Below are positions 1 through 32,000 of a stretch of 32,000 nucleotides of DNA, piece after piece. Both the position numbers and the translations under genes were made by a program. Under the pieces are notes generated by a model. It was not told where the DNA came from and did no database searches. It saw only the letters and a list, made by a program, of their open reading frames with translations. Source of the stretch: Candidatus Iainarchaeum sp. (GTDB lineage Archaea; Iainarchaeota; Iainarchaeia; Iainarchaeales; JAZDEL01); assembly GCA_043808785.1 (NCBI GenBank), contig JAZDEL010000001.1, positions 60,001-92,000 on the forward strand, in the 5' to 3' direction. Each line of letters starts with the position of its first letter. Within the stretch, counting starts at the first letter, position 1.

Positions 1-960
1 TTCCCCTAACACCGCCTTCTCGAATTCAATTTCAAATTTAACAAGGCTGCCCCCTTCCTTGAGCAGGTTCTCAACATCGGCTATCTTGTAGTGTGAGGCG
101 GTTTCCTTTACAACATCCTCCGCGTTCTTCGCGAGGAACGCATTCATTACCTTCTTCGCGGAAATCCTGCCCCCTTCGATTGCATCAAACCCTTCCGCTT
201 CCGAGGGTTTTTCGCGCAGCGCCCTTACAAGGTTTGTAACATTGCGCTCGTCTATCTCCGCCTCGAGCAGGGAGAGGATTTTGCTGTCCGTTACCGCTGC
301 GGCGCCAAACATTTCCCGCATGGTGGAATAATAATGCTTATCCAGTTCCGTCATAAGCGCCCCAATTTCAGAGTCCTGTGCGTGCTTCCTGATGATTTTC
401 CCATATTCACGCAGTTCCGCCTTTGCCTCGAGCCTGTCCGCAAGTTCGGAAGCGTTCTTAAGTTCCAGCAGGGAAAGGTAAAAGTCCTTTTTGAACTGCC
501 CTGCAACCATAAGCATGGGCATTATTTCATCCTTGGGTTTTTTGAAGTGGATTCCGAGGAAAATTGTTTTTATGTTCTTCAGGATATAGCGCCTTGTTGT
601 AATCGAAAGGAATGCTTCCGCATCCTTCGGCGCGACCCTGTTCAGCTTTTCGAAATAGCGCTCGAAATTGCGCGCGAATGCGATGTCAAGGAGTTTCACT
701 TTGTCGTCCTTGGCGTATGCCGAGGCGTTCACAAGGTCGGCCCTGTAATCGGTTTTCTCGAGCATGCTCATGAGTTCCTTTTCATTCTTCGCTGAAATCA
801 TGCCGTCATAATCCTTCGAAGTGAAAAGCCTTGCGCGCATCGCCTTTATGCGCGTGTTCGCATAACCGTAAGTGAGCGCGCGCATTGCAACGCTCTCTTT
901 GAGGGGATTTGGCATAGGGGCGGAACCGTTTGCCGCCCTCGGTGAAATGCTCATTTTCAT
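1..960 (-). CDS. atpC: A1AO (A/V-type) ATP synthase subunit C, first 320 codons; the 3' end lies beyond the window start
   Basis: Not in the ORF track because there is no stop in the window. My translation from ATG 960-958 reads MKMSISPRAANGSAPMPNPLKESVAMRALTYGYANTRIKAMRARLFTSKDYDGMISAKNEKELMSMLEKTDYRADLV... and stays open to base 1. YGYANTRIKAMRARLF is the typical subunit C/d N-terminus. ATGA start/stop overlap with atpE, and the position fits the H-I-K-E-C order. Confidence 0.85.
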   Translation of the reverse strand, partial: MKMSISPRAANGSAPMPNPLKESVAMRALTYGYANTRIKAMRARLFTSKDYDGMISAKNEKELMSMLEKTDYRADLVNASAYAKDDKVKLLDIAFARNFERYFEKLNRVAPKDAEAFLSITTRRYILKNIKTIFLGIHFKKPKDEIMPMLMVAGQFKKDFYLSLLELKNASELADRLEAKAELREYGKIIRKHAQDSEIGALMTELDKHYYSTMREMFGAAAVTDSKILSLLEAEIDERNVTNLVRALREKPSEAEGFDAIEGGRISAKKVMNAFLAKNAEDVVKETASHYKIADVENLLKEGGSLVKFEIEFEKAVLGE

Positions 961-1523
961 TTCTTCCCCCCGAACAATGCCTCGTGTATTGCCGCATAAA
1001 GCGCGGGTTTCTTTTCCTCCATAAGGGATTCAAAGGATGCGTCAACAGCAACCTTCCCATCTTCACTGACAACCCTTATTCCCCCGCGCATTTCAGCGGA
1101 GGAAACGTTTTTGGCGAACTTTTTGGCAAGGGAAAGGTCGTCCTTGTTCACAAAGGCTTTGCAGTTCTTGCCCAATTGCTTCTCCGCTTCGGTGTAGTTC
1201 GACCTGAGGAAATCCGCGTAACCAGCGCTCCCTTTGAACTCATCGAGCGCGGAACTGACACGCTCAAGGTTTTTCTCAATTGCCTTTGCCTTCGCTTCCG
1301 CAACAATCCTGTCCGCCTCCAGCTGCGCCGAGCTGAGTGCATGCATTCCCGCTTCCCTGAGGTAGTGCTCCGCCTCCTCCTTGGCTTTCTTCATTAAAGC
1401 GGAGCCCTCCTTCCTTGCTTCCTCGAGGGCCTGGCTGCGCCTGAGCGCAGCCGAGCCGCGTATCGCATCCTCCTCCTTCTTCGTGCCCGCCTCTATCTCG
1501 GACACCAGCTTTTCCAGGGACAT
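957..1523 (-). CDS. atpE: A1AO ATP synthase subunit E (peripheral stalk)
   Basis: 188 aa with a long N-terminal coiled coil (EEARKEGSALMKKAKEEAEHYLREA...) and a globular C-terminus. Lies between the proteolipid gene and subunit C. Confidence 0.85.
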   Translation of the reverse strand: MSLEKLVSEIEAGTKKEEDAIRGSAALRRSQALEEARKEGSALMKKAKEEAEHYLREAGMHALSSAQLEADRIVAEAKAKAIEKNLERVSSALDEFKGSAGYADFLRSNYTEAEKQLGKNCKAFVNKDDLSLAKKFAKNVSSAEMRGGIRVVSEDGKVAVDASFESLMEEKKPALYAAIHEALFGGKK

Positions 1524-1535
1524 GATGATGCACGT

Positions 1536-1775
1536 TTATGCCAGCGCCGGTATCTTCAGGATGAGCAGCATCCCCACAACGAAACCGAATATGACTATTG
1601 TTTCGGGGATTGCTATCCATATTATGAGCTTCATCGCGTCCTCCGGCCTTTCGGCAATGACTCCCATTGCCGAAGCGCCTATGGACGCCTGCGCCCATGC
1701 AGTGCCTAGCGCGCCGCCGAACACCGCAATTCCGGCTGCAAGTGCCAGCAAGCCCGCTGTTTCGAACACTACCAT
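1536..1775 (-). CDS. atpK: A1AO ATP synthase proteolipid subunit K (c), single hairpin
   Basis: 79 aa with two hydrophobic helices. GxGxGxG-like helix 1 (GIAVFGGALGTAWAQASIGASAMG) and the IPET carboxylate motif in helix 2. AGGAGGTG (revcomp of 1781-1788) precedes the ATG. Confidence 0.9.
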   Translation of the reverse strand: MVVFETAGLLALAAGIAVFGGALGTAWAQASIGASAMGVIAERPEDAMKLIIWIAIPETIVIFGFVVGMLLILKIPALA

Positions 1776-3677
1776 TCACTCCACCTCCTTGTTGATCTTA
1801 AAGGGCTTATACTCCGTGCCCCCGCCGTGGAAGAACTTCGAGCTGAATTCCACAACAGTAAGCCTTCCGCCCTGTATTATGGACTCAAACATCGCTAAAA
1901 ATGCATTAAACAGATGACCTAATATAAATATCGGAAGCAGGACCAGGGCAAACAGGCCCTTTTCAGGGGAAGGGAAGGCAACCTCGTTCAGGATTACCGC
2001 TATGACCACGCCGGCAAGCCCCACAGCCATTATCCTTGAGAATGAAAGTATGTTGCCTGCAACGCTCGGCAACTCTATAAGTGCAATAGGCCCCTCTGTT
2101 GCCACTACTATGAGGATTGAAACCGCTGTTGCAATTCCGAAAGCCATGAAGTCCGCGTTTGTGAACATCGCATTAACCGTGAGCGAGCCGAAAACCACCG
2201 TGCATGCCCAGGCAAGCTTCGCTATGGCATGCTTGTTGTGCCTTTCCATGTAGGCGTTTATTGCCCCGAAAATGAAACCGAGCGTAATCACTGCCGCCCC
2301 CACAATTAACGTGAGCGCAAGCAACTGCTCTATGTTGATAAGCCTCTCCATGCCGTGGTAGAGGTGCACATTCATTCCGAACTTCCCAAGCAGTTCGTGG
2401 TGCGAAAAGCCGAAGTATTCGTCGAAGATTACGCCGAAAATCATCGTGGGAAGCGCCGCAAGGAACCAGAGCGTTGCAACCGACCTGAGCATTCCTTTTG
2501 GCGCCGAGATGCGTATAAACACATAGGCAAGGATAAGTGAAATTATCCCGTACCCGAAATCCCCGACCATCATCCCGTAAATGTAGGGCAGCAAAAGCGT
2601 GAACGCAAAACTGGGGTCAAGTTCCCTTGGGGACGGGAGCGCGGAAAACCTTGTGATAAATTCAAACGGCTTTATCAGCCCCGGGTTCTTGAGCAAAACG
2701 GGAATTTCCTCGTGCCCTTTCGAAAGTTCATTGCTCCCTTCAGCCTCAATGTGCGTTGTGCCCATTTTTTTCGCGTATTCGGCAAAGCCCGCATACTCTT
2801 CCTCCGGCATGTAAAATTCAATTACAGTGAATTCCCTGCTCCCCGCGAATTTCATCGCGGCTTCCGCCCTCTCCTTCTCTGTTTCGAGGGTTTTTTTCAT
2901 TTCAGCAAGGGAAGCCGAATATTTCGCCGCAAGGGAGGAAAGTCCATGTTCAAGCGAGGACTTTTTCGATTCAGCCCCTTTCAATTCCGCCTTCAGCGCC
3001 GCAAGCCTTTTCGCAACATTCACGTGCGGCATCTGCGCGGGTTCCGCAATTTTCCCAATCTCCTGCGTGAACTCCCCGAGCCTGCGTTTATCGACAGCAA
3101 CTATGGCAAAAACCTTCTGCTTATCCACATGCTTCGTGAAAAGCGCGCAGCCGAGCCTGTCGGAAAGCGCGTTAAGCGCATCCATTTTCGCGGCTTTGAG
3201 CGTGAACGCGTGGAATTCGGCGTTCGCGCTCTCCAGCCCTGAAAAATCTATGCCGAATTTGGAGAAAGGCTTCAGGTATTCGGTTTCGTCGCTTATTTTC
3301 TTTATTTCCGCGCAGGACATGTCGTGCGAATTCTTTATATCGGCAACTCTGGAATCGATGGCCTCGATTTTTTTCATGTTGAGTTTTTCCGCGCCGTTTT
3401 TTCCCGCACGCAAATTGCCGTTTGCGTTTTTTCCGTTCCTCTTTCCGTTTCCCGCCCCCGCCCTGCACTTGCCCAGAACGGAAATCATCCCCTCAGCCTT
3501 AATCAGCGATGCAACGGTTTCGGAATAGCCTTCGAGCGCCTGCCCGCTGTAAAGCCCCGCAATGTGCACATCTTTCAGATGCCCCCTGCCGTACTCGTGA
3601 AGCAGCCTGACATTCCCCGGCAGTTCCTTTTTGAGGCCGAAAACCCTGACCTTGCACATGCGTTCCGGGAAAATCAT
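1776..3677 (-). CDS. atpI: A1AO ATP synthase subunit I (a)
   Basis: 633 aa with an N-terminal cytoplasmic coiled-coil half and a C-terminal multi-TM half that carries the conserved Arg context LSFSRIMAVGLAG. Its stop codon abuts the atpK start. Confidence 0.9.
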   Translation of the reverse strand: MIFPERMCKVRVFGLKKELPGNVRLLHEYGRGHLKDVHIAGLYSGQALEGYSETVASLIKAEGMISVLGKCRAGAGNGKRNGKNANGNLRAGKNGAEKLNMKKIEAIDSRVADIKNSHDMSCAEIKKISDETEYLKPFSKFGIDFSGLESANAEFHAFTLKAAKMDALNALSDRLGCALFTKHVDKQKVFAIVAVDKRRLGEFTQEIGKIAEPAQMPHVNVAKRLAALKAELKGAESKKSSLEHGLSSLAAKYSASLAEMKKTLETEKERAEAAMKFAGSREFTVIEFYMPEEEYAGFAEYAKKMGTTHIEAEGSNELSKGHEEIPVLLKNPGLIKPFEFITRFSALPSPRELDPSFAFTLLLPYIYGMMVGDFGYGIISLILAYVFIRISAPKGMLRSVATLWFLAALPTMIFGVIFDEYFGFSHHELLGKFGMNVHLYHGMERLINIEQLLALTLIVGAAVITLGFIFGAINAYMERHNKHAIAKLAWACTVVFGSLTVNAMFTNADFMAFGIATAVSILIVVATEGPIALIELPSVAGNILSFSRIMAVGLAGVVIAVILNEVAFPSPEKGLFALVLLPIFILGHLFNAFLAMFESIIQGGRLTVVEFSSKFFHGGGTEYKPFKINKEVE

Positions 3678-3694
3678 AATTACCCCATCGGTTT

Positions 3695-4009
3695 TCAGCC
3701 CGTGATAATCTTGAGTATTTTCCTTGTGTCATCCTTTCCGAGCGCGGCCTTCTCGAAATTCAGCCCCGCCCTTGCCTTTTCTATTATTTTTGATTTCTTC
3801 TGTTCCGTGGCCCTGAGGCCTTCCTTAATCAGCTCTTCCTTGGTTTTGCGCGCGTCTTCCCCTTTCTTGAGCCTGAGGTGCGCGGCCTCGACTTTGGCAT
3901 CCTGCAGCGCCTTTTCCGCCCTTTCCCCCGCGCTCTTCAGGGCGCTTTCTTTCCTGCTTTCCGCCTTCTTCAGGGCGTCAATTTCCTTATTAAAGCCGGC
4001 GCTGTCCAT
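3695..4009 (-). CDS. atpH: A1AO ATP synthase subunit H (small coiled-coil stalk subunit)
   Basis: 104 aa, entirely charged coiled coil. It is the first gene of the operon, directly upstream of atpI. GGTGAGAGG precedes the ATG. Confidence 0.7.
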   Translation of the reverse strand: MDSAGFNKEIDALKKAESRKESALKSAGERAEKALQDAKVEAAHLRLKKGEDARKTKEELIKEGLRATEQKKSKIIEKARAGLNFEKAALGKDDTRKILKIITG

Positions 4010-4099
4010 CCTCTCACCAATGGGGGATTGAAGGCAATTTCCGGCGCGGTTGCAGCGCGAAAACGCCCCTAATCAATCAAGATAAAACCCAAAAACTAT

Positions 4100-4411
4100 T
4101 TAAACTCTTTCTGGGCGGAACCGCGCTTTTTGGGGGCTTTTTTTGGGTTTTGAGTTTTTTTCTCGCCCTGCATGCCCTGCCGCGCTTCCTTTGCCCTCCG
4201 ATATGCCCTTCCTAACCTTCCCGAACACAAAGGGGATTGTGATTGCGCATATGGCAAGGAAAATGCCGAAGTCGAACATAGCGCTCGCTTCATCGAGGAT
4301 GCCGAGCTTAACTGCAATAAGCAGCACGGTTATTGCAAGCAGGAACGCGGGAAAGTAAATGAGCATAACGAAAACAAGCGCGAATTTTTGTGTGTTGTCC
4401 ATACCGCTCAC
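4100..4411 (-). CDS. small membrane protein, unknown function
   Basis: 103 aa with two clear hydrophobic helices and a basic C-terminal tail. ATGA overlap with the upstream 312-aa ORF. Confidence 0.55.
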   Translation of the reverse strand: MSGMDNTQKFALVFVMLIYFPAFLLAITVLLIAVKLGILDEASAMFDFGIFLAICAITIPFVFGKVRKGISEGKGSAAGHAGREKNSKPKKSPQKARFRPERV

Positions 4412-5346
4412 TTCCCGTTCCTCTTCCCGAACATCTTTTCCCGTGCCAGCCCCTCTTCGAGCGCGCTGACAAGCGAGATTGTGAAACTCGGGCTAAGTAT
4501 CCCCTTTTCAATCATCCAGCGCTCGATTGGAATTTGAAGTCCGACCTGTTCATCATAATATGTCCTGAAACCATGCCTTTCTCTTCCCCTGTCGAACTCC
4601 TTCTTGTCAAGGTAAGCCTGCCGCTCCATTAGCAAGATTTTCTTGTCTCCTTCCTGCATTTCCTTGCTCATAAATTGCATCCGCTCCATGGGTTTTTTGC
4701 CGCGGGTTTTGATTATTTTATAATACTCATTTCCTCCGGCATTCTTCAGTTCCCTGTACTCCCTGGCTGCTCCCTTGCCCGACATAGCAAGGTGACCTCT
4801 ACTTCTTGCTACTTTGTACTCCTCCTCTACTGAATCTATCTTTTGCATAAGCGCCCCGTGGCGCTTCTTAATCTCCTCGTTAAGGCGCTTCATCTGCCCA
4901 AGCACTTGCTCCTTGTCGATGCCTTCCTTGAACAATGCCGATCTTACAGTGACCCAATAGTGCCCTGTATCCATGTGTAAAAGGAAGTTGTTCACTACTC
5001 TTCCGGTTTTACTGTCGTAGCCGTAATCACCCAGCCCCCAGCCTTTCCGCGCGGTTTCCAGGGAGCCCTTACCTGTTTCGAACAGACGCTCATATTCAGC
5101 GCCGCCGGTTTCGGTCTTCACGAAGTCTATCTGCGCCACGTTCTCCTTCGCAAGCCTCTGCATCTCGTGTATTTTTTCCATGTGGCCCCTGACAAGCGCC
5201 CCTATCTCGCGCTCGTGTGGCCTGATTTTCATAAGCGGGAAAAGCCTGCCTTCAAACACGGGCTTTGGCGTTCCCTGCCTGAACTGCCTTTTCACGCGCA
5301 CAGCCTTTACTTTCTTAATTGCGGCCGAACCCGCGCCCCTTAGCAT
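4408..5346 (-). CDS. hypothetical protein (312 aa, soluble, charged), no motif recognised
   Basis: Long ORF with coding-like composition. Translationally coupled to the downstream membrane ORF. Confidence 0.6.
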   Translation of the reverse strand: MLRGAGSAAIKKVKAVRVKRQFRQGTPKPVFEGRLFPLMKIRPHEREIGALVRGHMEKIHEMQRLAKENVAQIDFVKTETGGAEYERLFETGKGSLETARKGWGLGDYGYDSKTGRVVNNFLLHMDTGHYWVTVRSALFKEGIDKEQVLGQMKRLNEEIKKRHGALMQKIDSVEEEYKVARSRGHLAMSGKGAAREYRELKNAGGNEYYKIIKTRGKKPMERMQFMSKEMQEGDKKILLMERQAYLDKKEFDRGRERHGFRTYYDEQVGLQIPIERWMIEKGILSPSFTISLVSALEEGLAREKMFGKRNGK

Positions 5347-5419
5347 ACAAAAGCAACGCCGCCGCGGAATTTAATTGTTTCCCCGCGTGCATTAGGTGCC
5401 GCCTTCGCCAGGCGCGCGT

Positions 5420-5875
5420 TCAGTGCTCCTTAATCTTCTCAAGCAGTATCGCGGGGCAGACGCGGTTGACGCCCTCGATGTTTTCGATTTTTCCCGAAAC
5501 AAACTGCCTCAGTTCAGCCATGTCCTTTGCCCACACCTCGACAATTATCTGGTGGTCGCCCGAGCATGTTGCGATGAACTTAACCTCGGGAAGCGCCTTA
5601 AGCTTTTCCACAGCGGCAAGGTAGTGCTCGACAGCAACATCCACCCCCACGAGCGCGTCGACCTCCATCCCGAGCTTGCGGTTATCGACAACAGCGGAGT
5701 ATTTCCTTATCACTGCGTTTTTCTCGAGCCTTTTCACACGCTTCCTTATCAGCGATTCGCTGACGTGCAGTTCCTTTGCAATGCGCGTGAAGGGGGTGCG
5801 GGCGTTGCCCATCAGGATTTCGACAATCCTCGCGTCTTTTGCGTCAACCCCTGCCATGGCAAAAACCAACCGCAT
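5420..5875 (-). CDS. Lrp/AsnC family transcriptional regulator
   Basis: N-terminal HTH (DAKDARIVEILMGNARTPFTRIAKELHVSESLIRKRVKRLEKNAVI) plus a C-terminal RAM/AsnC_trans_reg domain. ATG 5857 (MAGVD...) is an alternative start. Confidence 0.85.
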   Translation of the reverse strand: MRLVFAMAGVDAKDARIVEILMGNARTPFTRIAKELHVSESLIRKRVKRLEKNAVIRKYSAVVDNRKLGMEVDALVGVDVAVEHYLAAVEKLKALPEVKFIATCSGDHQIIVEVWAKDMAELRQFVSGKIENIEGVNRVCPAILLEKIKEH

Positions 5876-5891
5876 AGTTCCAATATTTCAC

Positions 5892-5920
5892 ATAATTAGT
5901 GCGTAATTCGCACTAATTAT
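5892..5920. promoter_or_regulatory. Perfect 12-bp-arm inverted repeat ATAATTAGTGCG-taatt-CGCACTAATTAT, candidate operator in the divergent promoter region
   Basis: Read directly from the sequence. Lies between the Lrp/AsnC start (5875/5857) and the rubrerythrin start (5980). Confidence 0.5.
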
Positions 5921-5979
5921 TACTATTACATACCATTATTTAATTGTTTTGGTAATGAATGCTTGAAGGAGGCGTATTT

Positions 5980-6501
5980 ATGGTAAAATTATGGAGATGC
6001 GAAATATGCGGCGACCCTTACATAGGGGAAACGCCCCCGCAGAACTGCCCGTTCTGCGGCGCGCATAGTAAGCACATAAAGGACTTCCGCAGTGCGAAAG
6101 TCACGTTTGATGTCAATCTCGGCGCAAAGGACCTCGCTAATGCCAAGCACGCGCTCGAGGTAGAGGTGAGCAATGCATCGTTTTATTTCTGCGCCTCGAA
6201 GAGCGTGAAGGATGAGGAGGGCAAAAACCTTTTCAAGGCGCTCGGGAAAATAGAGGCCGAGCACGCGGCGATATGGCGCAAAATCCTGAAGCTCGATAAA
6301 GTTCCCGAGGGAAACGAAAAATGCTCGCCCGATTACAAGGCTGACCTCGATGAGTCGCACGCTCGCGAAACCCGCGCGATAGAGTTTTACCGCAAAGCGG
6401 CAAAGGAGGCGGAGAACGCGCGCATAAAGCAGATTTTCACCGCGCTTGTCGAGGTGGAAACCGACCATCTCAAGCTTTCCGCGGAACGCGGGGCGAAATA
6501 G
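5980..6501 (+). CDS. rbr: rubrerythrin with N-terminal rubredoxin-like domain (reverse rubrerythrin arrangement)
   Basis: [14 protein letters not shown]...CPFCG (CxxC...CxxC) followed by ferritin-like ExxH motifs ([15 protein letters not shown]). AGGAGG at 5967-5972 sits 7 nt before ATG 5980. The ORF-track start at 5959 is probably too early. Confidence 0.85.
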
Positions 6502-6532
6502 CGGGCGGAATATAATTAACGGAGGCAAAAAA

Positions 6533-6910
6533 ATGACAGAACTGAATGAAATATACAAATGCGACATATGCGGCAACATTGTGGAAATGGTGCACACAGG
6601 CATGGGCACGCTGGTTTGCTGCGGGGAGCCGATGAAGCTGCAACGGGAGAAAACAAAGGACGAGGGAAAGGAGAAGCATGTGCCGGTTATTGAGAAGAGC
6701 GAAAAAGGGTTCGTGGTTAAGGTCGGCTCGGTTCCGCACCCGATGGCGGAGAAGCACTATATAGAATGGATAGAGGTAATCACGGACGGCATTGTGCGCA
6801 GGAAACACCTGAAGCCGGGGATGAAGCCCGAGGCGGAGTTCTGCGCGAAGGCCGGCTCCGCGATAGTGCGCGAATACTGCAATGTGCACGGCCTGTGGAA
6901 GGGTAAGTGA
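6533..6910 (+). CDS. dfx: desulfoferrodoxin (2Fe superoxide reductase)
   Basis: 125 aa. Desulforedoxin-like [13 protein letters not shown]...VCCGEPM, then a neelaredoxin domain (KHVPVI, HPM, EHYIEW, CNVHGLW). GGAGG at 6521-6525 precedes ATG 6533. Confidence 0.9.
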
Positions 6911-6919
6911 AAGCGGGCG

Positions 6920-7579
6920 TTGGCAGATGGTAGCATGCGCAGCCTTTCCAGCCTTGTCGGCGTGGTGAATAAAAACAAAAAATCCCGCGCTGCAGGGTTG
7001 GTTAAGTTGCGCATGCGCGAGTTCCGCGCTTTCAGGAAGGCGGGGAATAAGGAACTCTTCGGCGAACTGTGCTTCTGCTTACTCACCGCAAACTATTCAG
7101 CGGAGGGCGGAATTAAAGTACAGTGTGCGGTAGGAGACGGCTTCATTAGCCTTCCCGAATTCGCGCTCGCGAAAAAACTGCGCGCGTGCGGCTACAGGTT
7201 CCCTAACGTGCGGGCGAAATATATTGTCGAGGCGAGGAAGCACAAAAACAAACTGCGCGAATTGCTTGGTTCTTTCGGTTCCGAAAAGGAGGCGCGCGAA
7301 TGGCTCGTGAAAAACGTCAAGGGCATCGGCTGGAAGGAGGCGAGTCATTTTTTGCGGAACGTCGGTTATGAGGATGTTGCGATAGTTGATTTTCACATAA
7401 TCGACTTGCTTAAAAAGCACAATTTGTTGGACAAGGAAATCCGCAAGGGCGCTTTAACCGAAAAAAAATACCTCGAAATAGAGCGCATCCTTTCCGAACT
7501 TGCCAAGAGGGCAAAAACAAGCCTCGCCGAACTTGACCTCTATTTATGGTTCGAGGAAACCGGAAAGGTGCTGAAATAA
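6920..7579 (+). CDS. ogg: N-glycosylase/DNA lyase, archaeal Ogg2-type 8-oxoguanine glycosylase
   Basis: HhH-GPD signature KGIGWKEASHFLRNVGYEDVAIVDFHI and the FCLLTANYSAE motif. The start is uncertain: TTG 6920 or ATG 6935. Confidence 0.8.
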   Translation: MADGSMRSLSSLVGVVNKNKKSRAAGLVKLRMREFRAFRKAGNKELFGELCFCLLTANYSAEGGIKVQCAVGDGFISLPEFALAKKLRACGYRFPNVRAKYIVEARKHKNKLRELLGSFGSEKEAREWLVKNVKGIGWKEASHFLRNVGYEDVAIVDFHIIDLLKKHNLLDKEIRKGALTEKKYLEIERILSELAKRAKTSLAELDLYLWFEETGKVLK

Positions 7580-7583
7580 CGCG

Positions 7584-7958
7584 CTACTGCGTTCTCCATT
7601 CCCTGCCCTCGGGAAACAGTTCCTGCCTGTCCTTTTCGGTGATGCAGCCGTCATGGTCCGCATCCGCGGGCTCGTTGTAATTGTCCCCGTTCTCGCACCC
7701 GCCCATGAACCTGTCGAATATGGCGAGGTCGGCATCGCCGCAGTCGAAGTCAAAATCCAGGTCGCAGGGCAAAAACGGGCACATAACCTGCACAGGCCCT
7801 ATCGGGCAGAGAAGGCAGCCGATGGAAGGGCGGCATCTCGATTTCACGGTATCGCAGGTTGCCTTGCAGGTGGTGAAATATAATGCCGCAGATAAAATAA
7901 TCAGCCCTATTGCCACAGCAGCAATAATCAGGATTTTCCCGTTTTTCATGTTTAGCAT
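7584..7958 (-). CDS. small Cys-rich secreted or membrane-anchored protein with EF-hand/dockerin-like DxDxDG loop
   Basis: N-terminal signal anchor KILIIAAVAIGLIILSAALYF, 12 Cys residues, and a C-terminal DADHDGCITEKD calcium-loop-like motif. Confidence 0.55.
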   Translation of the reverse strand: MLNMKNGKILIIAAVAIGLIILSAALYFTTCKATCDTVKSRCRPSIGCLLCPIGPVQVMCPFLPCDLDFDFDCGDADLAIFDRFMGGCENGDNYNEPADADHDGCITEKDRQELFPEGREWRTQ

Positions 7959-8002
7959 ATTGCGTTTTCAGGTATTTATTGGTTGCGCCTGCCGGTTTTG
8001 CC

Positions 8003-8458
8003 CTATTCAACAGGGAAAGGGTTCAAATTTTCCTTCACAATTTCCAGGACAAGGTTTGTCGTTGTGCGCTCCACAAACGGCTCGGCCATGAGCTTCTTAA
8101 CGAACTTGTTAAGGTCGCCGGTGCGCTTGAACTTCGCGATTATGGCGCAGTCCGCTTCCCCTGTAACGTCATAAACGCAGCAAACGTTCTTGTGCGAGGA
8201 GTATTTCTTCTCAATCTCCTCGAGATGCCCGCCCTTTATGTTAACATTTATTATTGCCGCTATGTCGTAGCCCAGCTTTCCGTGGTCTATCGCGGGAATG
8301 AAGCCCCGAAGGATTTTTTCCCTCTCGAGCGCCTTCATCCTGTTGTGCACCGTGCCCATGGTTGTGCCCATCTTTTTCGCCGCGTCCTTGTAGCGCAGGC
8401 TGCCCTTCTCTATGAGGAGGTTGAGCAGTTTCCTGTCGAAATCGTCCACACCCGGCAT
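8003..8458 (-). CDS. Lrp/AsnC family transcriptional regulator
   Basis: HTH (DRKLLNLLIEKGSLRYKDAAKKMGTTMGTVHNRMKALEREKIL) plus a RAM domain. Divergent from glnA. Confidence 0.85.
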   Translation of the reverse strand: MPGVDDFDRKLLNLLIEKGSLRYKDAAKKMGTTMGTVHNRMKALEREKILRGFIPAIDHGKLGYDIAAIINVNIKGGHLEEIEKKYSSHKNVCCVYDVTGEADCAIIAKFKRTGDLNKFVKKLMAEPFVERTTTNLVLEIVKENLNPFPVE

Positions 8459-8570
8459 TTTTCATCACCAAAAAAGTTTCATTATTCGGCGTTAAAATTA
8501 AAAAAATTCAAATTAACAAGGATAATTTATACGAATCTTTTTAAAAAGTTTAGCAAAAATGCTCACTGCC

Positions 8571-8578
8571 TTTAAATA
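8571..8578 (+). promoter_or_regulatory. TATA-like box TTTAAATA upstream of glnA
   Basis: About 40 nt before the start codon and about 26 nt before the AGGAGG at 8604-8609. Confidence 0.4.
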
Positions 8579-8614
8579 CCCCCGCGCAGTTCTCTTTTCA
8601 TCAAAGGAGGCGGT

Positions 8615-9958
8615 TTGGTGGGCAATGAAAACGGAACATCGGCAATCGAGAAGGCAAAAAACGGCGGCGTGAAGTTCGTGCAATTGCAGTTCACGGACCT
8701 TTTCGGCGCGATTAAGGAGGTGACAATTCCCGCGCGCCACCTTCAGGAAAGCATAGAGAAGGGCACATGGTTCGACGGCAGTTCCATAGAGGGCTTCGCG
8801 CGCATTTGTGAGTCGGACATGTACCTGAAGCCGGATGAAAGCACGTATGCCGTGATGCCCTTCGCGGGGCCGAACGGAAAAACCGCGCGCCTCATCTGCG
8901 ACGTTTACTCCCCGAACGGAAAGCCATTTCCCTGCGACCCGCGCAACATACTGAAAAATACTCTCGCAAAGGCGCGGGAAATGGGCTTCACATATAACAC
9001 AGGGCCCGAGCTTGAATTTTTCCTTTTCAGGAGGGAAAACGGCATCCCCACGGGCGTGATGCACGATTCCGCGGGTTACTTCGACCTTTCGACCTTAGAC
9101 CTTGCCTCGGGCATAAGAAGGGAGATTGCCGTGGCGCTCGAGGCGTTCGGCATAGATGTGGAGATGGCGCACCACGAGGTTGCGGAAGGGCAGCACGAGA
9201 TAGGCTTCAGGTATGCTGACGCCCTAACAACAGCGGACCGCGCCCTCACGCTGAAATTCGTTGTGAAATCAATTGCAAACTCACACGGCCTGCACGCAAG
9301 CTTCATGCCCAAGCCGGTTTTCGGGATAAACGGCAGCGGAATGCACGTGCACCAGAGCCTTTTTGCGGGGGGCGGCACTAACGCCTTTTACTCCGCGGAT
9401 TCAAAATACAAGCTTTCCGAAACAGCGCTCTCTTTCATTGCGGGGCAATTGAAGCACGCGCGCGAGTTTTCCGCCGTAACCGCGCCCACGGTGAACAGCT
9501 ACAAGCGCCTTGTTCCCGGTTATGAGGCTCCCGTTTACATTTGCTGGGGGCAGGTGAACCGCTCCGCACTTATCCGCGTTCCCTCATGCCCCAAAGGCAG
9601 GGAGCAGTCTGTGCGCGCGGAACTGCGCTGCCCAGACCCCTCATGCAACCCTTACCTTGCTTTTGCCGCGATGCTTGCCGCGGGGCTTGACGGGATTGAA
9701 AAGTGCCTTGCCCCTCCCGGGCCCGTGGAGGAGGATGTTTACGGGTTCAGCAGCGAGAAGCTGGAAAGCAGCGGCATAGCAACATTGCCCGGCTCCCTGA
9801 ATGATGCCGTGCGCGAGTTCGGAAAAAGCGGGCTCATGCGCGAAGTTTTCGGTGAAAGTGCGTTTTCAAAATACGTGCGCGCAAAGGAAGCGGAGTGGGG
9901 CGAATACAGGATTCACGTCACGGACTGGGAAAAGGAAAAGTATTTCGGGAAAACCTAG
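8615..9958 (+). CDS. glnA: glutamine synthetase, type I
   Basis: 447 aa with the beta-grasp N-domain (VKFVQLQFTDLFG) and catalytic motifs (MAHHEVAEGQHEI, NGSGMHVHQSLF, NSYKRLVPGYEAP, NRSALIRVP). TTG 8615 or GTG 8618 follows AGGAGG. Confidence 0.95.
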   Translation: MVGNENGTSAIEKAKNGGVKFVQLQFTDLFGAIKEVTIPARHLQESIEKGTWFDGSSIEGFARICESDMYLKPDESTYAVMPFAGPNGKTARLICDVYSPNGKPFPCDPRNILKNTLAKAREMGFTYNTGPELEFFLFRRENGIPTGVMHDSAGYFDLSTLDLASGIRREIAVALEAFGIDVEMAHHEVAEGQHEIGFRYADALTTADRALTLKFVVKSIANSHGLHASFMPKPVFGINGSGMHVHQSLFAGGGTNAFYSADSKYKLSETALSFIAGQLKHAREFSAVTAPTVNSYKRLVPGYEAPVYICWGQVNRSALIRVPSCPKGREQSVRAELRCPDPSCNPYLAFAAMLAAGLDGIEKCLAPPGPVEEDVYGFSSEKLESSGIATLPGSLNDAVREFGKSGLMREVFGESAFSKYVRAKEAEWGEYRIHVTDWEKEKYFGKT

Positions 9959-9989
9959 TATTTAATTCGTTTTGCACGCCAAATTCAGC

Positions 9990-10253
9990 ATGCCGCACGC
10001 CACGAACGAAAAAATAAGCGCAATCCTCTCGCGCAACGCGCGCGTGGAGCGTGACAAGGCATGGGAGGTAAGCAAAACAAGGCGCGCGATTATTGCCGTT
10101 GCGACCTACCTCGTGATTCTGTATTTCCTCCTCCTCATAAACGCCCCGAACCCCTACACAAACGCGCTTGTTCCCGCCGCTGCCTACCTGCTCTCGACCC
10201 TCTCCCTGCCCTTCATAAAAAAATGGTGGGAAAAGGAATTTTACAAGGGTTAA
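9990..10253 (+). CDS. small membrane protein, unknown function
   Basis: Two hydrophobic helices. ATG 9990 is in frame with the ORF-track TTG at 9972. Confidence 0.5.
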   Translation: MPHATNEKISAILSRNARVERDKAWEVSKTRRAIIAVATYLVILYFLLLINAPNPYTNALVPAAAYLLSTLSLPFIKKWWEKEFYKG

Positions 10254-10294
10254 GCAAGGATTTTACAAAGGTTAAACGCGCTGTTGTGGTTTGC

Positions 10295-10651
10295 ATGGAA
10301 AAGAAAAATCTCCGTTTCTGGTTCCGCCTTGCGATGATTCCGCTGTTTCTCATCCTGTTCTGGCAGCTCGGCCTGCCTTTCGAGGCGCTTGTTGTGCTCG
10401 GCGCGATAATGCTTGTGCTTGTGCTGATGAGGGGAAAAATGTGGCGCGCTGCGGACCGTGCTGTCGAGCGCTGGCTGCCGTTCACAAAAAAGTGGCCCGA
10501 CTGGGGGAGAAAGGTTGTTGTGGTGCTTGTGTTCATTGTCGCGCTCGCGCTGCTGAAGCAGATAGTTTATTTCCTGCTCTCGCTTGCGGGAATCGACGTG
10601 CAGCGAATAATGATTGATGCGGTGAAGCAGGGAAGCGTTCAGGGCGCGTGA
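10295..10651 (+). CDS. membrane protein, unknown function (about 4 TM)
   Basis: MEKKNLRFWFRLAMIPLFLILFW... The ORF-track start at 10061 overlaps the previous gene, so ATG 10295 is preferred. Confidence 0.55.
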   Translation: MEKKNLRFWFRLAMIPLFLILFWQLGLPFEALVVLGAIMLVLVLMRGKMWRAADRAVERWLPFTKKWPDWGRKVVVVLVFIVALALLKQIVYFLLSLAGIDVQRIMIDAVKQGSVQGA

Positions 10652-10672
10652 TTTGCTTATCGGCCTTTGGGC

Positions 10673-10951
10673 TCACTTCTGCCTCTGCTTCGGCAGCATC
10701 ACTTCAGTGTTCGCGTCGTTAACGAAATTCGCCATCTTTTCCGAAACAGGGCGGAAGGGCTGTGCAGCCATTTCACGCCCTTCCGCGCCGTTGTCGCCGT
10801 GCTGCCTTACTGTTCCCGGGATGTAAACGGCCTTCCCCTTGAGCATATCGAGCCCCGAAACCTGGAAAAGGCTTCTGCACTTCTGCGAGCAGAAAACATT
10901 GTCACCCTTAACTTCATAAATTATCCCGCAGCGCGGGCACATCTTTTTCAT
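10673..10951 (-). CDS. zinc-ribbon protein with CxxC...FCSxxC (zf-FCS/TRASH-like) motif
   Basis: The N-terminus MKKMCPRCGIIYEVKGDNVFCSQKCRSLF carries the motif. The rest of the protein is low complexity. Confidence 0.6.
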   Translation of the reverse strand: MKKMCPRCGIIYEVKGDNVFCSQKCRSLFQVSGLDMLKGKAVYIPGTVRQHGDNGAEGREMAAQPFRPVSEKMANFVNDANTEVMLPKQRQK

Positions 10952-11136
10952 ATTTACACCCGTTATCCGAATGCCGATTGCCGCCTGAATTATGTTCGGA
11001 AATTATTAAATAACCCCCGCTCCAGTGAGGAAGCCGGGCACGCCGGGCTGGATGAACCGTATCCCCCGCGCGATTGTGACCATGCCCCTCGTTGTGGAAA
11101 GCACCATTGCCCCCCGAAAAGGAAAAGTCGGGGCCT

Positions 11137-11316
11137 TCAGTCGCCGCTTATGTACATGTCCCTGCACCTTGGGCTGCAGAACCTGTGGGCATATAGGCTG
11201 CCGGACTGTTCGGCCAGCTCATTGCCGCAGTTCATGCATTTCGGCGCGCCCCTGCTGTATGCAAAGGTGCCGTTGTTCGCAGCCCTGTCGGAATACCGCT
11301 TGTTAACATAATTCAT
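11137..11316 (-). CDS. zinc-ribbon protein with CxxC...FCSxxC (zf-FCS/TRASH-like) motif, 59 aa
   Basis: MNYVNKRYSDRAANNGTFAYSRGAPKCMNCGNELAEQSGSLYAHRFCSPRCRDMYISGD. GGAGG lies 7 nt before ATG 11316, and the ORF-track start at 11367 is likely too early. Confidence 0.6.
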   Translation of the reverse strand: MNYVNKRYSDRAANNGTFAYSRGAPKCMNCGNELAEQSGSLYAHRFCSPRCRDMYISGD

Positions 11317-11339
11317 TGTCCCGCCTCCATGAACGGATT

Positions 11340-11426
11340 TTAATAGTCGTCGTCCGCGTCCTCGCAATCGCCGCCGAACGAATCGTCATCGCCGTCGTCG
11401 CCAAACTGCCGGATTATTTTTGCCAT
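11340..11426 (-). CDS. acidic micro-ORF 1 (28 aa): MAKIIRQFGDDGDDDSFGGDCEDADDDY
   Basis: My own translation; the ORF is below the track's size cutoff. It ends 23 nt before the zinc-ribbon gene start. Shares MAK..F..DDDSF..D-rich features with micro-ORF 2. Only a weak G-run precedes the ATG. Confidence 0.4.
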   Translation of the reverse strand: MAKIIRQFGDDGDDDSFGGDCEDADDDY

Positions 11427-11550
11427 TTAACGCCCCCCGCCGGGATTTATGTGCCAAAAGCCGGGCGGCAAGCCCTGCCTGTGCACAACAATCTATGCCC
11501 CATATCGGATATTTAAAAATATTGTTGGGCCGGGCGTATGCGGTAAGATA

Positions 11551-11582
11551 TAAAAAAAGGCGGGAAGGCACATAAGTGCCTT
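11551..11582 (-). terminator. hairpin AAGGCAC-ttat-GTGCCTT followed by a T7 run (minus strand)
   Basis: 7-bp stem at 11565-11582 and an A7 run at 11552-11558 on the plus strand, 46 nt downstream of the micro-ORF 2 stop. Confidence 0.45.
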
Positions 11583-11627
11583 CGGAGCATAAGCAACGCA
11601 CGGCTCCGGAAAGCCTTGCACGGCTTG

Positions 11628-11729
11628 TCAGATTTCCTCGTCTGAGCTCTCGTCGCCGTCGTCGTCGAAAGAATCGTCGTCGTCGAACTCCTCTTCTTCC
11701 TCTTCCAGCACCTTCTTTTCCTTAGCCAT
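11628..11729 (-). CDS. acidic micro-ORF 2 (33 aa): MAKEKKVLEEEEEEFDDDDSFDDDGDESSDEEI
   Basis: My own translation; the ORF is below the track's size cutoff. AGGAGG lies 8 nt upstream of ATG 11729 (revcomp of ttcctcctt) and it has its own hairpin/oligo-T terminator. Confidence 0.5.
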   Translation of the reverse strand: MAKEKKVLEEEEEEFDDDDSFDDDGDESSDEEI

Positions 11730-11947
11730 GGGTTTTTCCTCCTTGCAGGTGTATTTACAATCTTTCTGTTGCCGTATTGGGCTGCGGGATTTTCGGGGAA
11801 TTCCCGAACCAGCTTACCATATTCCCCCCGCTGTATTGTATTTAAATATATTGTTCGCGGCGCCCGGCCCGCACTTTCCCCCCCGGAAAACTCCGCAAGC
11901 CGTGCCGGAATGAACCGCGGAAACGCACGCGAATTTATTTTTTCCGC

Positions 11948-12053
11948 AAAAAAAATGCGGCGTTCAAAAAAATCCCTGAGTTTCCGAAAAAAAAATCCCG
12001 CGGTTCAAAAAAATCCGCGGTTTCGGGAAAAAATAATCTATTTTCAAAAAAAA
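11948..12053. repeat. six phased A-tracts (A6-A9) forming a degenerate ~20-bp tandem repeat, A(n)-TCCGCGG-TTTC-like units
   Basis: A-runs start at 11948, 11966, 11987, 12007, 12028 and 12046, giving spacings of 18, 21, 20, 21 and 18. Read directly from the sequence. Confidence 0.85.
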
Positions 12054-12116
12054 TTCCTGAAATTTTCCGCAACAGAAATGAATATATATCCGCACGCCCA
12101 TTATATTGCGAACACC

Positions 12117-13466
12117 ATGGCGAGCAATAACCAGAACGGCAACGGAAAGGAGCCGAAAAACCAGAACGGCAACGGAAAGCCGCCGAAAAAATTTCTTTTT
12201 GTCTCCATCGACGGCCTCATCGGCGACATCGCCTGGCAGATCGTGAAGGAGGGGCACAAGGTAAAATATTTCATCGAGTGCAAGGACGAGAAGGAAGTGG
12301 CGAGCGGCTTCGTGCCGATGGTTGATGACTGGGAAAAGGAAGTCGGCTGGGCGGACGTGATCGTTTTCGACGATGTGCTCGGCCAGGGAACCAAGGCCAA
12401 GAAACTTCGCGACGAGGGCAAGCATGTTGTCGGCGGCACTCCCTACACCGACAAGCTCGAGGACGACAGGGGTTTCGGGCAGGAGGAACTGAAGAAGGCG
12501 GGCGTGCCGATTCTTCCTTACAAAGAGTTCACATCTTTCGACGAGGCGATAAAATTCGTGCAGGACAATCCCGGAAGGTATGTGATCAAGCCGAGCGGGG
12601 AGGCGCAGAACATAAAGAGCATGCTTTTTGTCGGGGAGGACGACGAGGGAAAGGACGTCTTACAGGTGCTGAGCGACTACAACAAGGCGTGGTCGAAAAA
12701 AATCCCGGTTTTCCAATTGCAGAAGTGTGTTATGGGTGTCGAGGTTGCTGTCGGCGCCTTTTTCAACGGCAAGGAATTCATCTACCCCATAAACGTGAAC
12801 TTCGAGCACAAGAAGCTTTTCCCGGGAAACCTCGGCCCTTCGACGGGAGAAATGGGCACGCTCATGTTCTGGAGCGGCCCGAACCGCATATTCAACCAGA
12901 CGCTTAAAAAAATGGAGCCGAAACTCGCCGAGGAAAAATATGTCGGATACATAGACATAAACTGCATAGTGAACTACAACGGAATTTATCCGCTTGAATT
13001 CACCTCGCGCTTCGGCTACCCCACAATCAGCATACAGCAGGAAGGGATGATAACGCCCATAGGCGAATTCCTCTACGAGCTTGCAAAGGGCGAGGCGCCC
13101 AAATGGCGCGTAAAGAGCGGGTTCCAGATGGGCGTGAGGATTGTGGTTCCGCCATTCCCGTTTGATGACCCCGAAACCTTCAATGTGAAATCGAAGGACA
13201 CGCTGATATTCTTCAAGAAGCCCACCGATGGCATACATGTGGAGGACGTGAAGCTCGTGAACGGGGAATGGCTGATCACGGGGACGGCGGGTGTCGTTCT
13301 TATCGTCTGCGGCACAGGGCAGACCGTGAAGCAGGCACAGGCACAGGCATACGGCAGGATAAGCAACGTCATGATACCGAACATGTATTACCGCACGGAC
13401 ATCGGCGACCGCTGGTTCGAGGACAGCGACAGGCTGCATAATTGGGGCTATCTGAGGGAACTGTGA
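12117..13466 (+). CDS. PurD-like ATP-grasp ligase (phosphoribosylamine-glycine ligase family, divergent)
   Basis: Matches the PurD pattern at FEHKKLFPGNLGPSTGEMGT (cf. HKR..D.GPNTGGMG), LEFTSRFGYPT (cf. EFNCRFGDPE), the GVVLIVCGTGQTVKQAQAQAY tail and YYRTDIGDR. The N-domain lacks GGREHA. Start taken at ATG 12117, because the upstream in-frame part of the ORF-track call runs through the A-tract array. Confidence 0.8.
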   Translation: MASNNQNGNGKEPKNQNGNGKPPKKFLFVSIDGLIGDIAWQIVKEGHKVKYFIECKDEKEVASGFVPMVDDWEKEVGWADVIVFDDVLGQGTKAKKLRDEGKHVVGGTPYTDKLEDDRGFGQEELKKAGVPILPYKEFTSFDEAIKFVQDNPGRYVIKPSGEAQNIKSMLFVGEDDEGKDVLQVLSDYNKAWSKKIPVFQLQKCVMGVEVAVGAFFNGKEFIYPINVNFEHKKLFPGNLGPSTGEMGTLMFWSGPNRIFNQTLKKMEPKLAEEKYVGYIDINCIVNYNGIYPLEFTSRFGYPTISIQQEGMITPIGEFLYELAKGEAPKWRVKSGFQMGVRIVVPPFPFDDPETFNVKSKDTLIFFKKPTDGIHVEDVKLVNGEWLITGTAGVVLIVCGTGQTVKQAQAQAYGRISNVMIPNMYYRTDIGDRWFEDSDRLHNWGYLREL

Positions 13467-13505
13467 AAAGCGCGGGCAGGCTAGTGCTGTTGCAAGGTGA
13501 ACTGT

Positions 13506-13838
13506 ATGGTAAAATACAAAAAAGTCATGCATGCGGGCATCTTAAAGAATATACGATTCCACTCAGGAGTGACTGAAAAGGAGAAAGGGCAGATATTAAG
13601 GGCGCTAAGGTTAAAACTTACGGGGCTTGAAAAGTTTCCAGTGTACAAGTCCCTCCCATTTAAATACCGCATACTTGCGAACTATTTCAAGTCTAAGAAT
13701 GAGCCGGGGCTGATGAAGTATTACGCAAAATTGGCAGTTTTTGGATATTTGAAGAATGAAACTAGCCGTAATAATGCACTTGCTGTTCTGCGGGAATTTA
13801 ATATAACTGATTCTGAAATTAGAGGGAAGTTAAAATAA
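13506..13838 (+). CDS. hypothetical protein (110 aa) in an AT-rich islet
   Basis: AAGGTGA lies 5 nt before ATG 13506. Lys-rich, with no motif recognised. Confidence 0.45.
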   Translation: MVKYKKVMHAGILKNIRFHSGVTEKEKGQILRALRLKLTGLEKFPVYKSLPFKYRILANYFKSKNEPGLMKYYAKLAVFGYLKNETSRNNALAVLREFNITDSEIRGKLK

Positions 13839-14015
13839 ATTATAACAAGTAAATGCAGAGGCATGCGGATAAATACAAATCAGCCGCGATTTTACGAAAA
13901 GGAATCTGTGCCTTGTGTGATTCGCTTAGCCGTATATTGTGGACTGGCCTTAGTTAATATTTATTGAACAGTCAGCCGCAATGCCGCGCCTTGCGAAACT
14001 AGCGCAAGCGCGCCC

Positions 14016-14342
14016 CTACTCCCTGCTACCCGTGAATTTTATCTTCTTCGTTATCCCGTCCTCGCCCCAGAGGTATGTGAGTTCCACGGGCTCGCCCTGC
14101 GAAAGCCATATCCTCCTGTTGCCGGGGTTGTCGCCTTTCAGGGTGAAGAGCCTGCAGTATTCCACCAGTGCCCTGCCGCCCCTGACATCAATCAGCGTGA
14201 AAACCGCCTCGTCGTTACCGTTCGCGCGTATCCTGTCGAACTTCTCCCCGTTTGCGGCCTCGAACGAAAGCTCCCCCATCTTCTTCCTGAATGGCGGCCT
14301 CCACTGGTTCTCTATGCTCTTGACCTCGAAAATTGCCTTCAT
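14016..14342 (-). CDS. hypothetical protein (108 aa)
   Basis: MKAIFEVKSIENQWRPPF... A G-rich SD-like run precedes ATG 14342. No motif recognised. Confidence 0.5.
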   Translation of the reverse strand: MKAIFEVKSIENQWRPPFRKKMGELSFEAANGEKFDRIRANGNDEAVFTLIDVRGGRALVEYCRLFTLKGDNPGNRRIWLSQGEPVELTYLWGEDGITKKIKFTGSRE

Positions 14343-14489
14343 AACCCCGCCCCCGAACCCGCACGAATCCAAAAATCGTTTTTATATCTGATTAAGAGTG
14401 GCGAACGTTTAAATGCCTTGCTGTTCCGCGGGCGCGGAAACGGGAACAACTGAACCGAAATAAACCTTTTCCGCCGGTTGTTTTTTGTT

Positions 14490-14516
14490 TTGGCGCCAGC
14501 GAACCCGCGGCGCCAA
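14490..14516 (+). promoter_or_regulatory. strong GC hairpin (TTGGCGCC...GGCGCCAA, plus 3 inner bp) in the ~110-nt leader of the DUF475/CaCA operon, preceded by a T6GT4 tract
   Basis: Read directly from the sequence. TATA-like TTTAAAT at 14408-14414. Confidence 0.3.
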
Positions 14517-14553
14517 CAATAGGTTTATTTACCCGATACGCCAAAATAGCCTT

Positions 14554-15522
14554 ATGGACCTGCTGTCGATAATCCTTACCGTTGCGGGGCTGTGCCTGTT
14601 CGAGGCGATATGCAGCATAGACAACGCAATTATAAATGCGGATGTCCTCTCCACTATGAAGGAAAAGGCAAGGCGCTGGTTCCTGCTTTGGGGCCTGCTG
14701 TTTGCGGTTTTCATAGTGCGCGGAGTTCTGCCCTGGCTCATAGTGTGGCTTGCCACCCCCTCCCTTGGCCCTGTTGACGCGCTTTTCGCAACCTTCAGCA
14801 GCGACCCGAAGGTTATTGATGCCATCAAGGTCTCCAAGCCCGTACTGCTGATGGCGGGGGGCGTCTTCCTCGTGTTTTTGTTTTTCCACTGGCTTTTCAT
14901 GGAGCCGAAAAAATACGGGCTCAAGGGGGAGCGCTTCTTCCACGCGCAGAGCGTCTGGTTTTTCGCCGTGGTTTCCGTGCTTCTTGCCGCGATTGTGTGG
15001 TTCGCAATGCCGATGAACCAGATGATGGCTTTCGGCGCGGTTGTGGGGTCAACGGCGTTTTTCATAACCCACGGCTTCAAGCAGAACGCGGAGCAGAGCG
15101 AGAAGCGGCTTATGAAAGAAGGGCTGTCGGACATGAGCAAGATATTCTATCTCGAGGTAATCGACACGACTTTTTCGATAGACGGCGTGATAGGCGCTTT
15201 CGCGTTCACGCTATCCGTTCCGCTTATAATCCTCGGAAACGGCTTCGGCGCAGTGGTTGTGCGGCAGGTCACGATAGGGAACCTAAAGAACATAAAAAAA
15301 TACGCGTACCTCAAAAACGGCGCGATGTACTCCATACTTGTGCTCGGCACAATAATGGTTGCGGACGCGTTCGGCGCGCACATACCGAGCTGGCTCTCGC
15401 CTGTTGCGACGTTCGCTATTATAGGGTTTTTCTTTTATAAATCAGTTATGGAAAACAGGGCGAACCCAAAAGGGAACGCGGAAAGCGCCGGAAAGGCGGC
15501 GCCCTTGGAAGGGGTGAAGTAA
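14554..15522 (+). CDS. DUF475 / TerC-superfamily integral membrane protein
   Basis: MDLLSIILTVAGLCLFEAICSIDNAIINADVLSTM... is the DUF475-type N-terminal motif. Multi-TM protein. Confidence 0.8.
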   Translation: MDLLSIILTVAGLCLFEAICSIDNAIINADVLSTMKEKARRWFLLWGLLFAVFIVRGVLPWLIVWLATPSLGPVDALFATFSSDPKVIDAIKVSKPVLLMAGGVFLVFLFFHWLFMEPKKYGLKGERFFHAQSVWFFAVVSVLLAAIVWFAMPMNQMMAFGAVVGSTAFFITHGFKQNAEQSEKRLMKEGLSDMSKIFYLEVIDTTFSIDGVIGAFAFTLSVPLIILGNGFGAVVVRQVTIGNLKNIKKYAYLKNGAMYSILVLGTIMVADAFGAHIPSWLSPVATFAIIGFFFYKSVMENRANPKGNAESAGKAAPLEGVK

Positions 15523-15524
15523 CA

Positions 15525-16463
15525 ATGCTGCCGGCACTCATTGTTTTTTTCGCCGCCCTTGCGGTGCTCATGCTGAGCAGCAGGATTGTGATAGATAAAT
15601 CGATAAAAATTTCCGAATACCTCGGGATTTCACAGCTTGCCGTGGGGTTCATACTTATCGCCATTACCGTTTCCCTTCCCGACCTGGTGGTTTCCGTTAT
15701 GGCATCCTACTCGGGCAGCCCGGAGATGGGGGTAGGCGACGCGCTAGGCAGCACAGTTGCGAACATCTGCCTCGTGCTCGGGATAGTGACGCTTGTCAGG
15801 AGAATAAACGTGGAGCGCAGGCACGTGCTCGACAGCACGGAACTGCTCCTGCTTATAGGAGCCGTGCCCGCGATTTTCCTCGTTCTCGGCACCATGGGCA
15901 GGATCGAGGGCGTTGTGCTGCTCGTGCTTTTCCTGATTTACTGCTTCTTCATAATAAGGGGAAATTTCAGCCTGAAGATAAAGGACGGGGTTTCGCACAG
16001 GGACATCGGGAAAACCGTTTTCCTCTTCTTCATTTCCCTTGCGGTTGTTATGCTGAGTTCGGGATTTGTTGTGGGCAGCGCCGGCGAGGTTGCGCTTGCC
16101 TTCGGTTTCGGCGAGGCGGTGCTCGGCCTTACATTAATCTCTTTCGGCACGACCCTGCCGGAGCTTGCCGTGGATTTCGCCGCAGTCAGGAGGGGGCAGA
16201 CCGCGCTTGCCATCGGCGACATACTCGGCAGCAGCGTAGTAAACCTCACCCTCGTGCTCGGCTCGGTGCTCGTGATAAACCCGCTAAAGGAGAGCGTATC
16301 GGTTTTCACGCTGGCGATTGCGTTCGTGATTATCTCGAACACATTCCTTTTCTACTCCCTTGTGAAGCACGAGGGCATAGGGAAGAAGCAGGGGATAGTG
16401 TTCATACTGATGTACGTGCTTTTCATAATAATGTCCCTGGGCTCGCGGGCGATTTCGGGATAA
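15525..16463 (+). CDS. Ca2+/cation antiporter (CaCA, Na+/Ca2+ exchanger family)
   Basis: Two alpha-repeats, GDALGSTVANICLVLG and GDILGSSVVNLTLVLG. Starts 2 nt after the preceding stop. Confidence 0.85.
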   Translation: MLPALIVFFAALAVLMLSSRIVIDKSIKISEYLGISQLAVGFILIAITVSLPDLVVSVMASYSGSPEMGVGDALGSTVANICLVLGIVTLVRRINVERRHVLDSTELLLLIGAVPAIFLVLGTMGRIEGVVLLVLFLIYCFFIIRGNFSLKIKDGVSHRDIGKTVFLFFISLAVVMLSSGFVVGSAGEVALAFGFGEAVLGLTLISFGTTLPELAVDFAAVRRGQTALAIGDILGSSVVNLTLVLGSVLVINPLKESVSVFTLAIAFVIISNTFLFYSLVKHEGIGKKQGIVFILMYVLFIIMSLGSRAISG

Positions 16464-16491
16464 GCGCAAGTGCATAGTGAAGTGCGCGCCG

Positions 16492-18660
16492 TCAAATTGA
16501 CAGGCGGGCAAGCAGATATGCAGTCGTGGATTCAGCACCCTCATTGGCGTTCACTCCCTGCCTTGTTATTCCGTCGAAGCAGCCCCCGCTTGCCCTGTCG
16601 TAAACTTCCATGTTTGCCGAGTTCTTCCCGAGGAACCAGTCGAACGACTCCCTCGCGCTTTTCAGGTATTTTTTGTCCCCTGTTTTTTTGAATGCCGCGA
16701 GGTATGCCGCGGTCATTCCCGAGGCCTCGAGCGGCTGCTGGTCGTACAAAGACCGCTCCCCGCCCCTTTCGTACCATTTTTCCTGCCCTATTGGCACAAG
16801 CTTGCCGTTTATGAAAACCGTGTCGGTAAGGAACGACAGCGACTCAACAGCGACCTCCTTAGCCCTCCCGCCCCTGTCGTATTCGTGGCATTCGAACAGC
16901 GCCTCGGGGATCCTGCTGTTGTTGTACGTGAGGTACGGCTCGAACCATTTCCAGCTTTCGTCGCTTTCGGATTCGTACCTCGAAACAAGGGAATCGATGA
17001 GCCCGCCCATGAGTTCCGGTGCCTTTTCAGGCACAGCCTTTGCCACTGCGAGCCCCATCAGCGTGTGTGCCTGCGCCCTCGGGGATTTTATCTCGATGCC
17101 GTGTTTCAGCGTATCATCCAGTATTTTTTTCGCCCTCAGCCTGTGTTCATCCGGCAGGCCGCTGCCGTACGCGTGCCCGAGCGCCCATACCGCGCGCCCG
17201 AAACTGTCCTCGCTGCCTTTCTCATCCATGAATTCCCGCCTGCCGCTGAGCACATTGTGGAACCCGCCGTCGGGAGTGCCGCATTTTTCTATGAAATTAA
17301 TGAAAGTATCCGCAAACCTCAGCATTCTCCTCGTGCCGAACCTTTCATAGCCCTTTGCCGCAACCATAAGCGCGCGGGCGTTGTCGTCGAGCGTATATCC
17401 GCTTCCTATGTCGGGCGTTGTGTAATCCGCGAACTGTATCATGCCGAAATCGTCCGTCATGTTCGAGAAGTGCCTGAAGCTTATGCGCGGCAGCCCGCTT
17501 TTGGTTTCAATCGGCGCAAGTTCCCCCAGCGCGTTCAGGTACTGTATCGAAACGTTCGGCCATGACATCTTCCTGCTGAACTCGAATGCGTTCTTCTCCA
17601 TGCCGCGCCTGAGCGCGTTGTCCGAGAGAAGCCTTATCGCCCCATCCGCAAACCCCTTCGGGCTGTTGTCCGCGACAATAATTCCCCTGCCGTTCGCAAG
17701 GATCTCCTCGTTGTATTTTGTTTTCGAGGCGACGATTGCCTTGCCCGCACCGAGCGCGTAACTTACTGTCCCGCTGGTTATCTGCTTCTGGTCGAGGGAT
17801 GTCGCGAAATAAACCGTAGCAATCTGCAGGAAGTCGGTTATCTCCCTTATGGAGAGGAACTTGTTCCAGAACTTCACATGCTTGCCCGCCCCCGTTTTCC
17901 TCACCAGCGCCTTAAGTTCGTTCCTGTAATCCTCGCCGCTCTCCTCCCTCACTTTCGGGTGGGTCTGGCCGAGTATCACGTAGATGCAGTCCGGATGCCT
18001 CTTCACTATTTCCGGCATCGCCATTATCGCGTTTTCAATTCCCTTGCCCCTGCTCAAAAGCCCGAATGTGAGTATTATTTTTTTCCCCTCAAGCCCGTAC
18101 TTTTTCTTTATCGCCTCGCCGCTCCCGAAACTCACGGGCGGCACGCCGTGCAGTATGACCTTCATTTTTTCCCCAGGCACGCCGTAATGCTCTACGAGTA
18201 TTTTTTTCGCGTTCTCGGTCATCACGACAACAGTATCGCTGTGCGCGAAAATATCCCGCACGACATCCCTCATTCCCTGTTCGGGGTTTTCGAGCACGGT
18301 GTGCAGCGTAGTGATTATTTTTTTGTCCGTGCGCTCCATAAGCCTTATCAGATGCGAGCCGTAATTCCCCCCGAATATCCCGAACTCGTGCTGCACGCTG
18401 AGCACATCCGCGCCGCGCATGGAGTTTATCTTTTCCGCGGCGGCATCATAGCTCTCTATATTCGGCTCGGTTATCGTGCAGATTACGTTCTTAGGGTATT
18501 TGCGGAAGATGGATTCGTCCTCATTCATGGCTATTATTGCGGGGCTGATGCCGTTGCCCGCCTTTTTACTGATGGCGTCGGAGAGGTCCCTTGTGAAAGT
18601 CGCTATTCCGCATTCCCTCGGATGGTATGTTCCGAGAAAGAGTATTTTTTTCGCGCCCAT
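16492..18660 (-). CDS. GT4 glycosyltransferase fused to a ~330-aa C-terminal (alpha/alpha)-toroid-like domain
   Basis: The N-terminal ~390 aa is a typical GT-B/GT4 fold (KILFLGTYHPRECGIATFTRDL...). The C-terminal half (MIQFADYTTPDIGSGYTLDDNARALMV...FGRAVWALG...) looks like a six-hairpin glycosidase fold. Confidence 0.8.
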   Translation of the reverse strand: MGAKKILFLGTYHPRECGIATFTRDLSDAISKKAGNGISPAIIAMNEDESIFRKYPKNVICTITEPNIESYDAAAEKINSMRGADVLSVQHEFGIFGGNYGSHLIRLMERTDKKIITTLHTVLENPEQGMRDVVRDIFAHSDTVVVMTENAKKILVEHYGVPGEKMKVILHGVPPVSFGSGEAIKKKYGLEGKKIILTFGLLSRGKGIENAIMAMPEIVKRHPDCIYVILGQTHPKVREESGEDYRNELKALVRKTGAGKHVKFWNKFLSIREITDFLQIATVYFATSLDQKQITSGTVSYALGAGKAIVASKTKYNEEILANGRGIIVADNSPKGFADGAIRLLSDNALRRGMEKNAFEFSRKMSWPNVSIQYLNALGELAPIETKSGLPRISFRHFSNMTDDFGMIQFADYTTPDIGSGYTLDDNARALMVAAKGYERFGTRRMLRFADTFINFIEKCGTPDGGFHNVLSGRREFMDEKGSEDSFGRAVWALGHAYGSGLPDEHRLRAKKILDDTLKHGIEIKSPRAQAHTLMGLAVAKAVPEKAPELMGGLIDSLVSRYESESDESWKWFEPYLTYNNSRIPEALFECHEYDRGGRAKEVAVESLSFLTDTVFINGKLVPIGQEKWYERGGERSLYDQQPLEASGMTAAYLAAFKKTGDKKYLKSARESFDWFLGKNSANMEVYDRASGGCFDGITRQGVNANEGAESTTAYLLARLSI

Positions 18661-18869
18661 TGTATAAAGATAGCAGCGGCAGTTTATTTATGCTTTGCCA
18701 TTGCGCGTTGCGCGCACTGCCGCGCCCCCCCGCACCTGCCCCGTGCGGCCGCGCCGGCGGCCGAAGCAATGCGCGAGCGCCGCGCGCGCCATGAACTGAG
18801 CGCAACCACAACTAAAGCCGCGCGCGAACCCTGCCCGCATAAGTGCGGGGCGCCGCCGCGCATTGGGCG

Positions 18870-19964
18870 CTACCTCGTGCGCTGCAGCGAATCCAGTATC
18901 GCGCGGATGCGCACTTTCCTCGCGGAGATGCATGTGTCCGCGCCGCCGCTGTAGACAATCACGCTCTTTCCGTCAATGTCCGGTATTGCCGCTGTCGGGA
19001 ACACCACGCCCCCGAGGAACCCCTCGGTTTCAAATTCGTATTTCGGCGCGAAGAGCGGCTCCCTTGCGGGGCTTATGCCGAGCACTTTCCCGGGGTTCTT
19101 CAGGTCGAACAGCACCGCGCCCGCGCTGTATATTTTCTTAGAGGACGGGTTGCGCCTGTTTTTCAGGTGCACGCCGTGGTATATCGCAAGCCAGCCCTCA
19201 TCCGTCTTTATCGGCACGCTCCCCGCGCCTATGCGCAGCGCATCCCAGCCCGTCTTCCTCGGCTTCATTATCGGCCTGTCCTTTCCCCAGAAAACAAGGT
19301 CCTTCGAATATGAGAGCCAGATGCCCGGCTTGTCGAATATCATCGTTCCCTCCGGCCTGTTCATCGCCACATAGTAGCCGTTTATTTTTTCCGGATAAAT
19401 CACGACATCCTTGTTCTGCTGCCTGAAAATTATCCCTTTTCTCTCCCAGATGTTGAGGTCGTTCGAAAGCGCGAGAGATGTGGAGACGCCGCTGGACATG
19501 GATATCGAAACATAGGTCATCGCGTACCGCCCCTCCTTCGCGAAGTGCGTTATTCTCGGATCCTCGACCCCGAAATCCCCGTCCTCGGTCCTCCCCGCGA
19601 AATCCATGGTTCCGCTTATTTCCTCGGCGTGCATTCCCCCCTTATCGAGCAGAATCTTCCTGATGTGCGATAATGTCGGCAGCCTGTAGATTTCGTCGTT
19701 CATGACAAAGAGGCCCTCGCGCTGCTTCATCTTTTCCCTGCGTATCCTTTCTATGACGAAATGGCTGCGCTCCCTTCCCGCGAACCTCGGCGCTATGAAT
19801 GTCTTCTCGTCGTGGTATGGCGTTTCCGCAACCCTTGCGAAAAGCAGTATTTTTTTGTTCTTCAGCCTTACCGCCGCGGGGTTGAACACGCCCCTTACCC
19901 TCATGCTTTTCAGGCTGGGCATCACCTGTTCGGGCGTGACAACTAACGTTGCTTTCGCATCCAT
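18870..19964 (-). CDS. GH130 family beta-mannoside phosphorylase/hydrolase (DUF377-type glycosidase)
   Basis: FNPAAV, GVEDPRIT, NKDVVIYPEKING, GWDALRIGAG and AIYHGV are five-bladed propeller GH130 hallmarks. Confidence 0.85.
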   Translation of the reverse strand: MDAKATLVVTPEQVMPSLKSMRVRGVFNPAAVRLKNKKILLFARVAETPYHDEKTFIAPRFAGRERSHFVIERIRREKMKQREGLFVMNDEIYRLPTLSHIRKILLDKGGMHAEEISGTMDFAGRTEDGDFGVEDPRITHFAKEGRYAMTYVSISMSSGVSTSLALSNDLNIWERKGIIFRQQNKDVVIYPEKINGYYVAMNRPEGTMIFDKPGIWLSYSKDLVFWGKDRPIMKPRKTGWDALRIGAGSVPIKTDEGWLAIYHGVHLKNRRNPSSKKIYSAGAVLFDLKNPGKVLGISPAREPLFAPKYEFETEGFLGGVVFPTAAIPDIDGKSVIVYSGGADTCISARKVRIRAILDSLQRTR

Positions 19965-20012
19965 GCTACCTATTAACGCATGCCAGTATTTATTTTTTTT
20001 GCCCGCGGCAGA

Positions 20013-21776
20013 TTAAGCCCTTATGCGGCCTGAAGACGCCCTGTCCGCAATTACAACGGCATTCCTGTGCTTTTGCAGTATTGAGGCGGGGCATTTTTCA
20101 CCCGGCTTTCCCTTGGCCATCCTTCCCATTGCCGCGGCCTTCTCCCTGCCGCCCGCCATAAGCACAACCGCCCTTGCGCGCATTATCGTCTCAAGGCCGA
20201 TTGTGATTGCCGTCCTCGGCACACGCTCCCCCTTTTCGAAAAACCTTTTGTTCGCCTTAATTGTGCCCCCGCTCAGTTCCACAATGCGGGTTTTGCTTTT
20301 GAAGTTCGTTCCGGGCTCGTTGAACGCGATATGCCCGTTCCTGCCTATGCCGAGCAGAATTAAATCTATGCCGTGCGCGCCAGCAAAATTTTCAAACCGC
20401 GCGCACTCCGCCTTCAACTCCTTTGCAGAGCCGTCGAAGAGGAAAACATTTTCCTTCCGCGCGTTTACCTTCCCGAGGAAATTTTTCATGAGGGAGCAAG
20501 CGAAACTGTTCCTGTGCCCGTGCGCCAGCCCCGCATATTCGTCAATGCCGAAGAATTTAGCCTTTGAGAAATCAACATGCCCCGCCCTGTGCGCCTTCAC
20601 GAGTTCCGCATATGTTCCCGAAGGCGTTCCCCCCGCGGGAATTCCTATAACGCTTTCCGGCTTCCCATTCACTTGCCCGATTATCAGTTCCGCAGCCCTC
20701 TTCGAAAGTTCGCCGTAGCCCTTCACTGCCTCGAACTGGATGAGGTTTTTGCCCCGCATGTATTTCAGGATTTCATTTTCCCGCGGCACTGCAAGCCCGT
20801 GCCTTGCCACTTTCGTTCCGGCAACGAAGTTCCCTATCCTCAGGCAGTTCCTTTCCGACCAGCCGTTGATTTTCCCGTAAATGAAGCCCGCGTTGAAAAC
20901 ATCCCCTGCAGCGGTTGTGTCTAGAGCCCTGGCGCGCACCGCTTCTTCGTGAATAATTCGCATCGCTCCCCCCCTCCCTCCCGCGCCAGCGGAGTAAAGC
21001 GTTGCCCCCTTCCCCCCCTCCTTGAGCACCACGCACCGCGCGCCGCTGCGGATGAGATGCTTTATTTTCTCCTTGTGCCCCTTACCTTTTGCAACCTTAC
21101 CAAGCTCCACTTCGTTCAGGAAAAGCATGTCGATGCATTTCAGCATGTGCTTAATCTTCCACTCCCCGTGCTCGTCATAGCAGAGGTCTAACGCCGTTAC
21201 GCAGCCCGCCCTTTTCGCGCGCCCAAGCAGTTCCGCAAAACCCTTGCGCATTGCGCGGAGATGGAAATATCCGCCCGAGTAAACAATATCCCCCGCCCTC
21301 AGCCTTGGCAGGATTTTCCCCCCTATCATTTTGGACGTCAGCTTTCCAAGCGCGCCCTTTATTGAATATATCGCCCTCTCGCCTTTTTTGCCAACCATTA
21401 TCACGGAGCATCCGTTCTGCCCCCGCACTTCCGCAGGGTTCAGTTCCACGCCCGCGGCGCGCAGCGAACCTTCAAGGAACTTTGTCGTGAAATCATTTCC
21501 GGCAGCGCTCACGAGTTCGGTCCGCACGCCGAGCAGTGCCGCGGCATACGCGAAGTTCGCGGCATTCCCGCCGAGCGAAAATGTGATGCCGCGCAATGCG
21601 GCCTCCTCGCCGAATGCCGCCTGCTTCCCCAGTTCGCACAGCACGTCGAGGTTCATGTCGCCTATCGCGAAAACCCTGCGCCCGCCAGCTGCACCGCCCA
21701 AGTAGCCGCCCGCTGCAAAAGCCCTGCGCCCGCCCGCGCCGCCCACGTAACCCGGTGCCGCAAAAACCCCTGTCAT
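20013..21776 (-). CDS. fusion protein: PfkB-family sugar kinase (N) plus glucosamine-6-phosphate deaminase NagB (C)
   Basis: PfkB motifs SLGGNAANFA and DTTAAGDVFNAGF. NagB motifs GIPAGGTPSGTY, FGIDEY and LGIGRNGHIAFNEPG. Start placed at ATG 21776, because the ORF-track start at 22076 would run across the divergent promoter and into the PIG-L gene. Confidence 0.85.
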   Translation of the reverse strand: MTGVFAAPGYVGGAGGRRAFAAGGYLGGAAGGRRVFAIGDMNLDVLCELGKQAAFGEEAALRGITFSLGGNAANFAYAAALLGVRTELVSAAGNDFTTKFLEGSLRAAGVELNPAEVRGQNGCSVIMVGKKGERAIYSIKGALGKLTSKMIGGKILPRLRAGDIVYSGGYFHLRAMRKGFAELLGRAKRAGCVTALDLCYDEHGEWKIKHMLKCIDMLFLNEVELGKVAKGKGHKEKIKHLIRSGARCVVLKEGGKGATLYSAGAGGRGGAMRIIHEEAVRARALDTTAAGDVFNAGFIYGKINGWSERNCLRIGNFVAGTKVARHGLAVPRENEILKYMRGKNLIQFEAVKGYGELSKRAAELIIGQVNGKPESVIGIPAGGTPSGTYAELVKAHRAGHVDFSKAKFFGIDEYAGLAHGHRNSFACSLMKNFLGKVNARKENVFLFDGSAKELKAECARFENFAGAHGIDLILLGIGRNGHIAFNEPGTNFKSKTRIVELSGGTIKANKRFFEKGERVPRTAITIGLETIMRARAVVLMAGGREKAAAMGRMAKGKPGEKCPASILQKHRNAVVIADRASSGRIRA

Positions 21777-21834
21777 GCTGCATTTTAGGCGCAAAGTAGT
21801 ATTTATTTGTTTTTCTGAGCAGCAATTCTGTCTT
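21777..21834. promoter_or_regulatory. 58-bp divergent promoter region with one central AT-rich box (GTATTTATTTG, 21799-21809)
   Basis: The box centre lies about 29-30 nt from both ATG 21776 (minus) and ATG 21835 (plus). Confidence 0.4.
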
Positions 21835-22434
21835 ATGCCGAGGGCGCTTGCTGTGGTCGCGCATCCAGATGACGAAACAATCTGGATGGGGGGTACAATG
21901 CTGATGCATGCCGGCTGGAAGTGGGCTGTGCTTTCGCTCTGCAGGAAAGACGATGCCGACAGGGCTCCGCGGTTCGCCGCCGCGTGCAAACTGTTCGGCG
22001 CCAAGTGCGCGATGTCGGACCTCGACGATGAGAATATCGAGAAGCCGCTCCCCACTTCGCAGGTTAAGTCGCGCATAAAAAAAATGCTCTTGCAAAAAAA
22101 ACTTCCGCGCGCTTACGATTTCATTTTCACGCACGGTGCGAACGGGGAGTACGGGCACAAAAGGCACAAGGAAGTTGCGCGCGCGGTTGTTGAAATGGTG
22201 CGCACCGGGGATTTGAAATGCAAAGAACTCTGGCGCTTCAGCTACTCGCGCGTTGAAAAGCCGTTCATGTGCGTGCCGAAGCGCGGCGCGCCGAAAAAAA
22301 TCGCGCTCGCAGCGCGCGAAGCGCGAATGAAAAAGTATTTAATCACGGACGTGTATAGCTTTAGTGAGGCGAGCTTCGAGGCGCGCTCGTGCTCGGATGC
22401 TGAAACGTTCGATGTGGAGATGAAGAAGAGATGA
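21835..22434 (+). CDS. PIG-L/LmbE family N-acetylglucosaminyl deacetylase
   Basis: MPRALAVVAHPDDETIWMGG carries the AHPDDE zinc motif. The later FTHGANGEYGHKRH is an HxxH-like site. Confidence 0.85.
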   Translation: MPRALAVVAHPDDETIWMGGTMLMHAGWKWAVLSLCRKDDADRAPRFAAACKLFGAKCAMSDLDDENIEKPLPTSQVKSRIKKMLLQKKLPRAYDFIFTHGANGEYGHKRHKEVARAVVEMVRTGDLKCKELWRFSYSRVEKPFMCVPKRGAPKKIALAAREARMKKYLITDVYSFSEASFEARSCSDAETFDVEMKKR

Positions 22435-22470
22435 TGTTGCTTGTCCTGCAAGCGCAGGCGCGGTGAGAAA

Positions 22471-23613
22471 ATGAAGACGCTTGTCATGTACCCTTATCCC
22501 GTGGAGCTCGACGGAGTCAGCATACAGGGCGAGATGCTTTACCGCGGCCTCAGGGAGAACGGCGGCGAGGCAATGCCGTGCGACCTCAAGGCCGATTACG
22601 AAAAGGAGTGGTACTATAAATCATTCAAGCCCGACGTTGCGATAGGCATAGGCTACTGGGGCAACACGCCCGAGCTCGTGATGCACCCGCAGAAATTCGG
22701 AATCAACGCAGTGCCTTGGCTGAACGCGGACGGGTGGATTGCAAATTACCACGATTTGCTTAACTCCCTCCCGCTTATGCTCGTCACGAGCAACTGGGTC
22801 AAGGAAACCTACAACCGCGACGGCATAACAAACAAAAACATCGAGGTCGCGCACATAGGCCTCGACACAAATGCGATGCGCCCGATGCCGAAGGACGATA
22901 TTCGGGTGCAGAAGATACGCGAGATGCTCAAAATAAAGCCCGACGAGCAGATGCTTCTCACAATTGGCGGAGATACAACAAGCAAGGGCTTCCAGGAAGT
23001 GCTCAAAGCCTTGGGGCAGTTGAACGGGGAGTTCGACAACTGGAAATATGTGGGGAAAAGCTGGCAGAACGGCCAGCCCGCCTATCACCGTAAAGCCGAG
23101 TTTAAGATACTCAAGGAATGCGGCATAGACAGGAAAAAAATAGTTTTCATCGACGGCAGCCTGAGCAGGGAATTCGTCTGCCACCTCATGAATGCGTGCG
23201 ATATTTACGCCGCGCCGAGCAGGATAGAGGGCTTCGGCATGATACAGGTCGAGGCGCAGGCGTGCGGCAAGCCCGTGCTCGGCATAGACGCGATGGGCGT
23301 TAAGGACACGGTTGTGCACAACGAAACCGGCTTCCTTGCAAAGGTCGGCGAGGAAACCTTGCTGGAGGAGGAGTGGGCATACAGGCACCACGGCTTTCCC
23401 AAGAAGGTGAAGATAAAATTCCCGCAGCCGCGCGTCATGGACGTGAGGGCGAATGTCGACGATGTTGCGAAATACCTGCGGAAGCTTATGGGGGATAAGG
23501 AGCTGAGGGAAAAGATGGGCGCAAAGGGCAGGGAGCACGCGGTGAAAAACTTCCACTACACAGTGACCTCGAAGCACATCACCGATGTTGTGCAGAAAAA
23601 GTTAGGCATCTGA
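22471..23613 (+). CDS. GT4 glycosyltransferase
   Basis: C-terminal domain with PSRIEGFGMIQVEAQACGKPVLG (E-x7-E motif). GGTGA lies before ATG 22471. Confidence 0.85.
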   Translation: MKTLVMYPYPVELDGVSIQGEMLYRGLRENGGEAMPCDLKADYEKEWYYKSFKPDVAIGIGYWGNTPELVMHPQKFGINAVPWLNADGWIANYHDLLNSLPLMLVTSNWVKETYNRDGITNKNIEVAHIGLDTNAMRPMPKDDIRVQKIREMLKIKPDEQMLLTIGGDTTSKGFQEVLKALGQLNGEFDNWKYVGKSWQNGQPAYHRKAEFKILKECGIDRKKIVFIDGSLSREFVCHLMNACDIYAAPSRIEGFGMIQVEAQACGKPVLGIDAMGVKDTVVHNETGFLAKVGEETLLEEEWAYRHHGFPKKVKIKFPQPRVMDVRANVDDVAKYLRKLMGDKELREKMGAKGREHAVKNFHYTVTSKHITDVVQKKLGI

Positions 23614-23628
23614 TTTTACTGCAGGTTT

Positions 23629-24780
23629 TCATTTCAGCACAGTTCCGAAAACAGGAACCTTCCTCTCCCTCACCGCGCTGTACGCGAACAAATACCCGCC
23701 GGCGCTCCACGCCTGGTAGGCGCCGCCCTGCGCCCTTCCCGTTATCGGGTTTACCCATTCGTTGAATTCCCACTGCGAGTGCGTTCCCAAGCGGTTCGCC
23801 TTTGCAAGGCGCTTCAGTTCCTCTTCCGCTTTTTTGAACTTTCTTGCGGCAACAAGTGCGGAAACGTAAAACCCGCCTATGAACGGCCATATCCCGCCGT
23901 TCAGGTACCACCACGGCTTTGCGGAAAGCGACTGGGTAAAGTACGGCTGCCATTCCGCATCCCCCTTCCTGAGCGCGGGATACATGCACCTTACGGGGTA
24001 AGGGCGGTTTATCCCTTTCCTCTCCACGTACTTCAATATCGCTAGCCCCTTCCCCCTGTCCGCGAGACCGAAATTAATTGCAAGCAGGTTCCCCAATGAA
24101 TCGAACCATGTTCCCTGCTCCACCACGCCGCCGTGGTTCTTCCACATCCACGGGTAATAAAACCCCTTACTGTAATTGAACATCGCCCTGTCGGCGCCCT
24201 TCGGGCCGTTTATTGTTTTCTTTATTTTTTCCGCAAGCATTCCCCTTCCGTAAAGTTTCAGCGCGCAGTAATAAAGCGCCTGCGTATTGAGCACGTGCCC
24301 GTACTTGTGCGGGAAACAGTCCTGCCAGTCGGATGTGGGCTGCTGTTCGGGCATTCCGTCCTCGCCCGCATCCTGGTTCTTCAGCCAGAGGAAGGCGCGC
24401 TCGATGTTATCCGCGTGCTTCCTCACAAGCGAGCCGTCGCCGAAAGCATGCGCATAGGCGTGCTCCCCTATCAGGAACCATAGTGTTGAATCAATTGTCG
24501 CGAACGTTACCTGCTTCCTCCTCTTCGGCTCGAACAAATCCACGCAGTTGGGGATTTGCCCAAGTGCGCTTTGGTGCTTTGCAAGTGTTTCAATGCTTCC
24601 CCTGAAAACGCGAGAGAATTTTTTCTCATACAGCGAGGCGCCGAGCATGGTTATCATGCTGTCCCTTGCCCAGACAGACGTATAGCCGCCCTTATCGCCC
24701 GAAGCGAACAGGCCGTTTGGCGTTACGCACTTTTCAATGGCTTCCACAGCCCTCTCCGCTGCCTCGTTTTCGATGTTCAT
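23629..24780 (-). CDS. (alpha/alpha)6-barrel glycosidase, glycogen-debranching-enzyme C-domain / neutral-invertase-like
   Basis: GGYTSVWARDSMITMLGASL, PTSDWQDCF and WPFIGGFYVSAL resemble GDE_C/GH100-type motifs. Confidence 0.7.
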   Translation of the reverse strand: MNIENEAAERAVEAIEKCVTPNGLFASGDKGGYTSVWARDSMITMLGASLYEKKFSRVFRGSIETLAKHQSALGQIPNCVDLFEPKRRKQVTFATIDSTLWFLIGEHAYAHAFGDGSLVRKHADNIERAFLWLKNQDAGEDGMPEQQPTSDWQDCFPHKYGHVLNTQALYYCALKLYGRGMLAEKIKKTINGPKGADRAMFNYSKGFYYPWMWKNHGGVVEQGTWFDSLGNLLAINFGLADRGKGLAILKYVERKGINRPYPVRCMYPALRKGDAEWQPYFTQSLSAKPWWYLNGGIWPFIGGFYVSALVAARKFKKAEEELKRLAKANRLGTHSQWEFNEWVNPITGRAQGGAYQAWSAGGYLFAYSAVRERKVPVFGTVLK

Positions 24781-24838
24781 CCAAATCCCGAGTATTGTGT
24801 GTTAGGTTATATAAATGGCTTTTCCCTGGCGCCGCGCG

Positions 24839-25795
24839 CTAGGCGGCCATCAGTTCCTCGGCGCCGAACATGACCGCAAGGAAAAAAAAGTAAAGGATGG
24901 CGAGGTATGCCCCCTCCTCCTTCGACAGCCTGTTTTCGGAGTGCGACATGATAATCAGGGTAAGCATCGAAAAAACCATCAGGAAGGCGGTCATTATTAC
25001 CAGCAGGGGGTACTGCGGCTTTATGGGCGATATTACCGCAATCAGCCCGAGCGTGAGCAGGCAGTCGGCAAAGACGTTCCCGAAAACATCCCCCAGCCCG
25101 AGGTCGCCGTGTTTTTGCCTGGCGGCATTGAATGCCAGGGTCAGTTCCGGAAGGCACGTGCCTACCGCAACAACCGAGCCCACGAAAAAGATGGGGAGAG
25201 AAAGGGCGGAGCTGAACCATTTTGCGGAGCCCGTTATTATGTGTGCGGAAAAAATCAGCACGCCGACGCTGAAAATCAGCACCATCAGCTCTTTCCGGAC
25301 CGCAACCCTGCCGTGCTTCGGGCAGGCCGCCCCGCCCCCGGACTTTTTCCTGAGCAGCAAAAAAAGATAGACGAGGAAAGATGCCAGCAGCGCAAACCCG
25401 TCAATCCTCGACAGTTCCCCGTCCAGAAGCAGGATAAACGGCAGCGCAATGAAGGGGAGCAGCTTTTTTATGTCCCTGAAGCTGCTGTCGTGCACCCTTA
25501 CGCCGCCGGCGGCCAGGGCGACAATGCCGACGATAATCGTGAGGTCCGCTATGTTCGAGCCTATGACTATTCCCGCGCCGAAAGAAGGGCTCCCTTCCAG
25601 GGCGGAAATAATGCCTATGAAAAGTTCAGGGAACGTTGCGACAATCCCCACAAACAAAAAACTGACGACGAATTCGGAGAAGCCCCAGTGCCCGGCAAGG
25701 GTTATTATTCTTTTTATGGATTCGGAAGCCGACTTTGACAGCAGGATGAATCCTATTAAAATGGCCGCCGCATTCAAAAAAAAGGCACCAAGCAT
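24839..25795 (-). CDS. Ca2+/cation antiporter (CaCA family), second divergent paralogue
   Basis: Alpha-repeats GAGIVIGSNIADLTIIVG and GLGDVFGNVFADCLLTLG. Confidence 0.85.
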   Translation of the reverse strand: MLGAFFLNAAAILIGFILLSKSASESIKRIITLAGHWGFSEFVVSFLFVGIVATFPELFIGIISALEGSPSFGAGIVIGSNIADLTIIVGIVALAAGGVRVHDSSFRDIKKLLPFIALPFILLLDGELSRIDGFALLASFLVYLFLLLRKKSGGGAACPKHGRVAVRKELMVLIFSVGVLIFSAHIITGSAKWFSSALSLPIFFVGSVVAVGTCLPELTLAFNAARQKHGDLGLGDVFGNVFADCLLTLGLIAVISPIKPQYPLLVIMTAFLMVFSMLTLIIMSHSENRLSKEEGAYLAILYFFFLAVMFGAEELMAA

Positions 25796-25830
25796 TTGAC
25801 GACCGCCACATAAAACAGCGTTTTCTAAGG

Positions 25831-26259
25831 CTAAGGCCTGAAATATTTGCTGCCTTTCTCGACCAGGCCGTATAAAAGCTCGAAGCAGTCGAGCGCGGCA
25901 ACGACTTTTCCGCCCCTGCAGACCGGCAGGTCCTGCAGCTTGGCTGCGGCCGCCGCACGCAGCGCATCCTCCAAATCGTCATCCGGGGAAACGGCAATGA
26001 CGGGCTTCATTATGTCCGTGGCAGTCATGCCCTTCTTTTTTTCAAACCATTTTGTGATTCTGGGCTTCATCTCGTCGAAAATTTTTTCGAAGATGTCCTG
26101 AATCGTTATTGCCCCTATGAGCCGCCCCTCACCGTCCACAACAAATACGGTCCTGGTTTGCTTGTTCTCGCCCATCGCGGAAATGACCTTTTCAATAGAA
26201 TCGCCCGCAAGGGCCGTGCCGACAAAATCGTTTTCCCCGCATACGTCACTTACCTTCAT
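25831..26259 (-). CDS. CBS domain-pair protein
   Basis: 142 aa with two CBS-like repeats (..RTVFVVDGEGRLIGAITIQDI.. and ..LQDLPVCRGGKVVAALD..). TATA-like TTTATAAA at 26291-26298. Confidence 0.8.
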   Translation of the reverse strand: MKVSDVCGENDFVGTALAGDSIEKVISAMGENKQTRTVFVVDGEGRLIGAITIQDIFEKIFDEMKPRITKWFEKKKGMTATDIMKPVIAVSPDDDLEDALRAAAAAKLQDLPVCRGGKVVAALDCFELLYGLVEKGSKYFRP

Positions 26260-26383
26260 GCCGCATCACCTGAAATAATACGCTTTTCCCTTTATAAAAC
26301 ATAATAGTGGCTCGCCGCCGGTTACGGGGGGCAGCGAAACCCGCAAGCGTTATTTTTTAATATGCCACTGCCACCATTTATAC

Positions 26384-26447
26384 GGGCAATGATGACGTTA
26401 ACACCGACCGAGCGCAAGCTGTGACGAATTAACTCAACTCTGAGCCC
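26384..26447 (+). ncRNA. candidate C/D-box sRNA (2'-O-methylation guide)
   Basis: Layout: gggc-a-ATGATGA(C, 26389-95)-12 nt cgttaacaccga-CCGA(D', 26408-11)-9 nt-GTGACGA(C', 26421-27)-12 nt attaactcaact-CTGA(D, 26440-43)-gccc. The terminal 4-bp stem is GGGC/GCCC. AT-rich TTTTTTAATAT lies about 25 nt upstream. Intergenic, on the strand opposite both neighbouring genes. Confidence 0.6.
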
Positions 26448-26471
26448 ACCTTGCAAAGCGGAACCGCAGAA

Positions 26472-27638
26472 TCAGCACTCGACAGAAACTATGCAGCCCT
26501 GCCCGTCCTTCTGCGGAGTTATCTCATTTCCCTGCACTCCCTTATTAAGGCAGTCAATAACCTGCTGGACGAGTTCGTCGCTTGGCTCTTGGCACTGTTC
26601 AGGCTGGCTCTTTATTATATTCATTCTAATTGCTTCCTGGTCGGACAGGCACTTGTAAGCCGTGATGCAGTTGTCCTTGTCCCTTACCTCCTGCACCGTC
26701 TTCCCTGCGCTGTTGCAGGCGTTCCTTTCCTCATCTGTCATAAATACGGGCTTCCCGCAGGAAGCGGCCCCCATGCATTGCGGATATAGAGGCACGCCCG
26801 ATGCTTTGTTCTCAAGGCTCCTCAGTTCGGCGCCGCTTTCCCACTCCATCTTCGGCATGGAAATCGAAACAGTGTAGGGCAGGCCTATCTCGCTGTCCGT
26901 GCCGCTAACGCAGTAAACAATCTCGCCCCTGAAGCCGCTGTTGCCCTTCACGTTCACGCTGAAGTCCGTGCACGGCACGCTGTAAGCATTTGAGGCGCCT
27001 TTTTTTATCATGGAAACGCTCCCCGCAATATCGCCGAAATTGGTGCCCGTATAGTAAACATCCTTTAGCAGGGTCGGGATGTCCGCTTCCCAGATTTCCC
27101 GTGAGCTTAGGTTTTTCCCGCCGCCGGCAACTATCGAGTTAAGCTGCGTCAGCAGGGCCTGCCCCGTCTTTCCGGGCTTGGCATCGTCGAACGCAAGCTC
27201 GGACTTGTCAATCCAGCCTGAACTGCCGAACTCGCCGTTGTCAAGGTAGAGCGTAAATTTTGCCCAGGGCATATTTTCGGAACTCTTGCCTTCGTTATAG
27301 GAGGTCATTACGCCCGCAACCGCATCCCTCCCCCCGCACTTAATCTCCTTCTCAAGGTAATAGACAACGTACATGTCAAACTTCTCATCCCCCTTCTCTC
27401 CCTTGTACATCGGCACAACGTATGTAAAGGCAAGCGGCAGTTCGATTTCGACCTTCTCCGTAACCTCGCCCCCGGAAGGAACCGCTTCCCCGCCCCCTGT
27501 AGCCCCCCCGCCCTCCGGCGCCGGGCCAACCTCCGGCCCCGCGGCAGCGCCAGTATCTGCCCCCTGCTGCCCGGGAATCCCCGCACAGCCGCACAGCAGA
27601 ATAAGCGGAATAACCGCGGCAAACCACATGCATCTCAT
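26472..27638 (-). CDS. secreted/lipobox surface protein, Gly/Pro-rich linker, Cys-rich C-terminus, unknown function
   Basis: The signal MRCMWFAAVIPLILLCGCAG is lipobox-like. It is followed by a low-complexity linker and 9 Cys in the last ~110 aa. Confidence 0.65.
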   Translation of the reverse strand: MRCMWFAAVIPLILLCGCAGIPGQQGADTGAAAGPEVGPAPEGGGATGGGEAVPSGGEVTEKVEIELPLAFTYVVPMYKGEKGDEKFDMYVVYYLEKEIKCGGRDAVAGVMTSYNEGKSSENMPWAKFTLYLDNGEFGSSGWIDKSELAFDDAKPGKTGQALLTQLNSIVAGGGKNLSSREIWEADIPTLLKDVYYTGTNFGDIAGSVSMIKKGASNAYSVPCTDFSVNVKGNSGFRGEIVYCVSGTDSEIGLPYTVSISMPKMEWESGAELRSLENKASGVPLYPQCMGAASCGKPVFMTDEERNACNSAGKTVQEVRDKDNCITAYKCLSDQEAIRMNIIKSQPEQCQEPSDELVQQVIDCLNKGVQGNEITPQKDGQGCIVSVEC

Positions 27639-27658
27639 GTGAGGTTATATGCCCTAAC

Positions 27659-27669
27659 TTGTATTTAAT
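27659..27669 (-). promoter_or_regulatory. TATA-like box (minus strand ATTAAATACAA) for the 26472..27638 gene
   Basis: Lies 21-31 nt upstream of ATG 27638. The identical 11-mer occurs at 27865-27875 on the plus strand. Confidence 0.45.
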
Positions 27670-27690
27670 ATTTTGCAATCCGCAGGCTCT

Positions 27691-27838
27691 GTAGAAATCC
27701 TTTATAAAACCCAAAAATCGGGTTCGCAAAACCCGGCAAACCGCCCTATTTTGCCTTTCGGCAAAATGGGCGCAATTGGCGAGAGCCAATTAGCGCTGGT
27801 TTGCGGCGGTTTGTTTTTTTGGTTTTGAGGATTTCTAC
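27691..27838. repeat. 148-bp unit bounded by perfect 11-bp inverted repeats (GTAGAAATCCT / AGGATTTCTAC) and flanked by a 12-nt direct repeat with 1 mismatch (27676-27687, 27845-27856)
   Basis: Read directly from the sequence. The unit contains twin-hairpin copy A. Confidence 0.6.
27737..27820 (+). repeat. twin-hairpin element, copy A (closing 9-bp stem, two hairpins, T7 tail); possible small structured RNA or leader
   Basis: P1 27737-45/27805-13, hairpin 1 27748-67, hairpin 2 27770-96 with a bulged A, and T7 at 27814-20. TTTATAAA at 27701-08. Confidence 0.5.
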
Positions 27839-27864
27839 ACGGCACAATCCGTAGGCGGAGGCTT

Positions 27865-27875
27865 ATTAAATACAA
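27865..27875 (+). promoter_or_regulatory. TATA-like box ATTAAATACAA for the beta-helix protein gene
   Basis: Lies 21-31 nt upstream of ATG 27896. Confidence 0.45.
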
Positions 27876-27895
27876 TTAAACTTATAATCTGGCAA

Positions 27896-29080
27896 ATGGC
27901 GGGGAACAAAAACAAAAGGTTAATTCCGGCAGGCAAAAACAAAAAATTAATTTTAGCGGCAATAATTATTCCGGTTTTCTTAGCAGCGGCCCTTTCCGGC
28001 TGCATAAAGGAAACGCCAAAATTCGGCGAGGAGGGGGGCATTGAACTGGCCCATATTGCGGGAAGCAAGGAGGCTGTTGCGCAGGAGGGGGCTGCGCCTG
28101 CGGAAGAAAAAGAATGCGAAGTTAAAGAAGACTGCCCTGACAGGCTTTGCCTTGAAAAGGCATGCGTCGATTACAAGTGCCCTTATTCCGAAACAACCCC
28201 CTGCTGCGGAAACGGGAAATGCGAGCCCGGGGAGACTTACAAAGAATGTGCAGGCGACTGCGTAAAAACAGGCCGCTTCAGGGAATCCGAAGTGTGGGGC
28301 GGGACAATCCATGTCACCGGCGACATATGGGTTGAAGAGGGGGCAACCCTGACCATACTGCCCGGAACGGTTATTGAAGTTGCCGCCATGAGCGATGACC
28401 AGCACGGCGGGGCAGACCATGCCCGTGACCCGCCGTTTCCGAATGACCCCGACAGGATTGAAACACGTAGCACAAGGATTTTTGTGGGGGGAATATTGAA
28501 CGCAATCGGGACGCCAGATAACAGGATCCTCTTTACTTCCGACAGCAAAACCCCGACAACCTATGACTGGGATGGCCTGAGCATCAATCATGGAAAACTG
28601 GAGTATGCAATTGTCGAGTATGCCAGGTATAACAATTTTCAGCATTCCTCCGATGTTGTAGTGGCCAACAGCACCTTCAGGAATATGCTGGAATGCTGCA
28701 TTTGCATCGGCCACAGCGGGGCAATCAGCCCGCAGATACTGCACAATGACATTTACAACTGCGGCCATGAATGCATCGATTATGCCGGCGGCTCCGCCCT
28801 GATAAAGGGCAATCATTTCCATCTCGAGAACCCGGAGATACAGCCGGACCCTTCAAGGGGAGGGAACGGAATTATTGTATACAGGAATGCATATCCCGCC
28901 ATTGAAGACAATGTTTTCGAGAAACATTCAAGGGCAATATTCTTTCTTGACAACTCCCTCAATGAAGAAGAGCCCGGAAATCGGGTTATTGTCAGGAACA
29001 ATACGATGAAAAGCAACGATATGGGCATCGATATAGACCCGGGTTACCCGGCCGATGCAATTATTATGGAAAACAATTAA
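27896..29080 (+). CDS. lipobox surface protein with Cys-rich module and right-handed parallel beta-helix repeats
   Basis: FLAAALSGC lipobox. Cys-rich CEVKEDCPDRLCLEKACVDYKCPY..CCGNGKCEPGETYKECAGDC. Repeated beta-helix-like segments (NSTFRN, IGHSGAISPQILHNDIYN, IKGNHFH, VRNNTMKSNDMGIDI). Confidence 0.75.
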   Translation: MAGNKNKRLIPAGKNKKLILAAIIIPVFLAAALSGCIKETPKFGEEGGIELAHIAGSKEAVAQEGAAPAEEKECEVKEDCPDRLCLEKACVDYKCPYSETTPCCGNGKCEPGETYKECAGDCVKTGRFRESEVWGGTIHVTGDIWVEEGATLTILPGTVIEVAAMSDDQHGGADHARDPPFPNDPDRIETRSTRIFVGGILNAIGTPDNRILFTSDSKTPTTYDWDGLSINHGKLEYAIVEYARYNNFQHSSDVVVANSTFRNMLECCICIGHSGAISPQILHNDIYNCGHECIDYAGGSALIKGNHFHLENPEIQPDPSRGGNGIIVYRNAYPAIEDNVFEKHSRAIFFLDNSLNEEEPGNRVIVRNNTMKSNDMGIDIDPGYPADAIIMENN

Positions 29081-29152
29081 TCGGCAATCAAAAAGGCGAG
29101 GCATTTTGCGGCACGGTTTTCTTTCGGGGCAGCCTGTGCCTCAGTTTCAGCC

Positions 29153-29224
29153 CCCCTGTTTTGGCCCGCGCCAAAACGGGCGCAATTGGGCAACGCCCAA
29201 TTAGCGCGGTTCGTGTTTGTTTTT
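29153..29224 (+). repeat. twin-hairpin element, copy B (in the 3' region of the beta-helix gene)
   Basis: Hairpin 1 29158-77, hairpin 2 29180-29207 with a bulged A, and a GTTTGTTTTT tail at 29215-24. About 75% identical to copy A, and stem differences are compensated. Confidence 0.5.
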
Positions 29225-29286
29225 GCCGCAGCCATGCGAACCATTGCCGCGTGTTTGTGCATGTGTTCCTGCCCGCGGCTGGGCGC

Positions 29287-29305
29287 AATAAAAATAAAAA
29301 AGAAA
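29287..29305 (-). terminator. oligo-T tract (minus strand TTTCTTTTTTATTTTTATT) downstream of the CxxC ribbon gene
   Basis: A-rich run on the plus strand, about 45 nt after the stop at 29350. Confidence 0.4.
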
Positions 29306-29349
29306 CAGAGAATTACACAATTGCTTCCGGAAATAACCGACGTTAATAA

Positions 29350-29514
29350 TCAGTAGTTCCTGTCGCGTCCCCTCGAGGGCTTCTTGTGTTTCATGTAGCA
29401 GTCGCGGCAATATACAGGCCTCGTTCCGTCGGGCTTAAAGGGGACTTCCGTCTCCTGTCCGCACTCGGAGCAAGTTACCTTGAACATCTGCCTGCCGAAT
29501 CTGTCTTCAGCCAT
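29350..29514 (-). CDS. CxxC-x17-CxxC zinc-ribbon protein (54 aa)
   Basis: My own translation; the ORF is below the track's size cutoff: MAEDRFGRQMFKVTCSECGQETEVPFKPDGTRPVYCRDCYMKHKKPSRGRDRNY. GGTGA lies about 10 nt before the ATG. The FKVTCSECG...EVPFKP...RPVYCRDCY pattern matches the CxxC-x17-CxxC domain family. Confidence 0.7.
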   Translation of the reverse strand: MAEDRFGRQMFKVTCSECGQETEVPFKPDGTRPVYCRDCYMKHKKPSRGRDRNY

Positions 29515-29703
29515 TTTGTTTTTTCACCTTTTTTTTCGATATATTAGCCCTCCCCGAGGGGCGGGCCAAGTTAGATAATTCCTATAATGATGGGTTTATA
29601 AAGGGGAACTAGTTTGCCAGAATTCCGCCTTAATCTGCCTTTTTGAGCCTACTGCGTGCGGGCAGCGAAACCGTTAAATAACCCAAGAGCGCATTATTCA
29701 CCC

Positions 29704-30387
29704 ATGCCGGAACAGTGTGTTCTCAATTTCAGCCCCGCGGACAAGCCTGCAATATCGGGCTTCATGCTGCGCTTCCCCCCCGCGGAAACCAAAACACAGT
29801 TCGAGGAGTCCAGGGTTAAGGCGGGGGGATGCACAATCACGCTTTACACTTCGGGAAAGGTTGTTATTCAGGGCGAGGGCTGCGAGAAACTGAAGGGCGC
29901 GCTGCTCGCCGAACTCGGCAACTCGAACGAACTTGTACTTGGCATTGACGAAACAGGCCGCGGGGAGAAAACAGGGCCTTTTGTAATTTCAGCGGCGCTC
30001 GGCGAAACCGCGAAACTGCGCGAACTTCGGGACAGCAAGAAGACGAGGGATATCGCGGGGAAGTACAAAACCGCAACCGCGAATTCGCTTGCGAACGCAA
30101 CGCTGAGCCTCAACGCGGAAATGCTCGCGCGTTTGCACGCGCGTGGGATAACCCTCAACAAAGCGGAGGAAATTTTCATCGACAGCGCAGCCGAGTTGTT
30201 CTCCTCCCTCGGCGAAAAAACAAAAACAAAGGTCGATGGTTCGCCGATGAGGGTTCGCACGAAGAATGCCGAGTTCATTGTAAAGGGCGACGACAAGGAG
30301 CCGGTGATAGGCGCCGCGAGCGTGATTGCGAGGCACGTTCGGGATATTTCAGGGGACAAGCGGAAAAGGAAAGGGTGGGGGAACTGA
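29704..30387 (+). CDS. RNase HII/HIII-fold ribonuclease with RNase HIII-like N-terminal (TBP-like) domain, unusually short (227 aa)
   Basis: N-domain GGCTITLYTSGKVVIQGEG. Catalytic GIDETGRGEKTGPFVISAAL, RDSKK and KGDDKEPVIGAASVIARHVRD. TATA-like TTAAATAA lies 23-30 nt before ATG 29704. Confidence 0.7.
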   Translation: MPEQCVLNFSPADKPAISGFMLRFPPAETKTQFEESRVKAGGCTITLYTSGKVVIQGEGCEKLKGALLAELGNSNELVLGIDETGRGEKTGPFVISAALGETAKLRELRDSKKTRDIAGKYKTATANSLANATLSLNAEMLARLHARGITLNKAEEIFIDSAAELFSSLGEKTKTKVDGSPMRVRTKNAEFIVKGDDKEPVIGAASVIARHVRDISGDKRKRKGWGN

Positions 30388-30393
30388 CAGCGC

Positions 30394-30930
30394 TCAGTTG
30401 CGCTTGCCTTTTCCGATAAATTTCCCAACCGTTCCGAGCAAGTATTTCATATCCCCCTCTGTGAGGTCGAAAAGGCGCTTGCACGCCTCCTTGTTCTTGC
30501 TCACGGTTTCATAGCGGTCTGGCAGAATTTCGGAATACCTGAACAGGTTGTTAACCCCAAAAATCAGGTCGTTAAGGTCTAGTGCCAGGGCGCACTCAGG
30601 GTATTCCTTTCGCGCATCTTTCTCATAAAACATAAATTTATTTGAAATTTCGCGGGGCATAAGCCTGCGGAACATCATAACCCGCTCAAGCCTAATTATT
30701 CTTTTTTGGGCAGGGGTAATTTTCCCTTCATTTGCCAACTTTTTCAGTTCATAGATGTCGCCGAATATTCCGTGTTGCCTTATGTGCCGTTCCAGGAGGC
30801 GTTCAATCCTGTCCATTTTTCTGGAAAAGCCTATGTCTGCGGGTTTTCCCGAAAGTGCGATGTGCATCTTCGCCAAAATATTTGCTGCGAATTTTTGCCC
30901 GATTGTGTCGGCATCGGAACGGCTAAGCAC
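30394..30930 (-). CDS. hypothetical protein (178 aa), no motif recognised
   Basis: ORF with coding-like composition. Confidence 0.5.
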   Translation of the reverse strand: MLSRSDADTIGQKFAANILAKMHIALSGKPADIGFSRKMDRIERLLERHIRQHGIFGDIYELKKLANEGKITPAQKRIIRLERVMMFRRLMPREISNKFMFYEKDARKEYPECALALDLNDLIFGVNNLFRYSEILPDRYETVSKNKEACKRLFDLTEGDMKYLLGTVGKFIGKGKRN

Positions 30931-31024
30931 TTTCTTTGGCGCCCTATTTGCGTTTCTCTCTCTCTTTTATTTTGCGCTGCGGCACTTTCTCATTGGGCAT
31001 GAATAAATAACGGCGGCGTTTTAT

Positions 31025-31615
31025 TTATGCTTTGCGTTTACCCTTCCCGCGCCCCAAATCGAACACCTGCATCGGCACCCTGAGTTTTTTTATTTCCGCC
31101 TTCGTCAGCGCCCTGTGAGAAACTTTTTTCCCTATCAGCGCGCTGTTTCCCAAAGGGTCCTCGATTATAACCGTGAATTTTTCGGAACCGTTTTTTGCGG
31201 AGCGGATTTTTTCGAGCGCGGCGTCGGCATTGGGTTTCCCCTCCCCGTCCGCGGAGGATGCGAGGATGCTCGCCGCGCTTTCTATCCTCTCGAGCAGGCC
31301 CTCGAGGTTTGAAATGTACCCCTCGCTCAGTGCGGCGGGCTCGATTGTAACCCCCAATTCGGGAATGCGGATTGTGGATGAACTGCTGCGGACAATTTTT
31401 GTGCGCAGGTCATTTGCACCTGAAACCTTTGCCTCAAAGCGCGAGGGCTTCCTCACGCCCGCGGAAAACACGTCAACAAACCTGAACCCGCACGCGGGGC
31501 AGGACATCGTGAGCATAATTACCTTGCCGAAGTGCTGCACAGCCCTCACTGTCTGCACAATTTTTGCCGGCTCGCCGCAGTTGGCGCACGGAATTGCTGG
31601 ATTTTTTTCTGGCAT
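31025..31615 (-). CDS. ZPR1-type zinc finger protein
   Basis: CANCGEPAKIVQ...MSCPACGF zinc ribbon followed by the ZPR1 beta-domain (IRIPELGVTIEPA..EGYISNLEGLL). Confidence 0.8.
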   Translation of the reverse strand: MPEKNPAIPCANCGEPAKIVQTVRAVQHFGKVIMLTMSCPACGFRFVDVFSAGVRKPSRFEAKVSGANDLRTKIVRSSSSTIRIPELGVTIEPAALSEGYISNLEGLLERIESAASILASSADGEGKPNADAALEKIRSAKNGSEKFTVIIEDPLGNSALIGKKVSHRALTKAEIKKLRVPMQVFDLGRGKGKRKA

Positions 31616-31660
31616 GCGGGAACCATCCTGATTTCTTGATTGCGGCAGGCGGAACCGCGC

Positions 31661-32000
31661 TTACTTCTTTTTGCCTTTCTTTTTTGCCGGTGAAGCGGAG
31701 CGGTAAATTATCTTGTGCATATCCTGCTCCTCCCTCTTCTCTGTCGCCCTGCGCGGCACGAACTTTTTCGCCTTAACCGTCATGCCGCGGTTCTGCAGCT
31801 CTATAAGTATCTCCTTTATCGCCTTCATTTCGACGGCGGCATTCGCGCGGAAGTGGTCGAGTTTGCGGATTTTTTCCTCGAGCCCGTTGCCGTTTCCTGA
31901 AAAAGCGTTTGCGTTCGCCCCCGCACCTGAAGACGTGCCTGCGCGTGCCCCCGAGAGCGCGGACTCGAGCGCGCTTATCCTGCTGTGCGCCATCTCCACT
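31661..32000 (-). CDS. hypothetical coiled-coil protein with basic C-terminus; the 5' end may lie beyond the window
   Basis: The frame is open to the window edge. The sequence has a low-complexity GAGANANAFSGNGNG segment and a KKKGKKK tail. Confidence 0.45.
   Translation of the reverse strand, partial: VEMAHSRISALESALSGARAGTSSGAGANANAFSGNGNGLEEKIRKLDHFRANAAVEMKAIKEILIELQNRGMTVKAKKFVPRRATEKREEQDMHKIIYRSASPAKKKGKKK

Follow-up and report, generated by a model that had tools for sequence, protein, structure and literature searches.

Two highly acidic micro-genes next to small zinc-finger genes in Diapherotrites/Iainarchaeota, and their possible role as disordered protein partners

Two very short reading frames on the minus strand of a Candidatus Iainarchaeum sp. 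contig stand out for their acidity, raising the question of whether they are genes at all and, if so, what their products might act on. The host is a DPANN archaeon, and both frames, of 28 and 33 codons, are unannotated. To our knowledge, proteins of fewer than 50 residues generally escape annotation and very few have been characterized in archaea; none is known to us from DPANN archaea. Bacterial and eukaryotic proteomes avoid runs of Asp and Glu within the first 30 codons, as such runs destabilize the translating ribosome. In both frames, a run of Asp and Glu begins at residue 9–10. That these runs are retained implies either that the peptide has a specific function or that difficult translation is itself being exploited.

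The frames were studied within a stretch of 32,000 nucleotides (the window). What makes them of interest is that genes of only 28–33 codons are clearly under purifying selection, have promoters of their own, and show a link to zinc-finger micro-proteins that is itself conserved. The practical value is modest, as the family is found in one narrow uncultured lineage and we infer its function.

Coding status of the two micro-ORFs

The original prediction described two minus-strand micro-ORFs with ribosome-binding sites, a terminator, two accompanying genes with a CxxC...FCSxxC pattern, and a common upstream box, and each of these elements was recovered in the sequence. The micro-ORFs are:

11340..11426, minus strand: uORF1, a 28-aa micro-protein with a net charge of -9, MAKIIRQFGDDGDDDSFGGDCEDADDDY
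11628..11729, minus strand: uORF2, a 33-aa micro-protein with a net charge of -16, MAKEKKVLEEEEEEFDDDDSFDDDGDESSDEEI

The relatives of this locus are two contigs from public sequencing-run assemblies (L081 and L082), which together with the window give three sequences. uORF1 is present in all three, and uORF2 in both of those that reach that far. The uORF1 orthologs in L081 and L082 are 30 aa each, and the length differences consist of 3-nt indels only; the uORF2 ortholog in L082 has the same length as its counterpart, is 88% identical to it, and was among the genes predicted by the assembly pipeline. In uORF1, variable sites at the three codon positions number 5, 8, and 18 of 28, and pS (0.46–0.84) exceeds pN (0.13–0.19) among the window, L081, and L082 (Fisher p = 1e-6 to 7e-3). 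Similarly, uORF2 differs from L082 at 3, 2, and 7 sites by codon position, with a dN/dS of 0.21 and an excess of synonymous change (Fisher p = 0.017). The dN/dS values of the micro-ORFs (0.12–0.21) are the same as those of the adjacent zinc-finger genes ZnR1 and ZnR2, and their coding identity is 71–81%, compared with 33–43% for the adjacent 5' UTR between the window and either relative. Shine-Dalgarno (SD)-like sites are conserved in the relatives for both. With in-frame indels only, a third-position bias, and dN/dS of 0.1–0.2, while the untranslated flanks have decayed to 33–43%, both micro-ORFs are very probably genuine protein-coding genes under purifying selection, and the proposed check on their selection thus came out in favor of the prediction.

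The same evidence bears on the reading that the ORFs are untranslated and conserved as elements at the RNA or DNA level, for instance a small RNA or a regulatory tract rich in purines. A hint of nucleotide-level constraint is given by codons 8–27 of uORF2, which differ from L082 at only 1 of 59 nt, and by a 25-nt invariant block in its leader. Third-position-biased substitutions, in-frame-only indels, and a dN/dS of about 0.1–0.2 in both ORFs argue against such an element, as do SD sites at the correct distance and alternative frames that are not consistently open, making this reading highly improbable. Scans of the window with Rfam and for tRNAs returned no matches.

The net charge of the peptides is unchanged among orthologs (-9 in all three copies of uORF1, and -16 for uORF2). 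The micro-proteins share a conserved aromatic/Ser core, F...D-D-S-F-[GD][GD]-D, and their carboxyl termini are DDY, EEI, or EDL, of which the DDY of uORF1 is kept among its orthologs. Conserved non-acidic residues include F8, S-F, G-G, and the terminal Y, and selection extends to the positions beyond the acidic run. Position 21 of uORF1 is variable, its Cys being replaced by Tyr in L082. The proposed paralogy of uORF1 and uORF2 is plausible, given that the similarity of the peptides exceeds that of composition-preserving shuffles (p = 0.001–0.03), that their DNA contains a 36-nt direct repeat of 78% identity, and that they have a private promoter box in common.

The window contains 442 ORFs that are 20 aa or longer, and uORF1 and uORF2 are the most acidic of them (Asp plus Glu fractions of 0.58 and 0.39; runner-up 0.20). 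No comparable ORF (15–80 aa, at least 40% Asp plus Glu) was found in 80 loci with homologs of the nearby ATP-grasp gene, where the scan listed only a 17-aa chance ORF with 41% Asp plus Glu inside the ATP-grasp coding region of one locus (L048). A scan by a different method, for acidic windows, was applied to loci L081–L086 and brought up solely the two L082 micro-ORFs, with the L081 homolog of uORF1 falling just below its threshold. In the loci and the window combined (0.94 Mb), the motif [DE][DE]SF[DEG][DEG] gave chance matches only outside the micro-ORFs. The possibility that the micro-ORFs are themselves chance ORFs was rejected, on account of their extreme acidity within the window and the rarity of such ORFs in the loci.

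Transcription units, zinc-finger genes, and distribution

Upstream and downstream of the micro-ORFs, the following elements were delineated:

11815..11858, minus strand: uORF2 promoter block GCGAACAATATATTTAAATACAATACAGCGGGGGGAATATGGTA, with the box at 11839-11855 (BRE-like AACAAT and TATA box TTTAAATA)
11730..11814, minus strand: uORF2 5' leader, holding AGGAGG at 11738-11743 and the 25-nt invariant block
11552..11583, minus strand: uORF2 terminator, a hairpin GAAGGCAC-nnnn-GTGCCTTC at 11564-11583 followed by T7 at 11552-11558
11493..11528, minus strand: uORF1/ZnR1 promoter block CCAACAATATTTTTAAATATCCGATATGGGGCATAG, with the box at 11510-11526
11137..11316, minus strand: ZnR1, a 59-aa basic C4 zinc-finger protein (pI 8.4–9.1) with CxxC-x16-FCSxxC and GGAGG at 11324-11328
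11006..11113, minus strand: MarC-family remnant (last 35 codons), 74% identical to the carboxyl terminus of L082 MarC
10673..10951, minus strand: ZnR2, a 92-aa basic protein (pI 9.4–9.5) with an N-terminal CPRCG-x12-FCSQKC zinc finger

Both micro-ORFs are preceded by a common, 100% conserved 17-nt box, AACAATAT[A/T]TTTAAATA on the minus strand, which we take, from the established promoter consensus, to be an archaeal BRE/TATA-type promoter element. Two such boxes had been predicted and both exist, with the first lying about 7 nt from its predicted position. Tolerating up to 3 mismatches, the box occurs nowhere else in the window, and in the loci it is likewise confined to the fronts of the micro-ORFs. 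The uORF2 promoter block is 100% identical to that of L082, with unrelated sequence upstream of it, and the uORF1/ZnR1 block is 97–100% identical across the three sequences. Each micro-gene owns a private copy of this putative BRE/TATA-type box and an SD-like site: for uORF2, the predicted AGGAGG, 8 nt ahead of the ATG, and for uORF1, a G6 run at 11433-11438.

Between the window and L082, the uORF2 leader is about 73% identical by our count from the alignment, and its SD is kept; consensus folding of this leader gave no covariation-supported structure, and the z-score for folding of the whole transcript was only -2.1. The terminator retains its stem and T-run in all three sequences, with differing loops (TTAT, GTGC, and AAAC). 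As read from these elements, uORF2 stands alone and is terminated by the hairpin and T7. The body of the uORF1 5' UTR after the promoter block is 33–43% identical between the window and either relative, and 75% between L081 and L082. Downstream, the predicted spacer of 23 nt between the end of the uORF1 stop (11340) and the ZnR1 ATG (11316) was confirmed, as was its GGAGG. The order of uORF1 and ZnR1 is kept in all three sequences, with a spacer of 23–27 nt and a conserved GGAGG, and the spacer contains no T-run or TATA. uORF1 and ZnR1 are probably co-transcribed as one unit. In the two relatives, this stretch runs on into a complete MarC gene, located between ZnR1 and ZnR2, and then into ZnR2, which has been retained in the cassette of the window even after the loss of MarC. 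The expected synteny with FCS-type zinc-finger genes was found in every relative, as both genes accompany the micro-ORFs in L081 and L082.

ZnR1 is annotated as a hypothetical protein of Candidatus Diapherotrites archaeon, and its cysteines are arranged as C27xxC30...FC47SPRC51; those of ZnR2 are arranged as C5PRC8...FC21SQKC25, followed by a conserved carboxyl-terminal motif, PFRPVxEKMANFxNDANTEVM. The CxxC...(F)CSxxC pattern is invariant in all orthologs, which are 83–86% identical for ZnR1 (dN/dS 0.17–0.25) and 88% and 63% identical for ZnR2. ZnR1 carries a charge of +2 to +4, which is only mildly basic, and ZnR2 one of +6 to +7. Profile matches were all below threshold, to DUF7576, zf-FLZ, YacG, and L24e for ZnR1, and to zf-FLZ, DUF2116, and YacG for ZnR2. 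The best scores were 17.3 bits for DUF7576 (cutoff 27), 16 bits for zf-FLZ (cutoff 23.4), 18.4 bits for YacG (cutoff 79), and E = 0.4 for L24e in PDB; neither protein reached a TRASH or YHS model, and our literature search found no paper on DUF7576. The AlphaFold models of both proteins had a pLDDT of 48–49 and were unusable for a fold search. The sub-threshold similarity to treble-clef fingers suggests that ZnR1 and ZnR2 are probably nucleic-acid binding.

FYDLN_acid (PF09538) and YacG are zinc ribbons linked to acidic regions or to the inhibition of a partner, and FYDLN_acid proteins combine a C4 ribbon with a long acidic tail, according to the Pfam description. Both models were weakly matched by ZnR2 of L082 and by ZnR1 (E = 0.012–0.06), but all of these matches fall below the curated cutoffs, and the acidic part is here a separate gene product. 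The Haloferax volcanii proteins HVO_0758 and HVO_2753 are likewise archaeal, shorter than 100 aa, and have one C4 zinc site whose first half-site is C(P)xCG, as in ZnR1 and ZnR2 (PMC10716476, PMC6562870). Their second half-site is also C(P)xCG, however, whereas ZnR1 and ZnR2 have FCSxxC of the FCS/L24e/TRASH type, and there was no significant sequence match. In the texts searched, no partnership of such proteins with acidic micro-ORFs is described.

Searches of ZnR1 and ZnR2 against 5.8 billion proteins returned only the proteins themselves and their L081 and L082 orthologs. A phmmer search with uORF2 as the query, covering 1.84 billion representative proteins, gave 0 matches; as this set is without the 33-aa L082 ortholog, the result excludes only similar segments in longer proteins. 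The exact uORF2 protein is not on record in public assemblies. A peptide-pattern scan of JGI metagenomes yielded 600 pattern matches, of which 0 were confirmed, and a degenerate DNA pattern for [DE][DE]FDDD[DE]SFDD[DE] had 0 matches in JGI metagenomes and 0 in IMG/VR. The cassette was absent from all loci around MarC homologs of 61–68% identity (L083–L087), and no known family was found to match it. By these sequence searches, only a narrow Diapherotrites/Iainarchaeota lineage carries the cassette.

The genomic context is that of a housekeeping chromosome, with genes for an A-type ATPase, glutamine synthetase (GS), Lrp, and Ogg. Genes for MarC, MscL (in L082), TerC/DUF475, and two Na+/Ca2+ (CaCA) exchangers are also present in the region. 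PADLOC gave no matches and PHROG only weak, generic zinc-finger matches; together with the housekeeping context, these results led us to reject a role in anti-phage defense or a viral origin.

The neighboring ATP-grasp gene

An ATP-grasp gene faces the cassette:

12105..13466, plus strand: PurD-like ATP-grasp gene, with matches to GARS_A and GARS_C

The original prediction held this gene to encode the only enzyme of the neighborhood, which is incorrect, as the gene for glutamine synthetase (8615-9958) is also close by, with about 700 nt between it and ZnR2. Against the purD model (TIGR00877), the ATP-grasp protein scored 107.7 bits, below the cutoff of 288, and GARS_A and GARS_C were detected while GARS_N was not, so that it falls short of PurD itself. 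Homologs that are 60–85% identical occur in 80 other genomes of many phyla, and in none of these 80 loci does an acidic micro-ORF or a gene for an FCS zinc finger lie 6 kb or less from the gene. The proposed check for conserved synteny with the ATP-grasp gene therefore came out negative. In the locus of the closest relative of the enzyme (L001, 85% identical), a different gene lies upstream of it.

It had been speculated that this divergent ligase has the peptides as its substrates or carriers, comparable to LysW/LysX, S6/RimK, or graspetides. The proximity of the gene to the micro-ORFs (no more than 0.4 kb apart in the window, 1.2 kb in L082) would fit, as would one of the 80 loci, from Omnitrophota (L069), in which a zinc ribbon of LysW-like type, extended by a long acidic tail, is encoded 2.4 kb from a member of the same ATP-grasp family. 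The enzyme is PurD-like, however, and not RimK/LysX- or MdnB/C-like; it occurs in 80 genomes without the peptides or FCS fingers; and in L082 a 273-aa membrane-protein gene separates it from uORF2. In addition, the peptides end in Y, I, or L, differing between the paralogs, and not in the Glu on which LysX-, RimK-, or TTL-type ligases act, and they have no Lys/Thr/Ser-rich graspetide core. The proposed link was thus not borne out, and we regard it as hardly credible. A graspetide precursor in particular was rejected, since the acidic core contains a single Ser and neither Thr nor Lys (the uORF2 tail adds two further Ser), and the PurD-like enzyme is not co-conserved.

The LysW/ArgW and LysX/ArgX systems resemble this locus in that a zinc ribbon and an acidic stretch occur together near an ATP-grasp gene. 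In LysW, ribbon and acidic tail form one polypeptide with a conserved terminal Glu (EDWGE-type), and its RimK-type ligase is co-conserved with lysine/arginine biosynthesis genes. Here, by contrast, the acidic peptides are separate genes with no terminal Glu, and the neighbor is PurD-like. ZnR1 and ZnR2 did not match Zn_ribbon_LysW (PF21344) even at E <= 10, a model that does detect the true LysW-like protein of L069. A LysW-like carrier was rejected on the combined absence of a PF21344 match, a terminal Glu, and a co-conserved RimK/LysX ATP-grasp enzyme.

Candidate functions of the acidic peptides

Our preferred reading, which we hold tentatively, is that the micro-proteins are disordered polyanions that bind their zinc-finger partners in trans or mimic nucleic acid for them. 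Given their small size and high charge, the peptides appear unable to fold by themselves, and would act as disordered acidic/aromatic ligands, for which the co-encoded basic, putative treble-clef proteins ZnR1 and ZnR2 would be the likeliest targets. By occupying a basic, probably nucleic-acid-binding surface, a peptide could maintain its zinc-finger partner in a soluble or an inactive state, or could compete with nucleic acid. The opposite and conserved charges of peptides and zinc fingers, the presence of two of each, the kept order of uORF1 and ZnR1, and the retention of ZnR2 are all consistent with this. Against it, ZnR1 is only mildly basic, uORF2 shares no operon with either zinc-finger gene, the proposed nucleic-acid binding of ZnR1 and ZnR2 itself derives from sub-threshold profile matches, and the co-occurrence comes from three contigs of one narrow lineage and as such carries little statistical weight. 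The eukaryotic proteins DSS1/Sem1 and CSNAP are similarly very small, highly acidic, and disordered, with interspersed aromatics; they bind basic surfaces of their partners, and such proteins can shut down the DNA binding of a partner or bridge complexes (PMC11329725, PMC8442969). They are longer (57–89 aa) and have no sequence homology to the micro-proteins, whose putative partners are zinc-finger proteins of 59–92 aa.

The peptides might instead have a trans-acting role whose target is encoded at another locus, such as a replication, translation, or host-interaction protein, through a short linear acidic/aromatic motif in the style of an SSB tail or ribosomal-stalk tail, the adjacency to zinc fingers being merely historical. 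We consider this rather unlikely, though worth weighing: uORF2 is a separate unit that has a promoter and a terminator to itself, the conserved D-D-S-F core with aromatics on either side and the carboxyl-terminal DDY resemble a docking motif, and the charge match with ZnR1 is modest. The conservation of the uORF1–ZnR1 order and short spacer in all three sequences points the other way, as does the finding that the motif occurs in no other protein of the window or loci in a meaningful context. Less likely again is a role in binding or buffering divalent cations (Ca2+, Mg2+, or a metal) together with TRASH-like metal-handling zinc fingers and membrane proteins. Such a role is suggested by the Asp-rich, Gly-containing peptides, by the CxxC...CxxxC arrangement that the zinc fingers share with TRASH/YHS-type domains in the literature, and by the MarC, MscL, TerC/DUF475, and Na+/Ca2+ exchanger genes; yet the peptides fit neither an EF-hand nor any other defined Ca-binding motif, the Cys21 residue of uORF1 varies, no TRASH or YHS model was reached, and the transporter genes are non-adjacent and common in any genome. 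We consider it improbable.

The main rival to the zinc-finger partner reading is that the ORFs are cis-acting, hard-to-translate sensors. Their early Asp/Glu runs would destabilize the ribosome, as in MgtL, and translation of uORF1 would set the expression of ZnR1 (and of MarC and ZnR2) according to the level of Mg2+ or of another factor that likewise stabilizes ribosomes. Such an Asp/Glu configuration aborts translation in bacteria and eukaryotes and is used by MgtL for Mg2+ sensing (bioRxiv 10.1101/2021.02.02.429294; PMC9718836; PMC12673854). Like MgtL, uORF1 is a short ORF with Asp/Glu-rich codons near its start and lies upstream of another gene (10.1101/2021.02.02.429294). By sequence, an MgtL-type ORF has an Asp/Glu(/Pro)-rich cluster in its first ~30 codons and a gene behind it, as does uORF1 (acidic from residue 10, ZnR1 23 nt on); for both micro-ORFs the entire product fits into the exit tunnel, and membrane or ion-transport genes lie downstream or nearby (MarC, MscL in L082, CaCA exchangers). 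uORF2, however, runs into its terminator with nothing obvious to regulate, and the conserved F8, S-F, G-G, and terminal Y, along with selection past the acidic run, are unneeded by a pure destabilization sensor. MgtL also differs in being bacterial and in requiring the acidic/Pro cluster only, whereas in this archaeal host selection acts on the full peptide, and no gene follows one of the two copies. We know of no demonstration of intrinsic ribosome destabilization in archaea, and we rate this reading as unlikely.

The two ideas can also be combined, with polyanionic nucleic-acid mimics of about 30 residues that would titrate small basic zinc fingers and, with Asp/Glu runs that lie entirely within the ribosomal exit tunnel, would double as hard-to-translate sensors of Mg2+ or polyamine through their own yield and that of ZnR1. 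This combined reading is a long shot. If true, it would represent the first regulatory use of intrinsic ribosome destabilization in Archaea and a new class of archaeal regulatory micro-protein.

The micro-ORFs and their zinc-finger neighbors

The original prediction described two hyper-acidic micro-ORFs with a ribosome-binding site and a terminator, an upstream box, and two zinc-finger genes both carrying CxxC...FCSxxC. All of these were present in the sequence, and both micro-ORF translations were as predicted:

10673-10951, minus strand: ZnR2, zinc-finger gene, 92 aa
11006-11113, minus strand: remnant of a MarC gene
11137-11316, minus strand: ZnR1, zinc-finger gene, 59 aa
11340-11426, minus strand: uORF1, acidic micro-ORF, 28 aa
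11510-11526, minus strand: shared upstream box, AACAATAT[A/T]TTTAAATA, of uORF1
11564-11583, minus strand: 3' hairpin of uORF2, followed by a T7 run (11552-11558)
11628-11729, minus strand: uORF2, acidic micro-ORF, 33 aa
11738-11743, minus strand: AGGAGG of uORF2, 8 nt 5' of its ATG
11839-11855, minus strand: shared upstream box of uORF2

A G6 run lies 6 nt 5' of the uORF1 ATG, and 23 nt separate the uORF1 stop codon from the ATG of ZnR1, which is preceded by GGAGG. Of the 442 window ORFs with 20 aa or more, the micro-ORFs had by far the highest acidic fraction (D+E 0.58 and 0.39; next, 0.20). No comparable acidic ORF was found in 80 fetched loci with a homologous ATP-grasp gene, where the sole listing was a 17-aa chance ORF (41% D+E) within the ATP-grasp coding region of locus L048. 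The two peptides align via an invariant D-D-S-F core, with a similarity above that of composition-preserving shuffles (p = 0.001-0.03), and a 36-nt stretch of the ORFs is 78% identical; together with the common box, this makes their proposed paralogy plausible.

The cysteine pattern of ZnR1 and ZnR2 is of the FCS type, making them putative members of that family. All matches to treble-clef C4 families (DUF7576, zf-FLZ, DUF2116, YacG, HscB_4_cys, and ribosomal L24e) were sub-threshold, and the predicted structures had a confidence too low for use. Both proteins are basic (pI 8.4-9.5). In NCBI, ZnR1 is entered under a Candidatus Diapherotrites archaeon as a hypothetical protein, encoded on a contig of 214 kb.

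The window represents an ordinary part of a DPANN archaeal chromosome, with genes for A-type ATPase subunits, two Lrp/AsnC regulators, rubrerythrin, Ogg, glutamine synthetase, sugar enzymes, RNase HII, and ZPR1. It contained no Rfam families or tRNAs, and no meaningful match to defence or phage families. The ATP-grasp gene had been called the only enzyme nearby, which is wrong, as the glutamine synthetase gene lies about 700 nt beyond ZnR2.

Relatives and selection

Among 5.8 billion proteins, ZnR1 has two relatives and ZnR2 three, and no more. Following these relatives up yielded two contigs, both from assemblies of public sequencing runs. L081 (1.6 kb), which starts inside the uORF2 terminator hairpin, carries, in order, a uORF1 orthologue (MRKENWQFNGDYDGDDSFGGDCEDDSGDDY), ZnR1, a complete MarC gene, and ZnR2. 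L082 (18 kb), syntenic with the window from the ATPase to the glutamine synthetase genes, carries uORF2 (MAKEKKKLEEEEEEFDDDDSFDDDGDEDSDEDL), which the assembly pipeline annotated as a gene, followed by uORF1 (MGKVNRHFSGDYEEDDSFGGDYDDDFGDDY), ZnR1, MarC, and ZnR2. The three sequences have diverged considerably: ZnR2 protein identity is 63-88%, and dS ranges from 0.4 to above 1. Both relatives have an intact MarC gene between ZnR1 and ZnR2, so the decayed remnant in the window (the last 35 codons, 74% identical) indicates that this genome lost MarC yet kept both zinc-finger genes. L082 also contains a 273-aa membrane-protein gene (524-1345, minus strand) between uORF2 and the ATP-grasp gene and an MscL gene (3133-3438, plus strand) after ZnR2; in place of these two, the window has a 196-aa membrane-protein ORF (10061-10651).

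The cassette of micro-ORFs and zinc-finger genes was absent near MarC homologues (61-68% identity) of other DPANN genomes, and the uORF2 core matched nothing in JGI metagenome or IMG/VR scans. No match to uORF2 was found among 1.84 billion proteins, a collection that holds no micro-proteins this small and hence offers no positive control. To date, the micro-ORF family is known only from three contigs, all of a single lineage.

Conservation and purifying selection, named in the original prediction among the checks on the micro-ORFs, were both found. The frames are open throughout in all sequences, and every indel is a multiple of three. The variable sites of uORF1 are distributed 5/8/18 over codon positions 1/2/3, with pS of 0.46-0.84 against pN of 0.13-0.19, a dN/dS of 0.12-0.21, and a synonymous excess in Fisher tests (p = 1e-6 to 7e-3). 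The uORF2 differences fall 3/2/7 (dN/dS 0.21; Fisher p = 0.017); the zinc-finger genes have a dN/dS of 0.17-0.55. Net charge is exactly kept, at -9 in the three uORF1 sequences and -16 in the two of uORF2. Beside these substitution patterns, a reading of the micro-ORFs as a non-coding element is hardly credible.

Conservation around uORF1 is arranged in islands: identity between the window and either relative is 97-100% in the promoter block, 33-43% in the 5'UTR body, and 71-75% in the uORF1 coding region. L081 and L082 are nearer to each other (5'UTR 75%, uORF1 coding 81%), and the terminator is 88-91% identical over all pairs. By sequence comparison, the micro-ORFs are genuine genes, evidently translated, selected, and separately promoted. 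This conserved, hyper-acidic pair of micro-protein genes is real, had so far escaped annotation, and is linked to zinc-finger micro-proteins.

Codons 8-27 of uORF2 (11649-11707, minus strand) differ from L082 at 1 of 59 nt, with dS elsewhere at 0.4-0.9, and 25 nt of its 5' leader (11751-11775, minus strand) are invariant, which suggests that a constraint at the nucleotide level may act in addition to coding.

Promoters and transcription units

The 17-nt box lies ahead of each micro-ORF in the window and L082, as well as the single one in L081. A search of the 32-kb window that tolerated three mismatches detected no further copy, and there was none in the remainder of L082 or in the other 85 loci. 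TTTAAATA fits the archaeal TATA consensus, and the preceding A-rich hexamer is at the expected BRE position; judged by known promoter architecture, the box matches an archaeal BRE/TATA-type promoter element. The invariant block extends 17-24 nt beyond the TATA box before similarity drops sharply, the pattern expected around a start of transcription. uORF2 probably forms a monocistronic unit. The transcript led by uORF1 probably runs on into ZnR1, since the spacer between the two genes contains no T-run or TATA, and gene order places uORF1 as the predicted first cistron.

Candidate partners of the peptides

Polyanions of 28-33 residues would be unable to fold alone, and the kept aromatic/Ser core and exact charge conservation point to a disordered ligand that would act in trans. 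Its most parsimonious targets would be the co-encoded basic zinc-finger proteins, whose basic surface the peptide would neutralise or mask; we propose such masking in trans tentatively. DSS1 masks DNA-binding surfaces of BRCA2 (PMC11329725). The likeness that we propose lies in masking or neutralising a partner's nucleic-acid-binding or basic surface. The partner could also be a different, unlinked protein, which we find unlikely. A cis-acting, hard-to-translate sensor of the MgtL type, working by intrinsic ribosome destabilisation, is more doubtful still: acidic runs in the first 30 codons destabilise bacterial and eukaryotic ribosomes (10.1101/2021.02.02.429294, PMC9718836, PMC12673854), and those of the micro-ORFs fall within this range, but no gene lies downstream of uORF2, and conservation extends to non-acidic residues. 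Cation binding by the peptides seems improbable. The micro-ORFs constitute a new small-protein family of narrow distribution, whose function we infer.

The original prediction suggested the peptides as possible substrates or carriers for the divergent ATP-grasp enzyme (12105-13466, plus strand), a link that was not supported and that we consider highly improbable. The enzyme matches GARS_A and GARS_C, without a detected GARS_N domain, and its purD score is 108 bits, against a cutoff of 288. The enzyme is PurD-like rather than a ligase of the RimK/LysX or graspetide type. Homologues with 60-85% identity occur in 80 genomes from DPANN archaea, Acidobacteriota, Gemmatimonadota, Gammaproteobacteria, Patescibacteria, and others, and none of these 80 loci has the cassette, or an acidic micro-ORF or FCS finger within 6 kb; at the nearest (L001, 85% identical), the upstream gene encodes a 386-aa secreted-type protein. 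In L082, the 273-aa membrane-protein gene stands between uORF2 and the ATP-grasp gene, and the C-terminal residue of the peptides is Y, I, or L, not Glu. The sole hint in favor is one locus of the 80 (L069, Omnitrophota), where a LysW-like zinc ribbon with a very long acidic tail (9644-9940, plus strand) is encoded 2.4 kb downstream of the same enzyme family.

This same locus has a second acidic-tailed ORF (near 4533, plus strand) about 1.5 kb upstream of the ATP-grasp gene and an LD-carboxypeptidase gene in between, an arrangement seen only there. The ATP-grasp gene itself looks widely shared and probably horizontally spread. Its 5' end contains a 30-nt tandem repeat (12129-12190, plus strand; 2.1 copies, 93% identical) encoding NQNGNGKxPK twice; homologues in most of the 80 loci align only from about residue 27, so that most lack this N-terminal extension. 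The intergenic region upstream holds a phased A-tract repeat (11941-12038; 2.4 copies with a period of about 41 nt, the A7-8 runs being spaced some 20 nt apart), and L082 has a weaker T/A-rich repeat at the same position. Finally, 19 nt of the uORF2 leader (11762-11780) are 84% identical, in RNA sense, to the tandem-repeat units at 12131-12149 and 12161-12179, forming an inverted repeat on the DNA that may be due to chance.

Follow-up and report, generated by a model that had tools for sequence, protein, structure and literature searches.

A PfkB kinase-NagB deaminase fusion in a sugar gene module of DPANN archaea and CPR bacteria

A gene from a Candidatus Diapherotrites archaeon encodes a PfkB-family kinase fused to a NagB-family deaminase, and lies in a sugar gene cluster that is common to many ultra-small archaea and bacteria and has apparently not been described so far. 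This module is made up of a PIG-L deacetylase, a short GT4 glycosyltransferase, a GH100-like hydrolase, a GH130 protein and a 722-aa GT4. It is spread over DPANN and CPR contigs, often inside glycolysis operons that also encode a free-standing NagB, a ROK kinase and mannose-6-P isomerase. The enzymes are of known kinds and the pathway is possibly new; the fusion would be the point of exit from a conserved sugar module working in the cytoplasm of DPANN and CPR organisms. The window analyzed here is the whole stretch of 32,000 nucleotides, and the small-genome archaeon suspected in a preliminary description of its sequence is indeed a member of DPANN.

The Fusion Protein

The fusion gene (20013..21776, minus strand) is an uninterrupted ORF of 587 aa with an ATG at 21776; upstream of this ATG the reading frame is open as far as 22076. 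The exact protein is present in NCBI as MFH1224267.1, from a 214-kb contig of a DPANN MAG labelled Candidatus Diapherotrites archaeon, and is annotated “PfkB family carbohydrate kinase.” The kinase domain (~20757-21680; Pfam PfkB, 7e-41) and the NagB domain (~20016-20741; Pfam Glucosamine_iso, 2e-19) abut without a real linker. The translation contains SLGGNAANFA, LDTTAAGDVFNAG, PAGGTPSG, GIDEYAG and GIGRNGHIAFNEPG, and the motifs GGNAAN, NxxE, TxAGD, DEY and NGHxxFNEP are invariant in an alignment of 31 sequences. The preliminary claim of a PfkB-NagB fusion is thus borne out by the ORF, the motifs it quoted, the Pfam domains and the intact catalytic residues of both halves. The AlphaFold2 model has a pLDDT of 88.4 and a pTM of 0.88, and a structure search found no solved structure spanning both domains (best TM normalised to the query, 0.46).

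Only this copy carries a Gly-rich N-terminal extension (approximately residues 1-32; 21681..21776, minus strand), which is absent from all 30 homologues aligned; these start at approximately residue 33. Its origin is a tandem duplication of 45 bp at the 5′ end of the gene, seen as a repeat array at 21666-21769 (TRF period 45, 2.2 copies, 74% match), and residues 1-31 are predicted to be disordered (pLDDT <50). The two-domain protein itself, at 530-569 aa, recurs in independent NCBI, JGI, ENA and Logan assemblies, so the fusion is no assembly artefact. A search for its spread recovered ~35 protein clusters containing the fusion. In a set of 1.84 billion clusters at 50% identity it has 7 representatives, all named ones being archaeal.

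The N-terminal half matches ribokinases at ~1e-12 in a PDB sequence search, and among solved structures the nearest, with no more than 20-24% identity, are those of ribokinases, YdjH and sulfofructose kinase. It belongs to a sharply separate PfkB subfamily, whose members score 283-461 bits while the next matches reach at most 139 bits. Kinases of this subfamily are found fused or free, and always within the module. Free copies lie inside the module in L004, divergent from PIG-L-GT4 in L176, and in L177 on the same strand as the GH100-like gene and 7 bp ahead of it. In these three loci there is no NagB within 10 kb, so the kinase is not strictly dependent on NagB. The literature searched yielded no PfkB-type GlcN kinase.

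Among PDB sequences the C-terminal half is most similar to Bacillus subtilis NagB (2bkv/2bkx), over the full length and at ~4e-54 to 3.5e-53. The folds agree as well, with a TM, normalised to the 2bkv chain, of 0.95-0.96 and an rmsd of 1.2-1.3 Å. Equivalents of D72, H143, E148, R172 and K208 are kept, while the D141 position is N, as in the monomeric B. subtilis enzyme. The TIGR00502 model scores 232 bits on the fusion, 5 bits below its cut-off. A free-standing NagB gene is part of the module, or its neighbour, in at least 13 metagenome loci as well as in the Woesearchaeota loci L043 and L072, the latter showing the gene set GH130-NagB-PIG-L-GT4 in another DPANN lineage. Frequent neighbours of such NagB genes are PGK, GAPDH, a PfkB-aldolase-TIM unit, and ROK kinase with mannose-6-P isomerase.

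The Surrounding Module

Divergent from the fusion is a gene for a PIG-L/LmbE-family Zn deacetylase of a divergent subfamily (21835..22434, plus strand; 199 aa, MFH1224268.1; Pfam PF02585, 1.6e-11), which probably starts at 21835, in agreement with the NCBI record. This orientation, already pointed out in the preliminary description, is repeated in 11 of 11 fusion loci, where the fusion is divergent from PIG-L-GT4. The protein carries AHPDDE and H108xxH111 motifs, HPDDE being kept in 80/80 aligned module copies. It has no PDB sequence match, and the MshB/BshB models give just 15-21 bits. The 58 nt between the two ATGs (21777..21834) hold one A-rich/TATA-like element, AAAAACAAATAAATA (21800-21814, minus-strand reading), which precedes the fusion ATG by 23 nt and that of PIG-L by ~25 nt. 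An AAA(A/G)AATAAATA element is found at the equivalent position in 12 related loci. AAAAACAAATAAATA is a candidate archaeal BRE/TATA promoter for both genes, whose transcripts would be leaderless.

The PIG-L gene lies directly upstream of the short GT4 gene in 67/67 loci, with or without NagB or a fusion-type kinase, and the two genes overlap in several loci. This linkage ties PIG-L to what the GT4 makes, and not to a sugar phosphate. The short GT4, a retaining glycosyltransferase (22471..23613, plus strand; Pfam Glycos_transf_1, 9e-24), is 380 aa long when counted from its ATG at 22471, and its reading frame already opens at a TTG at 22441. No other gene of the module is as well conserved, copies in related loci being 61-79% identical. 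At E≤1e-20 it has 3352 relatives, the best 120 of which are at least 53% identical, on contigs labelled DPANN and CPR. Its model (pLDDT 90) is nearest in fold to GlgM, sucrose-P synthase, MshA and BshA, which are small-acceptor GT4s, and all NCBIfam GT4 models fall far under their cut-offs.

Next to it is a GH100/GDE_C-like (α/α)6 glycoside hydrolase (23629..24780, minus strand; 383 aa, MFH1224270.1; Pfam GH100 3.7e-15, GDE_C 5.7e-15), annotated by NCBI as “amylo-alpha-1,6-glucosidase.” Its PDB matches at or below 1e-10 are exclusively cyanobacterial and plant alkaline invertases, and a profile search also matched chitobiose phosphorylase (1v7v) at 6e-4. The invariant D154 and E341 align with the catalytic pair D189/E415 of InvB. 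The gene lies within 10 kb of the short GT4 in 18/19 well-flanked loci. Neither of these two partners figured in the preliminary description.

On the other side, 48 nt downstream of the fusion and on the same strand as previously noted, is the GH130 gene (18870..19964, minus strand; 364 aa, MFH1224266.1, annotated “hypothetical protein”; Pfam 1.2e-41), encoding a predicted GH130_4-like β-mannoside phosphorylase. The protein matches the GH130_4 enzymes Uhgb_MS (9eqq, 1.3e-44) and Lin0857 (5b0p, 4.7e-43) end to end, lid-loop region included, but the Man-β-1,4-GlcNAc enzyme Uhgb_MP at only 1e-27. The +1-subsite determinants R47/E136/K184 of the GH130_4 enzymes are present as R44/E134/K185; β-1,4 enzymes rely on a different residue pair (residue roles from PMC12814180). 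The phosphorylase residues are retained. R44, E134, D135, K185 and R203 are unchanged in 18/18 module GH130s, and position 244 is occupied by R in 14 of these and by K in the other 4. The enzyme is therefore predicted to be of the β-1,2-mannobiose/-triose type, and the Man-β-1,4-GlcNAc substrate proposed in the preliminary description is not supported. GH130 is co-conserved with the module, being present in 16/19 well-flanked module loci and in 5/11 fusion loci. Further downstream is the long GT4 gene (16492..18660, minus strand; 722 aa, MFH1224265.1; Pfam Glyco_transf_4 and Glycos_transf_1), found in 15/19 well-flanked module loci and usually paired with GH130; the copies adjoining GH130 in L086 and L090 are 56-57% identical. 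Residues 1-380 form the GT4 catalytic part, and the ~340-aa C-terminal domain that follows gives faint (α/α)6-barrel-like matches only, all under Pfam cut-offs.

A Proposed Route to Fructose-6-Phosphate

If the fusion acts on GlcN, where would this come from? The short GT4 and the GH100-like hydrolase are the tightest partners of the fusion, and the likely source is therefore an α-GlcNAc glycoside made or handled by the GT4, not a host N-glycan fragment. From the domain identities, intact catalytic residues, gene linkage and conservation observed, we infer as follows which substrates are used, which way the flux runs and what the acceptor is. The short GT4 would attach GlcNAc in α linkage to X, a small soluble acceptor, and PIG-L would take the acetyl group off this glycoside to leave GlcN-α-X. 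The GH100-like protein, as an inverting α-glycosidase, would release free GlcN, which the PfkB domain would phosphorylate at O6 with ATP as donor. The fused NagB domain would then convert GlcN-6-P to fructose-6-P and ammonia, feeding glycolysis. The order would be “deacetylate first,” with the final two steps on a single polypeptide; independent ROK-NagB and NagA-NagB fusions back the logic of GlcN to GlcN-6-P to fructose-6-P. The GH130 and long GT4 would handle a β-1,2-mannoside part of the same metabolism, and in other lineages ROK kinase and mannose-6-P isomerase would carry mannose to the same fructose-6-P node. We give this predicted route roughly an even chance of being correct. It is also favoured by the association of free-standing NagB with the module, by the known GT4/PIG-L pairs that make GlcN-α-X and by the invertase-type Asp/Glu pair of the GH100-like protein. 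Against it stand the low identity of the kinase to solved structures, the low scores of the NCBIfam models on the GT4 and of the MshB and BshB models on PIG-L, the loci with the kinase but no NagB within 10 kb, and the regulation that making and breaking one glycoside in one cluster would require. NagB fusions that include PIG-L back it by analogy only, as the PIG-L domains joined elsewhere to NagB or PfkB are no orthologues of the module protein.

Phosphorylation could instead come first, with PfkB as a GlcNAc kinase, PIG-L replacing NagA on GlcNAc-6-P and NagB finishing, in effect a NagK-NagA-NagB route from non-orthologous parts. The two divergent units of the window encode all three activities needed, NagA-NagB and ROK-NagB fusions are known, and NagB-PIG-L fusions are common elsewhere (P0236, NCBIfam NF002557), PIG-L there plausibly standing in for NagA. 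However, the PIG-L domains of the latter have nothing but the HPDD motif in common with the PIG-L of the module. The constant pairing of PIG-L with GT4, whether or not NagB or the kinase is present, also argues against this order, as does the fact that the fusion would then unite the first and the third step, which are non-consecutive; we consider it unlikely. Far less probable is the preliminary N-glycan route, in which GH130 phosphorolyses Man-β-1,4-GlcNAc from cores and the GlcNAc is then deacetylated, phosphorylated and deaminated. Although GH130 is co-directional with the fusion, co-conserved with the module and intact in its phosphorylase residues, its +1 subsite is of the β-1,2 type, 6/11 fusion loci show no GH130 on the available flanking DNA, and both GT4s and the GH100-like enzyme are left unexplained.

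The kinase might also be a PfkB-type 6-phosphofructokinase (PFK), so that the fusion runs from GlcN-6-P through fructose-6-P to fructose-1,6-bisphosphate. This would supply the PFK (PfkA/PfkC types) reported to be widely absent in DPANN, most Diapherotrites included (PMC8407392). Sulfofructose kinase YihV, with its fructose-6-P analogue substrate, is among the nearest folds, and in Woesearchaeota-type loci another PfkB gene takes the same place, divergent from PIG-L, and is followed by class I aldolase and TIM. That PfkB, however, is of a different subfamily (26% identity, GGGGTN vs GGNAAN), and in none of the 15 distinct loci examined does a fusion-type kinase adjoin aldolase or TIM. The phospho-sugar kinase model TIGR03168 gives 44 bits on the fusion vs 90 for the ribokinase model, the co-directional kinase 7 bp from the GH100-like gene in L177 fits a free-sugar kinase, and independent NagB fusions use ROK proteins (hexose/GlcNAc kinases), not PFKs; a PFK role is thus rather improbable. 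Of similarly low probability is an anabolic reading, in which a fructokinase or hexokinase and a reversed NagB (fructose-6-P and ammonia to GlcN-6-P) provide for the UDP-GlcNAc of the GT4 and the GH100-like protein is an invertase-type supplier of hexose. A sucrose-P-synthase-like GT4 (best PDB sequence match 6kih), GH100-like protein and PfkB mirror cyanobacterial sucrose sets, the GT4, if a GlcNAc transferase, would depend on an activated amino sugar, the same window encodes glutamine synthetase, and NagB-family enzymes are used anabolically in Giardia. Yet the NagB equilibrium favours deamination, its other fusion partners (NagA, ROK, PIG-L) are catabolic, and related loci place free-standing NagB among PGK, GAPDH, aldolase and TIM, beside GH130 and the hydrolase. 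No GlmM/GlmU genes were noted in an unsystematic look at the inspected loci.

Comparison With Known Systems

Ribokinase-like PfkB kinases (E. coli and Arabidopsis ribokinase, YdjH, YihV) have the same fold as the fusion kinase (TM ~0.83-0.86) and share the GG loop, NxxE and TxAGD, but the GDLNxD and GGNAAN signatures mark the latter as a separate subfamily. The window GH130 shares the catalytic Asp, the phosphate-binding K/R/R and the β-1,2 R/E/K determinants with the β-1,2-mannobiose phosphorylases Lin0857 and Uhgb_MS (PMC12814180). It differs from these in not keeping lid residue R88 or the nucleotide-site residues P206 and N211, in scoring 231 of 550 bits with NCBIfam NF050092, and in its archaeal/CPR setting adjoining a 722-aa GT4. 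The monomeric, non-allosteric B. subtilis NagB has the same catalytic and phosphate-binding residues, including Asn for E. coli Asp141, but here NagB is the C-terminal half of a two-domain chain. NagB fusions in public data (NagB-ROK, NagA-NagB, NagB-PIG-L and NagB-PIG-L-PGM/PMM) are the nearest architectures. NagB-PIG-L (NF002557 type), NagB-ROK and NagA-NagB likewise join NagB to another enzyme of amino-sugar catabolism, but with other partners and domain orders, and none has a PfkB kinase of this subfamily.

Cyanobacterial sucrose gene sets cluster the same three families (sucrose-P synthase GT4, GH100 alkaline invertase and PfkB fructokinase). In PDB sequence searches the short GT4 matches Tll1590 sucrose-P synthase best, and the GH100-like hydrolase Anabaena InvA/InvB. 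These matches are however weak and half-length, sucrose-P phosphatase is missing here, and the PIG-L and NagB of the module have no role in sucrose metabolism. The chitin pathway of Thermococcus kodakarensis (Tk-Dac deacetylase, GlmA, ADP-dependent glucokinase, GlmD) proceeds by PIG-L/LmbE-family deacetylation first, then hydrolysis, GlcN phosphorylation and deamination to fructose-6-P. The likeness drawn in the preliminary description stands for this logic but not for the kinase and deaminase families, as Thermococcus uses ADP-GK and the SIS-type GlmD on β-linked chitobiose, with no fusion and no GT4, GH100-like or GH130 partners. Finally, it is well established that mycothiol (MshA/MshB), bacillithiol (BshA/BshB) and GPI (PIG-A/PIG-L) synthesis arrive at GlcN-α-X by GT4 transfer and then PIG-L deacetylation, and the bshB1-bshA order, deacetylase then GT4, is the same as that of the module. 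MshA/MshB, BshA/BshB1 and PIG-A/PIG-L are likewise pairs of a retaining GT4 and a PIG-L-family deacetylase, but the equivalog models fail widely on the window proteins (MshA 63/462 bits, BshA 53/274, MshB 19/224, BshB1 15/182). The module has no cysteine ligase, and its GT4/PIG-L pair is instead linked to a hydrolase, a kinase and NagB.

Gene content and conservation of the sugar module

Six sugar-metabolism genes sit within 16.5-24.8 kb of the window, and paralogous Na+/Ca2+ exchanger genes (PF01699) mark the two edges of this island (15525-16463, + strand; 24839-25795, - strand). Open reading frames and Pfam matches identify a long GT4 glycosyltransferase of 722 aa (16492-18660, -), a GH130 protein (18870-19964, -), the PfkB-NagB fusion (20013-21776, -; Pfam PfkB 7e-41, Glucosamine_iso 2e-19), a PIG-L deacetylase (21835-22434, +), a short GT4 of 380 aa (22471-23613, +) and a GH100/GDE_C-like hydrolase (23629-24780, -). 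Elsewhere the window encodes housekeeping proteins, among them V-type ATPase subunits, glutamine synthetase and a DNA glycosylase. The glutamine synthetase gene (8615-9958), about 10 kb from the fusion, could serve to recapture ammonia released by NagB, with no conserved linkage seen. The proteins of the island are found unchanged in NCBI as MFH1224265-MFH1224270, on a 214-kb contig of a Candidatus Diapherotrites MAG, and the small-genome archaeon supposed in the preliminary description was thus a correct guess. The analysis also corrects the public annotation of three of these proteins: GH130 is currently entered as "hypothetical protein", the GH100-like hydrolase as "amylo-alpha-1,6-glucosidase", and the fusion variously as PfkB kinase, 6-phosphogluconolactonase or deaminase.

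At all 11 distinct fusion loci inspected, the fusion gene is divergent from PIG-L, which is followed by the short GT4. The GH100-like gene is found at nine of them, mostly directly beside GT4 (the DNA of one locus, L096, stops at GT4), and at five of the 11 GH130 and the long GT4 adjoin as well, with a sixth contig breaking off inside the long GT4. Identity to the window proteins at related loci is 61-79% for the short GT4, 52-70% for the GH100-like hydrolase, 47-57% for PIG-L and 41-55% for the fusion.

A metagenome scan seeded with the short GT4 yielded 80 loci, over which a tblastn panel was run. PIG-L lies no more than 500 bp upstream of GT4 in 67 of 67 cases. At the 19 loci with at least 6 kb of flank on both sides of GT4, partners within 10 kb were the GH100-like hydrolase (18/19), GH130 (16/19), the long GT4 (15/19), NagB (7/19), a cupin mannose-6-P isomerase (7/19) and a ROK kinase (5/19). 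The GH130, fusion and PIG-L genes singled out in the preliminary description therefore do belong together, but that gene set was incomplete, having overlooked the two most constant partners, the short GT4 and the GH100-like hydrolase. The whole consists of a five-gene core and of variable kinase and isomerase genes, all converging on fructose-6-phosphate (Fru-6-P).

Free-standing NagB genes are embedded in the module too. The order is GH130-NagB-PIG-L-GT4 on contigs L072, L116 and L125, and on L125 the hydrolase and long GT4 come next. Glycolysis genes are interspersed with the module on Woesearchaeota-type contigs. Contig L141, for example, carries GHMP kinase, ROK, mannose-6-P isomerase, TIM, aldolase and PfkB genes on one strand, PIG-L-GT4 divergent from these, and beyond that, on the opposite strand, GH130, hydrolase, NagB, PGK and GAPDH. 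The GHMP-family kinase lies beside the ROK kinase at L092 (2999-3856), L104, L141, L155 and L174; that it is an anomeric sugar-1-kinase feeding mannose-1-P to GH130 is speculation.

Several local variations were seen. In L092 the GH130 and GH100-like genes are separated by an inserted reverse-transcriptase gene (RVT_1), which lies beside an intein-containing CDC48 (10177-11352 and 12610 onward), and the PIG-L gene of L004 (9129-10058) has a low-complexity insertion of about 75 aa. A second module variant has a GT4-adjacent hydrolase on the same strand as GT4 and only about 30% identical to the GH100-like protein of the window (L137, L144, L147, L152-L154, L156, L158, L159, L162, L163, L166, L169 and L173); it probably represents a paralogous (alpha/alpha)6 enzyme of another lineage.

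The short GT4 family is very large, with 3352 matches at E<=1e-20, the best 120 of which are at least 53% identical. Some of the contigs that carry its members are labelled Diapherotrites, Woesearchaeota, Pacearchaeota or Nanoarchaeota, and others bear the labels of the CPR phyla Nealsonbacteria, Nomurabacteria, Liptonbacteria and Falkowbacteria; at least one short-GT4 contig carries a sigma-70-type gene. Across DPANN- and CPR-labelled contigs (window, L092-L175) the short GT4 is 48-80% identical. For two domains of life such a value is unusually high, suggesting that the whole module has spread horizontally. Bin labels may be wrong in part, as L092 is labelled "Nomurabacteria" and yet has RadA-like and CDC48 genes.

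The PfkB-NagB fusion

The fusion itself was confirmed, and every motif quoted for it in the preliminary description is present in the translation. Its NagB half matches the monomeric B. subtilis NagB over the full length (4e-54). Alignment to this protein and to V. cholerae NagB (5hj5, E. coli NagB numbering) revealed equivalents of the catalytic Asp72, His143 and Glu148 and of the phosphate-binding Arg172 and Lys208 of E. coli NagB; all five positions are invariant across 31 fusion homologs. Asn occupies the Asp141 position, as it does in B. subtilis NagB. The NagB equivalog model TIGR00502 scores 232.0 bits, 5 bits short of its cut-off of 236.9, while competing models for galactosamine-6-P isomerase and 6-phosphogluconolactonase reach 139 and 51 bits, respectively. 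An AlphaFold2 model of the fusion built from the 31-sequence alignment (pLDDT 88.4, pTM 0.88) is confident outside residues 1-31, and its NagB fold superposes on 2bkv with a target-normalised TM of 0.95-0.96 and an rmsd of 1.2-1.3 A. A Foldseek search with this model returned no PDB chain spanning both domains.

The kinase half retains G69-G70 (GG loop), N221/E224 (NxxE) and T288-x-A290-G291-D292 (TxAGD, the catalytic-Asp loop), invariant in the same 31 sequences, and its modeled fold resembles ribokinases, YdjH and sulfofructose kinase (Foldseek TM about 0.85). It fits no characterised PfkB specificity among those covered by NCBIfam (ribokinase, fructokinase, KDG kinase, 1-PFK/PFK-2, inositol and nucleoside kinases), the best equivalog being ribokinase at 90 of 300 bits. 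In a profile search with the kinase part, members of the subfamily, both fused and free, score 283-461 bits and the next proteins, ordinary ribokinases, at most 139 bits, so that more than 140 bits lie between the subfamily and all other PfkB proteins.

Residues 1-31 form a Gly-rich extension, predicted to be disordered, that is peculiar to this copy and missing from all homologs. It arose when 45 bp at the 5' end of the fusion gene were duplicated in tandem (21666-21769; 2.2 copies, 74% match). An alternative start that drops the Gly-rich N-terminus is unlikely, given a conserved TATA-like element 23 nt before the ATG at 21776. The 58-nt divergent spacer (21777-21834) holds this single A-rich/TATA-like element, which is about 25 nt from the PIG-L ATG. 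Both the position and the sequence of the element, AAA(A/G)AATAAATA, are kept between the kinase(-NagB) and PIG-L genes at 12 related loci (L001, L003, L004, L084, L086, L090, L091, L096-L098, L100 and L102). This suggests a putative BRE/TATA shared by two co-regulated, leaderless divergent transcripts.

Distribution of the fusion and other NagB fusions

In a word-indexed search both Pfam domains occurred together in 32 clusters (90% identity), which are 41-56% identical and have full-length members of 530-569 aa, and the kinase-part profile search added three further fusion clusters; those with names are all assigned to Diapherotrites or "archaeon". Among 1.84 billion 50%-identity representatives, scanned exhaustively with HMMER, there were seven collinear two-domain representatives and eight free-standing kinases of the fusion-kinase subfamily. 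A GTDB genome scan with the fusion alignment, the source of loci L004, L043 and L072, had no fusion locus among the matches listed, which were mostly free-standing NagB genes. No paper on the fusion architecture or the module was found in the literature searched, and with most subscription journals beyond that search its absence is unproven.

NagB takes part in other public fusions, with a ROK-family kinase, with NagA, and with PIG-L with or without a PGM/PMM domain. The proteins concerned (P0256, P0362, P0331, P0247 and P0259) include NagB-ROK, NagA-NagB, NagB-PIG-L-PGM/PMM (942 aa) and D-glutamate-cyclase-like-NagB architectures. Rosetta-stone support from PIG-L-PfkB (P0041) and PIG-L-NagB fusions was downgraded since the PIG-L domains there have only HPDD in common with the PIG-L of the window; P0041 also sits in an unrelated gene context. 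The PfkB-NagB fusion combines known enzyme families in a new way.

Which sugar does the kinase phosphorylate?

Phosphofructokinase has been reported missing in DPANN (PMC8407392). Woesearchaeota-type contigs have a GGGGTN-type PfkB followed directly by class I (DhnA-type) aldolase and TIM genes, often with PGK and GAPDH nearby (L043 10491-13107; L094 2737-5485; L126, L138, L140, L141, L146, L155, L164 and L175), and this protein is a good candidate for a PfkB-type phosphofructokinase of lineages in which the enzyme has been reported absent. Orthology with the fusion kinase was rejected, as the two are 26% identical and have GGGGTN and GGNAAN motifs, respectively. For the fusion we favor a free amino-sugar kinase over a phosphofructokinase, because the aldolase/TIM-linked protein belongs to another subfamily, because the fusion-type kinase is, at the 15 distinct loci inspected, always found inside the PIG-L/GT4/hydrolase unit and never beside aldolase or TIM, and because independent fusions have joined NagB to further enzymes of amino-sugar metabolism.

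From the fusion to NagB, the linkage to the hydrolase and the existence of ROK-NagB fusions, we infer that the kinase half would phosphorylate glucosamine (GlcN) at O6 in an ATP-dependent manner. On contig L177 a free kinase gene precedes that of the GH100-like hydrolase by 7 bp, both being on one strand, which is the order expected of a kinase that takes up the sugar released by the hydrolase. The pairing of ROK with mannose-6-P isomerase parallels that of PfkB with NagB, in that a kinase is joined with an isomerase leading its product to Fru-6-P. If its sugar is GlcN, the protein would define a PfkB-family glucosamine kinase, of which no description was found in the literature searched, most subscription journals being outside its reach.

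GH130, PIG-L, GT4 and GH100-like proteins

GH130 aligns end to end, including the long lid-loop region, with Uhgb_MS (1.3e-44) and Lin0857 (4.7e-43), which are GH130_4 beta-1,2-mannobiose/-triose phosphorylases described in a 2025 structural study (PMC12814180). In that study the phosphate-binding residues K184, R202 and R242 of Uhgb_MS separate phosphorylases from hydrolases, and R47/E136/K184 are the beta-1,2 determinants of the +1 subsite, the beta-1,4 pair being R150/Y130 in Uhgb_MP (PMC12814180). The beta-1,2 determinants correspond to R44/E134/K185 of GH130, and R202 and R242 to R203 and R244. D137 of Uhgb_MS, which we take to be the catalytic Asp, corresponds to D135. These key residues are invariant in 18 module GH130s with the exception of R244, which is Lys in four. 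The lid loop (about 48 aa in GH130_4) has an aligned counterpart of matching length, in which lid residue R88 is not clearly conserved. The protein is regarded as a divergent member of GH130_4 because it scores 231 of 550 bits with the equivalog model.

With D135, K185, R203 and R244 aligned, GH130 is of the phosphorylase type, as the preliminary description had supposed. The Man-beta-1,4-GlcNAc substrate proposed there is unsupported, because the match to Uhgb_MP (1e-27) is much weaker than that to Uhgb_MS (1e-44) and beta-1,4 enzymes rely on a different pair of determinants, while R44 and the beta-1,2-type E134/K185 are present. The protein is better read as a putative beta-1,2-mannoside phosphorylase, which may also have weak GDP-Man transferase activity.

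PIG-L contains AHPDDE (residues 9-14) and an HxxH motif (H108-K-R-H111); HPDDE is invariant in 80 of 80 copies, and the protein of the window scores 45 bits against a Pfam cut-off of 28. It does not qualify as an MshB or BshB ortholog by the MshB (18.6 of 224 bits) and BshB1 (14.7 of 182 bits) models, and a PDB sequence search gave zero matches. The nearest sequences and folds of the short GT4 are GlgM, sucrose-P synthase, MshA and BshA, which act on small soluble acceptors. The protein could not be placed with any one of MshA, BshA, sucrose-P synthase, TreT or GlgM, as all are equally distant by sequence and fold, and the curated models all fall below cut-off. The long GT4 has a C-terminal region of 350 aa (16492-17550) for which the only family matches are sub-threshold ones of the (alpha/alpha)6-barrel type (GH127, GH76, C5-epimerase C-terminus). 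Its two-domain architecture is kept at 722-740 aa at many loci, usually adjoining GH130.

GH100 alkaline invertases, inverting enzymes of the alpha-glucosidase type, are the only PDB relatives of the GH100-like hydrolase at E<=1e-10; a profile search adds chitobiose phosphorylase (1v7v, 6e-4). The catalytic pair of these invertases is Asp188/Glu414 in InvA (PMC6995568). The invariant D154/E341 of the hydrolase align with D189/E415 of InvB. The match to invertase is significant over the C-terminal 150 residues only, the N-terminal alignment being weak (13 bits), and Arg430 of InvB lies within an insertion absent from the window protein.

A proposed route and its relation to known systems

The formation of a GlcN-alpha-X product (X being the acceptor) by a GT4 and a PIG-L protein is the established logic of MshA/MshB, BshA/BshB and PIG-A/PIG-L, and the gene order here, with PIG-L immediately before a retaining GT4, repeats it. 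Because of this logic, the small-acceptor relatives of the short GT4 and the putative invertase-like catalytic pair of the hydrolase, the most economical route would run from GT4 through PIG-L, hydrolase and kinase to NagB. GH130 and the long GT4 would handle a beta-1,2-mannoside moiety, and the cell may either synthesise the glycoside, as a reserve or solute, or import it. In the preliminary description, GlcNAc released from Man-GlcNAc was to be deacetylated, phosphorylated and deaminated; the link between deacetylase, kinase and deaminase and the flow to Fru-6-P are plausible and backed by conservation, and it is the Man-GlcNAc source that is unsupported. Substrate assignments throughout are predictions.

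Taken jointly, the observations can be read as a module of PIG-L, short GT4, GH100-like hydrolase, GH130 and long GT4, marked by the fusion, undescribed and present across DPANN and CPR, that builds and re-mobilises a small cytoplasmic mannose/glucosamine glycoside, a reading that is tentative and as a whole rather doubtful. The glycoside would be a carbon-and-nitrogen reserve or compatible solute, with a phosphorylase partly replacing nucleotide sugars, and glycolysis would be entered at Fru-6-P via PfkB-NagB for GlcN and ROK-mannose-6-P isomerase for mannose; under the same reading, the Woesearchaeota-type locus also suggests that the phosphofructokinase "missing" from DPANN is a PfkB-type kinase. 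Since DPANN and CPR genomes are minimal and yet keep this gene set in both groups, at 50-80% identity, the module is probably central to their life, and its physical tie to glycolysis genes suggests that a mannose/glucosamine glycoside, cell-made or host-derived, is a major currency of these organisms. The surrounding DPANN/CPR module, apparently undescribed, is a more interesting lead than the fusion, which offers a simple, expressible entry point to it.

The preliminary description had likened the route to the Thermococcus chitin/GlcN pathway (Tk-Dac, GlmA, ADP-dependent glucokinase and GlmD). By family annotation there is no GlmA-like gene in the window, and the two systems have the PIG-L family alone in common: the kinase of the window is a PfkB protein and its deaminase is of the NagB type, unlike the ADP-dependent glucokinase and GlmD of Thermococcus.

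Follow-up and report, generated by a model that had tools for sequence, protein, structure and literature searches.

The 32,000-nt window of Candidatus Iainarchaeum sp. analysed here, that is, the whole stretch of DNA at its full length, contains a pair of neighbouring hairpins that occurs twice, once on either side of a surface-protein gene. This locus raises the question of whether such an element is a structured RNA, as the earlier note thought plausible, or a repeat that is maintained at the level of DNA. Our results suggest that the twin-hairpin core, called H below, is probably a dispersed palindromic DNA repeat and not a dedicated RNA gene. The two copies and the gene between them are as follows.

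27744-27796, plus strand: H copy A (twin-hairpin core), covariance model score 85.8 bits
27748-27767: hairpin 1 of copy A, ATTTTGCC/tttc/GGCAAAAT
27770-27796: hairpin 2 of copy A, GCGC-AATTGGC/gaga/GCCAATT-A-GCGC
27896-29080, plus strand: gene of a right-handed beta-helix surface protein, with an H copy on either side, 100% identical to MFH1224274.1
29154-29207, plus strand: H copy B (twin-hairpin core), covariance model score 80.5 bits
29158-29177: hairpin 1 of copy B, GTTTTGGC/ccgc/GCCAAAAC
29180-29207: hairpin 2 of copy B, GCGC-AATTGGGC/aac/GCCCAATT-A-GCGC

The twin hairpins described previously are present in both copies, each with a core of ~55 nt, and the covariance model recovered them at 81-86 bits. 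The window contains the hairpin-2 pattern twice, where shuffles gave an expectation of 0.00, and a covariance-model scan of the window found no H copy besides A and B. Unit 1 of copy A reads CCC-T-ATTTTGCC/tttc/GGCAAAAT-GGG, and unit 2, read on the minus strand, is GCGC-T-AATTGGC/tctc/GCCAATT-GCGC. The H unit is an imperfect palindrome of 25-27 nt, composed of a GC clamp of 3-4 bp, one extrahelical T (flanks CCC-T or GCGC-T), a stem of 7-8 bp running A/T-then-GGC, and a loop of 3-4 nt. Two units in opposite orientation, separated by 0-2 nt, make up H, and an alignment of seven units showed one architecture on alternating strands. Together with a third locus, described below, there are eight units, all of them intergenic. 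H has no clear terminal inverted repeats, just the pseudo-dyad that its two units form. None of the three H copies is bordered by a direct repeat, and no defined cleavage motif was found for H; we count both results against a DNA-repeat reading.

The pairing of these units is kept while their sequences change. Between copies A and B, two pairs of hairpin 1 differ at both positions and every pair remains intact, which confirms the double substitutions reported earlier. Hairpin 2 also keeps its pairing, but the supposed exchange of a C-G for a G-C pair is instead one extra G-C pair in copy B, compensated on both arms. Over the eight units we counted about seven compensated changes and no uncompensated one, and the six distinct stem sequences among them are all perfectly Watson-Crick, so the view that compensated changes have kept the structure was borne out. 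Judged from these substitutions, the palindromy of H is actively maintained.

Compensatory changes in a hairpin, even perfect ones, do not on their own indicate a functional RNA. Covariation measures on three sequences were not distinguishable from shuffles (62/500). The RNA folding z-score was -5.0 for copy A and -2.2 for copy B, and the folding energies of the plus and minus strands were -29.9/-30.1 kcal/mol for copy A, -31.5/-32.1 for copy B and -74.1/-74.3 for the composite at the third locus. Folding of H thus showed no strand asymmetry, the minus strand folding as well as the plus strand, and the covariance model also matched the minus strand of each H copy at 26-38 bits. The T/G pair that extends hairpin 1 was thought to form only in plus-strand RNA; an equivalent alternative is a bulged T plus C-G pairs, and this bulged T mirrors the bulged A of hairpin 2. 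With all stem pairs Watson-Crick and equal folding of both strands, there is no sign of strand-specific RNA selection in H.

The same changes bear on the idea that the palindromes are double-stranded DNA sites (TTGGC-N3-4-GCCAA operators) for a dimeric regulator of the flanked surface-protein gene. Each unit is an inverted repeat with a centre of 3-4 bp, the two units lie side by side, copy A is placed between two divergent promoters, and Lrp/AsnC-type regulators are encoded in the window, which would all suit an operator. However, the half-sites change symmetrically between the copies (GCC/GGC, A/G, extra pair), which argues that pairing is preserved and not a recognition sequence, and a single unpaired T or A breaks the dyad in every unit. 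The other two H copies are in convergent 3' regions without a promoter, and orthologous genes lack the palindromes. We find an operator function very improbable.

Copy A is embedded in a longer element, called T, whose parts are given here.

27686-27843, unstranded: MITE-like element T, ~158 nt, whose central hairpin carries H copy A in its loop
27686-27700 and 27829-27843: inverted ends of T, GCTCTGTAGAAATCC and GGATTTCTACACGGC
27675-27687, unstranded: left direct repeat flanking T, (G)CAATCCGCAG(GC), resembling a target-site duplication
27844-27856, unstranded: right direct repeat flanking T, (A)CAATCCGTAG(GC)
27701-27708, unstranded: TTTATAAA box, its own reverse complement, part of T
27719-27735, unstranded: small hairpin of T, CGGGTT/cgcaa/AACCCG
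27737-27813, unstranded: central hairpin of T, with a perfect 9-bp stem, CAAACCGCC (27737-45) and GGCGGTTTG (27805-13), and H in its loop
27814-27826, plus strand: T-rich tail of T, TTTTTTTGGTTTT, complementary to AAAACCCAAAAA at 27706-17

A second full copy of T is found on contig L015 of a distant Iainarchaeota MAG, and the Logan contig L016 starts (breaks) inside a further one, so that two full copies and one partial copy were seen. The inverted ends of the window copy match perfectly over a 12/12 core and at 13/15 over 15 nt, and those of L015 match at 14/16. The direct repeat flanking the window copy (27676-87 versus 27845-56) agrees at 11/12 (CAATCCGYAGGC), and T of L015 has a perfect 11/11-nt target duplication, CGCTGTTAAAG. 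Outside the H segment the two full copies are 87% identical, including a 24-nt stretch identical to L015 3090-3113, and T as DNA folds with a z-score of -7.3. The GGTTCGCA-R-AACC motif of the small hairpin is common to both and to a structure on contig L013 of a relative. T is non-coding and its copies stand at unrelated loci in two MAGs. Since it combines a target duplication with inverted ends, T is a transposable element, and by its ends, duplication, small size, lack of coding capacity and unrelated locations it is a MITE. The 11-bp duplication presumably points to an IS4-like DDE transposase.

The copy on L015 is 106 nt long, compared with 158 nt in the window, and has no twin hairpin: the segment that holds H is missing. 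The counterpart of the central stem, AAACTGC/GCGGTTT, encloses just ~9-12 nt there. The L015 copy may have lost H by deletion, instead of the window copy having gained it. The earlier note had named a match to a MITE as a result contrary to its reading; such a match was found for the outer part of copy A and not, strictly, for the twin-hairpin core.

These two forms of T weigh on the proposal that H, or T together with H, is a small ncRNA gene. In copy A, TTTATAAA would be the promoter of a three-way-junction RNA of ~85-90 nt ending at a T7 terminator. The box lies 29 nt ahead of the closing stem and the T7 (27814-27820) follows directly behind it, the same box and T-rich tail are kept in T of L015, and the fold z-score of copy A (-5.0) points in the same direction. 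Yet the box, the 9-bp closing stem and the T7 are signals of T and not of H, and T occurs without H in L015. The closing stem that runs into T7 and the box upstream, both noticed before, are real, but as signals of a small RNA they fail, all being parts of T. Moreover, TTTATAAA is its own reverse complement within a MITE arm, the other two H copies have no TATA-like box upstream, and T is a transposable element by its target duplication and inverted ends. With the signals belonging to T and no strand asymmetry, the suggested plus-strand RNA of ~85 nt from copy A is poorly supported.

Searches of databases also count against an RNA gene. Rfam 15 gave 0 matches over the whole window at gathering thresholds and, at E <= 10 over 27500-29500, chance-level matches of 19 bits or less, in agreement with the earlier note, which did not recognise H as a known RNA family; a tRNA/tmRNA scan found none. 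The exact hairpin-2 arms had one true match in 596 Gb of genomes, at the third H locus, so that they occur in one MAG only of that collection. Searched in metagenome contigs, the exact hairpin-2 pattern gave six matches, all by chance, in coding or unrelated DNA and none genuine, and three patterns gave chance matches only in viral contigs. A dedicated small RNA gene appears decidedly doubtful.

The region around T also explains how gene 27896 may be transcribed. Two promoter-like boxes lie outside the MITE.

27659-27670, minus strand: promoter-like box TATTAAATACAA, 20 nt upstream of the ATG (27638) of a lipoprotein-like gene
27864-27875, plus strand: promoter-like box TATTAAATACAA, 20 nt upstream of ATG 27896 and downstream of the element

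The two boxes are exact mirror images, forming a 12/12 inverted repeat, and boxes similar to TATTAAATACAA are found upstream of other genes. We considered this outer 12-bp inverted repeat (27659-70/27864-75) as a part of the element and rejected it, as it is absent around T in L015. Its arms are read as promoters because each is exactly 20 nt from a start codon, and the box at 27864-27875 is likely the promoter of gene 27896. A terminator-type leader for this gene, as was once suggested, is not supported, given a likely promoter downstream of the element and three copies in different gene contexts. Copy A stands in a divergent intergenic region and has no co-oriented gene upstream. T probably inserted mid-way in a compact bidirectional promoter and split it.

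The surroundings of copy B are different, and two further features belong to them.

29208-29262, plus strand: T-like tail after copy B, GGTTCGTGTTTGTTTTT ... CGTGTTTGT
29350-29514, minus strand: 54-aa zinc-finger gene, the next gene after copy B

Copy B starts ~74 nt past the stop codon of the beta-helix gene and ends in an oligo-T tract, as had been noted; what had been missed is that the region is convergent with the minus-strand zinc-finger gene. A T5 lies 13 nt past the hairpin of copy B, which gives this copy the anatomy of an intrinsic-terminator-like hairpin behind a co-oriented gene, and a TTTTCTTT tract is placed between the beta-helix stop codon and copy B. Synteny with L013 starts at ~29251, near copy B, and at the copy-B site L013 has a different T-like hairpin and no H.

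The third H locus, L001, is in the same distant Iainarchaeota MAG as the T copy of L015. In total, three H loci were found in ~56 kb read, of which 32 kb come from the source MAG and ~24 kb from the second. The L001 copy begins ~35 nt behind the stop codon of a 4.7-kb gene for a 1581-aa surface protein; it is in sense orientation within a convergent region, and no T-tract follows it. Two of the three H copies are thus just past surface-protein genes in sense orientation; an RNA-level role would predict likewise. At L001, H is nested in the loop of a split unit, GCGC-T-ATTTTGCC ... GGCAAAAT-GCGC, and there is an extra third unit, GCGC-ATTCGGC/tcaa/GCCGAAT-A-GCGC, plus an outer stem, giving three full units and one split unit. 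The two MAGs with H and T share just ~64% identity in RNase HII and the giant surface protein. H is 87% identical between these otherwise very divergent genomes, which a selected function would predict as well.

The distribution of H and T is patchy, and we count this for the repeat reading. Neither was seen in ~20 kb of a 90%-identical relative. H does not follow the orthologue of the giant L001 gene on L014, and it was not found around the beta-helix orthologues of L011, L012, L020 and L021; an obligatory link of H to the beta-helix gene was rejected on three orthologue loci without H. A covariance-model search of ~96 kb of relatives (L011-L018, L020) gave no further H, and no single H-type unit was present among all perfect hairpins of at least 7 bp on the same contigs. 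H has no fixed position relative to genes, copy A being in a divergent region and copies B and L001 in convergent ones.

From the positions of copies B and L001, H could act on RNA at the 3' ends of surface-protein mRNAs, as a double hairpin that protects or terminates them in the way that REPs and intrinsic terminators do in bacteria; copy A would then be a stray copy or would insulate the divergent promoters from each other. The two copies are ~74 nt and ~35 nt past surface-protein stops, both in sense, T-rich tracts follow copies A and B, and the stems of H are very stable. On the other hand, copy A has no co-oriented gene upstream and the T7 behind it is part of T, L001 has no T-tract past the element, and the TTTTCTTT tract already stands between the stop codon and copy B. 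Orthologous genes of relatives lack H, and both strands fold equally. The window has no excess of terminator-like hairpins (38 vs 29.9 +/- 6.6; 20 vs 19.6), which also speaks against this role, and a terminator-rich genome was rejected as an explanation for the same reason. We regard a 3'-end function as rather unlikely.

Two copies of a structured site, in direct orientation and with extrahelical bases, stand on either side of one gene. This recalls attC sites, in which structure is conserved over sequence and extrahelical bases occur, and the beta-helix gene would then be an integron-type cassette. Integrons have been reported in Archaea (PMC9668308), which counts in favour. However, attC forms one long bottom-strand hairpin with R/L boxes, core sites, an intI neighbour and arrays, whereas H consists of two separate hairpins, with no RYYYAAC/GTTRRRY core sites at its boundaries, no cassette array and no integrase among the window ORFs scanned. 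The L001 copy is behind a 4.7-kb gene in a convergent region, and relatives carry the gene without the sites. The attC reading was rejected on anatomy and is extremely unlikely.

Taken together, the data suggest that the H copies are probably a small, modular dispersed palindromic DNA repeat of an Iainarchaeota (Diapherotrites) lineage, REP/BIME-like and, in copy A, nested in a MITE. H may spread or rearrange as a discrete module and land preferentially in the loops of existing hairpins, as copy A inside the central hairpin of T would illustrate; copy B lies beside a T-like tail at a synteny breakpoint. Units can be added or nested, as in L001. The stems would stay palindromic because recognition or copying acts on a hairpin of single-stranded DNA. 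An enzyme of the HUH/Y1 type (IS200-type or RAYT-like) would be the candidate, with hairpin-templated repair as an alternative, and this specific Y1-transposase route for H is possible but tentative. Effects on transcripts, such as 3'-end protection or termination, would be a by-product.

Several features of REP/BIME/REPIN elements are shared by H: short, GC-clamped, imperfect palindromes in intergenic DNA (PMC3733652, PMC3116915, PMC2817692), an unpaired-base asymmetry that gives each unit an orientation, inverted pairing of units 0-5 bp apart, heterodimers, trimers and clusters, compensated stem variation, nesting within longer palindromes and no target duplication. For bacterial REPs, nesting of dimers in longer palindromes has been described, as have heterodimers and clusters (PMC3733652). 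H differs in that its host is a DPANN archaeon, that three loci were seen in the ~56 kb read, where REP-type repeats have tens to hundreds of copies per genome, and that its units lack the GTAG/CGTC tag, GTAG being present only in the inverted ends of T. No RAYT gene was found among the window ORFs scanned, and the Y1 transposase of L015, encoded ~150 nt from the T copy, is IS200-type (NF033573, 127 bits; RAYT model 25 bits, below the cut-off of 80). We count the presence of this transposase in the second MAG for the repeat reading. In a survey of complete genomes, Y1 classes of the RAYT type were not observed in Archaea (PMC6006769). If H were the repeat partner of an archaeal REP/RAYT-like system, the bulged-T hairpin of either strand would be the substrate of a Y1 HUH enzyme, domesticated or derived from IS200, that recognises it and copies the inverted doublet into the loops of hairpins; we consider such a partnership unlikely.

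IS200/IS605 elements have short hairpins with an extrahelical T, of the type that Y1 transposases recognise as single-stranded DNA, they make no target duplication, and one of the host genomes encodes an IS200-type tnpA (L015). They differ from H in that the IS end hairpins are in direct orientation and the H units inverted, and the L015 IS hairpins, CCCCGYGG/tcttg/CCRCGGGG, are unrelated to H in sequence. The same comparison applies to the non-autonomous derivatives of IS200/IS605 elements, the PATEs of haloarchaea. T, for its part, resembles prokaryotic MITEs of the Correia/NEMIS type: it is 106-158 nt long, with 15-bp inverted ends and a target duplication of 11-12 nt, it is non-coding, intergenic and folds into a long hairpin, and it carries promoter-like and terminator-like motifs and breaks short-read assemblies. 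The H core differs from these, having no clear terminal inverted repeats or target duplication. A census of MITEs placed DPANN genomes among the MITE-dense archaea (PMC11602168).

The locus can be read as three layers, a bidirectional promoter, a MITE within it and a palindromic doublet within the MITE. REP/BIME-like doublets and nested MITEs are textbook features of bacterial intergenic DNA. To our knowledge, they are barely documented in DPANN archaea, whose small genomes are usually assumed to be poor in repetitive DNA. The locus would be a clean example of how DPANN genomes are remodelled around fast-evolving surface-protein genes. Discovery of a cognate Y1 enzyme would bring the REP/RAYT paradigm to Archaea, and, should the REP/RAYT-like reading be true, a reduced DPANN genome would harbour the first REPIN-type system outside Bacteria.

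Direct reading of 27600-29400 recovered all of the sequence features that the earlier note had listed for the twin-hairpin core (H), whose two copies lie on either side of a right-handed beta-helix surface protein gene (27896-29080, plus strand):

27748-27767, copy A hairpin 1: ATTTTGCC/tttc/GGCAAAAT
27770-27796, copy A hairpin 2: GCGC-AATTGGC/gaga/GCCAATT-A-GCGC
27737-45/27805-13, copy A closing stem: perfect 9 bp around both hairpins, then T7
29154-29207, copy B: GTTTTGGC/ccgc/GCCAAAAC followed by GCGC-AATTGGGC/aac/GCCCAATT-A-GCGC

The hairpin-2 pattern occurs twice in the window against 0.00 expected. A covariance model made from the H copies gave 85.8 and 80.5 bits, and it detected no further copy in the 32 kb. 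Hairpin 1 has two doubly substituted pairs and none broken, and hairpin 2 is one G-C pair longer in copy B. No Rfam family or tRNA was found; the earlier note had not recognised the element as a known RNA family.

The units, each one bulged-base hairpin, were written on the strand that shows the unpaired base as a 5' T:

plus strand, hairpin 1 unit: CCC-T-ATTTTGCC/loop/GGCAAAAT-GGG
minus strand, hairpin 2 unit: GCGC-T-AATTGGC/loop/GCCAATT-GCGC

Hairpins 1 and 2 of H are one unit in two orientations. Seven aligned units from three loci gave the consensus GCGC-T-A(T/A)TT(T)GGC/3-4 nt/GCC(A)AA(T/A)T-GCGC, and because the units of both hairpins align to this one consensus, the reverse strand of every H copy was also matched by the covariance model (26-38 bits). 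The fold energy was alike on both strands (-29.9/-30.1 kcal/mol for A, -31.5/-32.1 for B and -74.1/-74.3 for the L001 composite). A T/G juxtaposition extending hairpin 1 had been held to pair only as plus-strand RNA. Given the unit symmetry and the equal strand folding, it is therefore equalled by C-G pairs with a bulged T, the mirror of the hairpin-2 bulged A. No feature of H singles out the plus strand.

The composite is found in L001, a locus of a second Iainarchaeota MAG (JBDRDO01), where the doublet begins about 35 nt 3' of the stop codon of a giant surface-protein gene. A further unit, which is split (GCGC-T-ATTTTGCC ... GGCAAAAT-GCGC), holds the doublet in its loop; a third full unit comes next, GCGC-ATTCGGC/tcaa/GCCGAAT-A-GCGC, and GGGCTGCC/GGCAGCCC forms the outer closure. 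The 8 units contain six different stems (ATTTTGCC, ATTTTGGC, GTTTTGGC, AATTGGC, AATTGGGC and ATTCGGC), all with perfect Watson-Crick pairing. By our count from the sequences, about 7 changes compensated on both arms and no uncompensated change connect the six stems, and no G-U intermediate was seen among the stems of the 8 units. Formal covariation measures were no higher than in shuffles (62/500; only three full copies). The stem compensation is real, yet it does not imply RNA. Of the earlier proposal of a novel structured RNA, the observation stood and the RNA interpretation was only partly supported. L001 also carries two copies of a 27-nt repeat, TGCGCGGAAGGATCCGCGCGTGATCCG, with a 7-bp hairpin (420-446 and 6775-6801); one forms the last codons and stop of the 1581-aa surface protein gene and the other lies within a minus-strand ORF.

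The gene content of the window is archaeal (ZPR1, DUF3378-RNase HII, A/V-type ATPase subunits, Lrp/AsnC regulators). Its beta-helix protein and RNase HII match MFH1224274.1 and MFH1224276.1 at 100% identity, both from a 214-kb contig of a 'Candidatus Diapherotrites archaeon' MAG. Among 596 Gb of species-representative genomes, the exact hairpin-2 arms had a single match, in L001 of the Ca. Iainarchaeum MAG JBDRDO01, and the metagenome and viral collections scanned for the hairpin patterns gave only chance matches. JBDRDO01 is a distant relative: its RNase HII (P0123, locus L015) shares 64% identity with that of the window, and 64% is also the identity between its 1581-aa surface protein and MFH1224835.1, which appears to come from the window's MAG by its neighbouring accession number and V1676 locus tag. 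A much closer relative is present in Logan SRR22387960 (RNase HII 90%, syntenic DNA 85% identical), the source of L013 and L014. Neither a further H copy nor a singleton unit was found in about 96 kb of relatives.

Copy A lies in the divergent intergenic region 27639-27895, which contains nested inverted repeats and a second repeat family, the MITE-like element T, with H in the loop of its central hairpin:

27690-701/27828-39, inverted pair of T marking the second repeat family: TGTAGAAATCCT/AGGATTTCTACA
27659-70, minus strand, promoter-like box TATTAAATACAA, exactly 20 nt before its gene's ATG
27864-75, plus strand, promoter-like box TATTAAATACAA, exactly 20 nt before ATG 27896

A 24-nt string of T, GGCTCTGTAGAAATCCTTTATAAA, recurs unchanged in L015 (3090-3113, minus strand), where a 106-nt copy of T (3007-3112, inverted ends 14/16) is flanked by a perfect 11-nt duplication, CGCTGTTAAAG. 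The Logan contig L016 starts within T. The window T (27686-27843, flanks CAATCCGCAGGC/CAATCCGTAGGC) is 87% identical to the L015 T over 113 aligned columns and is longer by 51 bases, all in 27743-27805, the stretch that contains H. The TTTATAAA string, the small hairpin CGGGTT/cgcaa/AACCCG, the 9-bp 'closing stem' and the T-rich tail belong to T; all are found again in the H-free L015 T. T is a MITE of the ordinary kind, and DPANN genomes dense in MITEs are on record (PMC11602168).

Minus T and one duplication copy, the intergenic region measures 88 nt and reads as a compact bidirectional promoter split by T. Boxes resembling TATTAAATACAA were also seen upstream of other genes, and the exact 20-nt spacing to the start implies leaderless or near-leaderless transcripts of both divergent genes. 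A terminator-type leader ahead of ATG 27896 had been considered plausible; because the promoter of that gene is downstream of the element, H is unlikely to be in its leader.

Copy B lies in a convergent region, bounded by the beta-helix stop (29080) and by that of a 54-aa zinc-finger gene on the minus strand (29350-29514), and the L001 copy is likewise in a convergent region. RNA-level roles, as secondary effects or rival explanations, would include 3'-end protection of surface-protein mRNAs or an sRNA expressed from T. H was absent downstream of the L001 giant gene's orthologue in L014 and from both sides of the beta-helix orthologues in L011/L012, L020 and L021, and terminator-like hairpins showed no enrichment in the window. 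We consider each of the two roles improbable. Synteny of L013 with the window begins at about 29251, directly after copy B; at the copy-B site L013 has a different, T-like nested hairpin and then GTTTGTTTTTTT, and its upstream gene is unrelated.

Several other features were observed in these loci. The nested hairpin of L013 (2596-2650, orthologous to the copy-B site) reads CACGGGGAC...CGCGGGTTC/gcag/GAACCCCGCG...GTCCCCGTG plus T7 and has the motif GGTTCGCA-R-AACC in common with T; tandem 10-bp palindromes, GGCTTAAGCC-gaga-GGCTTAAGCC, lie at 2511-2534. In L014 (5400-11857), the giant surface-protein orthologue has a tiny ORF (MKYEKPEAKELDNCANWAW) downstream of it, and next come a PqqD-like gene and several radical-SAM/SPASM genes, an arrangement like a RiPP (modified-peptide) biosynthesis cluster in a DPANN archaeon. 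In L020 (11812-20600, Iainarchaeota MAG JBDRLP01), a tyrosine integrase adjoins the beta-helix orthologue, followed by a terminase and other phage-like genes, which suggests an integrated virus-like region. A 178-aa ORF of the window with no Pfam match (30394-30930, minus strand), between the RNase HII and ZPR1 genes, is missing at the same position in L013 and L015-L017. A-rich tandem repeats at 11941-12052 (and 12129-12190), 2.4 copies with a period of about 41 nt and sub-periods of 17 and 23 nt, occupy the divergent intergenic region that precedes a purD-like gene (ATG 12118); every repeat includes a small CCGC/GCGG hairpin together with a run of A7-8. Just within that gene there is also a 30-nt coding tandem repeat, distinct from these. 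A perfect 12-bp palindrome, ATAATTAGTGCG/taatt/CGCACTAATTAT (5892-5920), separates a minus-strand Lrp/AsnC regulator gene (5420-5875) from a plus-strand rubrerythrin gene (5959) and is probably the operator of that regulator.

Y1 HUH transposases (IS608, REP/RAYT) read features of this type on single-stranded DNA, an extrahelical T within a hairpin that has a GC clamp. In L015 an IS200-type Y1 gene is located about 150 nt away from T. The IS200-type element there (2297-2940, Y1 tnpA gene at 2420-2857) has the end hairpins CCCCGTGG/tcttg/CCACGGGG and CCCCGCGG/tcttg/CCGCGGGG, distinguished by a compensated T-A/C-G change, and it lies between 49-nt direct repeats (94% identical), which is not usual in a family without target duplication. 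Bacterial REPs have the features seen in H: heterodimers of inverted units spaced by 1-5 bp, groupings into trimers and clusters, stems with compensated changes, and dimers set within longer palindromes (PMC3733652). Against strict membership, the IS hairpins of L015 are unrelated to H, the GTAG/CGTC tag is absent from the H units, and the RAYT classes were not seen in Archaea in a survey of complete genomes (PMC6006769). For these reasons, and with three loci seen, we class H as REP/BIME-like in its working, rather than as an established member of that family. A REPIN/RAYT-like system in Archaea is given a low probability. The best explanation for the twin hairpin is a palindromic DNA repeat of modular build, like the bacterial REP doublets and BIMEs.
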